Assembly (NCBI GenBank): GCA_963827235.1
Contig: CAWHAE010000009.1
Coordinates: 1,216,001-1,280,000, forward strand
Direction of reading: 5' to 3'
Source: an uncultured bacterium
GTDB lineage: Bacteria > Chloroflexota > UBA5177 > JANWHV01
Length of the DNA stretch: 64,000 nucleotides
Within the stretch, counting starts at the first letter, position 1; every line of letters starts with the position of its first letter. The notes under the pieces are model-generated. The model did not search any database, was not told where the DNA came from, and saw nothing but the letters and a program-made list of their open reading frames with translations. Both the position numbers and the translations under genes were made by a program. Shown in pieces: positions 1 through 64,000 of this stretch.

Positions 1-254
1 TGGCTCTCAGTGCCGACGGCCGGACAGTGGCCAGCGGCGGCACGGACGGCGTCGTGCGGTTGTGGGACGTCGCCGGAGCCACGCTCCTGCATGCGCTCCA
101 AGGCGATCGCAGCTACGAACGCCTGGACATTACCGGGCTCTCCGGTATCACGCCGGCCCAGCGTGCGGCACTGATCGCTCTGGGCGCGCGTGAGCAGGTG
201 TCCAGTGACGGAGCAGATCCGGCGGACGGCGGCGGATTCGATGCGCCTGCCTGA
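1..254 (+). CDS. C-terminal end of a WD40-repeat protein (probably STAND/NB-ARC-WD40 type), 5'-truncated
   Basis: Frame from nt 3 reads ALSADGRTVASGGTDGVVRLWD (WD40 repeat), then RSYERLDITGLSGITPAQRAALIALGA, the tail typical of cyanobacterial/Chloroflexota NB-ARC-WD40 proteins. Confidence 0.8.
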   Translation, partial: ALSADGRTVASGGTDGVVRLWDVAGATLLHALQGDRSYERLDITGLSGITPAQRAALIALGAREQVSSDGADPADGGGFDAPA

Positions 255-631
255 GGCAATGCGGCTCACCTGAGCGGGTCCACGCGGATCTGGATCTCGG
301 CACGTGGCACACTGGACGGCGCCGCCGTCGCCCGAACGCCGGCTTGGTCCTCCGGCGCTGCGTGGGCTGCTAATGCTCGTCAAACGGTGCCGCGTTATGC
401 TCCGATGTGCGGTGAGACGGATGCCCCCCCCACGAAGAACAGTACCGGAGCCTGGGAGAGGACCGGACGACGACCGTGTCTCCTGAGCCGGCCCGTGGTG
501 GCACTGGCCCACCTGTCGCCGGGCGAGTGGCCGCGCTCGTGCTTGCTCCGGCACGGCACTGCCGGTGAGGACGAGGAACGTCGACGAGCGCAACCGGCAG
601 ATCGCGCATGGCATGCACGTGGAGGGAGACC

Positions 632-1423
632 ATGAAATCGGATGAGCTGCTGCAACGTGAAGTCGTGGCTGAGCTGCGCTGGGACACGCATGTCTCCGCG
701 CCCGATATCGAGGTGGCCGTGCTTCGCGCTGCCGTGGTCCTTACCGGCATCGTGACCAGCTACGCTCAGCGCATAGCTGCCCGGGACGCCGCCTGGCGGG
801 TGCTCGGCGTGCGCGAGGTGGTAAACGAGCTGGTCGTCCAGATTCCGGTGGCACAGCGGCCCACCGATGAGGAGCTTGTGCAGGCCGCGCGCCGTGCGCT
901 GGACTGGGATGTGCGCGTTCCCGCGGCCGCGGTCGACGGAACGGTCGCCGATGGCTGGGTTACCCTGCGAGGGACGGTGGCACGGTGGACGCAGCGGCAG
1001 GATGCCGAGCGTACCGTACGCTGCTTACGGGGCGTGCGTGGAATCACCAACAGCATCAGGGTCGAGGAAGGAGCGGACCTGCCCGATACGGTTGCCGCGG
1101 CAATCGAGGCCGCCGTCAAGCGGTGCACCGACCAGACCACTATCCGTGTCGCCGTTGCGACGCGGGACGGCACGGTGACCCTCACAGGGGCTGCGCATTC
1201 CAGGAGCGAGGCCCGGGCAGTCGTCGCCGCGGCCGAGCACGGCCCAGGTGTGCAGCATGTTGTGGATCGCATGCATATCGATCCGCAGGCGTGGCTTGAG
1301 CGGCGAGGCTCCTTGCAGCGGCCGACCTCGCCTGATCGGCCGGCCCGCGTCGCGGATCTTGCTGCAGTGGAGCCCGCCCGGAAAACGCAGATGGACACAG
1401 ATGCCGCATATAGGCGTCGATGA
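632..1423 (+). CDS. BON-domain (OsmY-like) protein, three BON repeats
   Basis: Repeated V-x-L-x-G-x-V ... GV-x-x-V-x-N/D-x-L/I units; GGAGGGAG RBS before ATG 632. Confidence 0.85.
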   Translation: MKSDELLQREVVAELRWDTHVSAPDIEVAVLRAAVVLTGIVTSYAQRIAARDAAWRVLGVREVVNELVVQIPVAQRPTDEELVQAARRALDWDVRVPAAAVDGTVADGWVTLRGTVARWTQRQDAERTVRCLRGVRGITNSIRVEEGADLPDTVAAAIEAAVKRCTDQTTIRVAVATRDGTVTLTGAAHSRSEARAVVAAAEHGPGVQHVVDRMHIDPQAWLERRGSLQRPTSPDRPARVADLAAVEPARKTQMDTDAAYRRR

Positions 1424-1659
1424 TGCAGATGAACCCACGTGGTGCTCTGAGCCTCACCTGGGCCCTGGAGAGCTGGGATGGGCGGCAACGCAGCGGACTG
1501 TTCGATCAGGCCGGCCCAGCGCAGCGGCTCCCGGCCGACTCATCTGCGTCATCTCAGCCCATCTGCGGCACCTGCGTTTCTGCGCACCGGGTCCGTCCTG
1601 CCCTACCCGGCAGCAAGGGCGGGAAGGGCCAGTAGCTTCGACAGGACTGCCGGCGGTGC

Positions 1660-3162
1660 TCAGCGGTGCAGGTCGGGATCTTGCTGGGTGACGCGCAGGC
1701 GCACGGTGAACACCCCGTCGCCACTGAGCACGCCGCCGCGTCCGAAGAGCCTGCCGTTCTGCCAGTTGGATAACCCGAGCTCAGGCCGGTTGAGGGCGTA
1801 CTGGCCGTCCACCCAGCGCGTAAAGCCGTTGCCCACGAACGGGGCGTCGACCATGCGGAAGAAGCGCTCTTGCGCGGCTGGGTCGTCGGCGATCAGGGAA
1901 GCAACCAGCCGGGGACTGTAACTATTGAACCAGGAAACGGCCCGCTCCACGCTGGCCACGACGCCGAGTGAAAGCTCCGGCGTCGCCTCCCACTCCCATT
2001 CCGTGCCAAGCTCGTCCTCGGCCAGCGAGTCGGCGGCCGCCTCTTCCACGGGACCGCCGGCGCGATAGATGAGCGCGCGCTGCTCGAAAAGGGCTGCAGG
2101 CACGTACGGCCGGGCGCCCTCCAGTACGTGCAGCTTGAACCCAGTGCCGAGCGCGTCGCCGCGACGCTGCACCGCGCGCAGGGCGACGGGCACGAGATCG
2201 GCCGCTCGGCTCTCCACGATCAGTACCACGTTGGCCGTGTTGCACACCTTGCGGTCGAGCGAGTGGTAGACCGCGGCTTCGAGCCTGGCGGAGGCGGCCG
2301 TGTCGCCGGCCACGATCCAGGCGCCGCCCGTTCCGTGCAGGCTGGCAGCAATACCCGTCTGGCGGGCGATGCTGCCGAGCTGCGCCACGGCTCGTCCGGA
2401 CCCGCGGGCCACGGCCAGGGCAAGGCGGCGGTCCGAGAAGAGGGCCCATCCGGCGGCGTGCTCGGCGCTGTCGATCAGGGTGATCGCTCCCTCGGGCAGT
2501 CCGGCTTCGGCCAACGCCGGCTGCAGGGCCTCCCGGGCGATGGCGCGCGCCGTGCCGAGCGCGTCGCCGCCGATACGCATCGCAGCGGTGTTGCCGCCGC
2601 GCAGAATGCCCGTGGCATCGGCGAACACGTTGGGTCGCCCTTCGAAGACAAAGCCGACCACGCCCAAGCCGTCCACGACCTGCTCGACCTTCCAGCCCTG
2701 GTGCTCCACGGTACCGGCGACCGACTCGCGCCCCCCCGGCAGATCGCGCCAGGCCATGAGGCCGGCGATCATGTCGCGGCGCATCTTGTCGCCCGCCACC
2801 AGTCTGGTGGTAGAGCGCCCGCGGGATCGCGCGGCTTCGACGTCTTGCTCATTGGCGGCGGCGATCCGTGCCCATACGTCGTCTGAAGCAAGACGCGCGG
2901 CAAAGCGCTCGTAGAAGCGAGTGACCGCCGAATCGTCGACCAGGCTCATCTCCTGGAAGGCCCGGCAGGCACCGTCGACTGCCTTGCGCACGAGCTCGCA
3001 CACTGCGAAGGGGAGGTGCAGAATGTCGCCGCTGCCGGAAACGACGAGCAGCTGATCGCCGGGTTGGAAGCGCGCGGCGACATCCTCTCCGACGAAGGCC
3101 AGCTTGTTGCCGTCGTAGACGAGCGGCATGCCGGCCGAGACGGTAGTCAGCGTGGGGGACAT
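1660..3162 (-). CDS. proA: Gamma-glutamyl phosphate reductase-like aldehyde dehydrogenase with atypical N-terminus
   Basis: GVVGFVFEGRPNV, KVCNT catalytic Cys, NGFTRWVDGQY...ELGLSN motifs; AAAGGAG RBS before ATG 3162. Confidence 0.7.
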   Translation of the reverse strand: MSPTLTTVSAGMPLVYDGNKLAFVGEDVAARFQPGDQLLVVSGSGDILHLPFAVCELVRKAVDGACRAFQEMSLVDDSAVTRFYERFAARLASDDVWARIAAANEQDVEAARSRGRSTTRLVAGDKMRRDMIAGLMAWRDLPGGRESVAGTVEHQGWKVEQVVDGLGVVGFVFEGRPNVFADATGILRGGNTAAMRIGGDALGTARAIAREALQPALAEAGLPEGAITLIDSAEHAAGWALFSDRRLALAVARGSGRAVAQLGSIARQTGIAASLHGTGGAWIVAGDTAASARLEAAVYHSLDRKVCNTANVVLIVESRAADLVPVALRAVQRRGDALGTGFKLHVLEGARPYVPAALFEQRALIYRAGGPVEEAAADSLAEDELGTEWEWEATPELSLGVVASVERAVSWFNSYSPRLVASLIADDPAAQERFFRMVDAPFVGNGFTRWVDGQYALNRPELGLSNWQNGRLFGRGGVLSGDGVFTVRLRVTQQDPDLHR

Positions 3163-3291
3163 ATCAGCTCCTTTCGCGGGCAACGTGGCCGGTGCGCTCG
3201 AGAGGGCGAAGGATTCGCGCCCGCCCGCGGTCATACGCGCGTGAAACGGGCGAGAAGACATCCGGATAGACTGCCGAGCCGGAGGTCGCCG

Positions 3292-4071
3292 TCATGCGCG
3301 GCTGGCCAGGACGATGATCCGCTCCTTGAGGAAGCTGCCCTCAGGTGGAGGATCGGGGCTGTAGCCGAAACCGCGCCTTGCCAGCGCCTCCGAGCCGTTG
3401 AGCAAGGCCACGATACCGGCCCGGTCCGCGGGGGCCGTGCCGGAGAGATCCAGGTAGCTGGCCAGCGAGCGCCGCTCCTCGTCTACCTCGACGTGCCGGA
3501 TGAGGAAGCCGGCGGCGGCGAGGCTACGCTGCCACCCGTCCATATCGAGGGCGCGCACGTGACTGGGATCCCGCCAGCGCTCGAAGCGCTCCATAAGCTC
3601 CACGGCCTCAGGATCGTGCGCCGTGAGCTGGTCGACCAGGCCGAGCTTGCCGCCCGGACGCAGGACGCGGTACATCTCCAGCAGCGCAGCCGGGATGCTC
3701 TGAAAGTGGTGCGGCGCTCGTCTCACGGTGACCACGTCGAACGAGGCGCCGGCGAACGGCAGGCGCTCTGCCTGTCCCAGCAGGAAGCTGGCGTTGTGTA
3801 CGTCCCGTTGAGCGGCGAGGCGCCGTGCCTCCTCGAGCATCTGGTCGGTGGGATCGATGCCGACCACGGACGCCACGTGTGGCGCGACGGCAACTGCCGT
3901 GGGGCCGGTGCCCGTGGCCACGTCGAGCACGTGGTCGGTCTTCGCGAGCTGCAGGAGGTCGATCAGCCGGGCCAAATCGGGCCCGCTGGCGTGGCTCGCG
4001 CTCGCCGCGTACTGCCAGGCCTGCCTGCCGTACTGCCGTCGTGAGGCGTCGGTGTCGAAATCGGTGCCCAT
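3292..4071 (-). CDS. Class I SAM-dependent methyltransferase (UbiE/YafE-like)
   Basis: VLDVATGTG motif I; AERLPFAGASFDVV; EMYRVLRPGG. Confidence 0.9.
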   Translation of the reverse strand: MGTDFDTDASRRQYGRQAWQYAASASHASGPDLARLIDLLQLAKTDHVLDVATGTGPTAVAVAPHVASVVGIDPTDQMLEEARRLAAQRDVHNASFLLGQAERLPFAGASFDVVTVRRAPHHFQSIPAALLEMYRVLRPGGKLGLVDQLTAHDPEAVELMERFERWRDPSHVRALDMDGWQRSLAAAGFLIRHVEVDEERRSLASYLDLSGTAPADRAGIVALLNGSEALARRGFGYSPDPPPEGSFLKERIIVLASRA

Positions 4072-4131
4072 GCGTGTGCATGCTCCTGGATACCGCCGAT
4101 ATCGCGCAAAGCGCGACGACGATGCTGAGCT

Positions 4132-5490
4132 TCAGGATAGCGGTTTTCCGCCATCGTGACGCGCATGGGCTTGGTCGGCTGTCGAGCGTGCAGCGTGCGC
4201 CCGAAAATGCGCAAGGAGGTCGGTCGGCTGCCGCGCCAGCTCACCGGCTAGGTCTGCCTCGAGCCGGTATATCCCCATCCGTCGTAGGAACGGCGTGATC
4301 GATCCGCCGGTGGCGCCTGGCGGCGGCACCGGATGCGGCCGCTGTCCGGGGCCGTCGCGCTGGTAGAACTCCTCAACCACGACACCCCCGGACGCCCAGC
4401 TCCAGTCGACGAAGTCGAACAGCGGCCACCACGTGAGTCCGAGAATGGGGAATCCCTCGGCGCGCAGTTGCTGCAAGCCGGCCACGAGCCGGTCAAGCCA
4501 GGCGCATTGCTTATCAGCCTCGCCTTCGACGGCGCTTTCGGTGACCATCAGCGGAAGGCCATATGCTACGTGGCAACGCCGTAGCTCTCCGGCCAGGGCG
4601 CCAATACCGCCGTCCGCCGCGACGTGCACCACCCGTCCGTCCAGCCGGACAAGCTCCCTGCAAGAAAGCTCTGGATAGTAGTTAAGACCCAGCACATCCG
4701 GCTGCTGGCCGTCCGCTCTGAGCTGCTCGAGCATGGCGGGTTCCACGCCGTGCCTTTCCAGCCAGGACCAATCCTCGTCCTTCGGGCTCACGCTGCCGAG
4801 GAGCAGTCGAGTTGGCAGCTGGGCACGCCGCTCCCAGAGCTTGACTTCCTCCTCGAGAGACGGGTCTTCGGTCGTGTAGATCTGAACCGCTTCTACGTGG
4901 ACGATCTCCGCCGCCCGGTCGACGCTGCGCACCGCGCGCATTGCCTGTTGGATCCCGGCTACCGCGGCGACGAGCACGGCCGCCCAGCCGCCGTCCCCGC
5001 GCAAGTACGGTGGCCATACAGCCCGCAACCCGCAGAAGGATGCGGTGACTAGAGGCTCGTTCAGCGGCGTGTACGCTCCGACGGCTCCCTGGTACCTGCC
5101 GGCAACTGCCTGGGCGTAGTCGGCAAGCGCCTCGGGAAACCGGGGGTCCGCAAACGAGCCCTCCAGCCAGTTTGGCGTGCCGTAGTGCACGAGGTCGAGC
5201 ACCACCTTCACGTTGAGGCGCGCTGCGAGGTAGTCGATCACGCGGTCCGTCCCGGACCAATCGAACACGCCGGGTGCCGGGTTAACGCGGTACCAGGGAA
5301 AACCGTACCGCAGCATCGTGGCCCCGGTGGCAGCCACGCGGTCGAGGTCGTCCTGCCATTCGCGGGAGTGCCCGGTGAGCTCGTACTCGTCGAGCACGAT
5401 GTCTCCGCCCCGCACTCGAGTTCCAATGGCGGTGTCCTCGATGCCCACGGCGAACACGAGCCCGTCACGTCCAGCCATCAAGTCGGTCAT
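4132..5490 (-). CDS. Glycoside hydrolase family 1-like (beta-glycosidase)
   Basis: RYGFPWYRVNP, DLVHYGTP, PLNEP acid/base, GLNYYP, VTES nucleophile, TWWPLFD; ATGA overlap with upstream permease. Confidence 0.85.
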   Translation of the reverse strand: MTDLMAGRDGLVFAVGIEDTAIGTRVRGGDIVLDEYELTGHSREWQDDLDRVAATGATMLRYGFPWYRVNPAPGVFDWSGTDRVIDYLAARLNVKVVLDLVHYGTPNWLEGSFADPRFPEALADYAQAVAGRYQGAVGAYTPLNEPLVTASFCGLRAVWPPYLRGDGGWAAVLVAAVAGIQQAMRAVRSVDRAAEIVHVEAVQIYTTEDPSLEEEVKLWERRAQLPTRLLLGSVSPKDEDWSWLERHGVEPAMLEQLRADGQQPDVLGLNYYPELSCRELVRLDGRVVHVAADGGIGALAGELRRCHVAYGLPLMVTESAVEGEADKQCAWLDRLVAGLQQLRAEGFPILGLTWWPLFDFVDWSWASGGVVVEEFYQRDGPGQRPHPVPPPGATGGSITPFLRRMGIYRLEADLAGELARQPTDLLAHFRAHAARSTADQAHARHDGGKPLS

Positions 5491-6398
5491 TTGATCCCCG
5501 TTGTCGCTATGCCACTGACAAAGTACCGCTGCGCCAGCGCGAAAGCCACGGCGAGCGGCAACAGACTGATGACCGCTCCCGCCATGAGCACGCCGTGCTC
5601 AACCACATACTGGCCTGCAAACAGGGTCAGTCCGGCCGGCAGGTTGCGCATGTCATTGTCCGAAGTCATGACGAGCGGCCAGAGGAAGTCGTTCCAGTTG
5701 TTCATGAAGTAGAATACGCCGAGGCTGGCAAGCGCAGGCCTGGCCAGTGGCAGGATGATCCGTGCATACACGTACCAGGTGGAGGCGCCGTCGACCTTCG
5801 CCGCCTCGTCAAGCTCGACGGGAATAGTGACGAAGAATTGGCGCAGTAGGAAGATCCCGAACGCGCTGGTGGCTCGCGGCACGATCAGGCCCTGGTACGT
5901 ATTCAGCCATCCGATCTGGAAGACCAGCTGGAACAGCGGGATAAGTGTCACCTGGAACGGCACCATCAGCGTCGCCAGCACGAGGTAGAAGGCGACCGTG
6001 CGGCCCGGAAAGCGCAGCCTCGCCAGGGCGAACGCGGCGAGAGAATCGAAGAAGACGGACACGATCGTGACGCCCCCGGCGAAGATCACCGAGTTGATCA
6101 CCAGGCGCAGGAAGGGCAATTGCTGCCAGATCGACGCATAATTGTCGAGCGTCGGATGGCTCGGCTGCAGCCGCAGTGGATAGCCGAACACGTCGCTCTC
6201 CGGCTTGAACGAAGTCCCCAGCATCCACAAGAATGGCAAGACGGTGATGGTCGCGCCGAGCAGGAGCAGGATCCAGCGCGTGCCTCGCGAGAGTGCCCAC
6301 CACCAGCCCGCGGCGCCGCGATCGTAGATCGGCGTGTCGGAGCGCGCAAACTGGCGGGAGGCTTTGGGCTTAGGCACGGGTACCAGATCGGTGGTCAT
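5487..6398 (-). CDS. Carbohydrate ABC transporter permease (MalG-like)
   Basis: EAA loop ELDEAAKVDGAS, WNDFLWPL, about six TM segments. Confidence 0.92.
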   Translation of the reverse strand: MTTDLVPVPKPKASRQFARSDTPIYDRGAAGWWWALSRGTRWILLLLGATITVLPFLWMLGTSFKPESDVFGYPLRLQPSHPTLDNYASIWQQLPFLRLVINSVIFAGGVTIVSVFFDSLAAFALARLRFPGRTVAFYLVLATLMVPFQVTLIPLFQLVFQIGWLNTYQGLIVPRATSAFGIFLLRQFFVTIPVELDEAAKVDGASTWYVYARIILPLARPALASLGVFYFMNNWNDFLWPLVMTSDNDMRNLPAGLTLFAGQYVVEHGVLMAGAVISLLPLAVAFALAQRYFVSGIATTGIK

Positions 6399-6403
6399 GG
6401 CCG

Positions 6404-7339
6404 TCAATCCACCTCGTTGTAGCGGAAGAGCCGGAGCTGGAGCATCGAGAGCACCAGAATCAGCAAGAAGAGCACCCACGACATCGCGGCGGCATACCCA
6501 CTCTGGAAGTACTGAAAGCCGGAGTCATAGAGATACGTGACCAGCGTTTCGGTGTGAAATATGGGGCCGCCGCTGGTCATCACGTAGACCGAATCGAACA
6601 GCTGCATGGAGGCGATCGTGGCCATGATCGAGGCGAATAGCAGGCTCGGGCGGAGGAGGGGAAGCACGACTCGCCAGAACCTGAGCCACGGCCCGGCGCC
6701 GTCGAGCGCCGCGGCTTCGAGCAGTTGTTCGGGCACGTCCTGCAGCGCGGCAAGGAAGATCACCATGGAGAAGCCGACGCTCTTCCAGACGCCAACAAAC
6801 ATCACCGCGGGTAGTGCCCACGTCGTGCTCTGCAAGAAGTTCACGGTCGGCAGCCCGACGGACGTCATCGCGGCGTTTATTGCGCCGATCTGCGGGTCGA
6901 GCAGGAATTTCCAGACGATGCCCATCGTGGCCAGCGACGAGATGACAGGGAAGAAAAAGACCGAGCGCAGGAACTTGTTGACCAGGGTGTTGCGCTGCAG
7001 GGCGACGGCCAGGGCGAGACCAAGGCCAACCTGCAGCGGCACCTCAACGCCCGTATAGAGGGCCGTATTGCCGAGAGCATTCCAGAACCGCGAGTCGTGC
7101 ACCATGGTCTGGTAGTTCTGCAACCCCACGAACGGATGTTTGGAGGAGAAGAACGACCATGTATGCAAGCTCATCCAAAATGACTGGACTATGGGGTAGG
7201 CTACGAACACGAGCAGGATTACGGCACTCGGCAAGAGGAACATATAGGCACGACCGTCGCGCGCCAGCTGCCGTAGACGCGCGCGTGGGGTTGGCGCCGG
7301 ACCTACTCCTGTGGCCGATACGGGTACCATGCTGTTCAC
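6404..7339 (-). CDS. Carbohydrate ABC transporter permease (MalF/UgpA-like)
   Basis: FVGLQNY, EAAALDGAG EAA loop, GYAAAMSWVLF. Confidence 0.92.
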   Translation of the reverse strand: MNSMVPVSATGVGPAPTPRARLRQLARDGRAYMFLLPSAVILLVFVAYPIVQSFWMSLHTWSFFSSKHPFVGLQNYQTMVHDSRFWNALGNTALYTGVEVPLQVGLGLALAVALQRNTLVNKFLRSVFFFPVISSLATMGIVWKFLLDPQIGAINAAMTSVGLPTVNFLQSTTWALPAVMFVGVWKSVGFSMVIFLAALQDVPEQLLEAAALDGAGPWLRFWRVVLPLLRPSLLFASIMATIASMQLFDSVYVMTSGGPIFHTETLVTYLYDSGFQYFQSGYAAAMSWVLFLLILVLSMLQLRLFRYNEVD

Positions 7340-7435
7340 CTTTTGCCTGGAATGCGGTCGAGAGCATCGAGCCTACGGGATTGTAGCGTGACTGAAGGCA
7401 AGGCGATCTGCTCTCACGCTTTGGGTCGAGGGGCC

Positions 7436-7476
7436 GGCTGCTTCGGAGGGCGCGAGGCCAGACATCCAAAGCAGCC
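7436..7476 (-). other. Intergenic stem-loop between binding-protein and permease genes (likely mRNA stabiliser or partial terminator)
   Basis: GGCTGCTTCGGA (7436) pairs with TCCAAAGCAGCC (7465-7476) with one mismatch (G-U on the minus-strand RNA). Confidence 0.45.
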
Positions 7477-7521
7477 AGCCGTGAGGTGTTTAGCAGATAC
7501 GAAGGCTGGGACGTTCCGCGC

Positions 7522-8793
7522 TCACTTGCACCCGATCAGTCCGTTGAGCTGTCCGCTTGCGCTGCTCAGCACAGAGGCGACGTTGGCGCCGCGCTCAGCC
7601 TGCTGAATGGCCGGCGCAAACACGCTGGTGTCGACCTGGTTGAAGTTGGCGAGGGTCGGCAGGTAGAACCGGGCATACGGGCTCTGGGCGGAGAACCCAA
7701 CCACGTAGGGGTTGCTCGTGAGGCCGGGATAGGTGGCCATGTCGGTGCGCGATGGCGGATAGCCGACGTGCTCCGACAGGTAGGCCTGGGCCGGCTTGCT
7801 CATCCACCAGGAGAAGAAGGTCGTCGCGGCTGCCTTGTTGGACGACTTGGCATTCAGCACCATCGGCACGGTGCTCGCCGTCGTGACCGGCTTGCCGAGG
7901 GCACCGACAGGCACCTGGGTGAGCCCGAAGTTGACATGCGCGGGCTGGTATTCACCAATGGCCCAGGGACCGTTGATCTCCATCGCCGCCTTCTGGGCAG
8001 AAAACAGGTTGTCGGCATCCTGCCCAGACAGGCCAACCTGGCTGATCTGGTCTTTGACGATGAGGTCGGCCCATGTGCTCACGGCCTGGACGGTCTTCGG
8101 GTCGGCCAGAGCCGAGCAGCCCTTGGACGTCAATAGGTCACCGCCGTTCGCCCAGATGAAGATCGGCCACATGGGGATGGTTGAGTGGTCGGCGATGGCA
8201 ATGCCGTACTGCTTCACCGTCGAGCCGGACTTTACGGTCAGCTTGACGGAATCCTGCTGTAGCTCGGCCATGGTCTTGGGTGGAGCAGCAATGCCCGCCT
8301 TGGCAAAGAGTGTCTTGTTCCAGTACAACTCGAGCGTCGCCCAGTTGGCGGGCATCGCGTACAGGTGGCCGTTGACCGTAAAGGCCGATTTGATGGCCGC
8401 CGGCAGGATGCTGGGCGAGACCTGGTTAGACCCGCTGCCCAGCAACGAGTCGAGAGGTGCAATCAGGCCGTTGGCGATGTACTGCCGGATCGTCCCGACA
8501 TTGTAGTCCGGCGTGGCGATGTCCGGGCCGGAACCGCTCGCCATCGCCGTGGGAAGCTTCTGCGCGATCGAGTCCCACGGCTGCACGACGTAGTTGACCT
8601 TGATGCTTGGGTGGGTCTTGTTGAACATGGTGATGAGGGCCTGGTAGGTTGGCCCATCCCCACCGGTGAAGCCGGACCAGTAGGTCAGCGTCACCGGGCT
8701 GTTTTGCCGTGATGCCAGAGCCGACGGCCCGGCGGCGCCGGCGAGGCTGCCGATGACACAGGCTGCCCCGAAGAAGGTCAGTATTCTCCTCAT
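7522..8793 (-). CDS. Sugar ABC transporter substrate-binding protein
   Basis: Signal peptide, TLTYWSGFTGGDG, LYWNKTLFAKAG, AMEINGPW. Confidence 0.92.
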   Translation of the reverse strand: MRRILTFFGAACVIGSLAGAAGPSALASRQNSPVTLTYWSGFTGGDGPTYQALITMFNKTHPSIKVNYVVQPWDSIAQKLPTAMASGSGPDIATPDYNVGTIRQYIANGLIAPLDSLLGSGSNQVSPSILPAAIKSAFTVNGHLYAMPANWATLELYWNKTLFAKAGIAAPPKTMAELQQDSVKLTVKSGSTVKQYGIAIADHSTIPMWPIFIWANGGDLLTSKGCSALADPKTVQAVSTWADLIVKDQISQVGLSGQDADNLFSAQKAAMEINGPWAIGEYQPAHVNFGLTQVPVGALGKPVTTASTVPMVLNAKSSNKAAATTFFSWWMSKPAQAYLSEHVGYPPSRTDMATYPGLTSNPYVVGFSAQSPYARFYLPTLANFNQVDTSVFAPAIQQAERGANVASVLSSASGQLNGLIGCK

Positions 8794-8808
8794 TGCCGGA
8801 TCCCCTTT

Positions 8809-9915
8809 TCAGTTCGCGTAGCCTTCGCTGCTTGTTGCTTGCTCTGCCGCCCTGGCAGCGCTTGCGGGCCCGGCAGAAGCCGGGATACACCCGCACGAGT
8901 TTCGCACGACGAGATCTGTGGGCATCAAGGTGACTAGCTCATCTGGTTCGTGACCTCCTATCAGCGCTAGCAGGCGACGTGCCGCCACCGAACCCACCGC
9001 GGTCATGTCACCCTGGACGGTTGTGAGGGCAGGCTCGACGTATCGGGCCAGTGGGATGTCGTCATAGCCGACAAGCGGCAAATCGCCGGGGACGGCAATG
9101 CCATGCGCGCGTAGGGCGTCGCGCGCGCCGAGTGCCATCTGGTCGTTTGCGGCGAAGATTGCCTCAAACGCCGTTCCCTGGGCCAGCAGACGCTCGACCG
9201 CCTGTGCACCGCTCACATCCGAGTAATCGCCCTCGATTTCCAGGTTCGGGTCCGGTGCGATTGCCGAGGCCATCAGTGCCGACCTGTACCCGTAGAGCTT
9301 GTCCTGTGACGACTGATGCCCCCGGGGACCCGAAATGTGGACGATGCGCCGCACGCCGTGTACCTCCAGCAGGTGACGGGTGGCAATCTCAGCGCCGTGG
9401 CAGTCGTCCAGACACACCGTCGCTGCCCGTGCCAGGTGTGGCGCGCGGCCCACGATGACGATCGGATAGCCGGATCCGGCGAGTTCGATGATGTTGGCAT
9501 CTGCCATGGCCGCGGACGCCACAACCACGCCGTCGGCTACCCGGCCCTGCATCAAGCGCCGGTAGGCCGACGCCTCGTCCTCCTCGGTGCGCGAGGTGGA
9601 AAGGATTGTCGAAAGATCGTTGTCGGCCGCTACAGAGACGATGCCTTCCAGTAAGGCCGTGAGAGTCGGGTGCGAGAAAATGTGCTGGCTCGAATGTGGC
9701 AGCACCACCGCGATGGCATTGACGCGTCGGCTGCGCAACGCACGTCCGGCCGAGTGAGGGACGTAGCGCAGCTTCGCGGCAGCCTCCGCGACCGTCCTCT
9801 TGGTCTCTGCCGACACACGCGGGCTATCAGAAAGCGCCATCGACGCCGCCGCTGCGGATACGCCTGCCAGACGCGCCACGTCCTTGAGGTTGACACGGCC
9901 TACCGACTGGGTCAC
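8809..9915 (-). CDS. LacI-family transcriptional regulator
   Basis: N-terminal LKDVARLAGVS HTH, AANDQMALG, VGYDDI, LTTV, LVVRNSCG. Confidence 0.95.
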   Translation of the reverse strand: MTQSVGRVNLKDVARLAGVSAAAASMALSDSPRVSAETKRTVAEAAAKLRYVPHSAGRALRSRRVNAIAVVLPHSSQHIFSHPTLTALLEGIVSVAADNDLSTILSTSRTEEDEASAYRRLMQGRVADGVVVASAAMADANIIELAGSGYPIVIVGRAPHLARAATVCLDDCHGAEIATRHLLEVHGVRRIVHISGPRGHQSSQDKLYGYRSALMASAIAPDPNLEIEGDYSDVSGAQAVERLLAQGTAFEAIFAANDQMALGARDALRAHGIAVPGDLPLVGYDDIPLARYVEPALTTVQGDMTAVGSVAARRLLALIGGHEPDELVTLMPTDLVVRNSCGCIPASAGPASAARAAEQATSSEGYAN

Positions 9916-9931
9916 GGCAAATACTCCCGTC

Positions 9932-10104
9932 GAATCGATTCAGTATCTCGTCGAGAGCACATACGCACTGCGGGATTGCTGAATCGATTAAGCAGATTCT
10001 ACGGGGCCGGCTTCCGCTTGTCAAGGGGCTCTCTCATGCCTGTGTGTGCACCGGCGAAGCACGCGCGGCACGTATCCCATCTGGGCCTGCTAAATCGTTT
10101 GACT
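9932..10104. promoter_or_regulatory. Three putative LacI-type operators
   Basis: GAATCGATTC (9932-9941), TGCTGAATCGATTAAGCA (9977-9994), TGCTAAATCGTTTGACT (10088-10104): central-CG palindromes just upstream of the LacI gene. Confidence 0.65.
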
Positions 10105-10189
10105 CCGGGAGGCAACGATGCTGTCTGTGGCGAGGTCTCGCCTCGCAGGTGAGAGGGCGCTTCATCGCCGTGGAGGTTGGGCGACTTCG

Positions 10190-10685
10190 TATGGAGACGC
10201 TCACGATGGGATTCGCCACTTACCGGGCAGCATGAGTATCAGTACGCCGTGATCATGGCGGGAGCGACCCTCGCCTTTGCTCCTCTCGTGATCGCGTTTC
10301 TAAGGCATGGGCAGGGAGGAGTGGGCGTTCTTCTCGCAGCATCCCTTCACACCGGAGCTTTGGGGAGTGAACTACTATCCGGAGATCTCGGTCCACAGCC
10401 TGGAGCGAGATAGTGGACGCTTGCGGAGCCGCAGTGTCGACGGGTGGACGGAAGGCCTCGAGGCAGCACTCTCAGCCAGATACCAGCGGTACGCGGTGCC
10501 GCTGTTCGTCAGCGAGACCAGCATGCACGGCCACGACTCACTTCGCTCGCACACCAGCCCAGACGGCCATGGCAGCTAGCCATCCGGCACACAGTAGCTC
10601 GCCTTCTTCCTCAAGTAGTCGAGGGCCTGCATCGCGCGGCTGAGAGGCGATTGGCCTGTCAGTCGTGTACCTGACCTGGTGGACG
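10190..10685 (+). pseudogene. Decayed remnant of a sugar permease C-terminus followed by GH1 fragments
   Basis: METLTMGFATY / GQHEYQYAVIMAGATLAFAPLVIAFL, then PELWGVNYYPEIS...PLFVSETS and GLSVVYLTWW in shifting frames, resembling the intact genes at 4132-6398. Confidence 0.7.
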
Positions 10686-10694
10686 CGCCTCTTG

Positions 10695-11243
10695 CTAGGC
10701 ATCGTCAGCCTGCAGCCGGCTGCGCAAGAGCGCGATGACGGCCTTACCGTCGCTCTGCACTGACGTCGCGGTACCGTAGCCGCCAAATGCCAGCACTGCG
10801 AACCAGGGCAGTGGCGGGATCAGGCAGACAGGATTGTCGAGCAGCTCGAACTGGAAGCCGTGACCCGAGCCGAAGAACAGGCAGCCCACGAGGATGACTA
10901 CACCTAGTCCGCCGCCCACCATCCACAGCCCAGCCAGACTCTGTGTGAGCGCCGCTGACGGACGCACGATGGCGCGGATGCGTGTCGAGTTTCCGACCCG
11001 CTCTAGCTCGCCGTTCACCCAAGCCTGGGTCCAACTACGTTGCCTATGGTACTTGGAGAGGCTGAACGCGCCATACCCGACCGTCCCCATAAGAGGACAT
11101 GGCGGCTTGATAAGCCTTGCTCGCCAGGAACGCATGTCGGGTTCCGGAGGCAAGCATGTTTCCTGGAGACGGCAGCAGCACTCCTCTACTGTCAGCGGCG
11201 AAGCAAGCTGGTACTCTCTCACCGCGTTCTGGTCGAGCAGCAT
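10695..11243 (-). CDS. Hypothetical membrane protein with two C-terminal TM helices (start uncertain)
   Basis: Natural-looking composition from MLLDQNAVREYQLASPL onward, two hydrophobic segments; the upstream part of the 424-aa ORF looks spurious. Confidence 0.5.
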   Translation of the reverse strand: MLLDQNAVREYQLASPLTVEECCCRLQETCLPPEPDMRSWRARLIKPPCPLMGTVGYGAFSLSKYHRQRSWTQAWVNGELERVGNSTRIRAIVRPSAALTQSLAGLWMVGGGLGVVILVGCLFFGSGHGFQFELLDNPVCLIPPLPWFAVLAFGGYGTATSVQSDGKAVIALLRSRLQADDA

Positions 11244-11799
11244 CTGCGCAAGTCTTTGCGCGCCTCGTACTAAGCCCATAATCAAGCCGACTCCGGCCTT
11301 CAATGCGACGTGATGAACGCTCTTAACCGACATGGTACAGTCCGAGCGCGCGGCGCAGCCATGGCGGCGAGGGCAGTCCCTGGCATCTGCTACGAACACC
11401 GCTTCCGGCATATACGCCGTGTAACCTCGGAAAACCAGCAAACTCAAACTGAGAACGGCCGGCGGGCTCGGGACGCGCGACAGGCACATCACCCAAACGA
11501 CACCTGCGTGTCGCCCGCGCACGCAGTGTACGGCCCTCGACCGCGCCCGCGGACCGCGCGACCTGTTGCGCGGAATAAGCGGGACAGAAAGGTGACGTTT
11601 AAGCGGTCCTGTATATCCAGCCTCTCCGGGCGCGTTGACGCGTACTGCGCGCTCGCCTACACTGCCACTTGTCCTTTCCGATGCGAGAGGACGATACCCA
11701 ACATTGCCTACCGGCGGCACTGCCCCTGCTAAGTGCCGCCGTGATTTTGCTGCGTTCGTCGCCCGCCAGGGCAGAGAACGCGGCTGGGAGGAAGTTGCT

Positions 11800-13572
11800 T
11801 TGTCGTTCGTTCGCAGCGTCACGACGTCGCTGACGCCGTTTCTGATCGTGCTCCTGCTCGTGTGCGCCGCATGGCCCGGTCTGGGAACGGCGCACGCGGA
11901 GGCACCTGCACGGCCGCCGGCAGCCGTGCCCGGCCACCCGGCTGGTGCCAGGTCTGCCCAACCGTCCACGGCGGTGTCTGCTCACCCGTTCACGGCGGCG
12001 CCCGCGGCAGCGCGCGGCGGCACGCTGGTGGAAGGGATTCAGGAAGATCCCGATCACCTCCTGCCGAACTTCAGCGGCCGCTACTATACGCTCCTCGTCC
12101 AGCAGACGCTATTCGCGCCCCTGTTCTACTCGGACGACAAGGGAGTGATTCACCCCGGACTGGCTAGCGTGGTGCCGACTCGCGCCAACGGGGGAATCTC
12201 GGCAGACGGCAGAACCTACACGTTCCACCTGCGGCCCGGTCTGCGCTGGTCGGATGGCGCGCCGCTCACCGCACGCGACGTGGACTTCTCGTGGCGTCTG
12301 TGGACCAACAGCAAGGTCACGCCGCCGCCGTTTTCCACCCTCGGGCTCGACCGGATCGGCGGTACCGCGATCAGCCCCGACGGCCTGAGCATCACCTTCC
12401 TGCTCGTGCAGCCGTACACTCCCTTCGTGACCGACTGGACGGACGCTTTGCAGCCCTTGCCCCGGCACATTCTGGGCAAGATCGCGCCCTCGTCTCTGGC
12501 CGCCAGTACCGCCGCCACGCTTCCGAAGGTCGGTAGCGGGCCGTTCATGTTGCGCGACTACCGCAAGGGCGATCGCCTGGTCGTGATCAGAAATCCGCGC
12601 TATTACCAGGCCGCGGCCGGCCTGCCTTACCTCTCATCCATCGTGTTCCGCGTGGTCCCGCAGCCGAGCCAGGTGGTGCAGGCTCTGCACGCTCGCACCA
12701 TCGACGCCGCGTGGCTGCTCCCGATCACCGACCTGGGCAGGCTCCAGCGTATGGCCGAGGTCTCGGTGCTGCCGCTGCCGGCTGCCAACTGGGAGGCGGC
12801 GCTGATCAACGTGCGGCGGTCGCTGTTCAAGGACGTGCGCGTGCGCCGGGCCCTGGAGTACGGACTGAACCGCGCCGCCGAGCGCAGCACGGCCTGGCAC
12901 GGCCTCGCCTCTCTGCTGGCAAGCGATCAGCCGCCCGTGTCGAGCGCCTATGCCGCGGACATCGCCCCCTACCCATACGACCCCGCCAAGGCCGGCGCCT
13001 TGCTCGACGCCGCCGGCTGGCACATGGGCGCCGATGGCTTGCGTCACAAGGGCCGCCAGACCCTTGACTTCGTCTATTCCTCCACGCTCAACAACCCGTG
13101 GCGGCAGCAGGACGAGGCGCAGGCCCTGGCCGACTACGAGCGACTGGGCATCCAGCTCGTGATCAAGAACTACCCGCCGGGCGAGTTCCTGAGCCACCTG
13201 GAGCACGGTCAGTTCGACGTGGCGGAGTTCGCGTTCGACAATGCGCTGGATCCGAGCGACATCTCCTCGTTCGGCACCCACTTCGTCTATCCGTACGGCA
13301 CGAACTACGGCGGCTACAGCAACCAGGAGTTCGATCGGCTCGCCGTGCAGGAGATGACCACCGTCGACCCGGCGCGGCGAGCTGCCCTGTTCCACCAGGC
13401 ACAGAAGCTGCTGCACGACGACGTTCCGGCCCTGTGGCTCTACAGCCCGGACAACCTGGCCGCCATTTCCAACCGCGTGCACAACTACTCGCCCGCGCCC
13501 TTCAGCCTGGATACCTGGAATTGCTGGCAATGGTGGATCGCTCCCGCCGCGGCGTCGCGCGGCGGGGCGTGA
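11800..13572 (+). CDS. Peptide/nickel ABC substrate-binding protein (family 5)
   Basis: YTFHLRPGLRWSDGAPLTARDVDFSW, GSGPF, DVRVRRAL, YDPAKAGALLDAAGW; GGGAGG before TTG 11800. Confidence 0.88.
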   Translation: MSFVRSVTTSLTPFLIVLLLVCAAWPGLGTAHAEAPARPPAAVPGHPAGARSAQPSTAVSAHPFTAAPAAARGGTLVEGIQEDPDHLLPNFSGRYYTLLVQQTLFAPLFYSDDKGVIHPGLASVVPTRANGGISADGRTYTFHLRPGLRWSDGAPLTARDVDFSWRLWTNSKVTPPPFSTLGLDRIGGTAISPDGLSITFLLVQPYTPFVTDWTDALQPLPRHILGKIAPSSLAASTAATLPKVGSGPFMLRDYRKGDRLVVIRNPRYYQAAAGLPYLSSIVFRVVPQPSQVVQALHARTIDAAWLLPITDLGRLQRMAEVSVLPLPAANWEAALINVRRSLFKDVRVRRALEYGLNRAAERSTAWHGLASLLASDQPPVSSAYAADIAPYPYDPAKAGALLDAAGWHMGADGLRHKGRQTLDFVYSSTLNNPWRQQDEAQALADYERLGIQLVIKNYPPGEFLSHLEHGQFDVAEFAFDNALDPSDISSFGTHFVYPYGTNYGGYSNQEFDRLAVQEMTTVDPARRAALFHQAQKLLHDDVPALWLYSPDNLAAISNRVHNYSPAPFSLDTWNCWQWWIAPAAASRGGA

Positions 13573-13717
13573 TTGATCGCCGAGCTGCACGTACTTGCCG
13601 CGAAGCTGCTACTGATAGGTAGGGCAAGCCTAGCCGATCGCGCGGGTCGCGGCGGCATGGTTCTGCCGCATACTGGAATGACAGCGTTCAGCGAGGTTTT
13701 GTATCGTGCAGCCCGGC

Positions 13718-15613
13718 ATGTCCCATCGCGCATCGCACGATGGGTTTCATCTCCCGCCTCCCAAGTCCAGGTCGCAAGCGACCGGGTCGCCGTCCGGCCG
13801 CTGGGATACCGCGAAGCGGACCATTCGCGGTACCGCCAGCGGTGTCCCGCGAGTGCTCAGTTTGGTCTGGCGGGCAGATCGGAAGCTGACGCTGATGATG
13901 GCGGTAATGACCGTCGCTCAGGCCGCGGTGCCGGTGTCGCAAGTGTACCTGGCGAAGCTGCTGATCGATGCCGTGGTCACTGCGATCCGCCACAGCGGCG
14001 GCACGGTGAATGCCAGGCCGATCGTCATCCTGGCGCTCCTGCAGCTCGTGGTGGCGGCAGCCAGCAGCCTTTTCACCACGCTCGCCAACATCAGCCAGCA
14101 GCTGCTGCAGGAGCGCGTGTCGCTCGGCGTGCAGCTCCAGGTGATGGAGCAAGCCGGCCGGCTCGACCTGGGCTTCTTCGAGGACGCGAAGTCCTACGAC
14201 CTGCTGCAGCAGGCACAGCAGGAGGCGGCGTCGCGGCCCGTGCAGATGGTGTCCGGCACGTTCGGACTGGTACGCACGGCCCTGACCTTCGTCTCCATGC
14301 TCGGCCTGCTGATTCAGCTCGAGTGGTTTCTGGCCCTGATCGCCCTGCTGGCGCCGGTGCCGGCCTTCGTCTCCAACTCGCGGTACGGCTGGATGGGATA
14401 CATGATGATGCGGCGCCAGTCGCCGGAGCGCCGCCGCATGAACTACCTCACCACTCTGGTTACCACCGACACGTACAGCAAAGAGATCTCGGTATTCACC
14501 CTGGCGGACTTCTTCACCGGGCGATTCAGGGCGATCGCGGATTCGTACTACGAGGAACAGCGGCGGCTGGTCGTTCGCCGCTACCTGGCCGGCTTTGCCT
14601 GGGGCTCGCTGACTATCATCGTAAGCAGCGGCACGTATCTGTACGTTGCTCTGCTGGCCGTGCACGGTAAGGTGACGCTCGGCGACCTCACCCTGTTTAC
14701 CGGTGCCGCAACGTCCGTGCAATCGAACTTTCAGAGCCTGCTGAGCAGTCTCTCCTCCATGTACGAGAACAACCTCTACCTGAACACGTTGTTTGACCTG
14801 CTCAAGATAGAGCCGCAGGTACACAGGCCGGAGAGCCCGGTGCCCGTGCGCAGACCGTTCGTGCAGGGCATCGAATTCCGGCACGTCAGCTACCGCTACA
14901 AGGGTGCCGAACAACCGGCGCTCAGCGACATCAGCTTCACGATCAACCCCGGCGAGACCGTGGCCGTCGTCGGCCGCAACGGTGCCGGCAAGACGACGCT
15001 CGTCAAGCTCGTGGCGCGACTCTACGATCCGGAGGAGGGCCAGGTGCTGATCGACGGGCAAGACGTGCGCGACTACGATCCGGACGACCTGCGTTCCGAG
15101 ATCGGCGTCATCTTCCAGGACTACGCGACCTACTATCTCAGCGCGCGCGAGAATATCGGCGTGGGGCGGCTGGAGCGCATCGACGACCTTGCCGCAGTGC
15201 GCGACGCTGCCGAGCACGGCGGGGCAACCTCGCTGATCGAACGCCTGCCCGAGGGCTATGAGTCGCTGTTGGGCCGATGGTTCGACCAGGGGCACCAGCT
15301 GTCCGGCGGCGAGTGGCAGAAGGTGGCGCTCTCTCGCGCCTTCATGCGCGAGGCGCAGATCTTGATCCTGGACGAGCCGACGGCGGCGCTCGACGCGAAG
15401 GCCGAGTACGACCTGTTCGCCCGGCTGCGCGAGCTGACCAAGGGGCGCACCGCGATCTACATCTCGCACCGTTTCTCCACCGTGCGTATGGCCGACCGTA
15501 TTCTGGTGATCGAACACGGCCGCCTGGTGGAGCAGGGTAGCCACGAGGAGCTGATGCGTCTCAACGGGCGTTACGCCGAGCTGTTCACTCTGCAGGCCGC
15601 AGCTTATCGATAA
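13718..15613 (+). CDS. ABC exporter, fused permease/ATPase
   Basis: TM domain, Walker A GRNGAGKT, LSGGEWQK signature, ILDEPT Walker B, ISHRFST. Confidence 0.93.
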   Translation: MSHRASHDGFHLPPPKSRSQATGSPSGRWDTAKRTIRGTASGVPRVLSLVWRADRKLTLMMAVMTVAQAAVPVSQVYLAKLLIDAVVTAIRHSGGTVNARPIVILALLQLVVAAASSLFTTLANISQQLLQERVSLGVQLQVMEQAGRLDLGFFEDAKSYDLLQQAQQEAASRPVQMVSGTFGLVRTALTFVSMLGLLIQLEWFLALIALLAPVPAFVSNSRYGWMGYMMMRRQSPERRRMNYLTTLVTTDTYSKEISVFTLADFFTGRFRAIADSYYEEQRRLVVRRYLAGFAWGSLTIIVSSGTYLYVALLAVHGKVTLGDLTLFTGAATSVQSNFQSLLSSLSSMYENNLYLNTLFDLLKIEPQVHRPESPVPVRRPFVQGIEFRHVSYRYKGAEQPALSDISFTINPGETVAVVGRNGAGKTTLVKLVARLYDPEEGQVLIDGQDVRDYDPDDLRSEIGVIFQDYATYYLSARENIGVGRLERIDDLAAVRDAAEHGGATSLIERLPEGYESLLGRWFDQGHQLSGGEWQKVALSRAFMREAQILILDEPTAALDAKAEYDLFARLRELTKGRTAIYISHRFSTVRMADRILVIEHGRLVEQGSHEELMRLNGRYAELFTLQAAAYR

Positions 15614-15817
15614 GCCGGAAATGGCGCCGTTGGACGACTGAGCGCCTGGATGGTACACCGTTCTTGGCGGCAGTGCTTCGTTGCCGTGGGGTGAAGCGGT
15701 CCGTCCCGTAGTGGTGGAGTCTGAGACCGTGGGTCTTCGAGGCGGCAGTTACGCGCTTCTCGCGTGCTGTTCCGGCCGGCTACAGGCCGGCGTGTTCGAG
15801 CGCCGGACGTGGCTGCC

Positions 15818-16783
15818 ATGACGATGGCAGCCGTGCCGATCGGCGCCGGCCCACACGCGGATCTGGCGCGCGTGGAGTTCGAGCTGGCCGAGATCGGCCA
15901 GGACGCGGGGCCCCTGCTGAGGGCCGCGATCGCGCACCACCTCTCGGCCGGCGGCAAGCGGCTTCGCCCGCGCATGGCCATGCTGGCAGGGGGCCTGATC
16001 GGCGGCGAGGTGGCCGATCGCCTGGTGCGGTTTGCCGCGGTGACCGAGCTGGTACACGCGGCGTCGCTGGTGCACGACGATACCCTGGACGACGCGGCAA
16101 CCCGCCGGGGCGTCGAGACCGTGCGTTCGCGCTGGGGGAGTCACATTGCCGTGCTGGTCGGCGATTATCTCTTTGCTCAGGCGGCGATCCACACGGCGAA
16201 TCTGGGCAGCCTGCGGCTGATGGCGCTCCTGGCGGAGACCATCCAGTCACTGGTGCAAGGCGAGCTTGCCCAGATGAGCGCCGCCTACCGCATTGAAGCC
16301 AGCGCGGAGAACTACGAATCGCGCATCGCCGCCAAGTCCGCGAGCCTGTTCGTTTTGGCCGCCGAGGGCGGCGCGGAGTGCGGTGGGGCGACCGGCAGCC
16401 AGGCCCTGGCCATGCGCGACTACGCGCACAATCTGGGCCTGGCGTTTCAGATTGCCGACGACGTACTGGACTACACGGCCACCACGGAAGAGCTGGGCAA
16501 GCCGGCAGGCAGCGACCTGAAGAACGGCGTGGTGACGCTGCCGGCCCTCTACTACCTGGAGCCGCTGCCGCCCGAAGCGTGGGAGCGACGCCTCGTAGAA
16601 GAGGGCGGCGACGTGTCGCCCGTCGTCGCCGCCATCCAGGCGTCGACGGCGCCTGCGCGCGCGCTGTCTCACGCTCACCGGCTCGCGGAGCGGGCAGCCG
16701 CCGCGCTCGACGTCTTTCCGCCCTCCGCCGAGCGGTCGGGTCTGCTCAACCTGGCTGCCGCCGCCGTGAGCCGGCGAGCATAG
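15818..16783 (+). CDS. Polyprenyl diphosphate synthase (long-chain type)
   Basis: GGKRLRP, FARM VHDDTLDD preceded by small residues (AAS), SARM FQIADDVLD, GKPAGSDL. Confidence 0.92.
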   Translation: MTMAAVPIGAGPHADLARVEFELAEIGQDAGPLLRAAIAHHLSAGGKRLRPRMAMLAGGLIGGEVADRLVRFAAVTELVHAASLVHDDTLDDAATRRGVETVRSRWGSHIAVLVGDYLFAQAAIHTANLGSLRLMALLAETIQSLVQGELAQMSAAYRIEASAENYESRIAAKSASLFVLAAEGGAECGGATGSQALAMRDYAHNLGLAFQIADDVLDYTATTEELGKPAGSDLKNGVVTLPALYYLEPLPPEAWERRLVEEGGDVSPVVAAIQASTAPARALSHAHRLAERAAAALDVFPPSAERSGLLNLAAAAVSRRA

Positions 16784-17032
16784 CTCGAGACGAGCCGCCG
16801 GACCGGGGTGCGGCCGCGCCACTTGGCCCAGGCCCGCGAGCAAGAGTCAGGCACTACCTCAGCACGCACTCTATGCCCTTCGGACAAAGTGATGGCGCGC
16901 CCGGAAGCCGGCCCTTAGTCAGGCCAAGGTGGAGCCCGCAGGGGCGGAGTGAGCTCCGCGCTTGGCGGGCCCTGAGGCTCCCCAGGATGGATCGTGGGTC
17001 ATCCTATGGGGGGTTCCCAGCGTGGCTTGCCT

Positions 17033-17641
17033 TTAGAACGGCATGCCGGCTTCGACAAAGGCGAGATTGGCGTCGAACTGCTCCCACACGTCGACGGTTG
17101 CGTCTTCGATCGCGGAGGTGAACGTGGCAAGAGATACGCCCATCAGCACCCCGGCAAACGTGCGCACCCGGTAATCGTCCGGAGCGCAGTCAACGCGCTC
17201 CGCCAGGGCCTCCGCCACGAGCTGCATGCTGCGGACGAGCTCGTCGAGCATGGCCGCTCGCAGCTCGGGCACCGCGCGAGCCAGCGCCTGGCGCTCCCAG
17301 AGCTCTGCCATGTCCGCAGCGGAAAGCTGCTTGAACACCGCCTGGAAGGCCCGCCTGACGACCTGAAGCGGGGTAAGCTCGGCAGGCTGCTGCCGGACGA
17401 CCTCTTCGATCATGGCGTCGTAGAGATCCCGTACTACCACGTCCTCTTTGGTGGGGAAGTAGCGGAAGAACGTGCTGGGCGAAACCTCGGCGGCCTCGGC
17501 GATCTGCTCTACCGTGGTCTCGTTGTACCCCTGCTCGCGGAAGAGGCGCAGGGCCTGCTGCTGGATGGTGGTGAAGGTCCTGGCCCTCTTCCGCTCGCGC
17601 AGGCTGCGCGCCGGTTTGTCCGCCTTAGGCAACGATTTCAT
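17033..17641 (-). CDS. TetR-family regulator
   Basis: LRERKRART...LFREQGYNETTVEQIAEAAEVSPSTFFRYFPTKED. Confidence 0.95.
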   Translation of the reverse strand: MKSLPKADKPARSLRERKRARTFTTIQQQALRLFREQGYNETTVEQIAEAAEVSPSTFFRYFPTKEDVVVRDLYDAMIEEVVRQQPAELTPLQVVRRAFQAVFKQLSAADMAELWERQALARAVPELRAAMLDELVRSMQLVAEALAERVDCAPDDYRVRTFAGVLMGVSLATFTSAIEDATVDVWEQFDANLAFVEAGMPF

Positions 17642-19175
17642 GTTCCAATTCTACCTGCTTGGCGCGATCGCCCGAGGGTGCCACGCCGCGGCGCGGCAGG
17701 AAGGCGAGCGCCAGCACCACGCCGACTACGCCGACCCCGGCGCAGACCACGAGCAGCTCATCCATGCCGTGCACGTAGGCGGATTGCACCGAGCGCAGCA
17801 GATCGCCCGATCCGAGCCGGCGCGCCACGGCAACCCCGGCCGATACGCTGTCGCGAGCGGTGCTCGCCAGTCCGGCCGGCAGCCTGGAGACGTCGAGCTT
17901 CGCGCGATAGGTGGTGTTGAGAATGGTGCCGAGTATGGCCACGCCGATCGTGGCGCCCACCTGGCGCATGGCCATGATCAGGGCGGAGCCGGCGCCACTG
18001 CGCTCCGCGGAGAGCACGCTCATCGCCGCATCCATGGTAGCCGGCAGTGCGAAGCCCATCCCCATGCCGACGACGAAGATCCACACCACGACGAAGCCAT
18101 AGCCGGACTCCACGGTGGTGGCGGCACCCAGCCCCAGGCCAAGGGCGAGAAGCGAGAAGCCTGCCGCGGCGGTGAGCTTGGCACCGAGGCGCGGAGCCAG
18201 CCTGTCGGCCGACTGAGAGCCGACGAGCAGTCCCGCGATAATCGGAATGAGCCGTATGCCGGTGCCTAGGGCATCGGAGCCGGTCACCGCCTGGAAGAAC
18301 TGCGGCCCGGCAAAGAGCACGCCGAACATGGCAAACGACACCGCCGTGGCCAGCAGCGTGCCCCAGGTGAAGTTTGCCGAGCGAAAGAGGGTAAGGTCGA
18401 CCAGCGGCCGGCCGGCCCTGACCGCTGAGACGTGCCGCTCCCAGAGCACGAACGCGGCAAGCACGCAGGCCCCACCGGCCAGAGCCGCCACGGTCCCGGG
18501 ATCGCCCCAGCCCTTTTCGCCGGCCTCGATGCAGCCATAAGTCACGGCCGCCAGTCCCACGCAGGAAGCGAGCATGCCTCCGACGTCGAGATGGGGCCGC
18601 TCGGCGCTGCGCGATTCCGGCAGGAGCACAAGCACTGCGGCGAAGCCCAGCAGGGTGATGGGGACGTTGATCAAGAAGACCGAGCCCCACCAATAGTTGC
18701 TGAGCAACCAGCCGCCGAGAATCGGACCAATGGGAAAGCTGAGCGCGTTGGCCGTTATCCAGATGGCAAGGGCCCTGGGCCGCTCCTCCTCCGTGAAGAT
18801 CACCGGCAGGACGGCAAGCGAGAGGGGCATCATGAAGGCCCCGCTGAGTCCGAGCATCGTACGCGCGACGATGAGCGCTCCGGCGGTGGGTGCATACGCG
18901 CAGGCAGCGGAGGATGCGCCGAACGTGAGAAGCGCGGCAAGCAAGAGCCTCTTGCGGCCGAACCGGTCGCCGAGCAGCCCGGCGGGCAGCAGTAGCGCGG
19001 CGAGCGCCAGGCTATAGGCATCGACGAACCACTGTAGTTGCGAGGTGGTGGCGTGGAGCGCCGTCGACAGGGTGGGCAGGGCGATGTTGATGATAGTGGC
19101 GTCAAGTCCGACGGCCAGCATGCTGAGGGCGAGGGCGGCCAGTGCCCACCACTTGCGAGTTCCCAGATCGTTCAT
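17625..19175 (-). CDS. DHA2 (14-TM) MFS efflux permease
   Basis: LDATIINIALP, GLLGDRFGRKR motif A, WGSVFLINVP; overlaps tetR start by 17 nt. Confidence 0.93.
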   Translation of the reverse strand: MNDLGTRKWWALAALALSMLAVGLDATIINIALPTLSTALHATTSQLQWFVDAYSLALAALLLPAGLLGDRFGRKRLLLAALLTFGASSAACAYAPTAGALIVARTMLGLSGAFMMPLSLAVLPVIFTEEERPRALAIWITANALSFPIGPILGGWLLSNYWWGSVFLINVPITLLGFAAVLVLLPESRSAERPHLDVGGMLASCVGLAAVTYGCIEAGEKGWGDPGTVAALAGGACVLAAFVLWERHVSAVRAGRPLVDLTLFRSANFTWGTLLATAVSFAMFGVLFAGPQFFQAVTGSDALGTGIRLIPIIAGLLVGSQSADRLAPRLGAKLTAAAGFSLLALGLGLGAATTVESGYGFVVVWIFVVGMGMGFALPATMDAAMSVLSAERSGAGSALIMAMRQVGATIGVAILGTILNTTYRAKLDVSRLPAGLASTARDSVSAGVAVARRLGSGDLLRSVQSAYVHGMDELLVVCAGVGVVGVVLALAFLPRRGVAPSGDRAKQVELEHEIVA

Positions 19176-19209
19176 GGCAGCTCGTTCCTTTCGGTAGTAA
19201 CCATCTAAT

Positions 19210-19252
19210 AGTAGTTACTACTGAAAGCCTATTGATGTCAATAGGATGTCAA
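19210..19252. promoter_or_regulatory. Putative TetR operator(s) and promoter of the MFS-tetR operon
   Basis: AT-rich island with AGTAGT-T-ACTACT (19210-19222), CCTATTGA-TG-TCAATAGG (19228-19245) and two minus-strand TTGACA hexamers (19236-41, 19247-52). Confidence 0.6.
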
Positions 19253-19397
19253 TAGTACCAAGTCGGTGCGCGCACATGCGATCGCCGGTTGGACGTAGGT
19301 CCGGCCTGGGCGGCGCACCAGCGCTGCACGTGAACGGCAGGGCATCACATGCCGCACGAGCTTGCCGGATGGTCGACGCAGCAAGCGCAGTGTGCGG

Positions 19398-29177: not shown

Positions 29178-30406
29178 GCGATCCACCGGCCTCGCACGAA
29201 GACGATGGTGAAGAGCGCCAGCAGACCGACAGAACAGACGGTGATCAGCCTGTCGCTCGCTCGTGGACGCCCGAGCAGGGCGAGTGCTATGAACGGTGGG
29301 AACACGGTCAGATCGAATCGCGCGATGGACAACAGGGCGAGCGGCTGGCCCGGCATTGCCGTGGGAGACATGAGCACGACCAGCATCACGGCGCTGGCGT
29401 ATGCCGTGTACGAGCGGCGCAGCCTGGTGCTGCCCCATGCGATCAGACCCAGGAAGAGCAGGGCAAAGGCAACGTCCACGAGCGACTGCGCCGCCAGCGA
29501 GTTTCTGGTGTGCGGCGAATACTGGGCGAGCGGATGCATGATCCGGCCGGCGTCCTCCAGCAAGCCCTGCCACGGCAGGGCGAATACGCGGTGCCACGCC
29601 TCCTGTGCACGTAGAAAGAGCAGGGCGTCTCCAAAGCGCGCCTGCAGATAGACCATGTAGGTGAGGAGGCCCGTTGGCACGAGCAGGAGGGCCGGCGCAA
29701 CCTTCAGCCAGCCGTCCGGCTTGCTCTCGTCGCGCAGCGCATCATAGAGCTCGAGTGCAAAAGGAATAACCAGTGCGACACCGAGCTGCCGCGTGAGACA
29801 CGCCGCCATGCCGCAGAACCCGGCAAGCCACCACCGGCGCAAGCGCAGCGCGCAGAGGCAGCCCACGCAGCAGAGCAGATACAAGGACTCGGAATAGGCG
29901 GCAAAGAAGAACAGCGCGGTAGGAAAGACGGCCAGGTAGAACACCGCGCGGTCGGCCGTGTCGACATCGAAGTCGATCAGCACCAGGCGATGAAACACGT
30001 ACAGGCAGGCAAGGAAACTGATGTTGGTCACCAGCAGCCCGGATTCGTACGCGGGAATGGCCGTCACCAGGCTCGTGACGTGCGTGAGCAAGGGGAAGAG
30101 CGGGAAGAAAGCCACGTCCGATTGGACGGGCGGCGCCTGCCAGGAGTAGCCGTGATTGGCGACCCGCACGTACCATAGCACGTCCCATCGCTCCCAGAGG
30201 GCAGCGAGGCCCACGGCGTGGCCGGCCACGTCGTAGAACAGCCTGCCGGTAAGCAGGCTGATCATGGTCAACACGACGTGGTTGACCAGAAACGCGGAGC
30301 CGGCGACCCAAGCACTGGACCGCCGACTCGAAACCCGTTCCGACGTCGAGTGTTGAGCCCAACCCACGACCATATGTTCCGACATGAGTGCTTCAATGAG
30401 GCTCAA
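29174..30406 (-). CDS. PIG-V/GT76-like mannosyltransferase (GT-C)
   Basis: RWDVLWYVRVANHGY, AFFPLFP, FFAAYSESLY, multi-TM. Confidence 0.85.
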   Translation of the reverse strand: MSLIEALMSEHMVVGWAQHSTSERVSSRRSSAWVAGSAFLVNHVVLTMISLLTGRLFYDVAGHAVGLAALWERWDVLWYVRVANHGYSWQAPPVQSDVAFFPLFPLLTHVTSLVTAIPAYESGLLVTNISFLACLYVFHRLVLIDFDVDTADRAVFYLAVFPTALFFFAAYSESLYLLCCVGCLCALRLRRWWLAGFCGMAACLTRQLGVALVIPFALELYDALRDESKPDGWLKVAPALLLVPTGLLTYMVYLQARFGDALLFLRAQEAWHRVFALPWQGLLEDAGRIMHPLAQYSPHTRNSLAAQSLVDVAFALLFLGLIAWGSTRLRRSYTAYASAVMLVVLMSPTAMPGQPLALLSIARFDLTVFPPFIALALLGRPRASDRLITVCSVGLLALFTIVFVRGRWIA

Positions 30407-30586
30407 TAGACGCCCCGGCGCTCGAATGAGGCCGCTTCGGTCTCATAATACACCGGTAGCGTCTGATACACTATGCTCCTGTCCGTGAGTGTCCTTCACC
30501 GAGTTCATCTCGCGCTAAGGCGCGCTCTGCTATGGTACGACGAGATGTCCATAGCTCAGGCCGCATGGCGGCATACACTATCGAAC

Positions 30587-32383
30587 ATGGCACGGTTGGC
30601 TCACCGGTCTCACGTGTGCTGCGCGCTCGCGGTCCGAGCACTGGCGGTCCTGGCACTCTGCGTGGCCCTCGGGTGCTTCGGCTCGCTGTACCCCCAGGTG
30701 TCGCGCGCGGACTCGATCGCGCGAACGAAGCAGCAGCTTCTCACGGAAGCCGAGCGCGCGGCTGCCGCGATGCCGCACCGGCGTGCCGGCTACCCGCTGC
30801 TGGCCAGCTACAACGGCTTCGCGCTGGCCACGGACGTGCCCGCCTACGCCTACTACAATCTCGTCATTGCCTCGCAGGACGCCAACGTAGGAGCGCCCAG
30901 CCCTCTGGCGCTGTTGCGTTTGGCCAATCCCAAGGTGATTGCGCTCCTCTACCAGCGCACGCTGCAGGTCGACTACCCGCTGATACACCAGTACTACGGC
31001 ACGAACGCGCTGTATCCGGGATGGTGGCTGCTGCGGGCGGGATCCGTCCTGAAGACCAATATCAACGCCACGCAGCGCTGGATTCCGGTGCAGGACCCCT
31101 CGCGCTTTCAGATCTACGACGACGTACTCGTGGATGGCGAGACCATGCACGTGGTGGGCAAGTACGGCGTCGCCCTGATCGTGCAACGCGGCTTCTACAG
31201 CCGGGCGGTGCCCCACAAGCTGGGCGCGCGCATCGCGGCCCACTACAGCTACCGCGTGGATCTGCAGAACAGCGTGATCACGGGACCGAGCGAGAATCGC
31301 CGCCCGTGGTCGCTCAACCTGTCCGCCACGTGCCCGCGCGACAGGCAGGGGCGGACCTGGGACGATTTCCTGACCGGCTTCCTGCGCAATCGGCTGCGGG
31401 CGGGCAGCTGGAACGGCATATTCCTGGACAACACCGACCAGACTCCGCGTGACCCGACGGTCGACGTCAACAACGACAACCAGCCCGACGGCGGCATAGT
31501 GGGCGGGGTGAACGTCTGGCGCCAGGGTGAACTGGGGCTCATGGCCGGCTTGCGCCGGCTGGTGCCCGGCGTGCTGATCCTGGACAACGGCACTCTGGTA
31601 AGCGGTGGAGTAGCCAACGGCCGTGAGTTCGAGAACTTCGCCCTCTCCGGCTCAGCCTATGCGGCGGGCATGCGCGACTACACGTTGTGGCCGCAGCTCG
31701 TGGCAGCTCCGCGCTTGCTGGTGGTCAACCCGGACACGCAGGAGCATCCGCACTACGATCTGCGCGCCATGCGGTTTGGACTGGCGTCGGCCCTGCTGGG
31801 CGACGGTCTGTACGCCTACGACGAGGGATGGCACCACCATGGTGCCGCCTGGATGTTCGACGAATACGACGACGGCGCCGGCACGGCGCTGCTCAATGAT
31901 ACGCCGGTCACCGCGACATACCTGGACGTGAGGAGCCCGGCGCAGTTCCGAGTCGGCGACATGCTCATCGTGGGGCGCGAGCAGATGCGGGTTACCGGCG
32001 TGGGCGCTCAGCGCCTGAGCGTCGAGCGCGGCATCGGCGGCACGGAGGTAGTCAGCCACCCGGCACACACGGTCGTGGCCACCGCGGCGCAGATCGCCGC
32101 CGGCTCGGGCTATCTGGGGCAGCCTGCCGGTGGCGCCCAGGTGCTGGCGAGCTCGGAGAATGCCGGCACCGGCGGTGCCGTGCTGGCGAGAGCGTTTCAG
32201 CACGGCCTGGTGCTGGTCAACCCGACGGCGCACAGCCTGGTCGCCCGGCTGCCGCGCCTGTATTGGCATCTCGAAGGCGATCAGGATCCGGCCGTCAACG
32301 ACGGCAAACCGGTGCAATCGGTGCTCCTGCAGCCGTATACGGGCCTCGTTCTCCTGAACTCCCCACCGGGACGGCGCGCGTAG
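30587..32383 (+). CDS. Secreted putative glycoside hydrolase (GHL15-like TIM barrel) with two inserted beta modules
   Basis: Signal peptide; GIFLDN, GREFENF, MRFGLASALLGDG, WMFDEYD, GYLGQP, RAFQHGLVLVNP. Confidence 0.65.
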   Translation: MARLAHRSHVCCALAVRALAVLALCVALGCFGSLYPQVSRADSIARTKQQLLTEAERAAAAMPHRRAGYPLLASYNGFALATDVPAYAYYNLVIASQDANVGAPSPLALLRLANPKVIALLYQRTLQVDYPLIHQYYGTNALYPGWWLLRAGSVLKTNINATQRWIPVQDPSRFQIYDDVLVDGETMHVVGKYGVALIVQRGFYSRAVPHKLGARIAAHYSYRVDLQNSVITGPSENRRPWSLNLSATCPRDRQGRTWDDFLTGFLRNRLRAGSWNGIFLDNTDQTPRDPTVDVNNDNQPDGGIVGGVNVWRQGELGLMAGLRRLVPGVLILDNGTLVSGGVANGREFENFALSGSAYAAGMRDYTLWPQLVAAPRLLVVNPDTQEHPHYDLRAMRFGLASALLGDGLYAYDEGWHHHGAAWMFDEYDDGAGTALLNDTPVTATYLDVRSPAQFRVGDMLIVGREQMRVTGVGAQRLSVERGIGGTEVVSHPAHTVVATAAQIAAGSGYLGQPAGGAQVLASSENAGTGGAVLARAFQHGLVLVNPTAHSLVARLPRLYWHLEGDQDPAVNDGKPVQSVLLQPYTGLVLLNSPPGRRA

Positions 32384-32420
32384 AGCATGCGCGGGTGCCC
32401 TGCGGCGATCGCCCGGACGC

Positions 32421-34061
32421 TCACTGCCCTCGCTGCACGTCGGCGCGCGTGAATCCGAGTACGCCCATGGCCAGCACGAGGACGGCCAGCGCGGTCATGG
32501 CCAGTGAAGCGCCCCAGCGAGGCCCATCCGTGATCGGGCTGCCGTACTGGTGGAACATTGAGAGATCGGCGAGCCACGCCGGCAGATTGAGCGCGGTGTA
32601 GAGCAGCGAGGCCAGGAAGGAGAGGGCAACCAGCGATCCCACCACGCCCGTGCCGATAGCCGCCGCGGCCCGCCCGGCCAATAGAAACACCACGCTAGCA
32701 GTGATCAGCTCCAGTGGGAAGATGCCCAGCATGGCCGCCGTCACATACCCTGCATCCAGATTCAGGCCGGCGAGACGACCGCTCACCAATACGATCAACT
32801 CGACGACCAGCGGCGCACAGACGAGCAGAAGCGCGAGTGAGGCGAAACGCTCCAGGATCACTCGCCAGCGAGGATTTGGCGTCGCCAGCACCAGCTCGAT
32901 CGTGCCCGTGTCCAGATCGCGCGACCACGCCCCGGCTTCCACCATGGCGTAGATCACCAGCAGGAGTGGGAGATAGAGAAACAGGATAGCGGCCAGGAAA
33001 CCCGCATCGGTCATCACGTTGTGGCTGCCCAACACCTGGCTCAGCTGGCGTGGCGTATCGGCCAGCACCTTGCGCAGGGTATCCTCGGTGCTGCGCGCCA
33101 CGCCCGTGGTCCAGGCCGCGTAGACGCCGAGCCCGGCGATCCACCAGAGCGCAGTAGGAAGCTGCGCGGCAAGCCCGCGTATCCACACGGCGCGCAGGGT
33201 ACGATCCGCGAAGGGCCGCTCGAGCGTCTGGACAGGTGTGACCGCCCGTTGTACGGCACGATGCCTCCAGGCCACGCCACCCACGTCTCGCCACAGCAAC
33301 AGGGGCACACTGGCGCCGCCCAGCACGAGCGCGAGCAGGGCCTGCACGAGCAGGCCGCTGCTATTCGTGCCGTAGGAGGAAATCAACGGCTTGCTCAGGT
33401 CGTAGTAGTAGAGGGGGGATAGGTGCTGCAGCCACCCCGCCTTGGCCACCCGGCCCGTGCCTTCTACTAGGTAGGCAAGGACCATGATGGCGCCGGCCAG
33501 CCCCGCCGCGGCGCCCGCCGACCGTACAACCTGGGCGATCAAGAGAGCCAGCATGGCAAACACCAACGCCGCCAGGCTGGCGTTGAGACCGGCCATCAGC
33601 GCGCCGCCCGCATCGACGTGCAGGTGCGCTTTGGACTCTCCGCCCATGGCGCCTACGGCGATCAGGATCCCGATTGCAGCCAAGGCGATCAGCAGCGCGA
33701 CCGCCTTCTCGGTCAGCACGCGCCCGCGCGAGCGAGGCACGGAGAGCAATACGTCGAGGGAGCGGCGGTCTTCCTCGCGCCGGAGGAGACGTGCGCCGGC
33801 CATTACCGACCAGATGCCGAGCAGGACAGGCAATGCGCCCATGCTCTTCCACGTGGCATAGCCGGTCGGCGTGGTGAGTGCCACGGGATCGCCGAAGAAG
33901 CGCATGCTCTCGGCCAGCGATGCCGCGTCCTGCCGCGCTTTCAGGCTCAGCAGGCCGACCGCGTAGATTTGCGAATAGATCAGCACGGCCAGCCCAAGAC
34001 CCCAGCCCAATATCGCCACGCGGTACTCGCGCAGAGTCTTGGTCCAGATCGATCGCAGCAC
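32421..34061 (-). CDS. ABC-2-type exporter permease, internally duplicated
   Basis: Two halves with EEDRRSLDVLLSVPRSR and DLDTGTIELVLATPNPR; about 12 TM. Confidence 0.85.
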   Translation of the reverse strand: MLRSIWTKTLREYRVAILGWGLGLAVLIYSQIYAVGLLSLKARQDAASLAESMRFFGDPVALTTPTGYATWKSMGALPVLLGIWSVMAGARLLRREEDRRSLDVLLSVPRSRGRVLTEKAVALLIALAAIGILIAVGAMGGESKAHLHVDAGGALMAGLNASLAALVFAMLALLIAQVVRSAGAAAGLAGAIMVLAYLVEGTGRVAKAGWLQHLSPLYYYDLSKPLISSYGTNSSGLLVQALLALVLGGASVPLLLWRDVGGVAWRHRAVQRAVTPVQTLERPFADRTLRAVWIRGLAAQLPTALWWIAGLGVYAAWTTGVARSTEDTLRKVLADTPRQLSQVLGSHNVMTDAGFLAAILFLYLPLLLVIYAMVEAGAWSRDLDTGTIELVLATPNPRWRVILERFASLALLLVCAPLVVELIVLVSGRLAGLNLDAGYVTAAMLGIFPLELITASVVFLLAGRAAAAIGTGVVGSLVALSFLASLLYTALNLPAWLADLSMFHQYGSPITDGPRWGASLAMTALAVLVLAMGVLGFTRADVQRGQ

Positions 34062-34069
34062 GACGATAC

Positions 34070-34998
<929 letters not shown>

Positions 34999-35002
<4 letters not shown>

Positions 35003-35520
35003 GGCCGTTGTCCGTATCTATCCAGAAGAGGCAGAGACGACTGATGGGCATTGGTATACCGCTCGCGCCAGCGCGCGAGTGTGGCCTCGAACTCGGCGGT
35101 TGTGAAATCGCAGTAGTCGAGCAGCTCCCCGAGGCGGGCGCGAGCCGGCTCGTCGTCCGGTGCCAGTGCGGCCAGCCCGCGCTCGGCTACGCGACGCATG
35201 ACCACGGTGGCCTCGAGACTGGCTCTGATGCCGCGACCCCATGTGTCCGCGGTGACCCGATAGTAATCGCGCCGGTCGCCGGGAAAGCTCACGCGCTCGA
35301 CCAGGGCGCTGCTCACGCTGACCCGTACGTTGGTCGAAATCGACGATCGCGCGACGCCCAGAGTATTGGCCATCTCATCCAGGGTGAGCGGCCGGTCGGC
35401 CAATATCAGCAGACCGAGCACGCGGCCGCCGATGCGCGCGAGGCCGTACTGTCCAAAGAACAGCCCCATGTCCTCGATGAACTGTAGTTTTCCGGGCGAG
35501 AGCTGAATGACGCTGTCCAT
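34999..35520 (-). CDS. GbsR/MarR-family regulator
   Basis: GLARIGGRVLGLL, LTLDEMANTLGVARSSISTN, PGDRRDYY; ATGA coupling to the ATPase. Confidence 0.88.
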
Positions 35521-35589
35521 ACGGCACTTTCTCCGTCGCTTCGACGCCGCACATCGGGTCCGACAGTCATGCTACTCTCGACGGTTCCG

Positions 35590-35603
35590 TCAGTCAAGAC
35601 TGA
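35590..35603. promoter_or_regulatory. Putative operator for the GbsR-like regulator
   Basis: Inverted repeat TCAGTC-AA-GACTGA about 70 nt upstream of the regulator start. Confidence 0.45.
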
Positions 35604-35671
35604 AATATCAGACGACAGCCGCGGCGACTTGCTTCTCTCGAATGCGGCAGGCGGAGCCGTACGGCGAGCTT

Positions 35672-36229
35672 CTAGCGCTTCTGGCCGGTCGCCGGGCTGG
35701 TCAGCGCGTTGTGTGCCCGGTTGAGGCGGGCCATCATCATCTCGGCCTCGGCGCGCAGCTCGGGAGGCCCGTCCATGAAGCGGTCTGGATGCCAGACGCG
35801 CGAAAGAAGCCGGTAGCGACGCCGGATGTCGTCGCTGCTGGCTCCCGGGCGGAGGCCGAGGATCACCCACGGGCTATCCACGGCGGGCGCGGCGGTCTGC
35901 CCACGTTGGCGCGGAGCTCCCTGGAAGCCCGGCGGCGGTATCTGCTGGCGCGGGTCGGGGCGGTATCTTGGCGGCACGCTCTGCTGGTACGCGGGTGCCG
36001 CCGGCTGCCGCTTGCGCTGCTCACCAGCCACGGCCTGCGCCTCCCGTTTGAGGCGATCGAGTCGTGTCCGCTCCTTCACCACCTGATCGCGAAGCCAGAG
36101 CAGCTCGGAGCGCGCATCCTCGATCGACCGGTTGACCGCGTCGAGGTCGTCTTGTTGCTCCGGCGTGATATGAGGTGCGGCTGCGGAGCGCAGGGATTCT
36201 TGAGCGGCACGCCTGTTGCGACCAAACAC
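35672..36229 (-). CDS. Class C J-domain protein (coiled coil, Pro/Gln linker, C-terminal J domain)
   Basis: PWVILGLRPGASSDDIRRRYRLLSRVWHPDRF with HPD motif; LNRAH. Confidence 0.85.
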   Translation of the reverse strand: MFGRNRRAAQESLRSAAAPHITPEQQDDLDAVNRSIEDARSELLWLRDQVVKERTRLDRLKREAQAVAGEQRKRQPAAPAYQQSVPPRYRPDPRQQIPPPGFQGAPRQRGQTAAPAVDSPWVILGLRPGASSDDIRRRYRLLSRVWHPDRFMDGPPELRAEAEMMMARLNRAHNALTSPATGQKR

Positions 36230-36494
36230 GTTCGAAGCAATTCCTCGAATCGGTAATCATCAAGGAGCCATGGTCAGTGACACGGGCCTCCCGCACGTCT
36301 GCCGCCACCCATGGCCCGGATCACAGGCGTATCCCGCTGCTAACAGTATCGCACAGCTTACGTCTTCCCGGAGCCGGTCGCTTGCTTTCGGGTACCCTGG
36401 AGTCGCACGACCTTTGAGTCCATGCAGCCGTCCGAGCCAGGACGCGCACCGCTGCGACCCTGTGAAGGAGTAAACGTTGGGCTCGCTTGAGTGG

Positions 36495-37085
36495 ATGGAT
36501 GCCAAGCAGGACAAGCCGGAGGGTGCGCGCTTGGGCTGGACGGTGCTCGAGACCCGCTATCCGCTTCGCTCCCCGTGGCTTACCCTGCGCGAGGATCGCG
36601 TGCGGATCGCCGGCCACGGCGAGATCGTCTTCACCTACAGCGAGGCGACGCCCGCCGTCTACGTGGTGCCGATCACCAGGGCAGGCGACATGCTCTTGAT
36701 CCGGCAGTACCGCTATCCCGTGGATCGCTGGTCGCTCGAAGTGCCGGCCGGCGGCACGCACGACTTTCCGGGCGTGCCGCTGGACCAGGTGGCGCGAGCA
36801 GAGCTTGAGGAGGAGGTAGGAGCCGTGTGCGACGAGCTCGTGCCGGTAGCAGCGTTCCCTCTGCACGCCGCCAAGAGCGCGCAGCTTGGCCAGACGTTTC
36901 TCGCCACGGGCGTGGAGCTGAGCGCGACGCCCCGGCCGGCGGAAACAGAGTTGATCACGCTGCATGCGACTCCGGTCGCCGACGCCTATCACATGCTGCA
37001 CGCCGGCGAGATCTTCGATTGCCAGAGCGCCATGGCATTGCTGGTATGTGAGCCCCTTTTGCGGCAGCGCGGTCTGCTCGGCTAA
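36495..37085 (+). CDS. NUDIX hydrolase (ADP-ribose pyrophosphatase-like)
   Basis: LIRQYRYPV, LEVPAG, ARAELEEEVG Nudix box. Confidence 0.9.
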   Translation: MDAKQDKPEGARLGWTVLETRYPLRSPWLTLREDRVRIAGHGEIVFTYSEATPAVYVVPITRAGDMLLIRQYRYPVDRWSLEVPAGGTHDFPGVPLDQVARAELEEEVGAVCDELVPVAAFPLHAAKSAQLGQTFLATGVELSATPRPAETELITLHATPVADAYHMLHAGEIFDCQSAMALLVCEPLLRQRGLLG

Positions 37086-37985
37086 ATGGAGATTGCTGTT
37101 ACCGGCGCACGCGGGTACATCGGCAGGCATCTCGTGGCCCGGCTGGTGGCCGGGGGCGCGAGGCCCAGGTGCCTCGTGCGGCCGGGCGCTGACCTGGCGG
37201 TGCTTCCGACCGCGCAGATCGAGGTGGTGCGAGGAGACGTAACCGACGCGCGGTCGCTACCGGCGCTGGTAGAAGGCGTGGACTACGTGATCCACTGCGC
37301 GTCGATCGTGGCGAACGTCAAGCAGACCCGGCGCGACGCGTATCGATTGACGAATGTGGAAGGTACCGCCAGCCTCGTGGCGGCTGCCCAGGTGGCGGGC
37401 GTGCGCCGCTTCATCCACCTGGGAGGCATGAACACGGTACCCGGCGCGCCCGGTTCGTATATGCGCACGCGGTACGAGGCCGAGCAGCGGGTCGAGAGCG
37501 GCGGCGTGCCGTACGCTATCCTGCAACCGTCCATCCTGTTCGGCGACGGATCGCCGTTTTTCAGCGCTCTGGCCGGCCTGGTGCGGATAGCGCCGATCGT
37601 TCCCGTGCCGGGCAACGGCAGGATGCGCTTGCAGCCGATCTGGGTCGGAGATGTGGTCACGTGCCTGGAAGGACTGCTGGTCGACGACCACGCCGACGAG
37701 ACAGTGCCGGTGGGCGGCCCTGCCGCCTACTCCTACGATCGGCTCCTCGACACGATCATCACAGCAGCGGGGAAACGGCGCCTGAAGATGCACACGCCGC
37801 TACCGCTCATGCGTGCCGGCGCGCTGGTCATGCAGACCGTTCTGCCCAGGCCTCCAGTGACCACGGCGACGCTCGAGCTGTTCGCCGGGGGTGCCGACAA
37901 CGTGACGCGGCTCGACGCCGTGGTCGATCGCTTTGGCTTCGAGCCCCGGTCGCTCGAGGAGCACGCGCGGGTGAACGACCTCTGA
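37086..37985 (+). CDS. Atypical SDR / NAD(P)-dependent epimerase (NDUFA9-like)
   Basis: VTGARGYIG, QPSILFG, QPIWVGDV; abuts NUDIX stop. Confidence 0.85.
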   Translation: MEIAVTGARGYIGRHLVARLVAGGARPRCLVRPGADLAVLPTAQIEVVRGDVTDARSLPALVEGVDYVIHCASIVANVKQTRRDAYRLTNVEGTASLVAAAQVAGVRRFIHLGGMNTVPGAPGSYMRTRYEAEQRVESGGVPYAILQPSILFGDGSPFFSALAGLVRIAPIVPVPGNGRMRLQPIWVGDVVTCLEGLLVDDHADETVPVGGPAAYSYDRLLDTIITAAGKRRLKMHTPLPLMRAGALVMQTVLPRPPVTTATLELFAGGADNVTRLDAVVDRFGFEPRSLEEHARVNDL

Positions 37986-38269
37986 GGGCTCCTGTAGTAG
38001 CACCTACCGCGCCGCCCGATGGAGCAGGTGCTCGGCACTGTCGAGCAGTAGGTGCAGCGGCTGCACTGCGCGACCGTGCGAAGGGCATGCACCCAAGTCG
38101 AAGGCGCGTGAGGCGGGTCCTGGCAGGCGGGTACAAGATCTGTGCGGGAGCCGGCAGCGGCTATATTGACAGAATGGACTATGTCCCTCGCCCAGACGCG
38201 CCCGCATTCGCAGCACCAGGGTTGCGAATGCGTGAGAGCCGAGGCAGTGGGCGAAGCGAGTGAGGTAGA

Positions 38270-39298
38270 GTGTTGCTGATGCCGCTACGAATCGGAGTAA
38301 TCGGGACAGGGCTGGCGTTTCGAGAGCTCCACCTTCCCTGCGTGGCGGAGCTCAGGGAAAAGCTGCGTATCGCGGCAGTGGCGAATAGCACGCCTGCTTC
38401 GGCAGCGGCAGGGGCAGGGGCCGTCGCGGAGGCCACCGGCGTGCTTCCCGACGCGTGCGAGAGCGTCGAGCAGCTTCTGGACCGGCCCGACATCGGCGTT
38501 GTCCTGATAGCGGTGCCGATTCACCTCACTGCTGGCTACGTGCGGCAGGCATTGCTGCATGGAAAGGCGGTCTTTACCGAGAAACCGCTCGCGGATGACC
38601 TGGCCGACGCACACAGCCTGATTGAGCTGGCGCGGCGGATGGGCCTGCTGCTCTTCGTGGCGGAGAACTTCCGCTACCAGCGCCAATATCGACAGCTTGG
38701 CGTGCTGGCGCGCTCGGGCCTGATCGGGCAACCAGTCCTGTTTCGCTTGAACGACCTGCACTTCACCTCGCCGCAATCGAAGTACGCCGGCACTGCGTGG
38801 CGGCAGCAAGGCGCACACGCGGGCGGTTATCTGCTCGACGGCGGACCCCACACCATGGCCGGTGTGCGCTCGGTGGTGACCAGCCGGGTCACCGCGGTAC
38901 ACGGGATGACGGCGTCGTTCCACCCGGAGTTTCTGGCTCAGCAGCACGACACGCTGCTGTTGCACCTGACCTTCGAAGACGGCATGATCGGCGACGTGGG
39001 CTTGGGCTACGGCGCCGCGGATCCTGAAGGGCGCCGGCCGAAGATCTACGGACCCCAGGGCACGCTGATGATGTTGCGAGATCGCATCGAGCTCTGGACG
39101 CCTGGCTCGGCGGAGCCGGCGCAGCAATTCCCGCTGGACCTCAACGGCCCCGGCTTCAGAGAGGAGTGGCTTGATTTCTGCGGCGCGGCCGTCGAGCACA
39201 AACCCCTGGCCGGCACGCCGGAGGACGCCGTTGCGGATCTGGAGATCATACTGGCCGGCATAGAATCGGCCCGCACGGGTGAGGTGGTGCATCTCTAG
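38270..39298 (+). CDS. Gfo/Idh/MocA-family oxidoreductase
   Basis: RIGVIGTG, GKAVFTEKP, AENFRY, GGYLLDGGPH. Confidence 0.92.
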   Translation: MLLMPLRIGVIGTGLAFRELHLPCVAELREKLRIAAVANSTPASAAAGAGAVAEATGVLPDACESVEQLLDRPDIGVVLIAVPIHLTAGYVRQALLHGKAVFTEKPLADDLADAHSLIELARRMGLLLFVAENFRYQRQYRQLGVLARSGLIGQPVLFRLNDLHFTSPQSKYAGTAWRQQGAHAGGYLLDGGPHTMAGVRSVVTSRVTAVHGMTASFHPEFLAQQHDTLLLHLTFEDGMIGDVGLGYGAADPEGRRPKIYGPQGTLMMLRDRIELWTPGSAEPAQQFPLDLNGPGFREEWLDFCGAAVEHKPLAGTPEDAVADLEIILAGIESARTGEVVHL

Positions 39299-39310
39299 GA
39301 GGGCAGGAGG

Positions 39311-41206
39311 CTGGATACCTGGGTCATAGGGGTCGATCTCGGCGGCACGAAGACTGAAGTCGCGCTCGTGGATCCACGGAACAGGATCGCGGGCCGCCTG
39401 CGCATGGCCACGAACCCTTCGGAGGGTGCCCACAGCATCGTCGAGCGGATTGCCCGGTGCGTCGAGGGCCTGACCGGCCTCTTGCCCATGGACGAGCATA
39501 TCGCCGCGCTCGGCATCTGCTGTCCCGGTCCCGTGGATCAGGAGAGCGGCAACCTGTGTGATCCGCCCAACCTGGCCGGCCTGCACTATGCGCCGCTCCG
39601 TCAGCTGCTCGCGACACGCCTGCAGCTGCCCGTTAGCCTCGAGCACGACGCGAGAGCGGCAGCGCTGGGCGAATTCTACTACGGTTCCGGACGCGGCGAG
39701 CTGAGCATGGTCTATGTCGTGGTCGGTACCGGCGTGGGCGCGGCAATCATCGTCGACGGCAAGCTGTTCCGCGGGCCTTACAACTCCGCTGGTGAGATCG
39801 GCCACGTGGCGCTGGATCGGGACGGCGACATCTGCTCATGCGGCAACCGGGGCTGCGTGGAGACGTTTCTCAGCGGCCCCTGGCTGGCTCGCCGATTCGC
39901 GCGCGCGGCGAACGGCCACGTCACCGATCCCGGCGCGGCGGCGATCACCGGCGAGGCCGTGGTGGAGCTCGCCGGACGGGGAGACGCCTTGGCACGGCGC
40001 GTCATGGACGAGGCCGGCGCGGCACTGGGCACCGCCGTGGCAACCATGTCGATGGTGCTCAGCGTCGATCTCTATGTGATTGGCGGCAGCGTGGCGAAGG
40101 CGGGCGATCTGCTTCTCGAGCCGGCGCGGCGCGAAGTCTCCCGGCACTGCTTCCGATCCGTAAGCTGCGAGATTGGCATCGTGCCGGCTGAGCTCGGCGA
40201 CGACGGCCCCATTCTTGGCTGCGCGTGGCTGGCGCGTCAGCTACGGCATGGGCACGGCGCTCACGGCGGCGGTAGCATGCCGAGACGGCTGACGCACTCC
40301 GAACAGACCCGGCTCGAACAGGTTGAAGGGATGGTATTCGACATCCAGCGTTTCTCGCTGCACGACGGTGCGGGACTGCGCACCAACGTGTTCTTCAAAG
40401 GCTGCGCGATGCGCTGTCCGTGGTGCGCCAACCCCGAATCGCAGCATCGCGAGCCGGAGCTGTGGTATTCGGCGCAGCGGTGTATCGACTGCGGCCAATT
40501 CTCGCCTGCCTGCCGAGACTGCAAAGGACGGAACGGAGCAGCGGTGGGGCTCACCGGAATGCCTGACCGGGTGGCGAGGTGCCCGACCGGCGCGCTCCGG
40601 GTGGTCGGGGAGCGCCGGACCGCGGCGGATATCCTGGCCGAGGTGCTGCGCGACGTGCCTTTCTACGAAGGCGGTGGCGGCATGACGTTGACCGGAGGCG
40701 AGCCGGCATTCCAGCCGCGGCTGGCAGAGGCGCTGCTCCGCCTTGCCAGGCATCATCAGATCGCGACGGCGGTCGAGACGAGCGGGCACACGCGCTGGCG
40801 CGTGGTGGAGCGCCTGCTGCCGTACGTGGACGAAGTACTGTTCGACCTGAAGCACGTGGATGGCGCGATACATCGGGCAGCCACCGGTGTCGATACCGAG
40901 CTGATACTTGCCAATCTGCACCGGTTGGCGACTCTGCACGCGCCACTGACCGTGCGAGTGCCGCTGATTCCCGGCTTCAACACCGACGAAACGAGCCTGA
41001 GCGCAATCGCGGACTGCGTGCGAGCCCTGGATGGACCGCCGAGACCCGTGCACCTGCTACCCTACCACACGCTGGGTCGGGCGAAATACGGTGCCCTCAA
41101 TCGGCAGTATCCATGGGAAGGGCACGATCGCCTGACGGATACGCAAATCGCCGCATGCCGGGCGGTATTCGACTCGTGCGGCCTCTCCGTGAGCGTCGGC
41201 GGCTGA
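39311..41206 (+). CDS. ROK-family sugar kinase fused to glycyl-radical enzyme activase (radical SAM)
   Basis: IGVDLGGT, EHDARAAALGE, GEIGH, CSCGNRGCVE; linker RHGHGAHGGGS; FDIQRFSLHDGAGLRTNVFFKGCAMRCPWCANPES, GGMTLTGGEP, LLPYH; no stop between domains; start inferred at CTG. Confidence 0.85.
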   Translation: MDTWVIGVDLGGTKTEVALVDPRNRIAGRLRMATNPSEGAHSIVERIARCVEGLTGLLPMDEHIAALGICCPGPVDQESGNLCDPPNLAGLHYAPLRQLLATRLQLPVSLEHDARAAALGEFYYGSGRGELSMVYVVVGTGVGAAIIVDGKLFRGPYNSAGEIGHVALDRDGDICSCGNRGCVETFLSGPWLARRFARAANGHVTDPGAAAITGEAVVELAGRGDALARRVMDEAGAALGTAVATMSMVLSVDLYVIGGSVAKAGDLLLEPARREVSRHCFRSVSCEIGIVPAELGDDGPILGCAWLARQLRHGHGAHGGGSMPRRLTHSEQTRLEQVEGMVFDIQRFSLHDGAGLRTNVFFKGCAMRCPWCANPESQHREPELWYSAQRCIDCGQFSPACRDCKGRNGAAVGLTGMPDRVARCPTGALRVVGERRTAADILAEVLRDVPFYEGGGGMTLTGGEPAFQPRLAEALLRLARHHQIATAVETSGHTRWRVVERLLPYVDEVLFDLKHVDGAIHRAATGVDTELILANLHRLATLHAPLTVRVPLIPGFNTDETSLSAIADCVRALDGPPRPVHLLPYHTLGRAKYGALNRQYPWEGHDRLTDTQIAACRAVFDSCGLSVSVGG

Positions 41207-41221
41207 GATGGGAGGTGCAGT

Positions 41222-43669
41222 GTGTCCGTGCTTGTAGGCGAGCTGGGCATTCCGTATTTGCGCCAACACCCGGAGGCCGCCTTTCCCGACGATTCGCAGC
41301 TGGCCGGCGTGGCGTCCGAGCGCTGCGCCCGCCTGAAGACGCGGCTCTTCGCGGGCGAGCGCGAGATCGACTGTGAGCGCGCGCGCCACACCACCGAAGC
41401 CTACCGTGCCACCGAAGGTGAAGCCATGCCCATCCGCCGCGCCAAGATGCTGCTGCATCTCGTCCAGCGGTTGAGCATCGCCATACATCCCGACGAGCTG
41501 ATCGTGGGCAATCGTTCGCTCAAGCCGCGCATGGGCGTGATCGCGCCGGAGGGCGCGGTCGACTGGGTCGACCGGGAGCTCGACATCCTGCCGGCGCGAC
41601 CCCAAGATCGCTTTGCCGTTCGGCCCGAGCAGGTGCGCGAGCTGCGCGAGCAGATCTTCCCGTATTGGCGCGGCCGGACGCTGGAAGACATGGTGGCTGG
41701 GCGTGTGCCGGATGACGTCCGGGCGGCGGTAGAGGCCAAGGCCTTCAGTCTGAACCAGACGGACCACGCGCAGGGGCATATCCTGCCCGACGTTGCCGGC
41801 TGGCTGCGTCTCGGCGTGGGTGGCCTGCGCGCGCGGGTACAGGCGTGCCGGCAGCAACAGGGGGCGCGGCCGGCGGAGCAACAGACCTTCTACGAGGCCG
41901 CGGACATCGCCCTGGACGCGGCTGCCGTGTTGATGCGGCGCTACGGGGAGCTTGCCCGGCAGGAAGCACGGTCGAGCACCTCACCGGCCCGCGAGCAGGA
42001 GTTGTCGCGGATCGCCGAGCACTGCGAGCGGCTCAGCGAGCACCCGGCGCGGAGCTTCCGGGAGGCGCTGCAGGCCGTCTGGTTCCTCTTCGTGCTGCTG
42101 CAGATCGAGTCCAACGCCAGCAGCTTCTCACCAGGCCGCTTCGATCAGTACATGCTGCCGTACCTGGAGGCAGACCTGCAGGCAGGCACGCTGTCGCTGG
42201 CCGAGGCGCAGGAGCTGCTGGAGTGCCTCTGGCTCAAGTTCAACGAAATCGTCTTGCTCCGCAGCAGCGCCAGCGCCCGGTACTTCGCCGGCTTCCCGAT
42301 CGGGTTCAACGTTATCCTGGGCGGCCAGCTGCCCGGAGGGGTCGACGCCACGAACTTTCTCAGCTACATGTGCCTGCGGGCGCAGTCCGACCTCGGTTTA
42401 ACCCAGCCCAACCTATCCGTTCGTGTGTACGATAAGAGCCCACAGGCGTTCCTGCTCGCGGCGGCCCGCGTGATCGGCAAGGGGAGCGGCATGCCGCAGG
42501 TCTTCAACGACGACGTGATCGTTCCCGGGCAGATCAATCGCGGCATCGCACCCGACGATGCCGTGAACTACGCGGTCGTGGGCTGCGTGGAGCTCTCGAC
42601 ACCCGGCAAGGCGCTCGGCTGGAGCGATGCCTCCATGTTCAATCTGACCCGCGTGCTGGAACTGACGCTGTTCGGCGGCAAGGATCCGCGGAGCGGGATC
42701 CAGGCCGGCCTGCCCACGCCGCCCCTCGACGAAATGGGCTCGATGGACGACGTGGAGGAGGCATACGACCGCCAGCTCGTCCGCTTCGTGGACCTGATGG
42801 TAGAGGGCTGCAACGTCGTGGACCGGCTGCACGCGGAGATACTACCGTCGCCGTTCCTGTCCCTGCTGATCGAGGACTGCATCGGGCGTGGCCTGGACGT
42901 GACGGCCGGCGGGGCTACCTACAACTTCAGCGGGGTGCAGGGAGTGCAGATTGCCAATGTGGCCGACAGTCTCGCCGCCGTTCGAGCAGCGGTGTTCGAG
43001 CAGAAGTGGCTGACGGGCTCCGAGCTGCTCACCACGCTGCGGCGCAACTTCCAGGATGACGAGGTGCTGCGCCAGCGCCTGATCAACCGCGTGCCGAAGT
43101 ACGGGAACGACGACGATCGAGTGGACCGGTTGGCGCGGAAGTGGGCGCGGCGCTACTGTGGCCTGGTCGAGCAGCACCCGAACGTGCGCGGGGGCATGTA
43201 TCAGCCGGGCTTCTACACCGTCTCCGCGCACGTGCCCATGGGCGCCAACGTGGGCGCAATGCCGGACGGCCGCCGGTCCGGCGAGCCGCTGGCCGACGGC
43301 GGCATCTCGCCCATGACCGGCCGCGATGAGAAGGGGCCTACGGCCGTGCTGCGGTCGGTCGGCAGCATGGACCTGGCGCTGGCCTCCAACGGCACGCTGC
43401 TGAACATGAAGTTCTCGCCGCAGTTCTTCGATGGAGAGCACGCCACGGCGCAATTCGCGGCGCTGCTGCGTGGCTTCTGCCGCCTGCGCATTCCGCACGT
43501 GCAATTCAACGTCGTCTCGGCCACCACACTGCGTGCAGCCCAGGCGAGCCCTGCCGAGTATCGATCGCTGGTCGTGCGGGTGGCCGGGTACAGCGCGTAC
43601 TTCACCGAGCTGGACAGGGACCTGCAAGACGAGATCATCCGCCGGACCGAATTCGGCCGGCAGATGTGA
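41222..43669 (+). CDS. pflD: Glycyl radical enzyme, PflD-like clade
   Basis: RVAGYSAYF glycyl loop, single-Cys GCVELS; ESNASSFSPGRFDQYM, IVLLRSSASARYFAGFP, YNFSGVQG and YTVSAHVP match E. coli PflD as recalled; GGAGG RBS. Confidence 0.85.
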   Translation: MSVLVGELGIPYLRQHPEAAFPDDSQLAGVASERCARLKTRLFAGEREIDCERARHTTEAYRATEGEAMPIRRAKMLLHLVQRLSIAIHPDELIVGNRSLKPRMGVIAPEGAVDWVDRELDILPARPQDRFAVRPEQVRELREQIFPYWRGRTLEDMVAGRVPDDVRAAVEAKAFSLNQTDHAQGHILPDVAGWLRLGVGGLRARVQACRQQQGARPAEQQTFYEAADIALDAAAVLMRRYGELARQEARSSTSPAREQELSRIAEHCERLSEHPARSFREALQAVWFLFVLLQIESNASSFSPGRFDQYMLPYLEADLQAGTLSLAEAQELLECLWLKFNEIVLLRSSASARYFAGFPIGFNVILGGQLPGGVDATNFLSYMCLRAQSDLGLTQPNLSVRVYDKSPQAFLLAAARVIGKGSGMPQVFNDDVIVPGQINRGIAPDDAVNYAVVGCVELSTPGKALGWSDASMFNLTRVLELTLFGGKDPRSGIQAGLPTPPLDEMGSMDDVEEAYDRQLVRFVDLMVEGCNVVDRLHAEILPSPFLSLLIEDCIGRGLDVTAGGATYNFSGVQGVQIANVADSLAAVRAAVFEQKWLTGSELLTTLRRNFQDDEVLRQRLINRVPKYGNDDDRVDRLARKWARRYCGLVEQHPNVRGGMYQPGFYTVSAHVPMGANVGAMPDGRRSGEPLADGGISPMTGRDEKGPTAVLRSVGSMDLALASNGTLLNMKFSPQFFDGEHATAQFAALLRGFCRLRIPHVQFNVVSATTLRAAQASPAEYRSLVVRVAGYSAYFTELDRDLQDEIIRRTEFGRQM

Positions 43670-43702
43670 GCATATCTACCTGACGGCGGCCGCCGGATGC
43701 AG

Positions 43703-44374
43703 TCACCCGCCCTGGTGCGCGAGATTTGCCACCGCCGAGTTGAACTCGCTCACGCTGCTCGGATGCAGCGTCTGGGAGAACGTGCCGCCGAGAAAGCCGG
43801 TGAAGATCGACCATGGGAGGCCGCTCACGGTGAGCGTGCCATTGTCGTTGCGAATGCCGGTGAACGACATCGAGCTCGAGCTGCCGGTCCCCGTGAAACC
43901 GTAGCTACCGCTGTTGTCGAGGCCGCTGAACTGGAACGACTTCGCGCTGTGGGCTTGGTAGTTATCGGCGGTGAGGATACGCCCTTGCTTGATGAAGCCG
44001 TTCGTCTCCGTCCAGTCCATGTACAGCACGTAGCTGTACTTGTCGATCAGGAATGAGGCGAGGTAGCTGCGGGCGCCGTTGTCGGAAGACGACGGCGTAG
44101 GCTGCGCGGTGGCCGCCCTCTGTAGCTGCTCGATGATCTGCTGTTGCCGAGCCTCCACGGTCTGGGCCGCCACGACGAGCTGCCCCTCGCGCGCCACCTG
44201 GGTGGTCAAGGCGGCAACGCTGCCATCCGTCGCGTTTGCCTGGTGACCGCCGTTCGATCGCATCGACTGCACGAGCGCGAAAGCAAGTCCGATGGTCACG
44301 ACGGTAAGCACGATGCAGAGTGTTCCCAGCGAAAATGCCGGGCTTCGTCGCTTGGATGTATTGACTCTTGACAT
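43703..44374 (-). CDS. Hypothetical single-TM protein with coiled coil and beta-rich extracytoplasmic domain
   Basis: TM LGTLCIVLTVVTIGLAFALV, Gln-rich heptads, Ser/Thr/Gly/aromatic-rich C-terminus; GGAG RBS. Confidence 0.7.
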   Translation of the reverse strand: MSRVNTSKRRSPAFSLGTLCIVLTVVTIGLAFALVQSMRSNGGHQANATDGSVAALTTQVAREGQLVVAAQTVEARQQQIIEQLQRAATAQPTPSSSDNGARSYLASFLIDKYSYVLYMDWTETNGFIKQGRILTADNYQAHSAKSFQFSGLDNSGSYGFTGTGSSSSMSFTGIRNDNGTLTVSGLPWSIFTGFLGGTFSQTLHPSSVSEFNSAVANLAHQGG

Positions 44375-44393
44375 GGGCACTCCCTGGCCGGGC

Positions 44394-45935
44394 TTACGGC
44401 CCCGGACGCGACCCGCGGGGTTCCGCATCGTGACCGGCGCGCGTGGCCGGTCCAGGGTTCACGGCCGCTGCGGTCGCAGCATCGTCGGGCGCGGATCGCT
44501 GCGCGTTGACGAACTCTTGAATCACGACGTGGCAGAGAGCCACGATCGGCACGGCGAAGAAGGCACCGGGCAGGCCGGCCAGCGGCAGTCCGACCAGCGC
44601 CGCTGCCATCGCCTCCAGTGGATGAATGCGAAGATGGTGCGCTTGCAGCCGGGGTCCCACCACGTTGGTGATGATCTGCTCCCCGATCAGCAGCCATGCC
44701 AGGTAGACAATCGGTTTCGGCAAGGGCGTGAAGATGAGGGCGACGGCGAGCGGCGGGATCGGCAGCACTACCGGGCCCAGTACGGGCACCAGCGAGAGCA
44801 GGAAGCTGCTGAAGAAGATCACGATGGCATAGGGAATACCCAGTATGACGGCGCCGGTCGCATCGGCCAGACCGGCAAGCAAGCCGAGCAGGATCTGCGT
44901 GCGCACGTAGCGCCCGAGGATCTCATCCAGGCTGGCCATCGCGCGCACGGCCTGTGGCCGGGACTTGCGTGGTGCGAGGTAGGTGATCCAGCGCGCGAAT
45001 CGAGCACCGTCCTTCAAGAAATAGATGGAGATGATGAAGATCAACACGACGTCGAGCAGCAGGTTTCCTGCCTGCAGGCCGATGTTGACCGCGTTGTTGA
45101 GCAGGGACGATATCTGATCGTTGATCGACTTCAACACCTGGCTGAACTTGTCGTGAAGATCCGCCGAGACGCCGCGCTGGTCGAGGTCGGCCTGGAGATT
45201 GAGCAGGAGCAGCGGTGTGGATGCCGCCTTCTGGTAGGTAGTATTGGCCTGGTTGAGCGCCTGGTCTGCCTGCAGGCGAAAGTGCGCGAGCCAGGCCGAG
45301 CTGAGCGCGGATTGAGCCGATCCGTAGGCGGCTTGCACCTGGCGAGCACTTGCCAGGATGGGATTGGCATAGCTGGGGGGGATGGCCACCACGCCGTCCG
45401 GAGTCTGGTCCACCGTGAGTACCGATGCGTCGTGCACGAGCGTCGCCAGCGCCGACTCTGTGCTCCGGATTTGGTCGATGGAGACCGGGTGGCTGACGGC
45501 AATGGCGCTCTGCTGGGCGCTGACGTTCGTGAGCACCGCCGCATAGTCGTTCTTTACCGCGACGAGACGCACGAGGCTGCTCTTTGCAGGGTTTTCCAGA
45601 TTCTTGATCAGATCCTTGGCTTCGGACACGAACGGGGTCAGGAGCAGAAAGCCGAAGCCCAGGGCGCAGGCAAACAGCAGGATGTAGGCACCGATCACGG
45701 CCGCCCAGTGCTTGCGCACCACGTGCTGGAGCAGGCGCACGGCGGGCGCCATAAGGTAGGCCAGCAGCGCCCCGATCAGGAACATGTAGAGCACCGCTCG
45801 GAAGCGATCGAACAAGCCGAGCACGTCGCTCAGCAGCCCAAGCAGGGTCTGGGCGATCAGCAACACGGCCAGGACGATCAGTACGCGAATGAGGAGGCCG
45901 AGATTCTGCGGTTGATCCGGTTCCAACAGGTGCAA
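44394..45935 (-). CDS. AI-2E (PerM) family transporter with large soluble insertion
   Basis: [39 protein letters not shown]; AGGAGGA RBS. Confidence 0.88.
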
Positions 45936-46153
45936 CTAACAGTCCTCCTGTAGCCGGTTCCGGCTCATGGCATGCGATCTGCTGCGGCTCCGACCTTCAT
46001 GATATAACGGGAGGGACATTCCGCTCACTGGAGGGATGCGTCCGGGTTTCCCATACACCTGGCTGTGGCCGGGTGGGCGAGACGAGAACGGGTGCCCGGC
46101 CGGAAACGCATGGAGGCGCGCGCTGCAGGCGCAGCGACGGCGAGGAGGCAAGA

Positions 46154-46660
46154 ATGGCGGCTCCAGAGGCCGGCGAGCCCGGGCACGCGCTGGTTGGCGT
46201 GATCATGGGCAGCAAATCGGACTGGGAGACGATGGTGCATGTAACCACGACGCTGTCCGAACTGGGCGTGCCGTACGAGGCACGCGTGGTGAGCGCCCAC
46301 CGGACGCCCGATCTCCTCTTCGCCTATGCGGAAGGGGCCGAAGCCAGGGGCATTGAGGTGATCGTGGCCGGGGCCGGCGGAGCGGCGCATCTGCCGGGCA
46401 TGGCGGCCTCCAAGACTGTCCTGCCGGTGCTTGGAGTGCCAGTGCAGAGCAAGGCCCTCAACGGACTCGATTCGCTGCTCTCCATCGTGCAGATGCCGGC
46501 CGGCATCCCGGTAGGCACGCTGGCAATCGGCCGTTCCGGCGCCGTGAACGCGGCACTGCTGGCAGCGGCCATGCTGGGCGGCCGCTACCCCGCCATCCGC
46601 GAGTCGGTGCGGCGCTACAGGCAGGCTCAGACCGAGCGCGTGCTGCAGGAGGTGCTGTAG
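46154..46660 (+). CDS. purE: N5-CAIR mutase
   Basis: [37 protein letters not shown]. Confidence 0.97.
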
Positions 46661-46662
46661 AC

Positions 46663-47799
46663 GTGCTCACGCCGGGCAGTACTCTGGGCATTCTGGGCGG
46701 CGGCCAGCTCGCCCGCATGACGGCCCTTGCCGCGCGGCCCATGGGCTACAGGGTGGTGGTGCTCGATCCCACGCCCGATTGCCCCGCCGCGCAGGTTGCG
46801 GACGGGCAGATCGTCGGCCGGTTCGACGACCTCGATGCGGCGGCGAAGCTGGCGGAGGCTGCCGACGTGGTGACGCTGGAGTTCGAGAACGTCTCCGCCG
46901 TCACGGTCGGCTACCTCGAGACGCGGCTTCCCGTCCGTCCGCGCGCCATGGTCCTGCACGTGGCCCAGAACCGCCTGCTTGAGAAGCGGTTCCTTCAGGA
47001 GGCCGGCGTTCCCGTCACGCCGTTTGCCGCGGTCCACGACCGCCACACGCTGGCCGCCGCCGTGCTCCAGGTCGGTCTGCCGGCGGTGCTGAAGACGGCC
47101 ACCATGGGGTACGACGGCAAAGGACAGGCCGTGGTTCGCACGGCCGAGGAGGCCGCTGCCGCCTACGAGGCTCTGGCCGGGACCTGCATCCTGGAGCGGC
47201 TCGTGCAGTTCGAGTGCGAGATCAGCGTCGTGGTGGCGCGCGGTGTGGATGGGCAGGTCGTCGCGTACGAGCCCGCGGAGAACGTGCACGTCGACGGCAT
47301 TCTCGATACGTCGATGGTGCCTGCACACGTGCACCCGGACGTCGCGCGCTCGGCGCGCGCGCTCGGTACGCAGGTGGCCGAGGCGCTCGAGCTCACCGGC
47401 GTACTGGCAGTGGAGCTCTTCGTGCGTGCGGACGGCACCCTCCTGGCGAACGAGATCGCTCCTCGCCCGCACAACTCGGCGCACTGGTCGATCGAGGCCT
47501 GTACGGCCAGCCAGTTCGAGCAGCAGACGCGCGTGAGCGCCGGCGCGCCGCCCGCGCCTGCCGATCTCCTGCGGCCCGCCGCGATCGCCAATCTGATGGG
47601 CGATCTCTGGTCCGAAGGCGAGCCGATGTGGGAGCGCTTGCTCGCCCTTCCCGACGTCAAGCTCCATCTCTACGGCAAGCGCGAGGCGAGAGCCGGCCGC
47701 AAGATGGGCCATCTGACGGCGCTGGCAAACAGCCCTCACGCCGCCCGGGAGCGCGTGCTCACCGCCCGCGCGGCCCTGCTTGGCAGGGAGCGGATCTAG
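46663..47799 (+). CDS. purK: N5-CAIR synthase
   Basis: ILGGGQLARM, EFENV, GYDGKGQ, NEIAPRPHNS, YGKREARAGRKMGH. Confidence 0.97.
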   Translation: MLTPGSTLGILGGGQLARMTALAARPMGYRVVVLDPTPDCPAAQVADGQIVGRFDDLDAAAKLAEAADVVTLEFENVSAVTVGYLETRLPVRPRAMVLHVAQNRLLEKRFLQEAGVPVTPFAAVHDRHTLAAAVLQVGLPAVLKTATMGYDGKGQAVVRTAEEAAAAYEALAGTCILERLVQFECEISVVVARGVDGQVVAYEPAENVHVDGILDTSMVPAHVHPDVARSARALGTQVAEALELTGVLAVELFVRADGTLLANEIAPRPHNSAHWSIEACTASQFEQQTRVSAGAPPAPADLLRPAAIANLMGDLWSEGEPMWERLLALPDVKLHLYGKREARAGRKMGHLTALANSPHAARERVLTARAALLGRERI

Positions 47800-47889
47800 C
47801 AGGTTGCCCAATGCCTCCTGCGACGCCGGGCCCCGCCAACCGGGACATGCAGCACGGTGGCCGGGTCCGCGCCTCGAAGAGGTAGCGCG

Positions 47890-49092
47890 CTACAGCTCGA
47901 ACGCCTTGTTGGCGGCGCCCACGATGGCGCCGGCAATGGCCAGCGACGAGGTAGCCGCGGGCGACGGCGCATTGCGCACGTGGATGATGTTCTTCGAGTT
48001 GAGGATCGAGAAGTCGTCCAGCAGCGTGCCGTCAGCGGTGATCGCTTGCGCGCGCACACCCGACGGGCCGAACACGACGTCGTCGCCCGACACTTCGGGA
48101 ACATACGCCTGCATGGCCGCCACGAAGGCGCGCTTGCTGTAATCGCGATACATCTCCGCCAATCCCATGCGCCAGTACTTCTGCGCCATGGCCCGGAATC
48201 CGCTGTAGCTGAGTGACTCGAAGAGGTCGCGCGGATTGGCTTCGTAGCGGCTGTAGCCCTCGCGCTTGAAGGCGAGAACCGCGTTTGGGCCGGCCCACAC
48301 CTGGCCGTCCATGCGAATCGTGAAGTGAACGCCGAGGAAGGGGAAGGCCGGATCCGGCACGGGGTAGATCAGAGAGTTGCAGAGATAGGCCTTTTCGGGC
48401 TTCAGGGTATAGTAGTCGCCGCGGAAGGGCACTATGCGAAGATTATCCGGCGCGCCGGTCTTCCGGGCGATGCGATCGGATTGCAGGCCCGCGCAGGTGA
48501 TCAGGTACTTTGCCCCCACCTCGCCGACCGGCGTCTCCAGCACGAGCGGGCTGCCCTTGATGATGTTGGTCACCTCGTGGCTGGTGCGGATCTCGCCGCC
48601 CGCCTCTTCGACCTTCTTCGCGTAGACCTTCGCCACCTCGACGTAATCGACAATACCGGTCGTGGGCGAGTAGATTGCCTTGATCCCGGTGGCGTGCGGC
48701 TCCAGCTCCTTGATGCGCTCGGGACCGACTATCTCGATACGCGGCACGCCGTTTTTCTGACCTCGCTCGTACAGATCGTTGAGGCGCGGCAGCTCGTTCT
48801 CGTCGAGTGCCACGATGACCTTGCCGCAGAGCTTGTATGGGATGCCGTTCTCGTCGCAGAAGCTGAGCAGCTCGGCCTTGCCTGCCACGCACATACGCGC
48901 CTTGAGGGAGCCGGGCTTGTAGTAGATGCCGGAGTGGAGGACGCCGCTGTTGTGCCCGGACTGGTGCGTGGCGATGCCGTCCTCCTTCTCGAGTATCGCC
49001 AGCTTCAGGTGCGGATGCGCGGCAAGCAGTTTCATTGCCGTCGCGAGGCCCACGATTCCGCCACCCACTATGGCTACGTCATATTGCTGCAT
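47890..49092 (-). CDS. lhgO: L-2-hydroxyglutarate oxidase/dehydrogenase
   Basis: IVGGGIVG, HQSGHNSGVLHSGIYYKPGSLKA, PFLGVHFT, NAPSPAATSSLAI. Confidence 0.93.
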   Translation of the reverse strand: MQQYDVAIVGGGIVGLATAMKLLAAHPHLKLAILEKEDGIATHQSGHNSGVLHSGIYYKPGSLKARMCVAGKAELLSFCDENGIPYKLCGKVIVALDENELPRLNDLYERGQKNGVPRIEIVGPERIKELEPHATGIKAIYSPTTGIVDYVEVAKVYAKKVEEAGGEIRTSHEVTNIIKGSPLVLETPVGEVGAKYLITCAGLQSDRIARKTGAPDNLRIVPFRGDYYTLKPEKAYLCNSLIYPVPDPAFPFLGVHFTIRMDGQVWAGPNAVLAFKREGYSRYEANPRDLFESLSYSGFRAMAQKYWRMGLAEMYRDYSKRAFVAAMQAYVPEVSGDDVVFGPSGVRAQAITADGTLLDDFSILNSKNIIHVRNAPSPAATSSLAIAGAIVGAANKAFEL

Positions 49093-49339
49093 CGCTCACT
49101 CCCTCACACGCGCACGGCCGGATGCGACCCGGGTCGCCAGTCGCAATGAGCCCAGCCTCCCGGAACACGCGCCCCGCATATGTATGTAGGATACCGTACG
49201 GCGGAATTCGGGCCATTTAGCGCGAGATACGCCTGGTAACCGGCCGGCGGCTTGGCAGACTGGCGGCTGGCCCGTTCGGTCCGGGTTAGCTGCCGCCGGT
49301 CTTGGCCGTGGACGGAAGCGTCGAGGGTCCTCGCGACGA

Positions 49340-49684
49340 TCAGCCGGCGCTACCCGGGTCCGGCGGCGCCCCGGTACATGTGCCGCACGGGCAAAGCGAT
49401 CGGAGCAGCGAGAACGTATAGAAGCCGCTGTCGTGCCCGTCGCCCCAGACGGGCTGCAACGCATAGCGGCCGACCTCGTGAATGTCGACGAGCGTGCACT
49501 GGTCGCTGGTGAACGACGTGTACTCGTCGACGAGGCCGGGCCTGCCCATCTCGCCGCTGCAGACGGCGCACGGGCAATGCGGCCGCAGATCGGCCAGCTC
49601 ATAGATACTCTCGTGCCCGTCCTGCCACGCGATGCGCAACAGTCCCTGCTCGGGATCGCAGACGATCTCGGCCGGGCGGATCAT
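49340..49684 (-). CDS. DUF971 (GBBH-like N-terminal) Zn/Fe-binding protein
   Basis: IAWQDGH, LRPHCPCAVC, VGRYAL..WGDGHDSGFY, extra CPCGTC. Confidence 0.85.
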   Translation of the reverse strand: MIRPAEIVCDPEQGLLRIAWQDGHESIYELADLRPHCPCAVCSGEMGRPGLVDEYTSFTSDQCTLVDIHEVGRYALQPVWGDGHDSGFYTFSLLRSLCPCGTCTGAPPDPGSAG

Positions 49685-49721
49685 TCCAGCAGCACTTTCG
49701 ACCACGGCACGGTCTCCTCGG

Positions 49722-50669
49722 CTACACGGTGAGCTCATCCGTCGGACGCTTGCGCGCCGGCCAGCGATCTCGCAGCGGCAGGGCGCCGGCCAGCGGCGCG
49801 AATCCCTCGCCGAGCACGGTGGACGCCACGGACACGACGAGAAAGGCCTTCGGGTCTATGGCCTGGACGAGAGAGCGTAGCATGGGCTCCTCGGCCCGGT
49901 CAAGCACGCACAGCAGCACGGGACGGTCCTCGCCCGTGTAGCCGCCGGTTGCCTGCAGCACGGTGACGCCGCGCTCCATGTCGAGCATGATACGCGTGCA
50001 GATCTCCTCCGCGTCGTTGGACACCACCAGGGCCAGGCGCTCGCCCGACGTGCCCTCGAGGGTCCAGTCGATGGCCTTGCCGCTCACGTACAGGCCGACC
50101 AGGCTGTAGAGCGCCAGCTCGGGCCCGAAGGCCAGCCCGGTCAGGGCGATGATAACGCCGTCCACGATCACCTGCAGTATGCCGACGCTCTCGCGCGTGA
50201 TATCCTGCAGCAACCTGGCGATGATCGTCGTACCGCCGGTGGAGGCGCCGGTGCCGAAGATCAGCCCGATGCCGATCCCGATGATCACGCCGCCGTACAG
50301 GGAGGCCAGGAAGGCGTCGCGCGTGAGAGGAAGCTTCACCAGGTGGGCCATGGGATCGACGGTGGCCGAGAAGATGGCCACCGACACGAGGGTGCGAATG
50401 GTGAAACGCAGGCCGCCGAGGAAGACGAAACCGGCCAGCAGCAGCGGCACGTTCAGGGCAAAGACGATGGGGCCGGTCGGCACGCCCCATTTGTAGTGCG
50501 CGATGATGGCGAGCCCGCTCACACCTCCCGAAGAGAGCTTGGCGGGGATCAGGAACAGAGCGAAGCCGGCAGTGAATAGCAGCGTCGCGGCGACCAGAAT
50601 GGTGTAGTCACGGATGAGTGCGCGCACGGTCAATAAGATAGCACTTGCGGCAACTGCCCTTACTTTCAT
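49722..50669 (-). CDS. YitT-family membrane protein (start uncertain)
   Basis: GGVSGLA, LNVPLL, ASTGGTTII, RGVT...GGYTGE, IDPKAF. Confidence 0.9.
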   Translation of the reverse strand: MKVRAVAASAILLTVRALIRDYTILVAATLLFTAGFALFLIPAKLSSGGVSGLAIIAHYKWGVPTGPIVFALNVPLLLAGFVFLGGLRFTIRTLVSVAIFSATVDPMAHLVKLPLTRDAFLASLYGGVIIGIGIGLIFGTGASTGGTTIIARLLQDITRESVGILQVIVDGVIIALTGLAFGPELALYSLVGLYVSGKAIDWTLEGTSGERLALVVSNDAEEICTRIMLDMERGVTVLQATGGYTGEDRPVLLCVLDRAEEPMLRSLVQAIDPKAFLVVSVASTVLGEGFAPLAGALPLRDRWPARKRPTDELTV

Positions 50670-50774
50670 AGACTACGGTGTGGATTCCATTGGCAGCCCG
50701 CGCCGCGATTGGCGAAACGGCCGAGAGTTCGTACGGCGCGCGGTGCGAGTCGCGGTGGCCGCTGGGGGGCGGTA

Positions 50775-51797
50775 ATGCTAGAGACACAAACGAAGCAACC
50801 CGGTTCAGATGCCCCGTCCGGCTGGGATGGCCGCGACCTGCTCGAGGTACGGAATCTCACGGTCGACTTCTACACCCCGCGCGGAGCAGCCCGCGCCGTG
50901 GACAACGTCTCGTTCAGCATCGCTCCGGGCGAGGTCTTTGGGCTGGCAGGCGAGTCCGGCTGCGGCAAGAGCACGGCCGCGCACGCGATCATGCGGTTGA
51001 TCAAGAGCCCGGGCAAGATCACCGGCGGCGAGGTCCTGTTCAAGGGCCGGAGTGTCATGGGGCTGAACGCCGAGGAGTTGCGGCGCTTCCGCTGGAGCGA
51101 GGTCTCCATCGTCTTCCAGAGTGCCATGAACGCCCTCAACCCGGTGATGTCGCTGGGCGACCAGCTGGAGGACGCCATTCGGGCGCACGAGACGGTGAGC
51201 AAGAAGGAGGCCATGGAGCGGGCGGCCGAGCTGTTTGACCTGGTGGGCATTGCCAACACGCGCTTGAAGAGCTATCCGCACGAGCTGTCCGGCGGCATGC
51301 GCCAGCGATCCGTGATTGCCATGGCCCTGGCACTCCGTCCGGCGCTGGTGATCATGGACGAGCCCACGACCGCGCTCGACGTGGTGGTGCAGCGCGACAT
51401 CTTGCAGCAGATCGAAGATCTTCAGGTCAAGCTTGGCTTTTCCATCCTGTTCATCACGCACGATCTCTCGCTGCTGGTCGAGTTTTCCACGCGCCTGGCG
51501 ATCATGTACGCCGGGCGCATCGTGGAGTTCGCGCCCGCCGCGGAGCTCTTCTCGAATCCGCTGCATCCGTACACGCTCGGACTGATGAACTCGTTCCCGT
51601 CGATCCGGGGGGAGAAGAAGCAGCTGCAGGGCATTCCCGGTACCTTGCCCGACCTAGTGAACACTCCGCCGGGCTGCCGCTTCGCGCCGCGCTGCCCTCG
51701 TGTGATGGGCCGCTGCACGGCGCTCGACCCTGTGCTGCGCGAGGTGACACCGGGACACTGGGCGGCCTGTTACCTGTATGACGAAACGAGGGGCTGA
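50775..51797 (+). CDS. oppD: Oligopeptide ABC ATP-binding protein (OppD-like)
   Basis: [27 protein letters not shown]-terminal GCRFAPRC. Confidence 0.85.
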
Positions 51798-51798
51798 G

Positions 51799-52824
51799 AT
51801 GATCCAGGGGCAGTCTAGCGACGTCGTGATGGATGTCCGCAAGCTGTGCAAGTGGTTCCCGATCGGCGCCAACCTTCCGTTTGGCATTGGCGGCGGGCAG
51901 AAGCAGATCCACGCGGTAGACGACGTGAGCTTCACGCTCCGTCGCGGCCAGATCATTGCCCTCGTGGGTGAGAGCGGCAGCGGCAAGAGCACCATCGCCC
52001 GCGTGCTCGTGGGCCTCTATCCCGCGACGTCAGGCGAGGTGTTGTTTCACGGCCAGAACATCACCAAGCTGCATGGCCGGCGTGCCCTGCTGAACTATCG
52101 CGGCCGCGTGCAGATGGTCTTCCAGGACCCCTTCGGATCCCTGAATCCGGTGAAGACGATCGCGCACCACATCCAGCGACCGCTCAGCATTCACAAGCGG
52201 CAGAGCGGGCGGAACCGCACCGGGAGCACGGTGGTGGAGCTGCTGCGAGCGGTCGGCCTGACGCCGCCGGAGGAAGTGGCCAAGAAATACCCGCACCAGC
52301 TCTCGGGCGGCCAGCGGCAGCGTGTCTCGTTCGCGCGTGCCCTTGCCGTGAATCCGGAAGTGATCCTGGCCGACGAGCCGATCAGCATGCTCGACGTGTC
52401 CATACGCATGGGCATTCTGAACCTGATGGCGGGACTGCGCACGGAGCGCGGGCTCTCGTACCTCTACATCACGCACGACATTGCCAGCGCGAGGTACATC
52501 GCGGACGATACGATCGTGCTCTACGCCGGCCAGGCGGTGGAGCAGTCGGCGAGTGAAGAGCTGATGATGGAGCCGCTGCATCCGTATACGCAGCTGCTGT
52601 TGAGCGCCGTGCCCGATCCCAGCATGGGACTGAGCAAGAAGCGCATCGAGGCGCGGGGCGCCATCCCGACGGTGATCGACCCCAAGCCGGGCTGCCGCTT
52701 TGCCAATCGCTGCCCGCACGTGATGCCCGTGTGCCGGTCGACTACGCCGCAATTCGTCGAGGTCAAGCCCGCCCACCAGGTTCGCTGTCACCTTTACGGC
52801 ACGACGAGCATGGTCGGATCGTAG
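51799..52824 (+). CDS. oppF: Oligopeptide ABC ATP-binding protein (OppF-like)
   Basis: [36 protein letters not shown]. Confidence 0.85.
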
Positions 52825-53083
52825 GAGCAAGCGACAAGAGGTCACAGATACTGGTCCGTGACCTCAACGTCCCACGGGCTCTGAGTATCCACGTGCGACC
52901 TCGTGCTTCAGCCGCATGGGCCTGTCAAGCGCCAACGATGCTATTGCCAACCTTTGTGGCACTGGTGTATGAAACTGGTGTGTTTCTCCGTATGAAGGCC
53001 GCGCCGATGCAGACGCATGGCTCCTCGCTCTTGCCCGGACTGCATGCAATCGGATGGCCGGACCACACGTAGCAAGGCCGGTG

Positions 53084-54040
53084 ATGGCAGCACCTCTAGT
53101 GGCCAGCGTGATTATCCCGGTCAGGAACGGGGGGCTGACGTGCGAGCGCACGCTGCGCGCCGTGCTGGCACAGCATCTGGACAGCGCCTTCGAGGTCGTG
53201 CTCGTCGACTCGGAGTCCACCGACCAGACAGTGGAGACCGCCAAGCGTCTGTTCTCGAGCAGCGAGACCAATCCCGCGGGCGTTGAGCTCCAGCTGATCC
53301 AGATCCCGGTGCGCGAGTTCGGCCACGGGCGGACGCGGAACCTGGGTGCTCGCCGCGCGCGAGGCACGTACCTGGTGTACCTGAGCCACGACGCAACCCC
53401 AGTGGGCGAGAGCTGGCTGGAGCGTTTCTTGCGGCCATTCGAAGACGAGCAGGTGGCCGGTGCGTTCTGCAGGCAGGTCGCGACGCGCGAGGCTCGCCTG
53501 TCGGAGCGATTCATGCTCCGGTCGACGTATCCACCTGAGTCCTCTATTCGCACTCGGAACTCCCTCCAGTCTTTCGGCGCCACGCACATCCAGTTCTCGA
53601 ACGCGGCAAGCACCGTGCGGCGCGACGTCTGGCAGCTCTTCCCTTTCGACGAGGACTTGATGGTTTGCGAGGATCAGGACTGGGGGACTCGCGTGCTCCA
53701 GGCCGGATATCTGATCCATTACCTGGCGGACGTATGCGTCAGTCACACGCACAGGGACTCCTTGCTGCGCATGCTGTCACGCAATTTCGACTATGCGATC
53801 TCGAATCGACGTTCGGCATACACGAAGGTGTCTGCGACAAGCTATGCCCGGTATCTGCGCAGTGAGGCGGGCTACATACGCAGACATGGCGGTGTAGGCG
53901 CCCTGCCGGAGATGTTCGCCGTTGAGATGGCGCGCAGCACCGGATACTTCCTTGGCACACATGGTGGGAGACTGCCGAAGAAGCTCTGCATGCGCTTGAC
54001 CAGCTATCCGCTCTGGTTCGATTCTGCCAGGGGCAAGTAG
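53084..54040 (+). CDS. GT2 glycosyltransferase (rhamnosyltransferase-like)
   Basis: SVIIPVRNG, VDSESTD, FGHGRTRN, SHDATP, FSNAAS, EDQDW. Confidence 0.88.
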   Translation: MAAPLVASVIIPVRNGGLTCERTLRAVLAQHLDSAFEVVLVDSESTDQTVETAKRLFSSSETNPAGVELQLIQIPVREFGHGRTRNLGARRARGTYLVYLSHDATPVGESWLERFLRPFEDEQVAGAFCRQVATREARLSERFMLRSTYPPESSIRTRNSLQSFGATHIQFSNAASTVRRDVWQLFPFDEDLMVCEDQDWGTRVLQAGYLIHYLADVCVSHTHRDSLLRMLSRNFDYAISNRRSAYTKVSATSYARYLRSEAGYIRRHGGVGALPEMFAVEMARSTGYFLGTHGGRLPKKLCMRLTSYPLWFDSARGK

Positions 54041-54047
54041 CACAAGA

Positions 54048-54524
54048 ATGGAGCAGGGGATGATCGACGGTGTCAAGCTCATCGATCTCACGACCAACGA
54101 GGACGACCGGGGATACCTGATCGAGATCGCGCGGCACAGCAACGATCCGGCGGCGCACGGCGTCGTGCATCAGTTTGGCCAGGTCTACCTGGTGGGCGAT
54201 CAGGTGCGAGGCAGCATACGCGCCTTCCACAAACACGCGGAATTGTGGGACTGGTTTTGCATCACACATGGGAGCGCGAAGTTCGTGCTCAAAGACGACA
54301 GGCAATCGTCCCCAACCTTCGGCGAGCTCGTGAGCGTGATCGGGAGTGCGCGAAGGCCGCGCCTCATCGTGGTGCCGCCCGGCGTCTATCATGGCTGGAT
54401 GTCGCTGGAAGACGACACGCAGATGATCAGCATTGCCAGCCACACCTACAACCAGGCGCAACCGGACGAGGTGCGCATTCCACCGGATGCCTTCGGCGAC
54501 GTCTGGACCGTGAAGGGCAGGTAG
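54048..54524 (+). CDS. RmlC-like cupin NDP-4-keto-6-deoxyhexose 3,5-epimerase
   Basis: DDRGYLIE, RAFHKH, DDRQSSPTFG, VPPGVYHG. Confidence 0.85.
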   Translation: MEQGMIDGVKLIDLTTNEDDRGYLIEIARHSNDPAAHGVVHQFGQVYLVGDQVRGSIRAFHKHAELWDWFCITHGSAKFVLKDDRQSSPTFGELVSVIGSARRPRLIVVPPGVYHGWMSLEDDTQMISIASHTYNQAQPDEVRIPPDAFGDVWTVKGR

Positions 54525-54526
54525 GC

Positions 54527-55639
54527 ATGAGCACGATACTGGTGGTCGGCGGCGCCGGATATGTAGGGTCGGTGCTTTCCGCCGAGCTGCTCGAGCGCGG
54601 CTACGCGGTGCGGGTATTCGACCGGATGTTCTTCGGCTACAACGGCCTCAAGGAGATTCGCGATCGTGTCGAAGTCGTGGTCGGCGACATGCGCGAGATC
54701 GATCCCACTGTGCTGGACGGCGTGTCGGCGGTCGTCAACGTAGCCGGACTTTCAAACGACCCCACCGCCGAGTACAACCCGCAGGCGAACGTGGAAATGA
54801 ACACGATCGCTACGCGCGCGCTCGCGGAGATGTGCAAGCAGCACGGCGTGAACCGCTATGTGTTCGCCTCATCGTGCTCGATATACGATCGGGGCGTCGG
54901 ACGCGATCAGCAGGACATCCTGCAGGATGAGACGTCGGACGTCAACCCCCGCGCCGCCTATTCCAGCTCCAAGTTCGCCGCGGAGCGTGCGCTGATCGAG
55001 CTGGCAGACGAGCGATTCTGCCCGGTCATTCTGCGCAAAGGGACGGTTTACGGCTTCTCTCACCGGATGCGTTATGACCTCGTGGTAAACACGTTTCTCA
55101 AGGATGCCCTGTCGAAGGGCGTGATGACGTTGTACTACGGCGGTGAGATGTGGCGGCCGCTCGTAGACGTGCGCGATGCGGCCAGGGCATATGTGACGTG
55201 CATCGAGGCCGACGCGTCCGTCGTGCGCGGCGAGATCTTCAACGTGTCGTTTCAGAATGTGCGCATCTCGGAGCTGGCCCTGCGCATGAGAGAGACGCTG
55301 TCAAGTCTCGGCATTCAGGTTGAGATTCGCCCGGAGTATGCCTATAAGACCGTGCGAAGCTACCGCGTGTCCGCGCAGAAGATCGAGCGTGTGCTGGGCT
55401 TTCGCCCGTCTGTAACGATCGAGGAATCGGTCGCCGCCATGGTGGAGAAGATTCGCAAGTACGGGCTGACCGACTACGACAGTCCACGCTACTACAACAT
55501 CCAGTGGATGCGGCTGCTGGAGGACGCGCAACGCATCATCAATGTCACGGGATCGGTATTCGGACTTCGCGACGCGGAGTCCGCCGCGGACGGTTTTCAG
55601 ACGTTCAAGCCGAGGTCGGTGTCGGGGGTTGGCGTGTAG
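54527..55639 (+). CDS. Extended SDR NDP-sugar epimerase/dehydratase
   Basis: VGGAGYVG, ASSCSIY, YSSSK, RYDLVVN, WRPLVDVRD. Confidence 0.9.
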   Translation: MSTILVVGGAGYVGSVLSAELLERGYAVRVFDRMFFGYNGLKEIRDRVEVVVGDMREIDPTVLDGVSAVVNVAGLSNDPTAEYNPQANVEMNTIATRALAEMCKQHGVNRYVFASSCSIYDRGVGRDQQDILQDETSDVNPRAAYSSSKFAAERALIELADERFCPVILRKGTVYGFSHRMRYDLVVNTFLKDALSKGVMTLYYGGEMWRPLVDVRDAARAYVTCIEADASVVRGEIFNVSFQNVRISELALRMRETLSSLGIQVEIRPEYAYKTVRSYRVSAQKIERVLGFRPSVTIEESVAAMVEKIRKYGLTDYDSPRYYNIQWMRLLEDAQRIINVTGSVFGLRDAESAADGFQTFKPRSVSGVGV

Positions 55640-55967
55640 CGAGGTCCGGCCGGCGTGACAGCCATCGTGCGTGGATATGATGCAGGTGGGTCTCTGGTTC
55701 TCCTGGCGACCATCTGAAGAAACGAGCGAGCAGGGCTACGGAGTGGTCGCCCATGGACCCCTGCAGGTGCGGCATAGCGGTGGCGACAGCCATCGGCTGG
55801 GCGCGGCCATCCTTGCGCCAAGCGGGGGATTCATCCACACACCGCACCCGTGGTCTACTAGTGCTGGGTGCCTCGAATGGGGAGCCGGAGGACGGGCCGG
55901 CATTCGACTCGACCCTTACTCGGGCTCTGGCAAGATGCCGCTGGGCGTCACACTGAGGAGCATCGGA

Positions 55968-58193
55968 ATGCATGGATCTGGCCAACTGACGGCGAGCATT
56001 ATCGTGCCAACCCGCAACGGTGGGAGCGTGTGGCGCGAGACGCTTCGCGCTATCTTGAGCCAGGAGGATACCGCGATCGTCGAGCTCATCGTCGTGGACT
56101 CAGACTCGTCGGATGGAACGTTTGAGGCCACGGAACAGATCTGCGCCGATCCTGCCTGCAACCCGAGTGCCGTCCCGCTCCGCCTTACGCGCATTCCCGT
56201 GCACGCGTTCGGCCACGGTCACACGCGCAACAGAGCGGCGGCAACGGCGTCCGGCGACGTGCTTGTCTTCCTGAGCCAGGACGCGACGCCCGCGAACAGC
56301 TCCTGGCTAGCAGAACTCTTGCGTTCGTTCGAAGACCCACGGGCCGCCGGTGCGTTTTGCAGGCAGATAGCGCGCGGCGCAGCCTCCGTACCGGAGCGAT
56401 TCAACATCGAGATGGGCTTTCCGGAGGAGAGCAGAACTATCTCACGCGAGGCGATCGGCAAGACCAGCGTGCTGTTCTCGAATGCCGCCAGTGCCATCCG
56501 CCGAGGCGTGTGGCAGGCGATCCCCTTTGACGAGGATCTGCTGATGTGCGAGGACCAGCACTGGGCCCTGGAGGCGCTGCGCGCGGGGCATACGATCGTG
56601 TACAACGCGAGCGCAGCCGTCCTGCATTCCCACCAGTACTCGTGGCGCACCCTCGTATCGAGGTATTTCGACTCCATCGCCTTCCTGCCCGACGAGATGC
56701 AGCGCGCCGGTGCGCAAGGTTACCGTGCCTACTTGCGCCGGGAGATTGCCTATGTCGCGGCACGCGGGGGATTGCGCGGTCTGCCCGGGCTTGCCGGTTA
56801 CGAGACCGGCCGCATGATCGGATATGGCCTGGCTGTGAACAGGCGGCGGCTGCCACGCTGGGTATCTGAGCGTGTATCGAGCTACCCACGCTGGTTTGGC
56901 GGGCGAACAGCCCAGCGGGACGCAAATGTGACGGAGCGTCCTGTGCGGGCGTGCTTCCTGGTGTGCAACACGTCGATGGCCGCCGCCCGCGTGCGGCGCG
57001 AGGCGCAGGTCGTTGCCGGCCAGATGCCGACGACCGTGCTGGCTGTACCCGGGCCGATGTCGATCCTTACCAAAGGATTGAAGGGCGCTCAGCTGTTGCT
57101 TGGCATGGCGGTGGGAGAGCTCGACAGAATAACCTATCGAGACCAGGATGGCTACCGGGCGATACTCGTGCCGTGGCCCGGCAAGGTTGCTGAGTCCCGA
57201 GCGGCACCAGGCAGCACCTCGGGAGAGCAGAGGTCCAGGCTCCCGGCCGGGAGTGCAGTTTCAAGCTTGATCAAGATTAACCTGCGGCTGGCCGTGCTCG
57301 CGTCATACCAGCGTGCGGCAATCTACCATGCACACGACCTCGACACTCTGCCGGCGGCCGCTGCGGCGGCGTTCGTCAACAGGGCGAAGCTCATCTACGA
57401 TGCCCACGAGCTCTGGCCGGAGATGAGTCCGAATCGATCGCGTCGCCTGATGTGGACTGTCCTGGAGAAGTACCTGATCAGGCGCGCCGACTCGGTAGTG
57501 ACCATCAACCGCAGCATAGCGACGGAGCTGACACGCCGGTATGGCGTGCCCTGCAGCGTCCTGTACAACTACCCGACGTTTCATCCCGTGCTGGAGTCCG
57601 ACCCTGCCAGGGCATGGCGTCAGGAGCTAGGCCTTCCGGGGGACGCAGTCGTCGTCCGCTATCACGGGCTGTACCTCCCCGAACGGGGCCTCGAAGAGTT
57701 AGTGAGGGCCGTTCCACTTCTCGACGAGAGGGTGGTCGTCACGTTTCAGGGCTACGGGCCGATCGGCGCCGACCTCAAGAGGTTGGCACAGCAGCTTCAC
57801 GTCGAGAGTCGTGTGTTCTTTCTTGATCCACTCCCCAGCACCGCGCTGGTCGCGGCGGCCTCGGCAGCCGACATCGGCATAGCGCCGTTGCAGAACGCGA
57901 ACGGGAATCTGCGCCTCTGCAGTCCCAACAAGGTCTATGAGTATCTGCATGCGGGCCTTGCCCTTGTGGTGAGCGACTTGCCCGAGCTGCGCGCGATTGT
58001 CGACGATACGGGCGCAGGCACTGTCTGTGATCCCCGCGATCTCGCCTCCGTGGCCGACGCGTTGAATCGGTTGGTGTCGTGCCCGGCAGAGCTGGCGCGC
58101 GCGAGGGAAGCGGCTCGCCGGGCAGCGCCGAGATACAGCTGGGAGCACGTAGGAGAGAGTCTGACGCGGCTCTATGCCGGTCTGACTGGGTAA
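55968..58193 (+). CDS. Bifunctional GT2-GT4 glycosyltransferase
   Basis: GT2: SIIVPTRNG, FGHGHTRN, SQDATP; GT4: YHAHDLDT, YDAHE, SPNKVYEYLHAG; GAGGAG RBS. Confidence 0.85.
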   Translation: MHGSGQLTASIIVPTRNGGSVWRETLRAILSQEDTAIVELIVVDSDSSDGTFEATEQICADPACNPSAVPLRLTRIPVHAFGHGHTRNRAAATASGDVLVFLSQDATPANSSWLAELLRSFEDPRAAGAFCRQIARGAASVPERFNIEMGFPEESRTISREAIGKTSVLFSNAASAIRRGVWQAIPFDEDLLMCEDQHWALEALRAGHTIVYNASAAVLHSHQYSWRTLVSRYFDSIAFLPDEMQRAGAQGYRAYLRREIAYVAARGGLRGLPGLAGYETGRMIGYGLAVNRRRLPRWVSERVSSYPRWFGGRTAQRDANVTERPVRACFLVCNTSMAAARVRREAQVVAGQMPTTVLAVPGPMSILTKGLKGAQLLLGMAVGELDRITYRDQDGYRAILVPWPGKVAESRAAPGSTSGEQRSRLPAGSAVSSLIKINLRLAVLASYQRAAIYHAHDLDTLPAAAAAAFVNRAKLIYDAHELWPEMSPNRSRRLMWTVLEKYLIRRADSVVTINRSIATELTRRYGVPCSVLYNYPTFHPVLESDPARAWRQELGLPGDAVVVRYHGLYLPERGLEELVRAVPLLDERVVVTFQGYGPIGADLKRLAQQLHVESRVFFLDPLPSTALVAAASAADIGIAPLQNANGNLRLCSPNKVYEYLHAGLALVVSDLPELRAIVDDTGAGTVCDPRDLASVADALNRLVSCPAELARAREAARRAAPRYSWEHVGESLTRLYAGLTG

Positions 58194-58266
58194 CAGCGCA
58201 TTCCTGGCCGGAACACTCCCCTTTGCCGCGCTGCAGCCTGATAGAGCTTGGTCCTGTCAGTTCGCC

Positions 58267-59403
58267 TCACGCTCGTTCAAGGTCCGCAAGCAGGGCAGTC
58301 GCCACTCGGTCCGCATCGTGATAACGCTCCACGAACGCTCGGGCTCTTACGGCGAGGGCAGTCCTCAGCTCAGGCTCCAGGATGGCACGTCGCAGGACAT
58401 CGTAGATCGTGGTTGGATCTGCATTCAACAAGGGTAGGTCGTCGTAGGGCTCGTGGGTCCGCCGGCATTCCTCACTGACATACGTGACGACACACTTCTC
58501 TAGAGCCATAGCCTCGATGGCCAGCAGACCATACCAGCCGTAGAGCAACTGATCGACGACGATGTCCGCCCTCTCCATCGCTCGGCGGACCTCGGCATGC
58601 GGCTTGCGCTGGAGGCAGACGTAGTCAAACTCATAGCCTTCATCACGCAGTCTCTGCACAGCCGCTTCAACATGCACCGTGCCCTTCAGCGCAGAATTAC
58701 TGGGCGCGTGTACCACGACAGGGAGCGGGTTGGCGCAGCGCCTTGGCGGCCATTTGGCCAGGTCAATCGGCAGCCACAGAAAGCGATACCTGCGAAGGTA
58801 CTGCGCGTACTCGGGCATGGCATAGACGACATTGGCGAATTGGGCTGCCCTTCGCGCGCGTCGCTCCTTGTCGCGCGCAACGCAAGGTAGCGAGCACGCT
58901 GAGCAGTAGGTGAACGGTCGATGCAATGGCAGAACGGCTGCCCGAGCGCGGATGTCGCAGCCGTTGAAAATCACCGCGACGCGTTTGTTGAGCATGCGGA
59001 GCAGCGGGAGATCGAGGTTTAGGGGCAGGAGCGTCTCTCCATGGACGAATACAAAAGTATCGTAGACAATTAGCGCGCGAAGAGCGCTGAGAAGCCGCAC
59101 AGGCGCGTGCTCGAACCTCCAGAGGCCCTGTAGACCGGTGCTGTCCACCTGGCGGGGAAAAAGGGCGGCACGAACTGCGTTGGCCCGCTTAAGCACTTGG
59201 CCTAGCATACCCGGGTGTACACATCTAGCTGCTGCGGCGCTGCTCGAGATCTCGAACGCATGCTCTACCCAAGTCAAGGAGTCGACGCGAACCCCAAGGC
59301 GCCGGAGCGAGCGAAAGAGCGCAATATTGATAGTGCCGATCTCGCACATGCCGATAAGGACGCGGCGACACGGGTGCTCTCGTCTCCGAAACATCTGCCA
59401 CAT
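58267..59403 (-). CDS. GT-B (GT4-like) glycosyltransferase
   Basis: FNGCDIR, VVHAPSNSALKGT, ADIVVDQLLYGWYGLLAIEAMAL. Confidence 0.85.
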   Translation of the reverse strand: MWQMFRRREHPCRRVLIGMCEIGTINIALFRSLRRLGVRVDSLTWVEHAFEISSSAAAARCVHPGMLGQVLKRANAVRAALFPRQVDSTGLQGLWRFEHAPVRLLSALRALIVYDTFVFVHGETLLPLNLDLPLLRMLNKRVAVIFNGCDIRARAAVLPLHRPFTYCSACSLPCVARDKERRARRAAQFANVVYAMPEYAQYLRRYRFLWLPIDLAKWPPRRCANPLPVVVHAPSNSALKGTVHVEAAVQRLRDEGYEFDYVCLQRKPHAEVRRAMERADIVVDQLLYGWYGLLAIEAMALEKCVVTYVSEECRRTHEPYDDLPLLNADPTTIYDVLRRAILEPELRTALAVRARAFVERYHDADRVATALLADLERA

Positions 59404-59423
59404 GGGTGCTTCCCCGAGCCGGC

Positions 59424-64000: not shown

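Follow-up and report, generated by a model that had tools for sequence, protein, structure and literature searches.

A candidate ATP-dependent, PTS-independent route into anhydro-sugar breakdown at a ROK kinase::activase and glycyl radical enzyme locus of an uncultured Chloroflexota bacterium

Gene content of the locus

The stretch of DNA analysed here (64,000 nucleotides, hereafter the window) carries three ORFs on the + strand at positions 38270-43669, all of them open. They encode a Gfo/Idh/MocA oxidoreductase, a fusion of a ROK kinase with a glycyl radical enzyme (GRE) activase, and a GRE. The features of the locus are listed below, each with the evidence on which it was placed.

38270..39298, + strand: gene 1, Gfo/Idh/MocA-family NAD(P) oxidoreductase, 342 aa (PF01408, PF22725, PF02894)
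39296..39313, + strand: gene 1/gene 2 junction with TAG stop, GGAGGG and CTG (sequence and translation across the junction)
39311-41206, + strand: gene 2, ROK::GRE-activase fusion in a single continuous frame (Pfam ROK, Radical_SAM, Fer4_12; TIGR02494)
39311..40240, + strand: ROK sugar-kinase domain, gene 2 residues 1-310 (Pfam ROK, PDB matches, motifs)
40241..40333, + strand: Gly/His-rich linker between ROK and activase, residues about 311-341 (translation)
40334..41206, + strand: GRE-activating radical SAM domain, gene 2 residues 342-631 (TIGR02494, invariant Cys)
41222..43669, + strand: gene 3, GRE, 815 aa (Pfam PFL-like and Gly_radical; TIGR01774)

Genes 1 and 2 are separated by 12 nt (39299-39310) and genes 2 and 3 by 15 nt (41207-41221). 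The co-directional, tightly spaced arrangement described in an earlier note on this DNA is thus confirmed, although the 12-nt gap is valid only with CTG 39311 as the start of gene 2. Catalytic motifs and domains are intact in all three predicted proteins. The same note had described the neighbourhood as free of PTS, aldolase and microcompartment genes, and a scan of 20 ORFs (30.4-52.8 kb of the window) found none either. There are no linked copies of GldA, FsaB or FrwBCD/PtsA at the window locus, and the Pfam scan detected no transporter gene in the three-gene operon. The promoter and terminator scan of 36900-44600 was uninformative, with counts at or below shuffle expectation.

Gene 1 matched Pfam GFO_IDH_MocA (72.7 bits) together with both C-terminal domains, and it carries a GTGLAF Rossmann motif, EKP and D190-x3-H. 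It had been proposed to be a 1,5-anhydrofructose reductase (AFR). Like the Sinorhizobium morelense AFR (2glx) it belongs to this superfamily and has the EKP and D-x3-H motifs. However, no specific likeness was observed: AFR 2glx (55 bits) and 4koa (41 bits) scored far below the best PDB match, 1zh8 (125 bits), and the protein is no closer to AFR than to glucose-fructose or aldose-aldose oxidoreductase (65 bits for the latter). It reaches no NCBIfam model (iolG comes closest, with 100 bits where 355 are required). An orthologue (77 % identical) was found only in one same-genus genome (G001). Close relatives were absent from every homologous locus fetched and from a pattern scan of the genome contig collection, and distant homologues (30-37 %) in relatives had no informative labelled neighbours within 1.5 kb on each side. 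Gene 1 is probably best regarded as a genus-specific accessory, with a putative keto reduction or oxidation that prepares or interconverts the free sugar.

The ROK kinase::activase fusion

The start of gene 2 required closer inspection. Gene 2 continues the frame of gene 1, with TAG 39296-39298 between them, and no ATG, GTG or TTG occurs from this stop to the ATP-binding motif DLGGT. Translation from the first canonical start, GTG 39368, would lose this motif, and the fusion as called publicly (600 aa) is N-terminally truncated. When the N termini of the fusions were aligned, CTG 39311 lined up with the starting Met of 18 homologues, and the first 20 residues read from it match those homologues, DLGGTK included. 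A Shine-Dalgarno-like GGAGGG (39298-39303) is found 7 nt upstream of the CTG, which is good spacing. A Gfo::ROK::activase tri-fusion produced by TAG read-through was also considered and dropped; in a search extending to 1105 aa, homologues among the matches listed had at most 701 aa.

The ROK domain (Pfam ROK, 217.3 bits, residues 5-310) has the ROK glucokinases 2qm1 and 3vgk as its best PDB matches (149-159 bits); Mlc and a NagC-like regulator also appear among its matches in the PDB. In the Pfam scan no DNA-binding (HTH) domain was detected in the fusion protein. Like the glucokinases and NagK, the domain matches the full ROK fold and contains DxGxT, the catalytic Asp, ExGH and the Zn-binding Cys residues. 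These correspond to DLGGTK (D9, K14), D113, E162/H165 and the Zn motif CSCGNRGC (C175/C177/C182), and all are invariant across 19 fusions. Unlike them, it falls short of the cut-off for the ROK glucokinase subfamily (192.8 vs 260.35), is continued by a C-terminal radical SAM activase, and has H112-D113 in place of the canonical Asn-Asp (ND) sugar-binding/catalytic pair. Residue roles, including those of the sugar-binding Asn and the catalytic Asp, follow the NagK paper. The His-Asp (HD) type was present in 54 of 54 ROK rows at least 47 % identical to the window ROK and in none of 36 more distant rows.

The radical SAM half matched Pfam Radical_SAM (58.9 bits) and Fer4_12 (34.9 bits), and over residues 342-622 it exceeds the cut-off for GRE-activating enzymes (TIGR02494, 293.7 vs 174.35). 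Its CX3CX2C motif reads CAMRCPWC (residues 365-372, 40403-40426), and the four conserved Cys of the auxiliary-cluster insert are kept (C391, C394, C401 and C424). The linker between the two halves is a variable, gapped stretch in the fusion alignment.

The kinase::GRE-activase fusion is a recurrent architecture, since both ROK and Radical_SAM domains were present in 94 of 120 protein clusters among the matches listed. Two ROK types occur among the fusions, the HD type of the window and the ND type, and one ND-type fusion adjoins a YbiW-clade GRE. No description of such a fusion was found in a full-text literature search whose scope was the literature other than Ma et al. (JACS 2024) and its supplements, and a 2026 GRE review does not mention 'fused', 'fusion' or 'ROK'.

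Placement of the glycyl radical enzyme

Gene 3 contains the PFL-like domain (PF02901, 707.6 bits) and the Gly_radical domain (PF01228, 101.7 bits), and it belongs to the PFL2/glycerol dehydratase subfamily (TIGR01774, 867.4 bits vs a cut-off of 678.2). The Cys loop is GCVE within VGCVELS (C455 at 42584-42586, E457 at 42590-42592) and the glycyl radical motif is RVAGYSA within VRVAGYSAY (G789 at 43586-43588). Both are invariant in the GRE alignment. The CxE motif is kept; a review gives it as characteristic of GREs that cleave C-O and C-N bonds.

The earlier note had matched this protein to E. coli PflD. PflD (8yjo) is indeed its best solved relative (776 bits; glycerol dehydratase and YbiW reach 647 and 499), with 47.7 % identity to PflD and 39.6 % to YbiW in tblastn. 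However, the window GRE does not fall inside the characterised PflD clade. It belongs to clade B, which is the sister of clade A, the clade that holds E. coli PflD. Support for A and B together was 100 in FastTree (136 rows) and 96 SH-aLRT in an IQ-TREE quick tree (43 rows); clade A alone received 100 and clade B 99-100. The YbiW clade was separate from A and B in both trees. In agreement with this placement, the window GRE missed the PflD equivalog cut-off of NF007437 (862.4 vs 1109 bits). Clade A scored 1108.5-1725 with the same model; the two further clade-B1 members that were scored gave 847 and 875 bits, and the remaining clade-B proteins lay at 720-776.

Clade A has 82 signature positions, each conserved at 90 % or more within the clade and rare in 66 further GREs; 45 of them are present in the window GRE, compared with seven in the YbiW-clade consensus. 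Beside the Cys loop, there is a systematic difference between LSIPGRTYGLHDI in clade A and LSTPGKALGWSDA in clades B and B1. Several polar residues of clade A are also replaced, namely K152 by H, Y326 by F, Y429 by L, R488 by A and R516 by T (E. coli numbering). In view of these substitutions, the substrate of clade-B GREs may differ from 1,5-anhydromannitol-6-phosphate (AM6P), on which PflD acts as a C-O lyase.

Related loci, host genome and proposed pathway

PflD acts on AM6P and YbiW, likewise a C-O lyase, on 1,5-anhydroglucitol-6-phosphate (AG6P), both give 1-deoxyfructose-6-phosphate (DF6P), and the sugar enters via the PTS, according to published accounts; the PflD chemistry after PTS uptake that the earlier note gave is accordingly in print. 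In papers that cite Ma et al. (JACS 2024), anhydroglycolysis, which was reported that year for gut bacteria, is presented as a PTS-fed pathway. Like the E. coli frw-pflDC-fsaB-gldA cluster, the window locus encodes a GRE that combines a PFL-like barrel with a GCxE Cys loop and an RVxG motif, its activase gene adjoins the GRE gene, and a sugar 6-phosphate is the expected substrate. Unlike that cluster, PTS, FsaB and GldA are missing from the window locus, the activase is fused to ROK, a Gfo gene is added and the GRE is of the sister clade. With YbiW/YbiY it shares the enzyme class and the proposed downstream product, but its GRE is in a separate clade from YbiW and its ROK is of the HD type.

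When 70 loci with PflD-like or YbiW-like GREs were compared, PTS genes were present in 18, ROK in 12 and both in none; the activase motifs of the fusion, or ROK itself, served as part of the seeds for these locus sets, which inflates ROK linkage, and PTS genes were detected solely by BLAST likeness to enteric Frw/PtsA-type components. PTS predominates in enterics and ROK in Chloroflexota and Spirochaetota (Pseudomonadota: PTS 14/18, ROK 0/18; Chloroflexota including the window: PTS 0/9, ROK 5/9). In non-enteric phyla, ROK adjoins GREs of both kinds, PflD-like and YbiW-like. Among YbiW-clade GREs of Chloroflexota, Spirochaetota, Bacteroidota and Bacillota, six of 13 loci are ROK-linked, the ROK being of the canonical ND type and not the HD type of the window. 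No ROK was found in four of nine clade-B1 genome loci within the flanking DNA covered. In metagenomes, a GRE or activase lies directly downstream of ROK in 17 of 29 assessable loci (those whose ROK shares 47 % identity or more and is followed by 700 nt or more of DNA), and in 12 of the 29 no GRE adjoins. Together with the fusion, these loci favour the substitution of ROK for the PTS that the earlier note had suggested.

The host lineage had also been supposed to lack the PTS route. No sugar-PTS EIIC (PF02378, PF03609) was found in the 95.9 %-complete genome; EI and HPr are nevertheless encoded, beside DhaK/DhaL. Nor was any BMC shell gene detected in the whole genome. The sole FSA/TalC-like gene (C10:431880-432548) is unlinked and lies in an unrelated cluster. 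Its score of 165 bits falls short of the 245.95 cut-off, and it shares 29-30 % identity with FsaA/B; the Schiff-base Lys context VVKLP is kept. Elsewhere in clade B, seven of 26 loci other than the window are flanked by FSA aldolase genes, a point in favour of a product that FSA can cleave, and in one of the metagenome loci with GRE/activase downstream of ROK (L174) an FSA-like gene follows just past the GRE. Recurrent neighbours are FDH/GDH-type FAD sugar dehydrogenases, Zn-ADHs and Gfo enzymes. In six clade-B loci a conserved 675-aa protein, which has no Pfam, NCBIfam or PDB match, is encoded after the activase.

We read the locus, with a probability of roughly 0.6, as an operon for ATP-dependent, PTS-independent entry into an anhydroglycolysis-type pathway in this uncultured Chloroflexota bacterium of soil or sediment. 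The ROK domain would phosphorylate O6 of a 1,5-anhydrohexitol or a closely related deoxy/anhydro sugar. The fused radical SAM domain, whose family assignment is clear, is predicted to install the glycyl radical on the GRE. By analogy with PflD and YbiW, the GRE would then abstract H via its CxE Cys loop and open the ring C-O bond, and the putative product, a 1-deoxy-ketohexose-6-phosphate, would be cleaved by an aldolase encoded elsewhere. Gfo probably acts on the free sugar. That kinase, activase and GRE form one PTS-independent pathway, with a phosphorylated anhydrohexitol-like sugar as predicted substrate, is well supported because the ROK::activase fusion is recurrent, ROK and PTS never co-occur and no sugar-PTS permease was found. 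Several points stand against the pathway: the GRE misses the PflD clade and cut-off, there is no linked aldolase or transporter, the ROK has no canonical start, most of the ROK is deleted in G001, the residues beside the Cys loop differ from those of clade A, and ROK and GRE are not seen together at 12 of the 29 metagenome loci or, within the flanking DNA covered, at four of the nine clade-B1 genome loci.

It is possible, though doubtful, that the same architecture serves other chemistry, with clade-B GREs acting on another phosphorylated sugar or polyol (an anhydrohexitol stereoisomer, or a dehydration) and with ROK and variable oxidoreductases tuned to it. The sister-clade position, the missed PflD cut-off and the substitutions beside the Cys loop and at conserved polar positions would fit such chemistry, as would the consistent His for the sugar-binding Asn in the closer ROK rows and neighbours that are FAD dehydrogenases, Zn-ADHs and Gfo rather than FSA. 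Against it, more than half of the clade-A signature is present in the window GRE, the CxE motif is retained, and FSA genes do occur at clade-B loci and at L174. Moreover, clade-B and YbiW-like GREs are found in tandem in three Bacillota loci (L104, L107 and L109, two titled Christensenellaceae), which mirrors the tandem of clade-A PflD and a YbiW-like GRE in Lactobacillus ultunensis (L169). A more far-reaching version is unlikely in our view: that clade-B GREs are a third sugar-phosphate ring-opening or eliminating enzyme, acting on neither AG6P nor AM6P, with a dedicated HD-type ROK as supplier of the substrate and with a fusion that does more than ensure joint expression, in that sugar or ATP binding by ROK would gate installation of the glycyl radical and the oxygen-labile GRE would be armed only with substrate.

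The three genes had been expected to be conserved together, and this was not observed. The Gfo gene recurs only in G001, a genome that keeps Gfo, activase and GRE but lacks residues 1-255 of the ROK. The cassette might be decaying in the genus, with the kinase half not made whole and, at best, a Gfo-activase-GRE unit that uses another kinase, or a non-functional one. Consistent with this, the ATP-binding motif is preceded by no ATG, GTG or TTG and the public call is short; the activase and GRE alignments of G001 break frame; three other same-genus genomes (83-92 % complete) gave no GRE match; and nine other ROK-like matches (at least 80 bits) in the host genome could supply a kinase. However, the frame is open from CTG 39311 with an N terminus that matches homologues and a well-spaced GGAGGG, the catalytic motifs are intact in all three window proteins, and the frame breaks of G001 may be assembly errors. 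Decay is considered very unlikely.

Many ROK proteins are sugar-responsive regulators, and a ROK domain that is mainly a sugar sensor gating the fused activase (the GRE being activated only with substrate) and not the pathway kinase would suit the PDB matches to Mlc and the NagC-like regulator, the physical tie of ROK to the activase and not to the GRE, and the activase kept without most of ROK in G001, but it is highly improbable. The ROK domain comes without a DNA-binding domain and has glucokinases as its closest relatives, the fusions invariably keep the ATP motif along with the metal-binding and catalytic Asp residues, and unfused ROK orthologues in the same loci (L002, L004, L177 and L225) fit an enzyme better than a sensor tied to the activase.

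The kinase-fed reading suggests that the window operon is a variant of anhydro-sugar breakdown that uses ATP instead of PTS phosphorylation. The related loci suggest kinase-fed anhydroglycolysis in environmental Chloroflexota, Acidobacteriota, Spirochaetota and Bacteroidota, and such a form would broaden the ecological reach of radical sugar ring-opening. The fusion also offers a direct Rosetta-stone handle for substrate assignment in an uncharacterised GRE clade, and it points to three inexpensive targets for biochemistry: the clade-B GRE, the ROK of the HD type, and the FAD, Zn and Gfo oxidoreductases that recur at these loci.

Finally, the anaerobic capability proposed in the earlier note is plausible, as three GRE/activase pairs are encoded in the genome. 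A haem-copper oxidase is encoded as well, and the organism is therefore probably facultative rather than a strict anaerobe.

Gene organization and the start of the fusion gene

The window spans positions 1216001-1280000 of contig C9 in the host genome (7.98 Mb, 21 contigs, 95.9 % complete and 9 % contaminated) and has a G+C content of 60-70 %. At 38270-43669, three open co-directional frames are separated by 12 nt (genes 1 and 2) and 15 nt (genes 2 and 3). The frames, domains and gaps reported in the earlier note were all confirmed.

38270-39298, + strand: gene 1, Gfo/Idh/MocA oxidoreductase, 342 aa; PF01408 (72.7 bits) and both C-terminal domains; motifs GTGLAF, EKP and D190-x3-H
39311-41206, + strand: gene 2, ROK kinase and activating radical SAM enzyme of a glycyl radical enzyme (GRE) in a single frame, 631 aa
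gene 2, residues 5-310: ROK domain; PF00480, 217.3 bits
gene 2, residues 342-622: activase domain; TIGR02494, 293.7 bits (cut-off 174.35)
41222-43669, + strand: gene 3, GRE, 815 aa; PF02901 (707.6 bits) and PF01228 (101.7 bits)

Genes 1 and 2 share a reading frame, with TAG and four codons between them. No canonical start codon for a full-length gene 2 was found at 39296-39404, and use of the first canonical one, GTG 39368, would cost the ATP-binding DLGGTK motif. CTG 39311 is the sole start that retains this motif; it matches the position of the initiator Met in 18 aligned homologues and is preceded by GGAGGG 7 nt upstream. The public gene call (P0004, 600 aa) is truncated, beginning about 31 codons downstream without the DLGGT motif. 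The closest homologues of the GRE and of the fusion protein are titled Chloroflexia, Anaerolineae and Anaerolineales, and the nearest named PurK sequences to that of the host are from a 'Chloroflexi bacterium' (72 %) and a 'Chloroflexota bacterium' (61 %). Shortly 3' of the GRE, two long overlapping ORFs (44292-45953, + strand; 43703-44428, - strand) had no Pfam or NCBIfam match, and one or both may be spurious given the G+C-rich DNA.

Placement of the glycyl radical enzyme

According to a 2026 and a 2025 review, YbiW opens 1,5-anhydroglucitol-6-P and PflD opens 1,5-anhydromannitol-6-P by cleaving the ring C-O bond, in both cases giving 1-deoxyfructose-6-P, and the C2 hydroxyl is deprotonated by the CxE glutamate. 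Phosphorylation is carried out by the PTS in the described pathway, aldolases downstream yield glyceraldehyde-3-P and hydroxyacetone, and 1,5-anhydrofructose is reduced to 1,5-anhydromannitol in Rhizobiaceae. Since these statements agree with what the earlier note says of PflD, PTS entry and anhydrofructose reduction, its background facts are correct.

Gene 3 scored 867.4 bits against TIGR01774 (cut-off 678.2); its Cys loop reads VGCVELS (C455, E457) and its radical motif VRVAGYSAY (G789). Its best match among solved structures was E. coli PflD (8yjo, 776 bits), followed by PflD bound to 1,5-anhydromannitol-6-P (8id0, 674 bits), glycerol dehydratase (647 bits) and YbiW (499 bits). In tblastn alignments, it shares 47.7 % identity with E. 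coli PflD and 39.6 % with YbiW.

For phylogenetic analysis, 136 full-length GREs were used, consisting of loci recovered by activase or GRE motifs together with E. coli PflD and YbiW. Sequences under 700 aa and those containing internal stops were excluded, which eliminated the frameshifted GREs of loci L003/L139 and L004/L101 (69-77 % identical to the window GRE). In the FastTree phylogeny, a clade of 57 rows (support 100) divides into clade A, with 25 rows including E. coli PflD, and clade B, with 32 rows (support 100). Within clade B, the window GRE and five Chloroflexota and Acidobacteriota sequences form subgroup B1 (support 99). The same topology was obtained in a quick IQ-TREE analysis of 43 rows (LG+C20+F+G4), with support of 96 for A+B, 100 for A, 99 for B, 99 for B1 and 99 for the YbiW clade. 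When the NCBI PflD equivalog model (cut-off 1109 bits) was applied, clade A scored 1108.5-1725, the window GRE 862, two other B1 members 847 and 875, the remaining clade B 720-776 and YbiW 579. Judged from these trees and scores, the window GRE is PflD-like yet lies outside the clade of known activity, in the sister clade B, a placement that the earlier note had named as counting against its proposal.

A clade A signature was defined from alignment columns with at least 90 % conservation in clade A whose residue occurs in fewer than 25 % of 66 other GREs. Of these 82 positions, the window GRE shares 45, the consensus of the remaining clade B sequences 35 and the YbiW-clade consensus 7. The sequence flanking the Cys loop is LSIPGRTYGLHDI in clade A, in contrast to LSTPGKALGWSDA in B and B1, and several polar residues of clade A are substituted.

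Three Bacillota loci, titled Christensenellaceae (L104 and L107) and Clostridiales (L109), carry a clade B GRE in tandem with a YbiW-like GRE. This arrangement mirrors the tandem of a YbiW-like GRE and a clade A PflD in Lactobacillus ultunensis (L169), which hints that clade B could fill the PflD role. Genes for D-lyxose isomerase, a lactonase and a HAD phosphatase are also present in L104 and L107. In addition, the gene directly 3' of the activase in six clade B loci (L119:12118-14145, L129, L104, L107, L109 and L110) encodes a conserved, roughly 675-aa protein, often near shikimate-dehydrogenase-like, Gfo and GMC genes; searches of Pfam, NCBIfam and the PDB gave no match for it.

A kinase probably in place of the PTS

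The ROK domain is glucokinase-like (2qm1, 159 bits; 3vgk, 149 bits) and falls under the ROK glucokinase cut-off (192.8 vs 260.35). It retains D9, D113, E162/H165 and the Zn cysteines; by comparison with the NagK paper, they are equivalent to the metal-binding Asp, the catalytic base acting at the 6-OH, and sugar ligands. At His112-Asp113 (39644-39649), His replaces the sugar-binding Asn ahead of the catalytic Asp. This His was present in 54 of 54 ROK rows at least 47 % identical (a count in which the window appears twice and four loci are duplicates), whereas the 36 more distant rows all lacked it. ROKs linked to YbiW-clade GREs have the canonical Asn-Asp pair (ND type). Two YbiW-clade loci, L117 and L208, contain both an ND-type ROK, which adjoins the activase, and a His-Asp (HD) type ROK 54-55 % identical to that of the window, which in L208 comes after a GMC dehydrogenase. 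As for the activase, its ferredoxin-like insert (40475-40594) retains just four conserved cysteines (C391, C394, C401 and C424), and more distant ROK::activase fusions have recognizable two-cluster Fer4 domains.

When the fusion protein was searched against 5.8 billion clustered proteins, 245 matches were obtained at E ≤ 0.001. ROK and Radical_SAM Pfam domains occurred together in 94 of the best 120 of these, the window's own entry included, and the JGI name of many matches is 'glycyl-radical enzyme activating protein/glucokinase-like ROK family protein'.

The neighbourhoods (7 kb per side) of 70 PflD-like or YbiW-like loci were labelled by BLAST to Pfam-annotated representatives. PTS components were labelled in 18 loci and ROK genes in 12, with no locus containing both; PTS families differing from the enteric Frw/PtsA types could escape labelling in this tally. 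Pseudomonadota loci had PTS in 14/18 and ROK in 0/18, Chloroflexota (window counted) PTS in 0/9 and ROK in 5/9, and Spirochaetota PTS in 0/4 and ROK in 3/4. Six of 13 YbiW-clade loci had a ROK, in one of them (L006) as a ROK::activase fusion. When metagenomes were scanned with the ROK domain as seed, 56 loci bearing a ROK at least 47 % identical were recovered. For 29 of them, the downstream DNA reached at least 700 nt; a GRE or activase lay directly downstream in 17 of these (five in fusion order) and neither in 12, and the downstream GREs were 55-74 % identical to the window GRE. Activase or ROK motifs served as seeds for these locus sets, whose members, being kin, are not independent.

From the fusion, the co-location and the mutual exclusion with the PTS, we concluded that the kinase, the activase and the PflD-like GRE belong to one PTS-independent sugar-phosphate pathway, with a probability of about 0.8. 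This core of the pathway proposed in the earlier note is therefore well supported; the role it gave to the Gfo oxidoreductase is not (see below). The fuller reading, in which an anhydrohexitol or a close analogue is ring-opened, is somewhat favoured, whereas 1,5-anhydromannitol-6-P as the specific substrate is less likely than not.

Oxidoreductases, downstream steps and host physiology

The closest solved relative of gene 1 is 1zh8, an uncharacterized Thermotoga oxidoreductase (125 bits). Anhydrofructose reductase 2glx scored 55 bits, comparable to many other family members, and family membership aside we found no support for the anhydrofructose reductase function suggested previously. No close Gfo relative was found in any fetched locus (best, a partial match of 29-33 %) or in the genome-contig database. 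Among 40 relatives, an orthologue was present only in the same-genus genome G001 (77 %; runner-up 37 %). The co-conservation of all three genes that the earlier note's proposal required did not hold. The 41 genomes tallied for the Gfo and GRE include one flagged as unpublished (G018), on which no individual claim depends.

G001 retains the Gfo-activase-GRE block at 75-78 % nucleotide identity. In place of 39298-40075 (ROK residues 1-255), it has about 138 unrelated bases (L277; G001:C8, 9094-9233). Frame breaks interrupt the activase and GRE alignments in G001 and may reflect genuine decay or assembly error. None of eleven flanking window genes (seven upstream, four downstream) was matched in 18 kb around the G001 block, which argues for movement of the block as one unit. 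Three further genomes of the genus (83-92 % complete) gave no GRE match. We concluded that the Gfo step is an accessory confined to this genus.

Near related genes, an oxidoreductase of one family or another was observed repeatedly. A GMC-type FAD dehydrogenase lies near the B1 GRE or HD-type ROK in L002, L004 and L095, and six metagenome loci (L182, L204, L205, L206, L208 and L211) have one 5' of the ROK. Among solved structures, the GMC enzyme is closest to the large subunits of fructose and glucose dehydrogenases (about 135 bits). Zn-ADHs occur in L004 and L010 and other Gfo enzymes in L004 and L178. Among nine distinct B1 genome loci, five had an oxidoreductase neighbour and five a ROK. 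As these varied families recur beside B1 GREs and HD-type ROKs, redox preparation of the free sugar is plausible as a class of step.

Genes for fructose-6-P aldolase (FSA)-type enzymes flank 15/25 clade A loci, 7/26 other clade B loci and 0/6 B1 genome loci, and an FSA-like gene lies immediately 3' of the GRE in the metagenome B1-type locus L174. Only one FSA/TalC-like gene is present in the host genome (C10:431880-432548). It shares 29-30 % identity with FsaA/B, scores 165 bits (cut-off 246) and is surrounded by enolase-superfamily, UxaE-like and SDR genes.

The only EI and HPr genes of the host adjoin DhaK/DhaL (C10:374972-379365; L278, 8973-13366) and represent a PTS-type dihydroxyacetone kinase system, not a sugar-uptake PTS. 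No EIIC of PF02378 or PF03609 and no BMC shell gene were found in the host genome. With three GRE/activase pairs (two besides that of the window), no class III ribonucleotide reductase found in the genome and a haem-copper oxidase present, the host looks facultative. The two additional, uncharacterized GREs (C9:170085-171923, L280; C12:1078123-1079889, L281) are shorter (about 730 aa), match the PFL-like model over part of its length only and each have their own activase. One adjoins a LacI-type regulator and an SHMT-like gene, and the other a GntR/PBP regulator and a sugar ABC transporter.

Follow-up and report, generated by a model that had tools for sequence, protein, structure and literature searches.

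A Radical-Enzyme Activase Fused to a Sugar Kinase in an Uncultured Chloroflexota Bacterium, Probably Part of a Recently Discovered Anhydro-Sugar Breakdown Pathway

A radical pathway for anhydro-sugar breakdown, "anhydroglycolysis," was reportedly described in 2024 in E. coli and gut bacteria and is said to use a PTS as its phosphorylating step. According to PMC13450708 and PMC12441222, the glycyl radical enzyme (GRE) PflD, a C-O lyase, cleaves 1,5-anhydromannitol-6-phosphate (AM6P) and YbiW cleaves AG6P, phosphorylation in E. coli being carried out by the PTS. The E. coli pflDC genes, for PflD and its activase PflC, lie amid frw PTS genes, together with fsaB and gldA, and ybiW-ybiY-fsaA is the locus of the 1,5-anhydroglucitol-6-phosphate C-O lyase. 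GRE activases (activating enzymes [AEs]) are normally stand-alone proteins, among them the two-ferredoxin-cluster activases of the CutD and HpdA type. A ROK-type kinase fused to an enzyme of the same pathway is found in GNE (UDP-GlcNAc 2-epimerase/N-acetylmannosamine kinase).

In the 64,000-nucleotide stretch of DNA analyzed here (the window), from an uncultured member of the Chloroflexota, an activase fused to a ROK-family kinase is encoded directly upstream of a GRE gene. The arrangement is similar to E. coli pflD-pflC in that the GRE shares 48% identity with PflD from end to end, as well as its Cys-x-Glu loop and glycyl-radical motif, the adjacent activase has a short four-cysteine insert, and a phosphorylating function is encoded alongside. 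In contrast to E. coli, where the PTS phosphorylates, phosphorylation is proposed to be carried out by an ATP-dependent ROK kinase fused to the activase; fsaB- or gldA-type genes are absent nearby, the GRE falls below the NCBIfam cut-off for PflD, and the AE, 33% identical to PflC over 301 aligned positions, belongs to a different AE clade. The ybiW locus shares the enzyme class and the proposed product, and YbiW-clade GREs also adjoin ROK genes, but the window GRE is nearer to PflD and lies in the PflD clade. While the solved structures related to the window's ROK domain include the GNE kinase domains 3eo3 and 2yhy (about 110 bits), the partner in GNE is a sugar epimerase and the kinase is C terminal, whereas here the partner is a radical-SAM, protein-modifying domain and the kinase is N terminal. 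CutD- and HpdA-type activases have the same radical-SAM core and the same insert position after the cluster loop; the window and its close group keep four of the eight insert cysteines, and in the alignment a more distant fused group retains all eight. It seems reasonably likely that the fused gene encodes a two-domain enzyme of one anhydro-hexitol pathway, in which the kinase would form the 6-phosphate, the AE would activate the GRE, and the GRE would open the ring.

Domains of the fused gene

The fused open reading frame (39299-41206, + strand) runs without a stop between the TAG at 39296-39298 and the TGA at 41204-41206, and its product, read from 39311, has 631 residues: a ROK kinase, a disordered 25-residue linker, and a GRE activase. 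The initial annotation had read a single frame with ROK and activase parts, which the Pfam ROK, Pfam Radical_SAM, and NCBIfam TIGR02494 matches within the open frame confirm. The ROK-family sugar kinase domain (residues 5 to 310; 39323..40240, +) matches PF00480 at 217.3 bits against a cut-off of 22.9, covering profile positions 1 to 293 of 294. The radical-SAM GRE activating enzyme domain (residues 342 to 622; 40334..41176, +) scores 293.7 bits with the GRE activase family TIGR02494 (cut-off, 174.35), and the Radical_SAM match spans residues 360 to 560. As had been proposed, the ROK domain is without a helix-turn-helix: the profile match begins at residue 5, leaving no N-terminal winged-helix DNA-binding domain, and NagC and Mlc are matched only from their residues 82 and 144 onward, respectively, beyond their DNA-binding parts. 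The best solved relatives of the domain are the glucokinases 2qm1 and 3vgk, and TIGR00744 scores 192.8, below its cut-off of 260.35.

All of the motifs first named from the sequence (DLGGT, EIGH, the Zn motif, and the radical-SAM cysteines) were found. No variation is seen among the 83 aligned fused proteins in the Zn motif H165/C175/C177/C182, in E162 of the EIGH motif, or in D113, nor in the cysteines of the CX3CX2C radical-SAM cluster motif (C365, C369, and C372; 40403..40426, +) or the SAM motif G462-G463-E464, and the DLGGTK motif is conserved in the same alignment. Every residue invariant across these 83 proteins is present in the window's copy. The linker (residues 311 to 335; 40241..40315, +) contains the His/Gly run at residues 312 to 322, has an AlphaFold pLDDT below 50 at residues 314 to 324 in both models, and differs in length and sequence between homologues.

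The AE domain carries a reduced ferredoxin-like insert (40481..40585, +) with C391, C394, C401, and C424-P425, that is, four conserved cysteines rather than two CX2CX2CX3C motifs; none of the four varies among the 83 aligned fused proteins, and the window has one additional, nonconserved cysteine, C404. Most AEs have a ferredoxin-like insert with eight cysteines and two auxiliary clusters, and PFL-AE has no such insert at all, as stated in a 2026 review (PMC13450708). Because PFL-AE does without the insert entirely, the absence of the eight-cysteine form from the window's AE, which has four conserved cysteines only, does not disqualify it from the AE class. E. coli PflC likewise has a short four-cysteine insert. 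The earlier description of the insert as degenerate is apt in that it has four cysteines and not eight; as a suggestion of a vestige it does not hold, because the four are invariant and PflC is similar, and judging by the alignment the four-cysteine insert is invariant, not vestigial.

The adjacent glycyl radical enzyme and its linkage to ROK kinases

The GRE gene (41222..43669, +; 815 amino acids; Pfam PFL-like and Gly_radical domains) starts 16 nt downstream of the fused gene. Its Cys loop, G-C455-V-E457, and its glycyl-radical motif, R-V-A-G789-Y-S, both align with those of E. coli PflD, which is also its best solved match (8yjo; bit score, 776, against 647 for 1r8w and 499 for YbiW). In a tree of 69 GREs, which contained no labelled glycerol or diol dehydratase, the window's GRE and three Chloroflexota sequences form one group; this group and the sequence of locus L019 are sister to E. 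coli PflD and that of locus L026, each branch with an SH-aLRT value of 100, and the PflD clade as a whole comprises 7 sequences (SH-aLRT, 100). With the NCBIfam PflD equivalog PRK09983, whose cut-off is 1109, the window GRE reaches 862.4 bits and so falls short; the corresponding scores are 1725 for E. coli PflD, 1239 for L026, and 568 to 720 for GREs of other clades. The window GRE represents a sister lineage of PflD, so that its substrate may differ. The residues of PflD that bind the anhydro-sugar and the phosphate are reportedly given by Ma et al. (JACS, 2024).

ROK genes were found fused to or near GREs of only two clades: of the 9 such GREs in the tree, 4 belong to the PflD clade and 5 to the YbiW clade, and none of the 55 GREs outside these clades has such a gene. 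The YbiW-clade GREs with adjoining ROK genes come from Bacteroidales, Spirochaetaceae, and Anaerolineae loci, and the Bacteroidales ROKs are only 28 to 30% identical to that of the window, which suggests a separate recruitment. The link between kinase and GRE drawn in the initial annotation is well supported as a metabolic one, ROK genes accompanying only PflD- and YbiW-clade GREs. Literal channelling of the phosphorylated sugar to the GRE would be a further, hypothetical step, and the split genes of close relatives speak against an obligatory coupling.

On the preferred reading of a two-domain pathway enzyme, the ROK domain would be an ATP-dependent kinase phosphorylating an imported 1,5-anhydro-hexitol at O6, the sugar most likely being 1,5-anhydromannitol or its C2 epimer. 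The radical-SAM domain would install the glycyl radical on the adjacent PflD-clade GRE, which would convert the 6-phosphate to 1-deoxyfructose-6-phosphate by ring opening, the reaction of E. coli PflD. The ROK kinase would stand in for the PTS of E. coli, and the same may apply to relatives in the Chloroflexota, Acidobacteriota, Spirochaetota, and Bacteroidota. A Glc/Fru-type EIIC (PF02378) was not found in this genome, which is 95.9% complete. The broader statement that the organism has no PTS was rejected, as Enzyme I and HPr are present and the EIIC search covered the PF02378 type.

No aldolase or sugar transporter was found in the neighborhood of the fused gene, and the sole FSA-like gene lies elsewhere in the genome and scores 164.7 bits, below its cut-off of 246. 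The neighbors, named from their translations, are NUDIX, NAD-binding epimerase-like, ABC-2 exporter, MarR, DnaJ-domain, AI-2E transporter, and purE/purK-like genes, and none of those checked in the window is evidently linked to the pathway. The first gene of the three-gene unit encodes a Gfo/Idh/MocA-family sugar oxidoreductase (38270..39298, +; TAG stop at 39296-39298) with N- and C-terminal Pfam GFO_IDH_MocA domains; a protein 77% identical to it occupies the same position in another genome of the genus (G154). Its best solved relative is 1zh8, of unknown function (bit score, 125). A specific assignment as 1,5-anhydrofructose reductase was rejected because the match to that enzyme (2glx; 55 bits; E value, 5.7e-14) is too weak and no better than to other family members. 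The oxidoreductase probably forms or interconverts the free sugar; reduction of 1,5-anhydrofructose would be one such reaction.

Predicted domain contact and integrity of the kinase half

The initial annotation had proposed that the fusion could tie radical installation to substrate availability. This idea is kept alive by a complex prediction that favors a ROK domain docked onto the AE at its cluster/SAM face. The ROK part (residues 1 to 312) against the AE part (residues 335 to 631) scored 0.63 (runs, 0.62 to 0.64; best of three controls, 0.00), a value that expresses model confidence for chains drawn from one 23-row alignment in three runs differing by seed only; of 80 solved complexes, 58 attain the mark used, as do 2 of 110 mismatched pairs. 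At least 72% of the contacts were common to the runs, with a partner pLDDT of at least 86. The predicted AE contacts (364 to 368, 466 to 470, and 493 to 498) come directly after β strands 357 to 362, 457 to 462, and 485 to 490, in the region where the radical-SAM cysteines and the GGE motif are seated. The single-chain pTM rose from 0.51 with 23 alignment rows to 0.65 with 83 rows.

It is conceivable, though unlikely, that the fusion is in the first place a regulatory device, with the ROK domain as a lid on the cluster/SAM face that sugar or ATP binding releases or repositions, so that activation of the GRE would await the presence of substrate. Besides the contact score, the position of the contacts, and the rise in pTM, the interface residues R282 and C286 speak for such a device: they are kept in 55 of 58 and 53 of 58 close fused proteins, respectively, and in 1 and 0 of 7 split ROK relatives, which are kin and not independent samples. 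However, two other fused groups (B and C) are quite different at the ROK interface residues, the window itself departs from the majority of its group at 7 of 15 ROK interface positions, and close relatives manage with a ROK gene and an AE gene that are not joined and whose order varies. Sugar or ATP binding closes ROK kinases. The more specific proposal that the lid sits where the glycine loop of the GRE must enter and moves as sugar and ATP close the kinase, thereby licensing radical installation, is doubtful; if true, it would make this the first known substrate-gated GRE activase.

The kinase half can be made in full only from a noncanonical start. The frame from 39311 given in the initial annotation is indeed open, but the codon there is CTG, not ATG, GTG, or TTG. 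No ATG, GTG, or TTG lies between the upstream stop codon and the DLGGT motif, and the first canonical start is the GTG at 39368. The ATP-binding loop, D9-L-G-G-T13, is in frame but upstream of that codon, and so its translation depends on a start at CTG 39311 or another noncanonical codon. The CTG (39311..39313, +) is probably that start: it aligns with Met1 of fused homologues, the window's L-D-T-W-V-I-G matching their M-x-x-W-V-I-G, and a Shine-Dalgarno-like GGAGGG (39298..39303, +) lies about 7 to 8 nt before it, overlapping the stop codon of the oxidoreductase gene, with which the fused frame is in phase and from which a single TAG separates it. For annotation, this means that the gene caller's product (P0002; 600 amino acids), which begins beyond GTG 39368 without DLGGT, misses the ATP loop because the start is probably CTG. 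A protein begun at GTG 39368 or any later start would be inactive as a kinase.

A fossil fusion, in which the start has mutated to CTG, translation begins downstream, the kinase half is unmade or disappearing, and the activase alone matters, has to be considered. The CTG is confirmed by a 167-nt contig from another public run (X2) that spans both it and the TAG, being identical to the window over 39237-39403. In genome G154, which holds the only other copy found in the genus, ROK residues 1 to 250 are deleted and the AE carries a +1 insertion; the kinase part is at least dispensable there, and the system may be decaying in the window's lineage. The window is also among the most divergent members of its group, with 10 deviations at 139 conserved ROK columns where the median is 2. 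Against a fossil, the AE half deviates as often (9 of 122 columns), so that decay is no quicker in the kinase half than in the activase half, and the changes are mostly conservative. Moreover, the 631-codon frame has stayed open, the residues invariant in 83 fused proteins have all been retained, and the placement of the GGAGG over the upstream stop codon suits coupled reinitiation. The in-frame ATGs at 40277 (M323) and 40331 (M341) exist as initially listed and have no good Shine-Dalgarno sequence at a usable distance, which also speaks against a fossil. A fossil thus appears improbable, and we prefer a functional two-domain enzyme.

Distribution and origin of the fusion

Close homologues are not all separate genes. 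At least 84 of the 120 homologues listed are full-length fused proteins with 38 to 65% identity, a further 9 are two-domain fragments, and in four loci (L013, L014, L119, and L120) the junction is read through without a stop. With these fused homologues and loci, the fusion is not an assembly artefact; it is real, conserved, and common to many uncultured bacteria. That the single frame is a sequencing or assembly artefact joining two genes is so improbable as to be negligible, for although relatives with split forms exist and contigs from two public runs (in which only 0.08 and 0.06 of the sampled words of the window were present) leave the linker at 40196-40357 uncovered, the junction is open in the 84 independent database proteins and the four loci, and the ROK remnant of the G154 copy also runs into the AE in a single frame. 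Within the phylum, 401 genomes were searched; among the 150 matches listed (there were 515 further), only G000 was full length and only G154 spanned the junction.

Consistent with the premise that GRE activases normally stand alone, the two other activases of this genome are separate genes, and its two other GREs each have their own AE. Split ROK and AE genes also occur in close relatives, in varying order (e.g., L015, L016, and G337). In a tree of 50 AEs, one clade (SH-aLRT, 99) contains 26 of 26 fused AEs, 5 of 6 split ROK-linked AEs, and 1 AE of unknown context, with adjacent-but-split ROK/AE pairs in basal positions. The fusion thus probably arose from a ROK-then-AE gene pair, most likely by loss of the stop codon between the ROK gene and the AE gene directly downstream, and it would fix the two activities at a 1:1 ratio. 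Literature searches on ROK or kinase-GRE activase fusions and on ROK with anhydroglucitol returned nothing relevant, though Ma et al. (2024) might mention kinase-type clusters; the 2026 GRE review (PMC13450708) has no relevant passage on ROK or on fused kinases.

According to PMC13450708, a single activase structure has been solved experimentally, and what the ferredoxin-like insert does has yet to be established. A natural activase whose reduced, invariant four-cysteine insert comes with a fused, well-folding kinase domain lends itself to structural study, and if the predicted contact with the active face is real, it offers a route to asking how activation is controlled. The loci point to anhydroglycolysis with an ATP-dependent ROK kinase, not a PTS, in environmental Chloroflexota, Acidobacteriota, Spirochaetota, and Bacteroidota, and the ROK domain becomes a candidate for a 1,5-anhydro-hexitol kinase.

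Architecture, probable start, and distribution of the fused gene

The fusion of a ROK sugar kinase to a glycyl-radical activase (AE) is real and conserved. The frame is open between the TAG at 39296-39298 and the TGA at 41204-41206 and, read from 39311, encodes 631 residues. ROK family similarity covers residues 5 to 310 (217 bits), with no DNA-binding domain ahead of it in the window's fused protein, and residues 342 to 622 match the activase family TIGR02494 (293.7 bits; cut-off, 174.35). The linker between the two, including a His/Gly run at residues 312 to 322, is modeled as disordered (pLDDT below 50 for residues 314 to 324). The gene for a glycyl radical enzyme (GRE) of 815 residues, in which PFL-like and Gly_radical domains are recognized, starts 16 bases 3' of the fused gene. 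The domain matches and the linker agree with the initial annotation, which had described these parts and an in-frame fusion.

Among the 120 best homologues listed, which exclude the window's own protein, 84 are full-length two-domain proteins (616 to 701 amino acids, 38 to 65% identity), 9 are two-domain fragments, 16 are ROK only, and 10 are activase only; the length filter of this search (347 to 1,105 amino acids) disfavors ordinary split genes. The junction is also read through without a stop in four fetched loci, namely, an Acidoferrales MAG (L013), a Chloroflexia MAG (L014), and two metagenome contigs (L119 and L120), which together with the 84 homologues upholds the in-frame fusion. L017, L018, L123, and L124 have split but adjacent genes, with the end of ROK lying just 5' of the activase gene, and the gene order is ROK-GRE-AE in L015 and GRE-AE-x-ROK in L016. 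When 401 genomes sampled from the phylum were searched, the 150 matches listed included a single full-length one, from this genome itself, and one from a same-genus genome, G154, that spans the junction. Many fused homologues have been named [quoted passage not shown] by the JGI pipeline; no description of the fusion was found in the searchable literature.

A Gfo/Idh/MocA oxidoreductase gene (38270-39298) lies upstream in the same frame, separated from the ROK-AE gene by its single TAG and four codons (39296-39313). The ATP-binding DLGGT motif is reached from this stop without any ATG, GTG, or TTG; the GTG at 39368 is the earliest of these codons. Homologues open with M-x-x-W-V-I-G-V-D-L-G-G-T, and when 23 fused proteins are aligned, their methionine falls on the CTG at 39311, which is preceded at 8 nucleotides by a GGAGG site overlapping the stop of the upstream gene. 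Since a 167-base contig of another public run is identical to the window across 39237-39403, no obvious error of assembly underlies this CTG. Judged from these sequence features, it is the likely start of the fused gene, in which case the 600-amino-acid product of the gene caller (P0002 in the database), which starts later than the GTG at 39368 and lacks the DLGGT motif, would omit the ATP-binding loop.

The ferredoxin-like insert of the activase had been called degenerate, which is fair as a description, in that the close fused group, including the window, retains four cysteines (C391, C394, C401, and C424-Pro); a distant fused group has two complete CX2CX2CX3C motifs. However, the insert does not have the look of a relic: none of the 83 sequences examined lacks any of the four cysteines, and the insert of E. 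coli PflC, likewise with four, is comparable. We infer that it is probably a conserved one-cluster version.

A 50-row tree built from activase domains places 32 rows in a single clade (SH-aLRT, 99) comprising all 26 fused rows, 5 of the 6 split ROK-linked rows, and one of unknown context, with E. coli PflC and YbiY outside. The adjacent-but-split pairs of L018, L124, and L123 are basal in this clade, L015 and L016 are nested among the fused rows, and the tree needs at least three changes of state. With its root and order of events as drawn, this topology fits a history in which a ROK-then-AE pair would have fused once through loss of a stop codon and later have been split or rearranged in some lines. 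The GRE partners of this single activase clade are drawn from both the PflD and the YbiW clades, named for the two E. coli GREs. Metagenome contig L123 (1316-8337) carries a PflD-clade GRE (59% identity), a split ROK and AE pair, and a second GRE (37% identity), and here a single kinase and a single activase may serve two GREs.

The glycyl radical enzyme and a probable role for the kinase

The best solved relative of the window's GRE is E. coli PflD (8yjo; 776 bits), ahead of glycerol dehydratase (647) and YbiW (499), and its identity to PflD is 48% over 780 aligned positions. The Cys-x-Glu loop (C455 and E457) and the glycyl-radical motif (G789) are in place. A tree of 69 GREs was built from this enzyme, E. 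coli PflD and YbiW, the two further GREs of the genome, and those GREs beside activases in the fetched loci whose frame is intact; GREs with frameshifts, like that of L013, were excluded. The window's GRE joins three Chloroflexota GREs and next an Acidobacteriota one (SH-aLRT, 100), and E. coli PflD together with a Desulfosporosinus protein forms the sister group of this set (SH-aLRT, 100). On the NCBIfam PflD model it scores 862, under the cut-off of 1,109, while GREs of other clades score 568 to 720. Tree placement and sub-cut-off score thus assign it, at the level of sequence, to the PflD clade as a sister lineage and not as a certified equivalog. The two other GREs of this genome (C12:1078549-1081163 and C9:169398-171875) each have their own stand-alone activase, with frames of 306 and 268 amino acids.

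The primary paper on the E. coli PflD and YbiW reactions is reportedly that of Ma et al. (JACS 2024). A 2026 review (PMC13450708) states that PflD acts on 1,5-anhydromannitol-6-phosphate and YbiW on 1,5-anhydroglucitol-6-phosphate, each breaking a C-O bond of the ring and yielding 1-deoxyfructose-6-phosphate, and a 2025 review (PMC12441222) gives PTS phosphorylation as the first step of both E. coli pathways. In E. coli, pflD-pflC is set among the PTS genes frwC, frwB, frwD, and ptsA, adjoining fsaB and gldA. Enzyme I and HPr are encoded near each other in the present genome (C10:375002-377668), but no Glc/Fru-type EIIC (PF02378) was found in it at 95.9% completeness; its PTS core may serve something besides sugar import. 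On the simplest reading, the ROK domain would produce the 6-phosphate required by the GRE, and the two fused enzymes, kinase and activase, most likely belong to one PflD-type anhydro-sugar pathway.

Of the 69 GREs, 9 are accompanied by a ROK gene, either fused with the activase gene or elsewhere in the fetched locus (4 in the 7-row PflD clade and 5 in the 7-row YbiW clade), compared with 0 of the 55 rows outside these clades; the loci were fetched by similarity to the fused query, so that the top six were certain to contain ROK, whereas three Bacteroidales loci were found via the activase alone. These three (L044, L051, and L070; Bacteroidales and Rikenellaceae) have the order AE, YbiW-clade GRE, distant ROK gene. 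Their ROKs share just 28 to 30% identity with that of the window, which points to what looks like a separate recruitment of a kinase.

Oxidoreductases recur beside the clusters: Gfo/Idh/MocA in the window and G154, Gfo/Idh/MocA and GMC in L016, GMC with a sugar ABC transporter in L015, and a Zn-dependent alcohol dehydrogenase in L018. This recurrence suggests that the free sugar undergoes a redox step. Because the window's oxidoreductase matches 1,5-anhydrofructose reductase weakly, its assignment to that enzyme is a guess. In L014 (6044-9768), a GH38 gene (alpha-mannosidase family) and a BadF/BadG-type ATPase lie 5' of the fused gene on the opposite strand, with a LacI-family regulator 3' of it, neighbors that hint at a mannose-related origin of the substrate. 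Elsewhere in the window (27816-32383, minus strand), GT87-like and PIG-V-like membrane glycosyltransferases stand beside a 636-amino-acid protein with a weak match to GHL15, a putative glycosyl hydrolase; they may form a cell-envelope glycan unit with no tie to the fusion.

Possible decay in the lineage and predicted contact between the domains

The sister species represented by G154 (locus L100, 1375-2644) keeps the same gene order, with 77% (oxidoreductase), 76% (activase), and 76% (GRE) identity to the window. Its ROK residues 1 to 250 are replaced by about 100 unrelated bases, the C-terminal 67 residues of ROK remain in frame with AE, and the activase has a one-base (+1) insertion near window position 40879. 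This could reflect genuine pseudogenization or, in the case of the insertion, an error of assembly. At columns at least 90% conserved, the window's protein deviates at 10 of 139 in ROK and 9 of 122 in AE (group median, 2 per half), which places it among the most divergent of its group; the changes are mostly conservative and affect the two halves equally, and all invariant residues are retained. Given the state of the G154 copy, this divergence, and the CTG start, we see a modest likelihood of ongoing functional loss in this lineage, of either the kinase half or the entire unit.

Single-chain AlphaFold models reached a pTM of 0.51 with 23 sequences and 0.65 with 83 (mean pLDDT, 85.3). Complex prediction of ROK (1-312) against AE (335-631), on our own alignment, scored 0.63 (runs, 0.62 to 0.64) versus 0.00 for the best of three controls; 58 of 80 solved complexes attain the mark of the ROK-AE pair, as do 2 of 110 mismatched pairs. 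At least 72% of contacts are common to the runs, and partner pLDDT is at least 86. The prediction supports, but does not show, ROK-AE binding. In the model, the AE contacts (364-368, 466-470, and 493-498) come after beta strands 1 to 3 of the barrel, on the face with the cluster cysteines and the GGE motif, and the ROK contacts are mostly at residues 282 to 294. The score and the position of the contacts keep alive a minority reading in which the ROK domain would act as a regulatory lid on AE. Suggestive, too, is the retention of R282 (55 of 58) and C286 (53 of 58) in close fused proteins, compared with 1 of 7 and 0 of 7 in split ROK relatives, although those seven are kin, other fused groups have different residues at the ROK interface, and at 7 of 15 ROK contact positions the residue in the window's own protein is not the majority one. 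Supply of the 6-phosphate by the kinase is still the reading we prefer; were the predicted contact on the active face of the activase real, the interest of the fusion would be higher.
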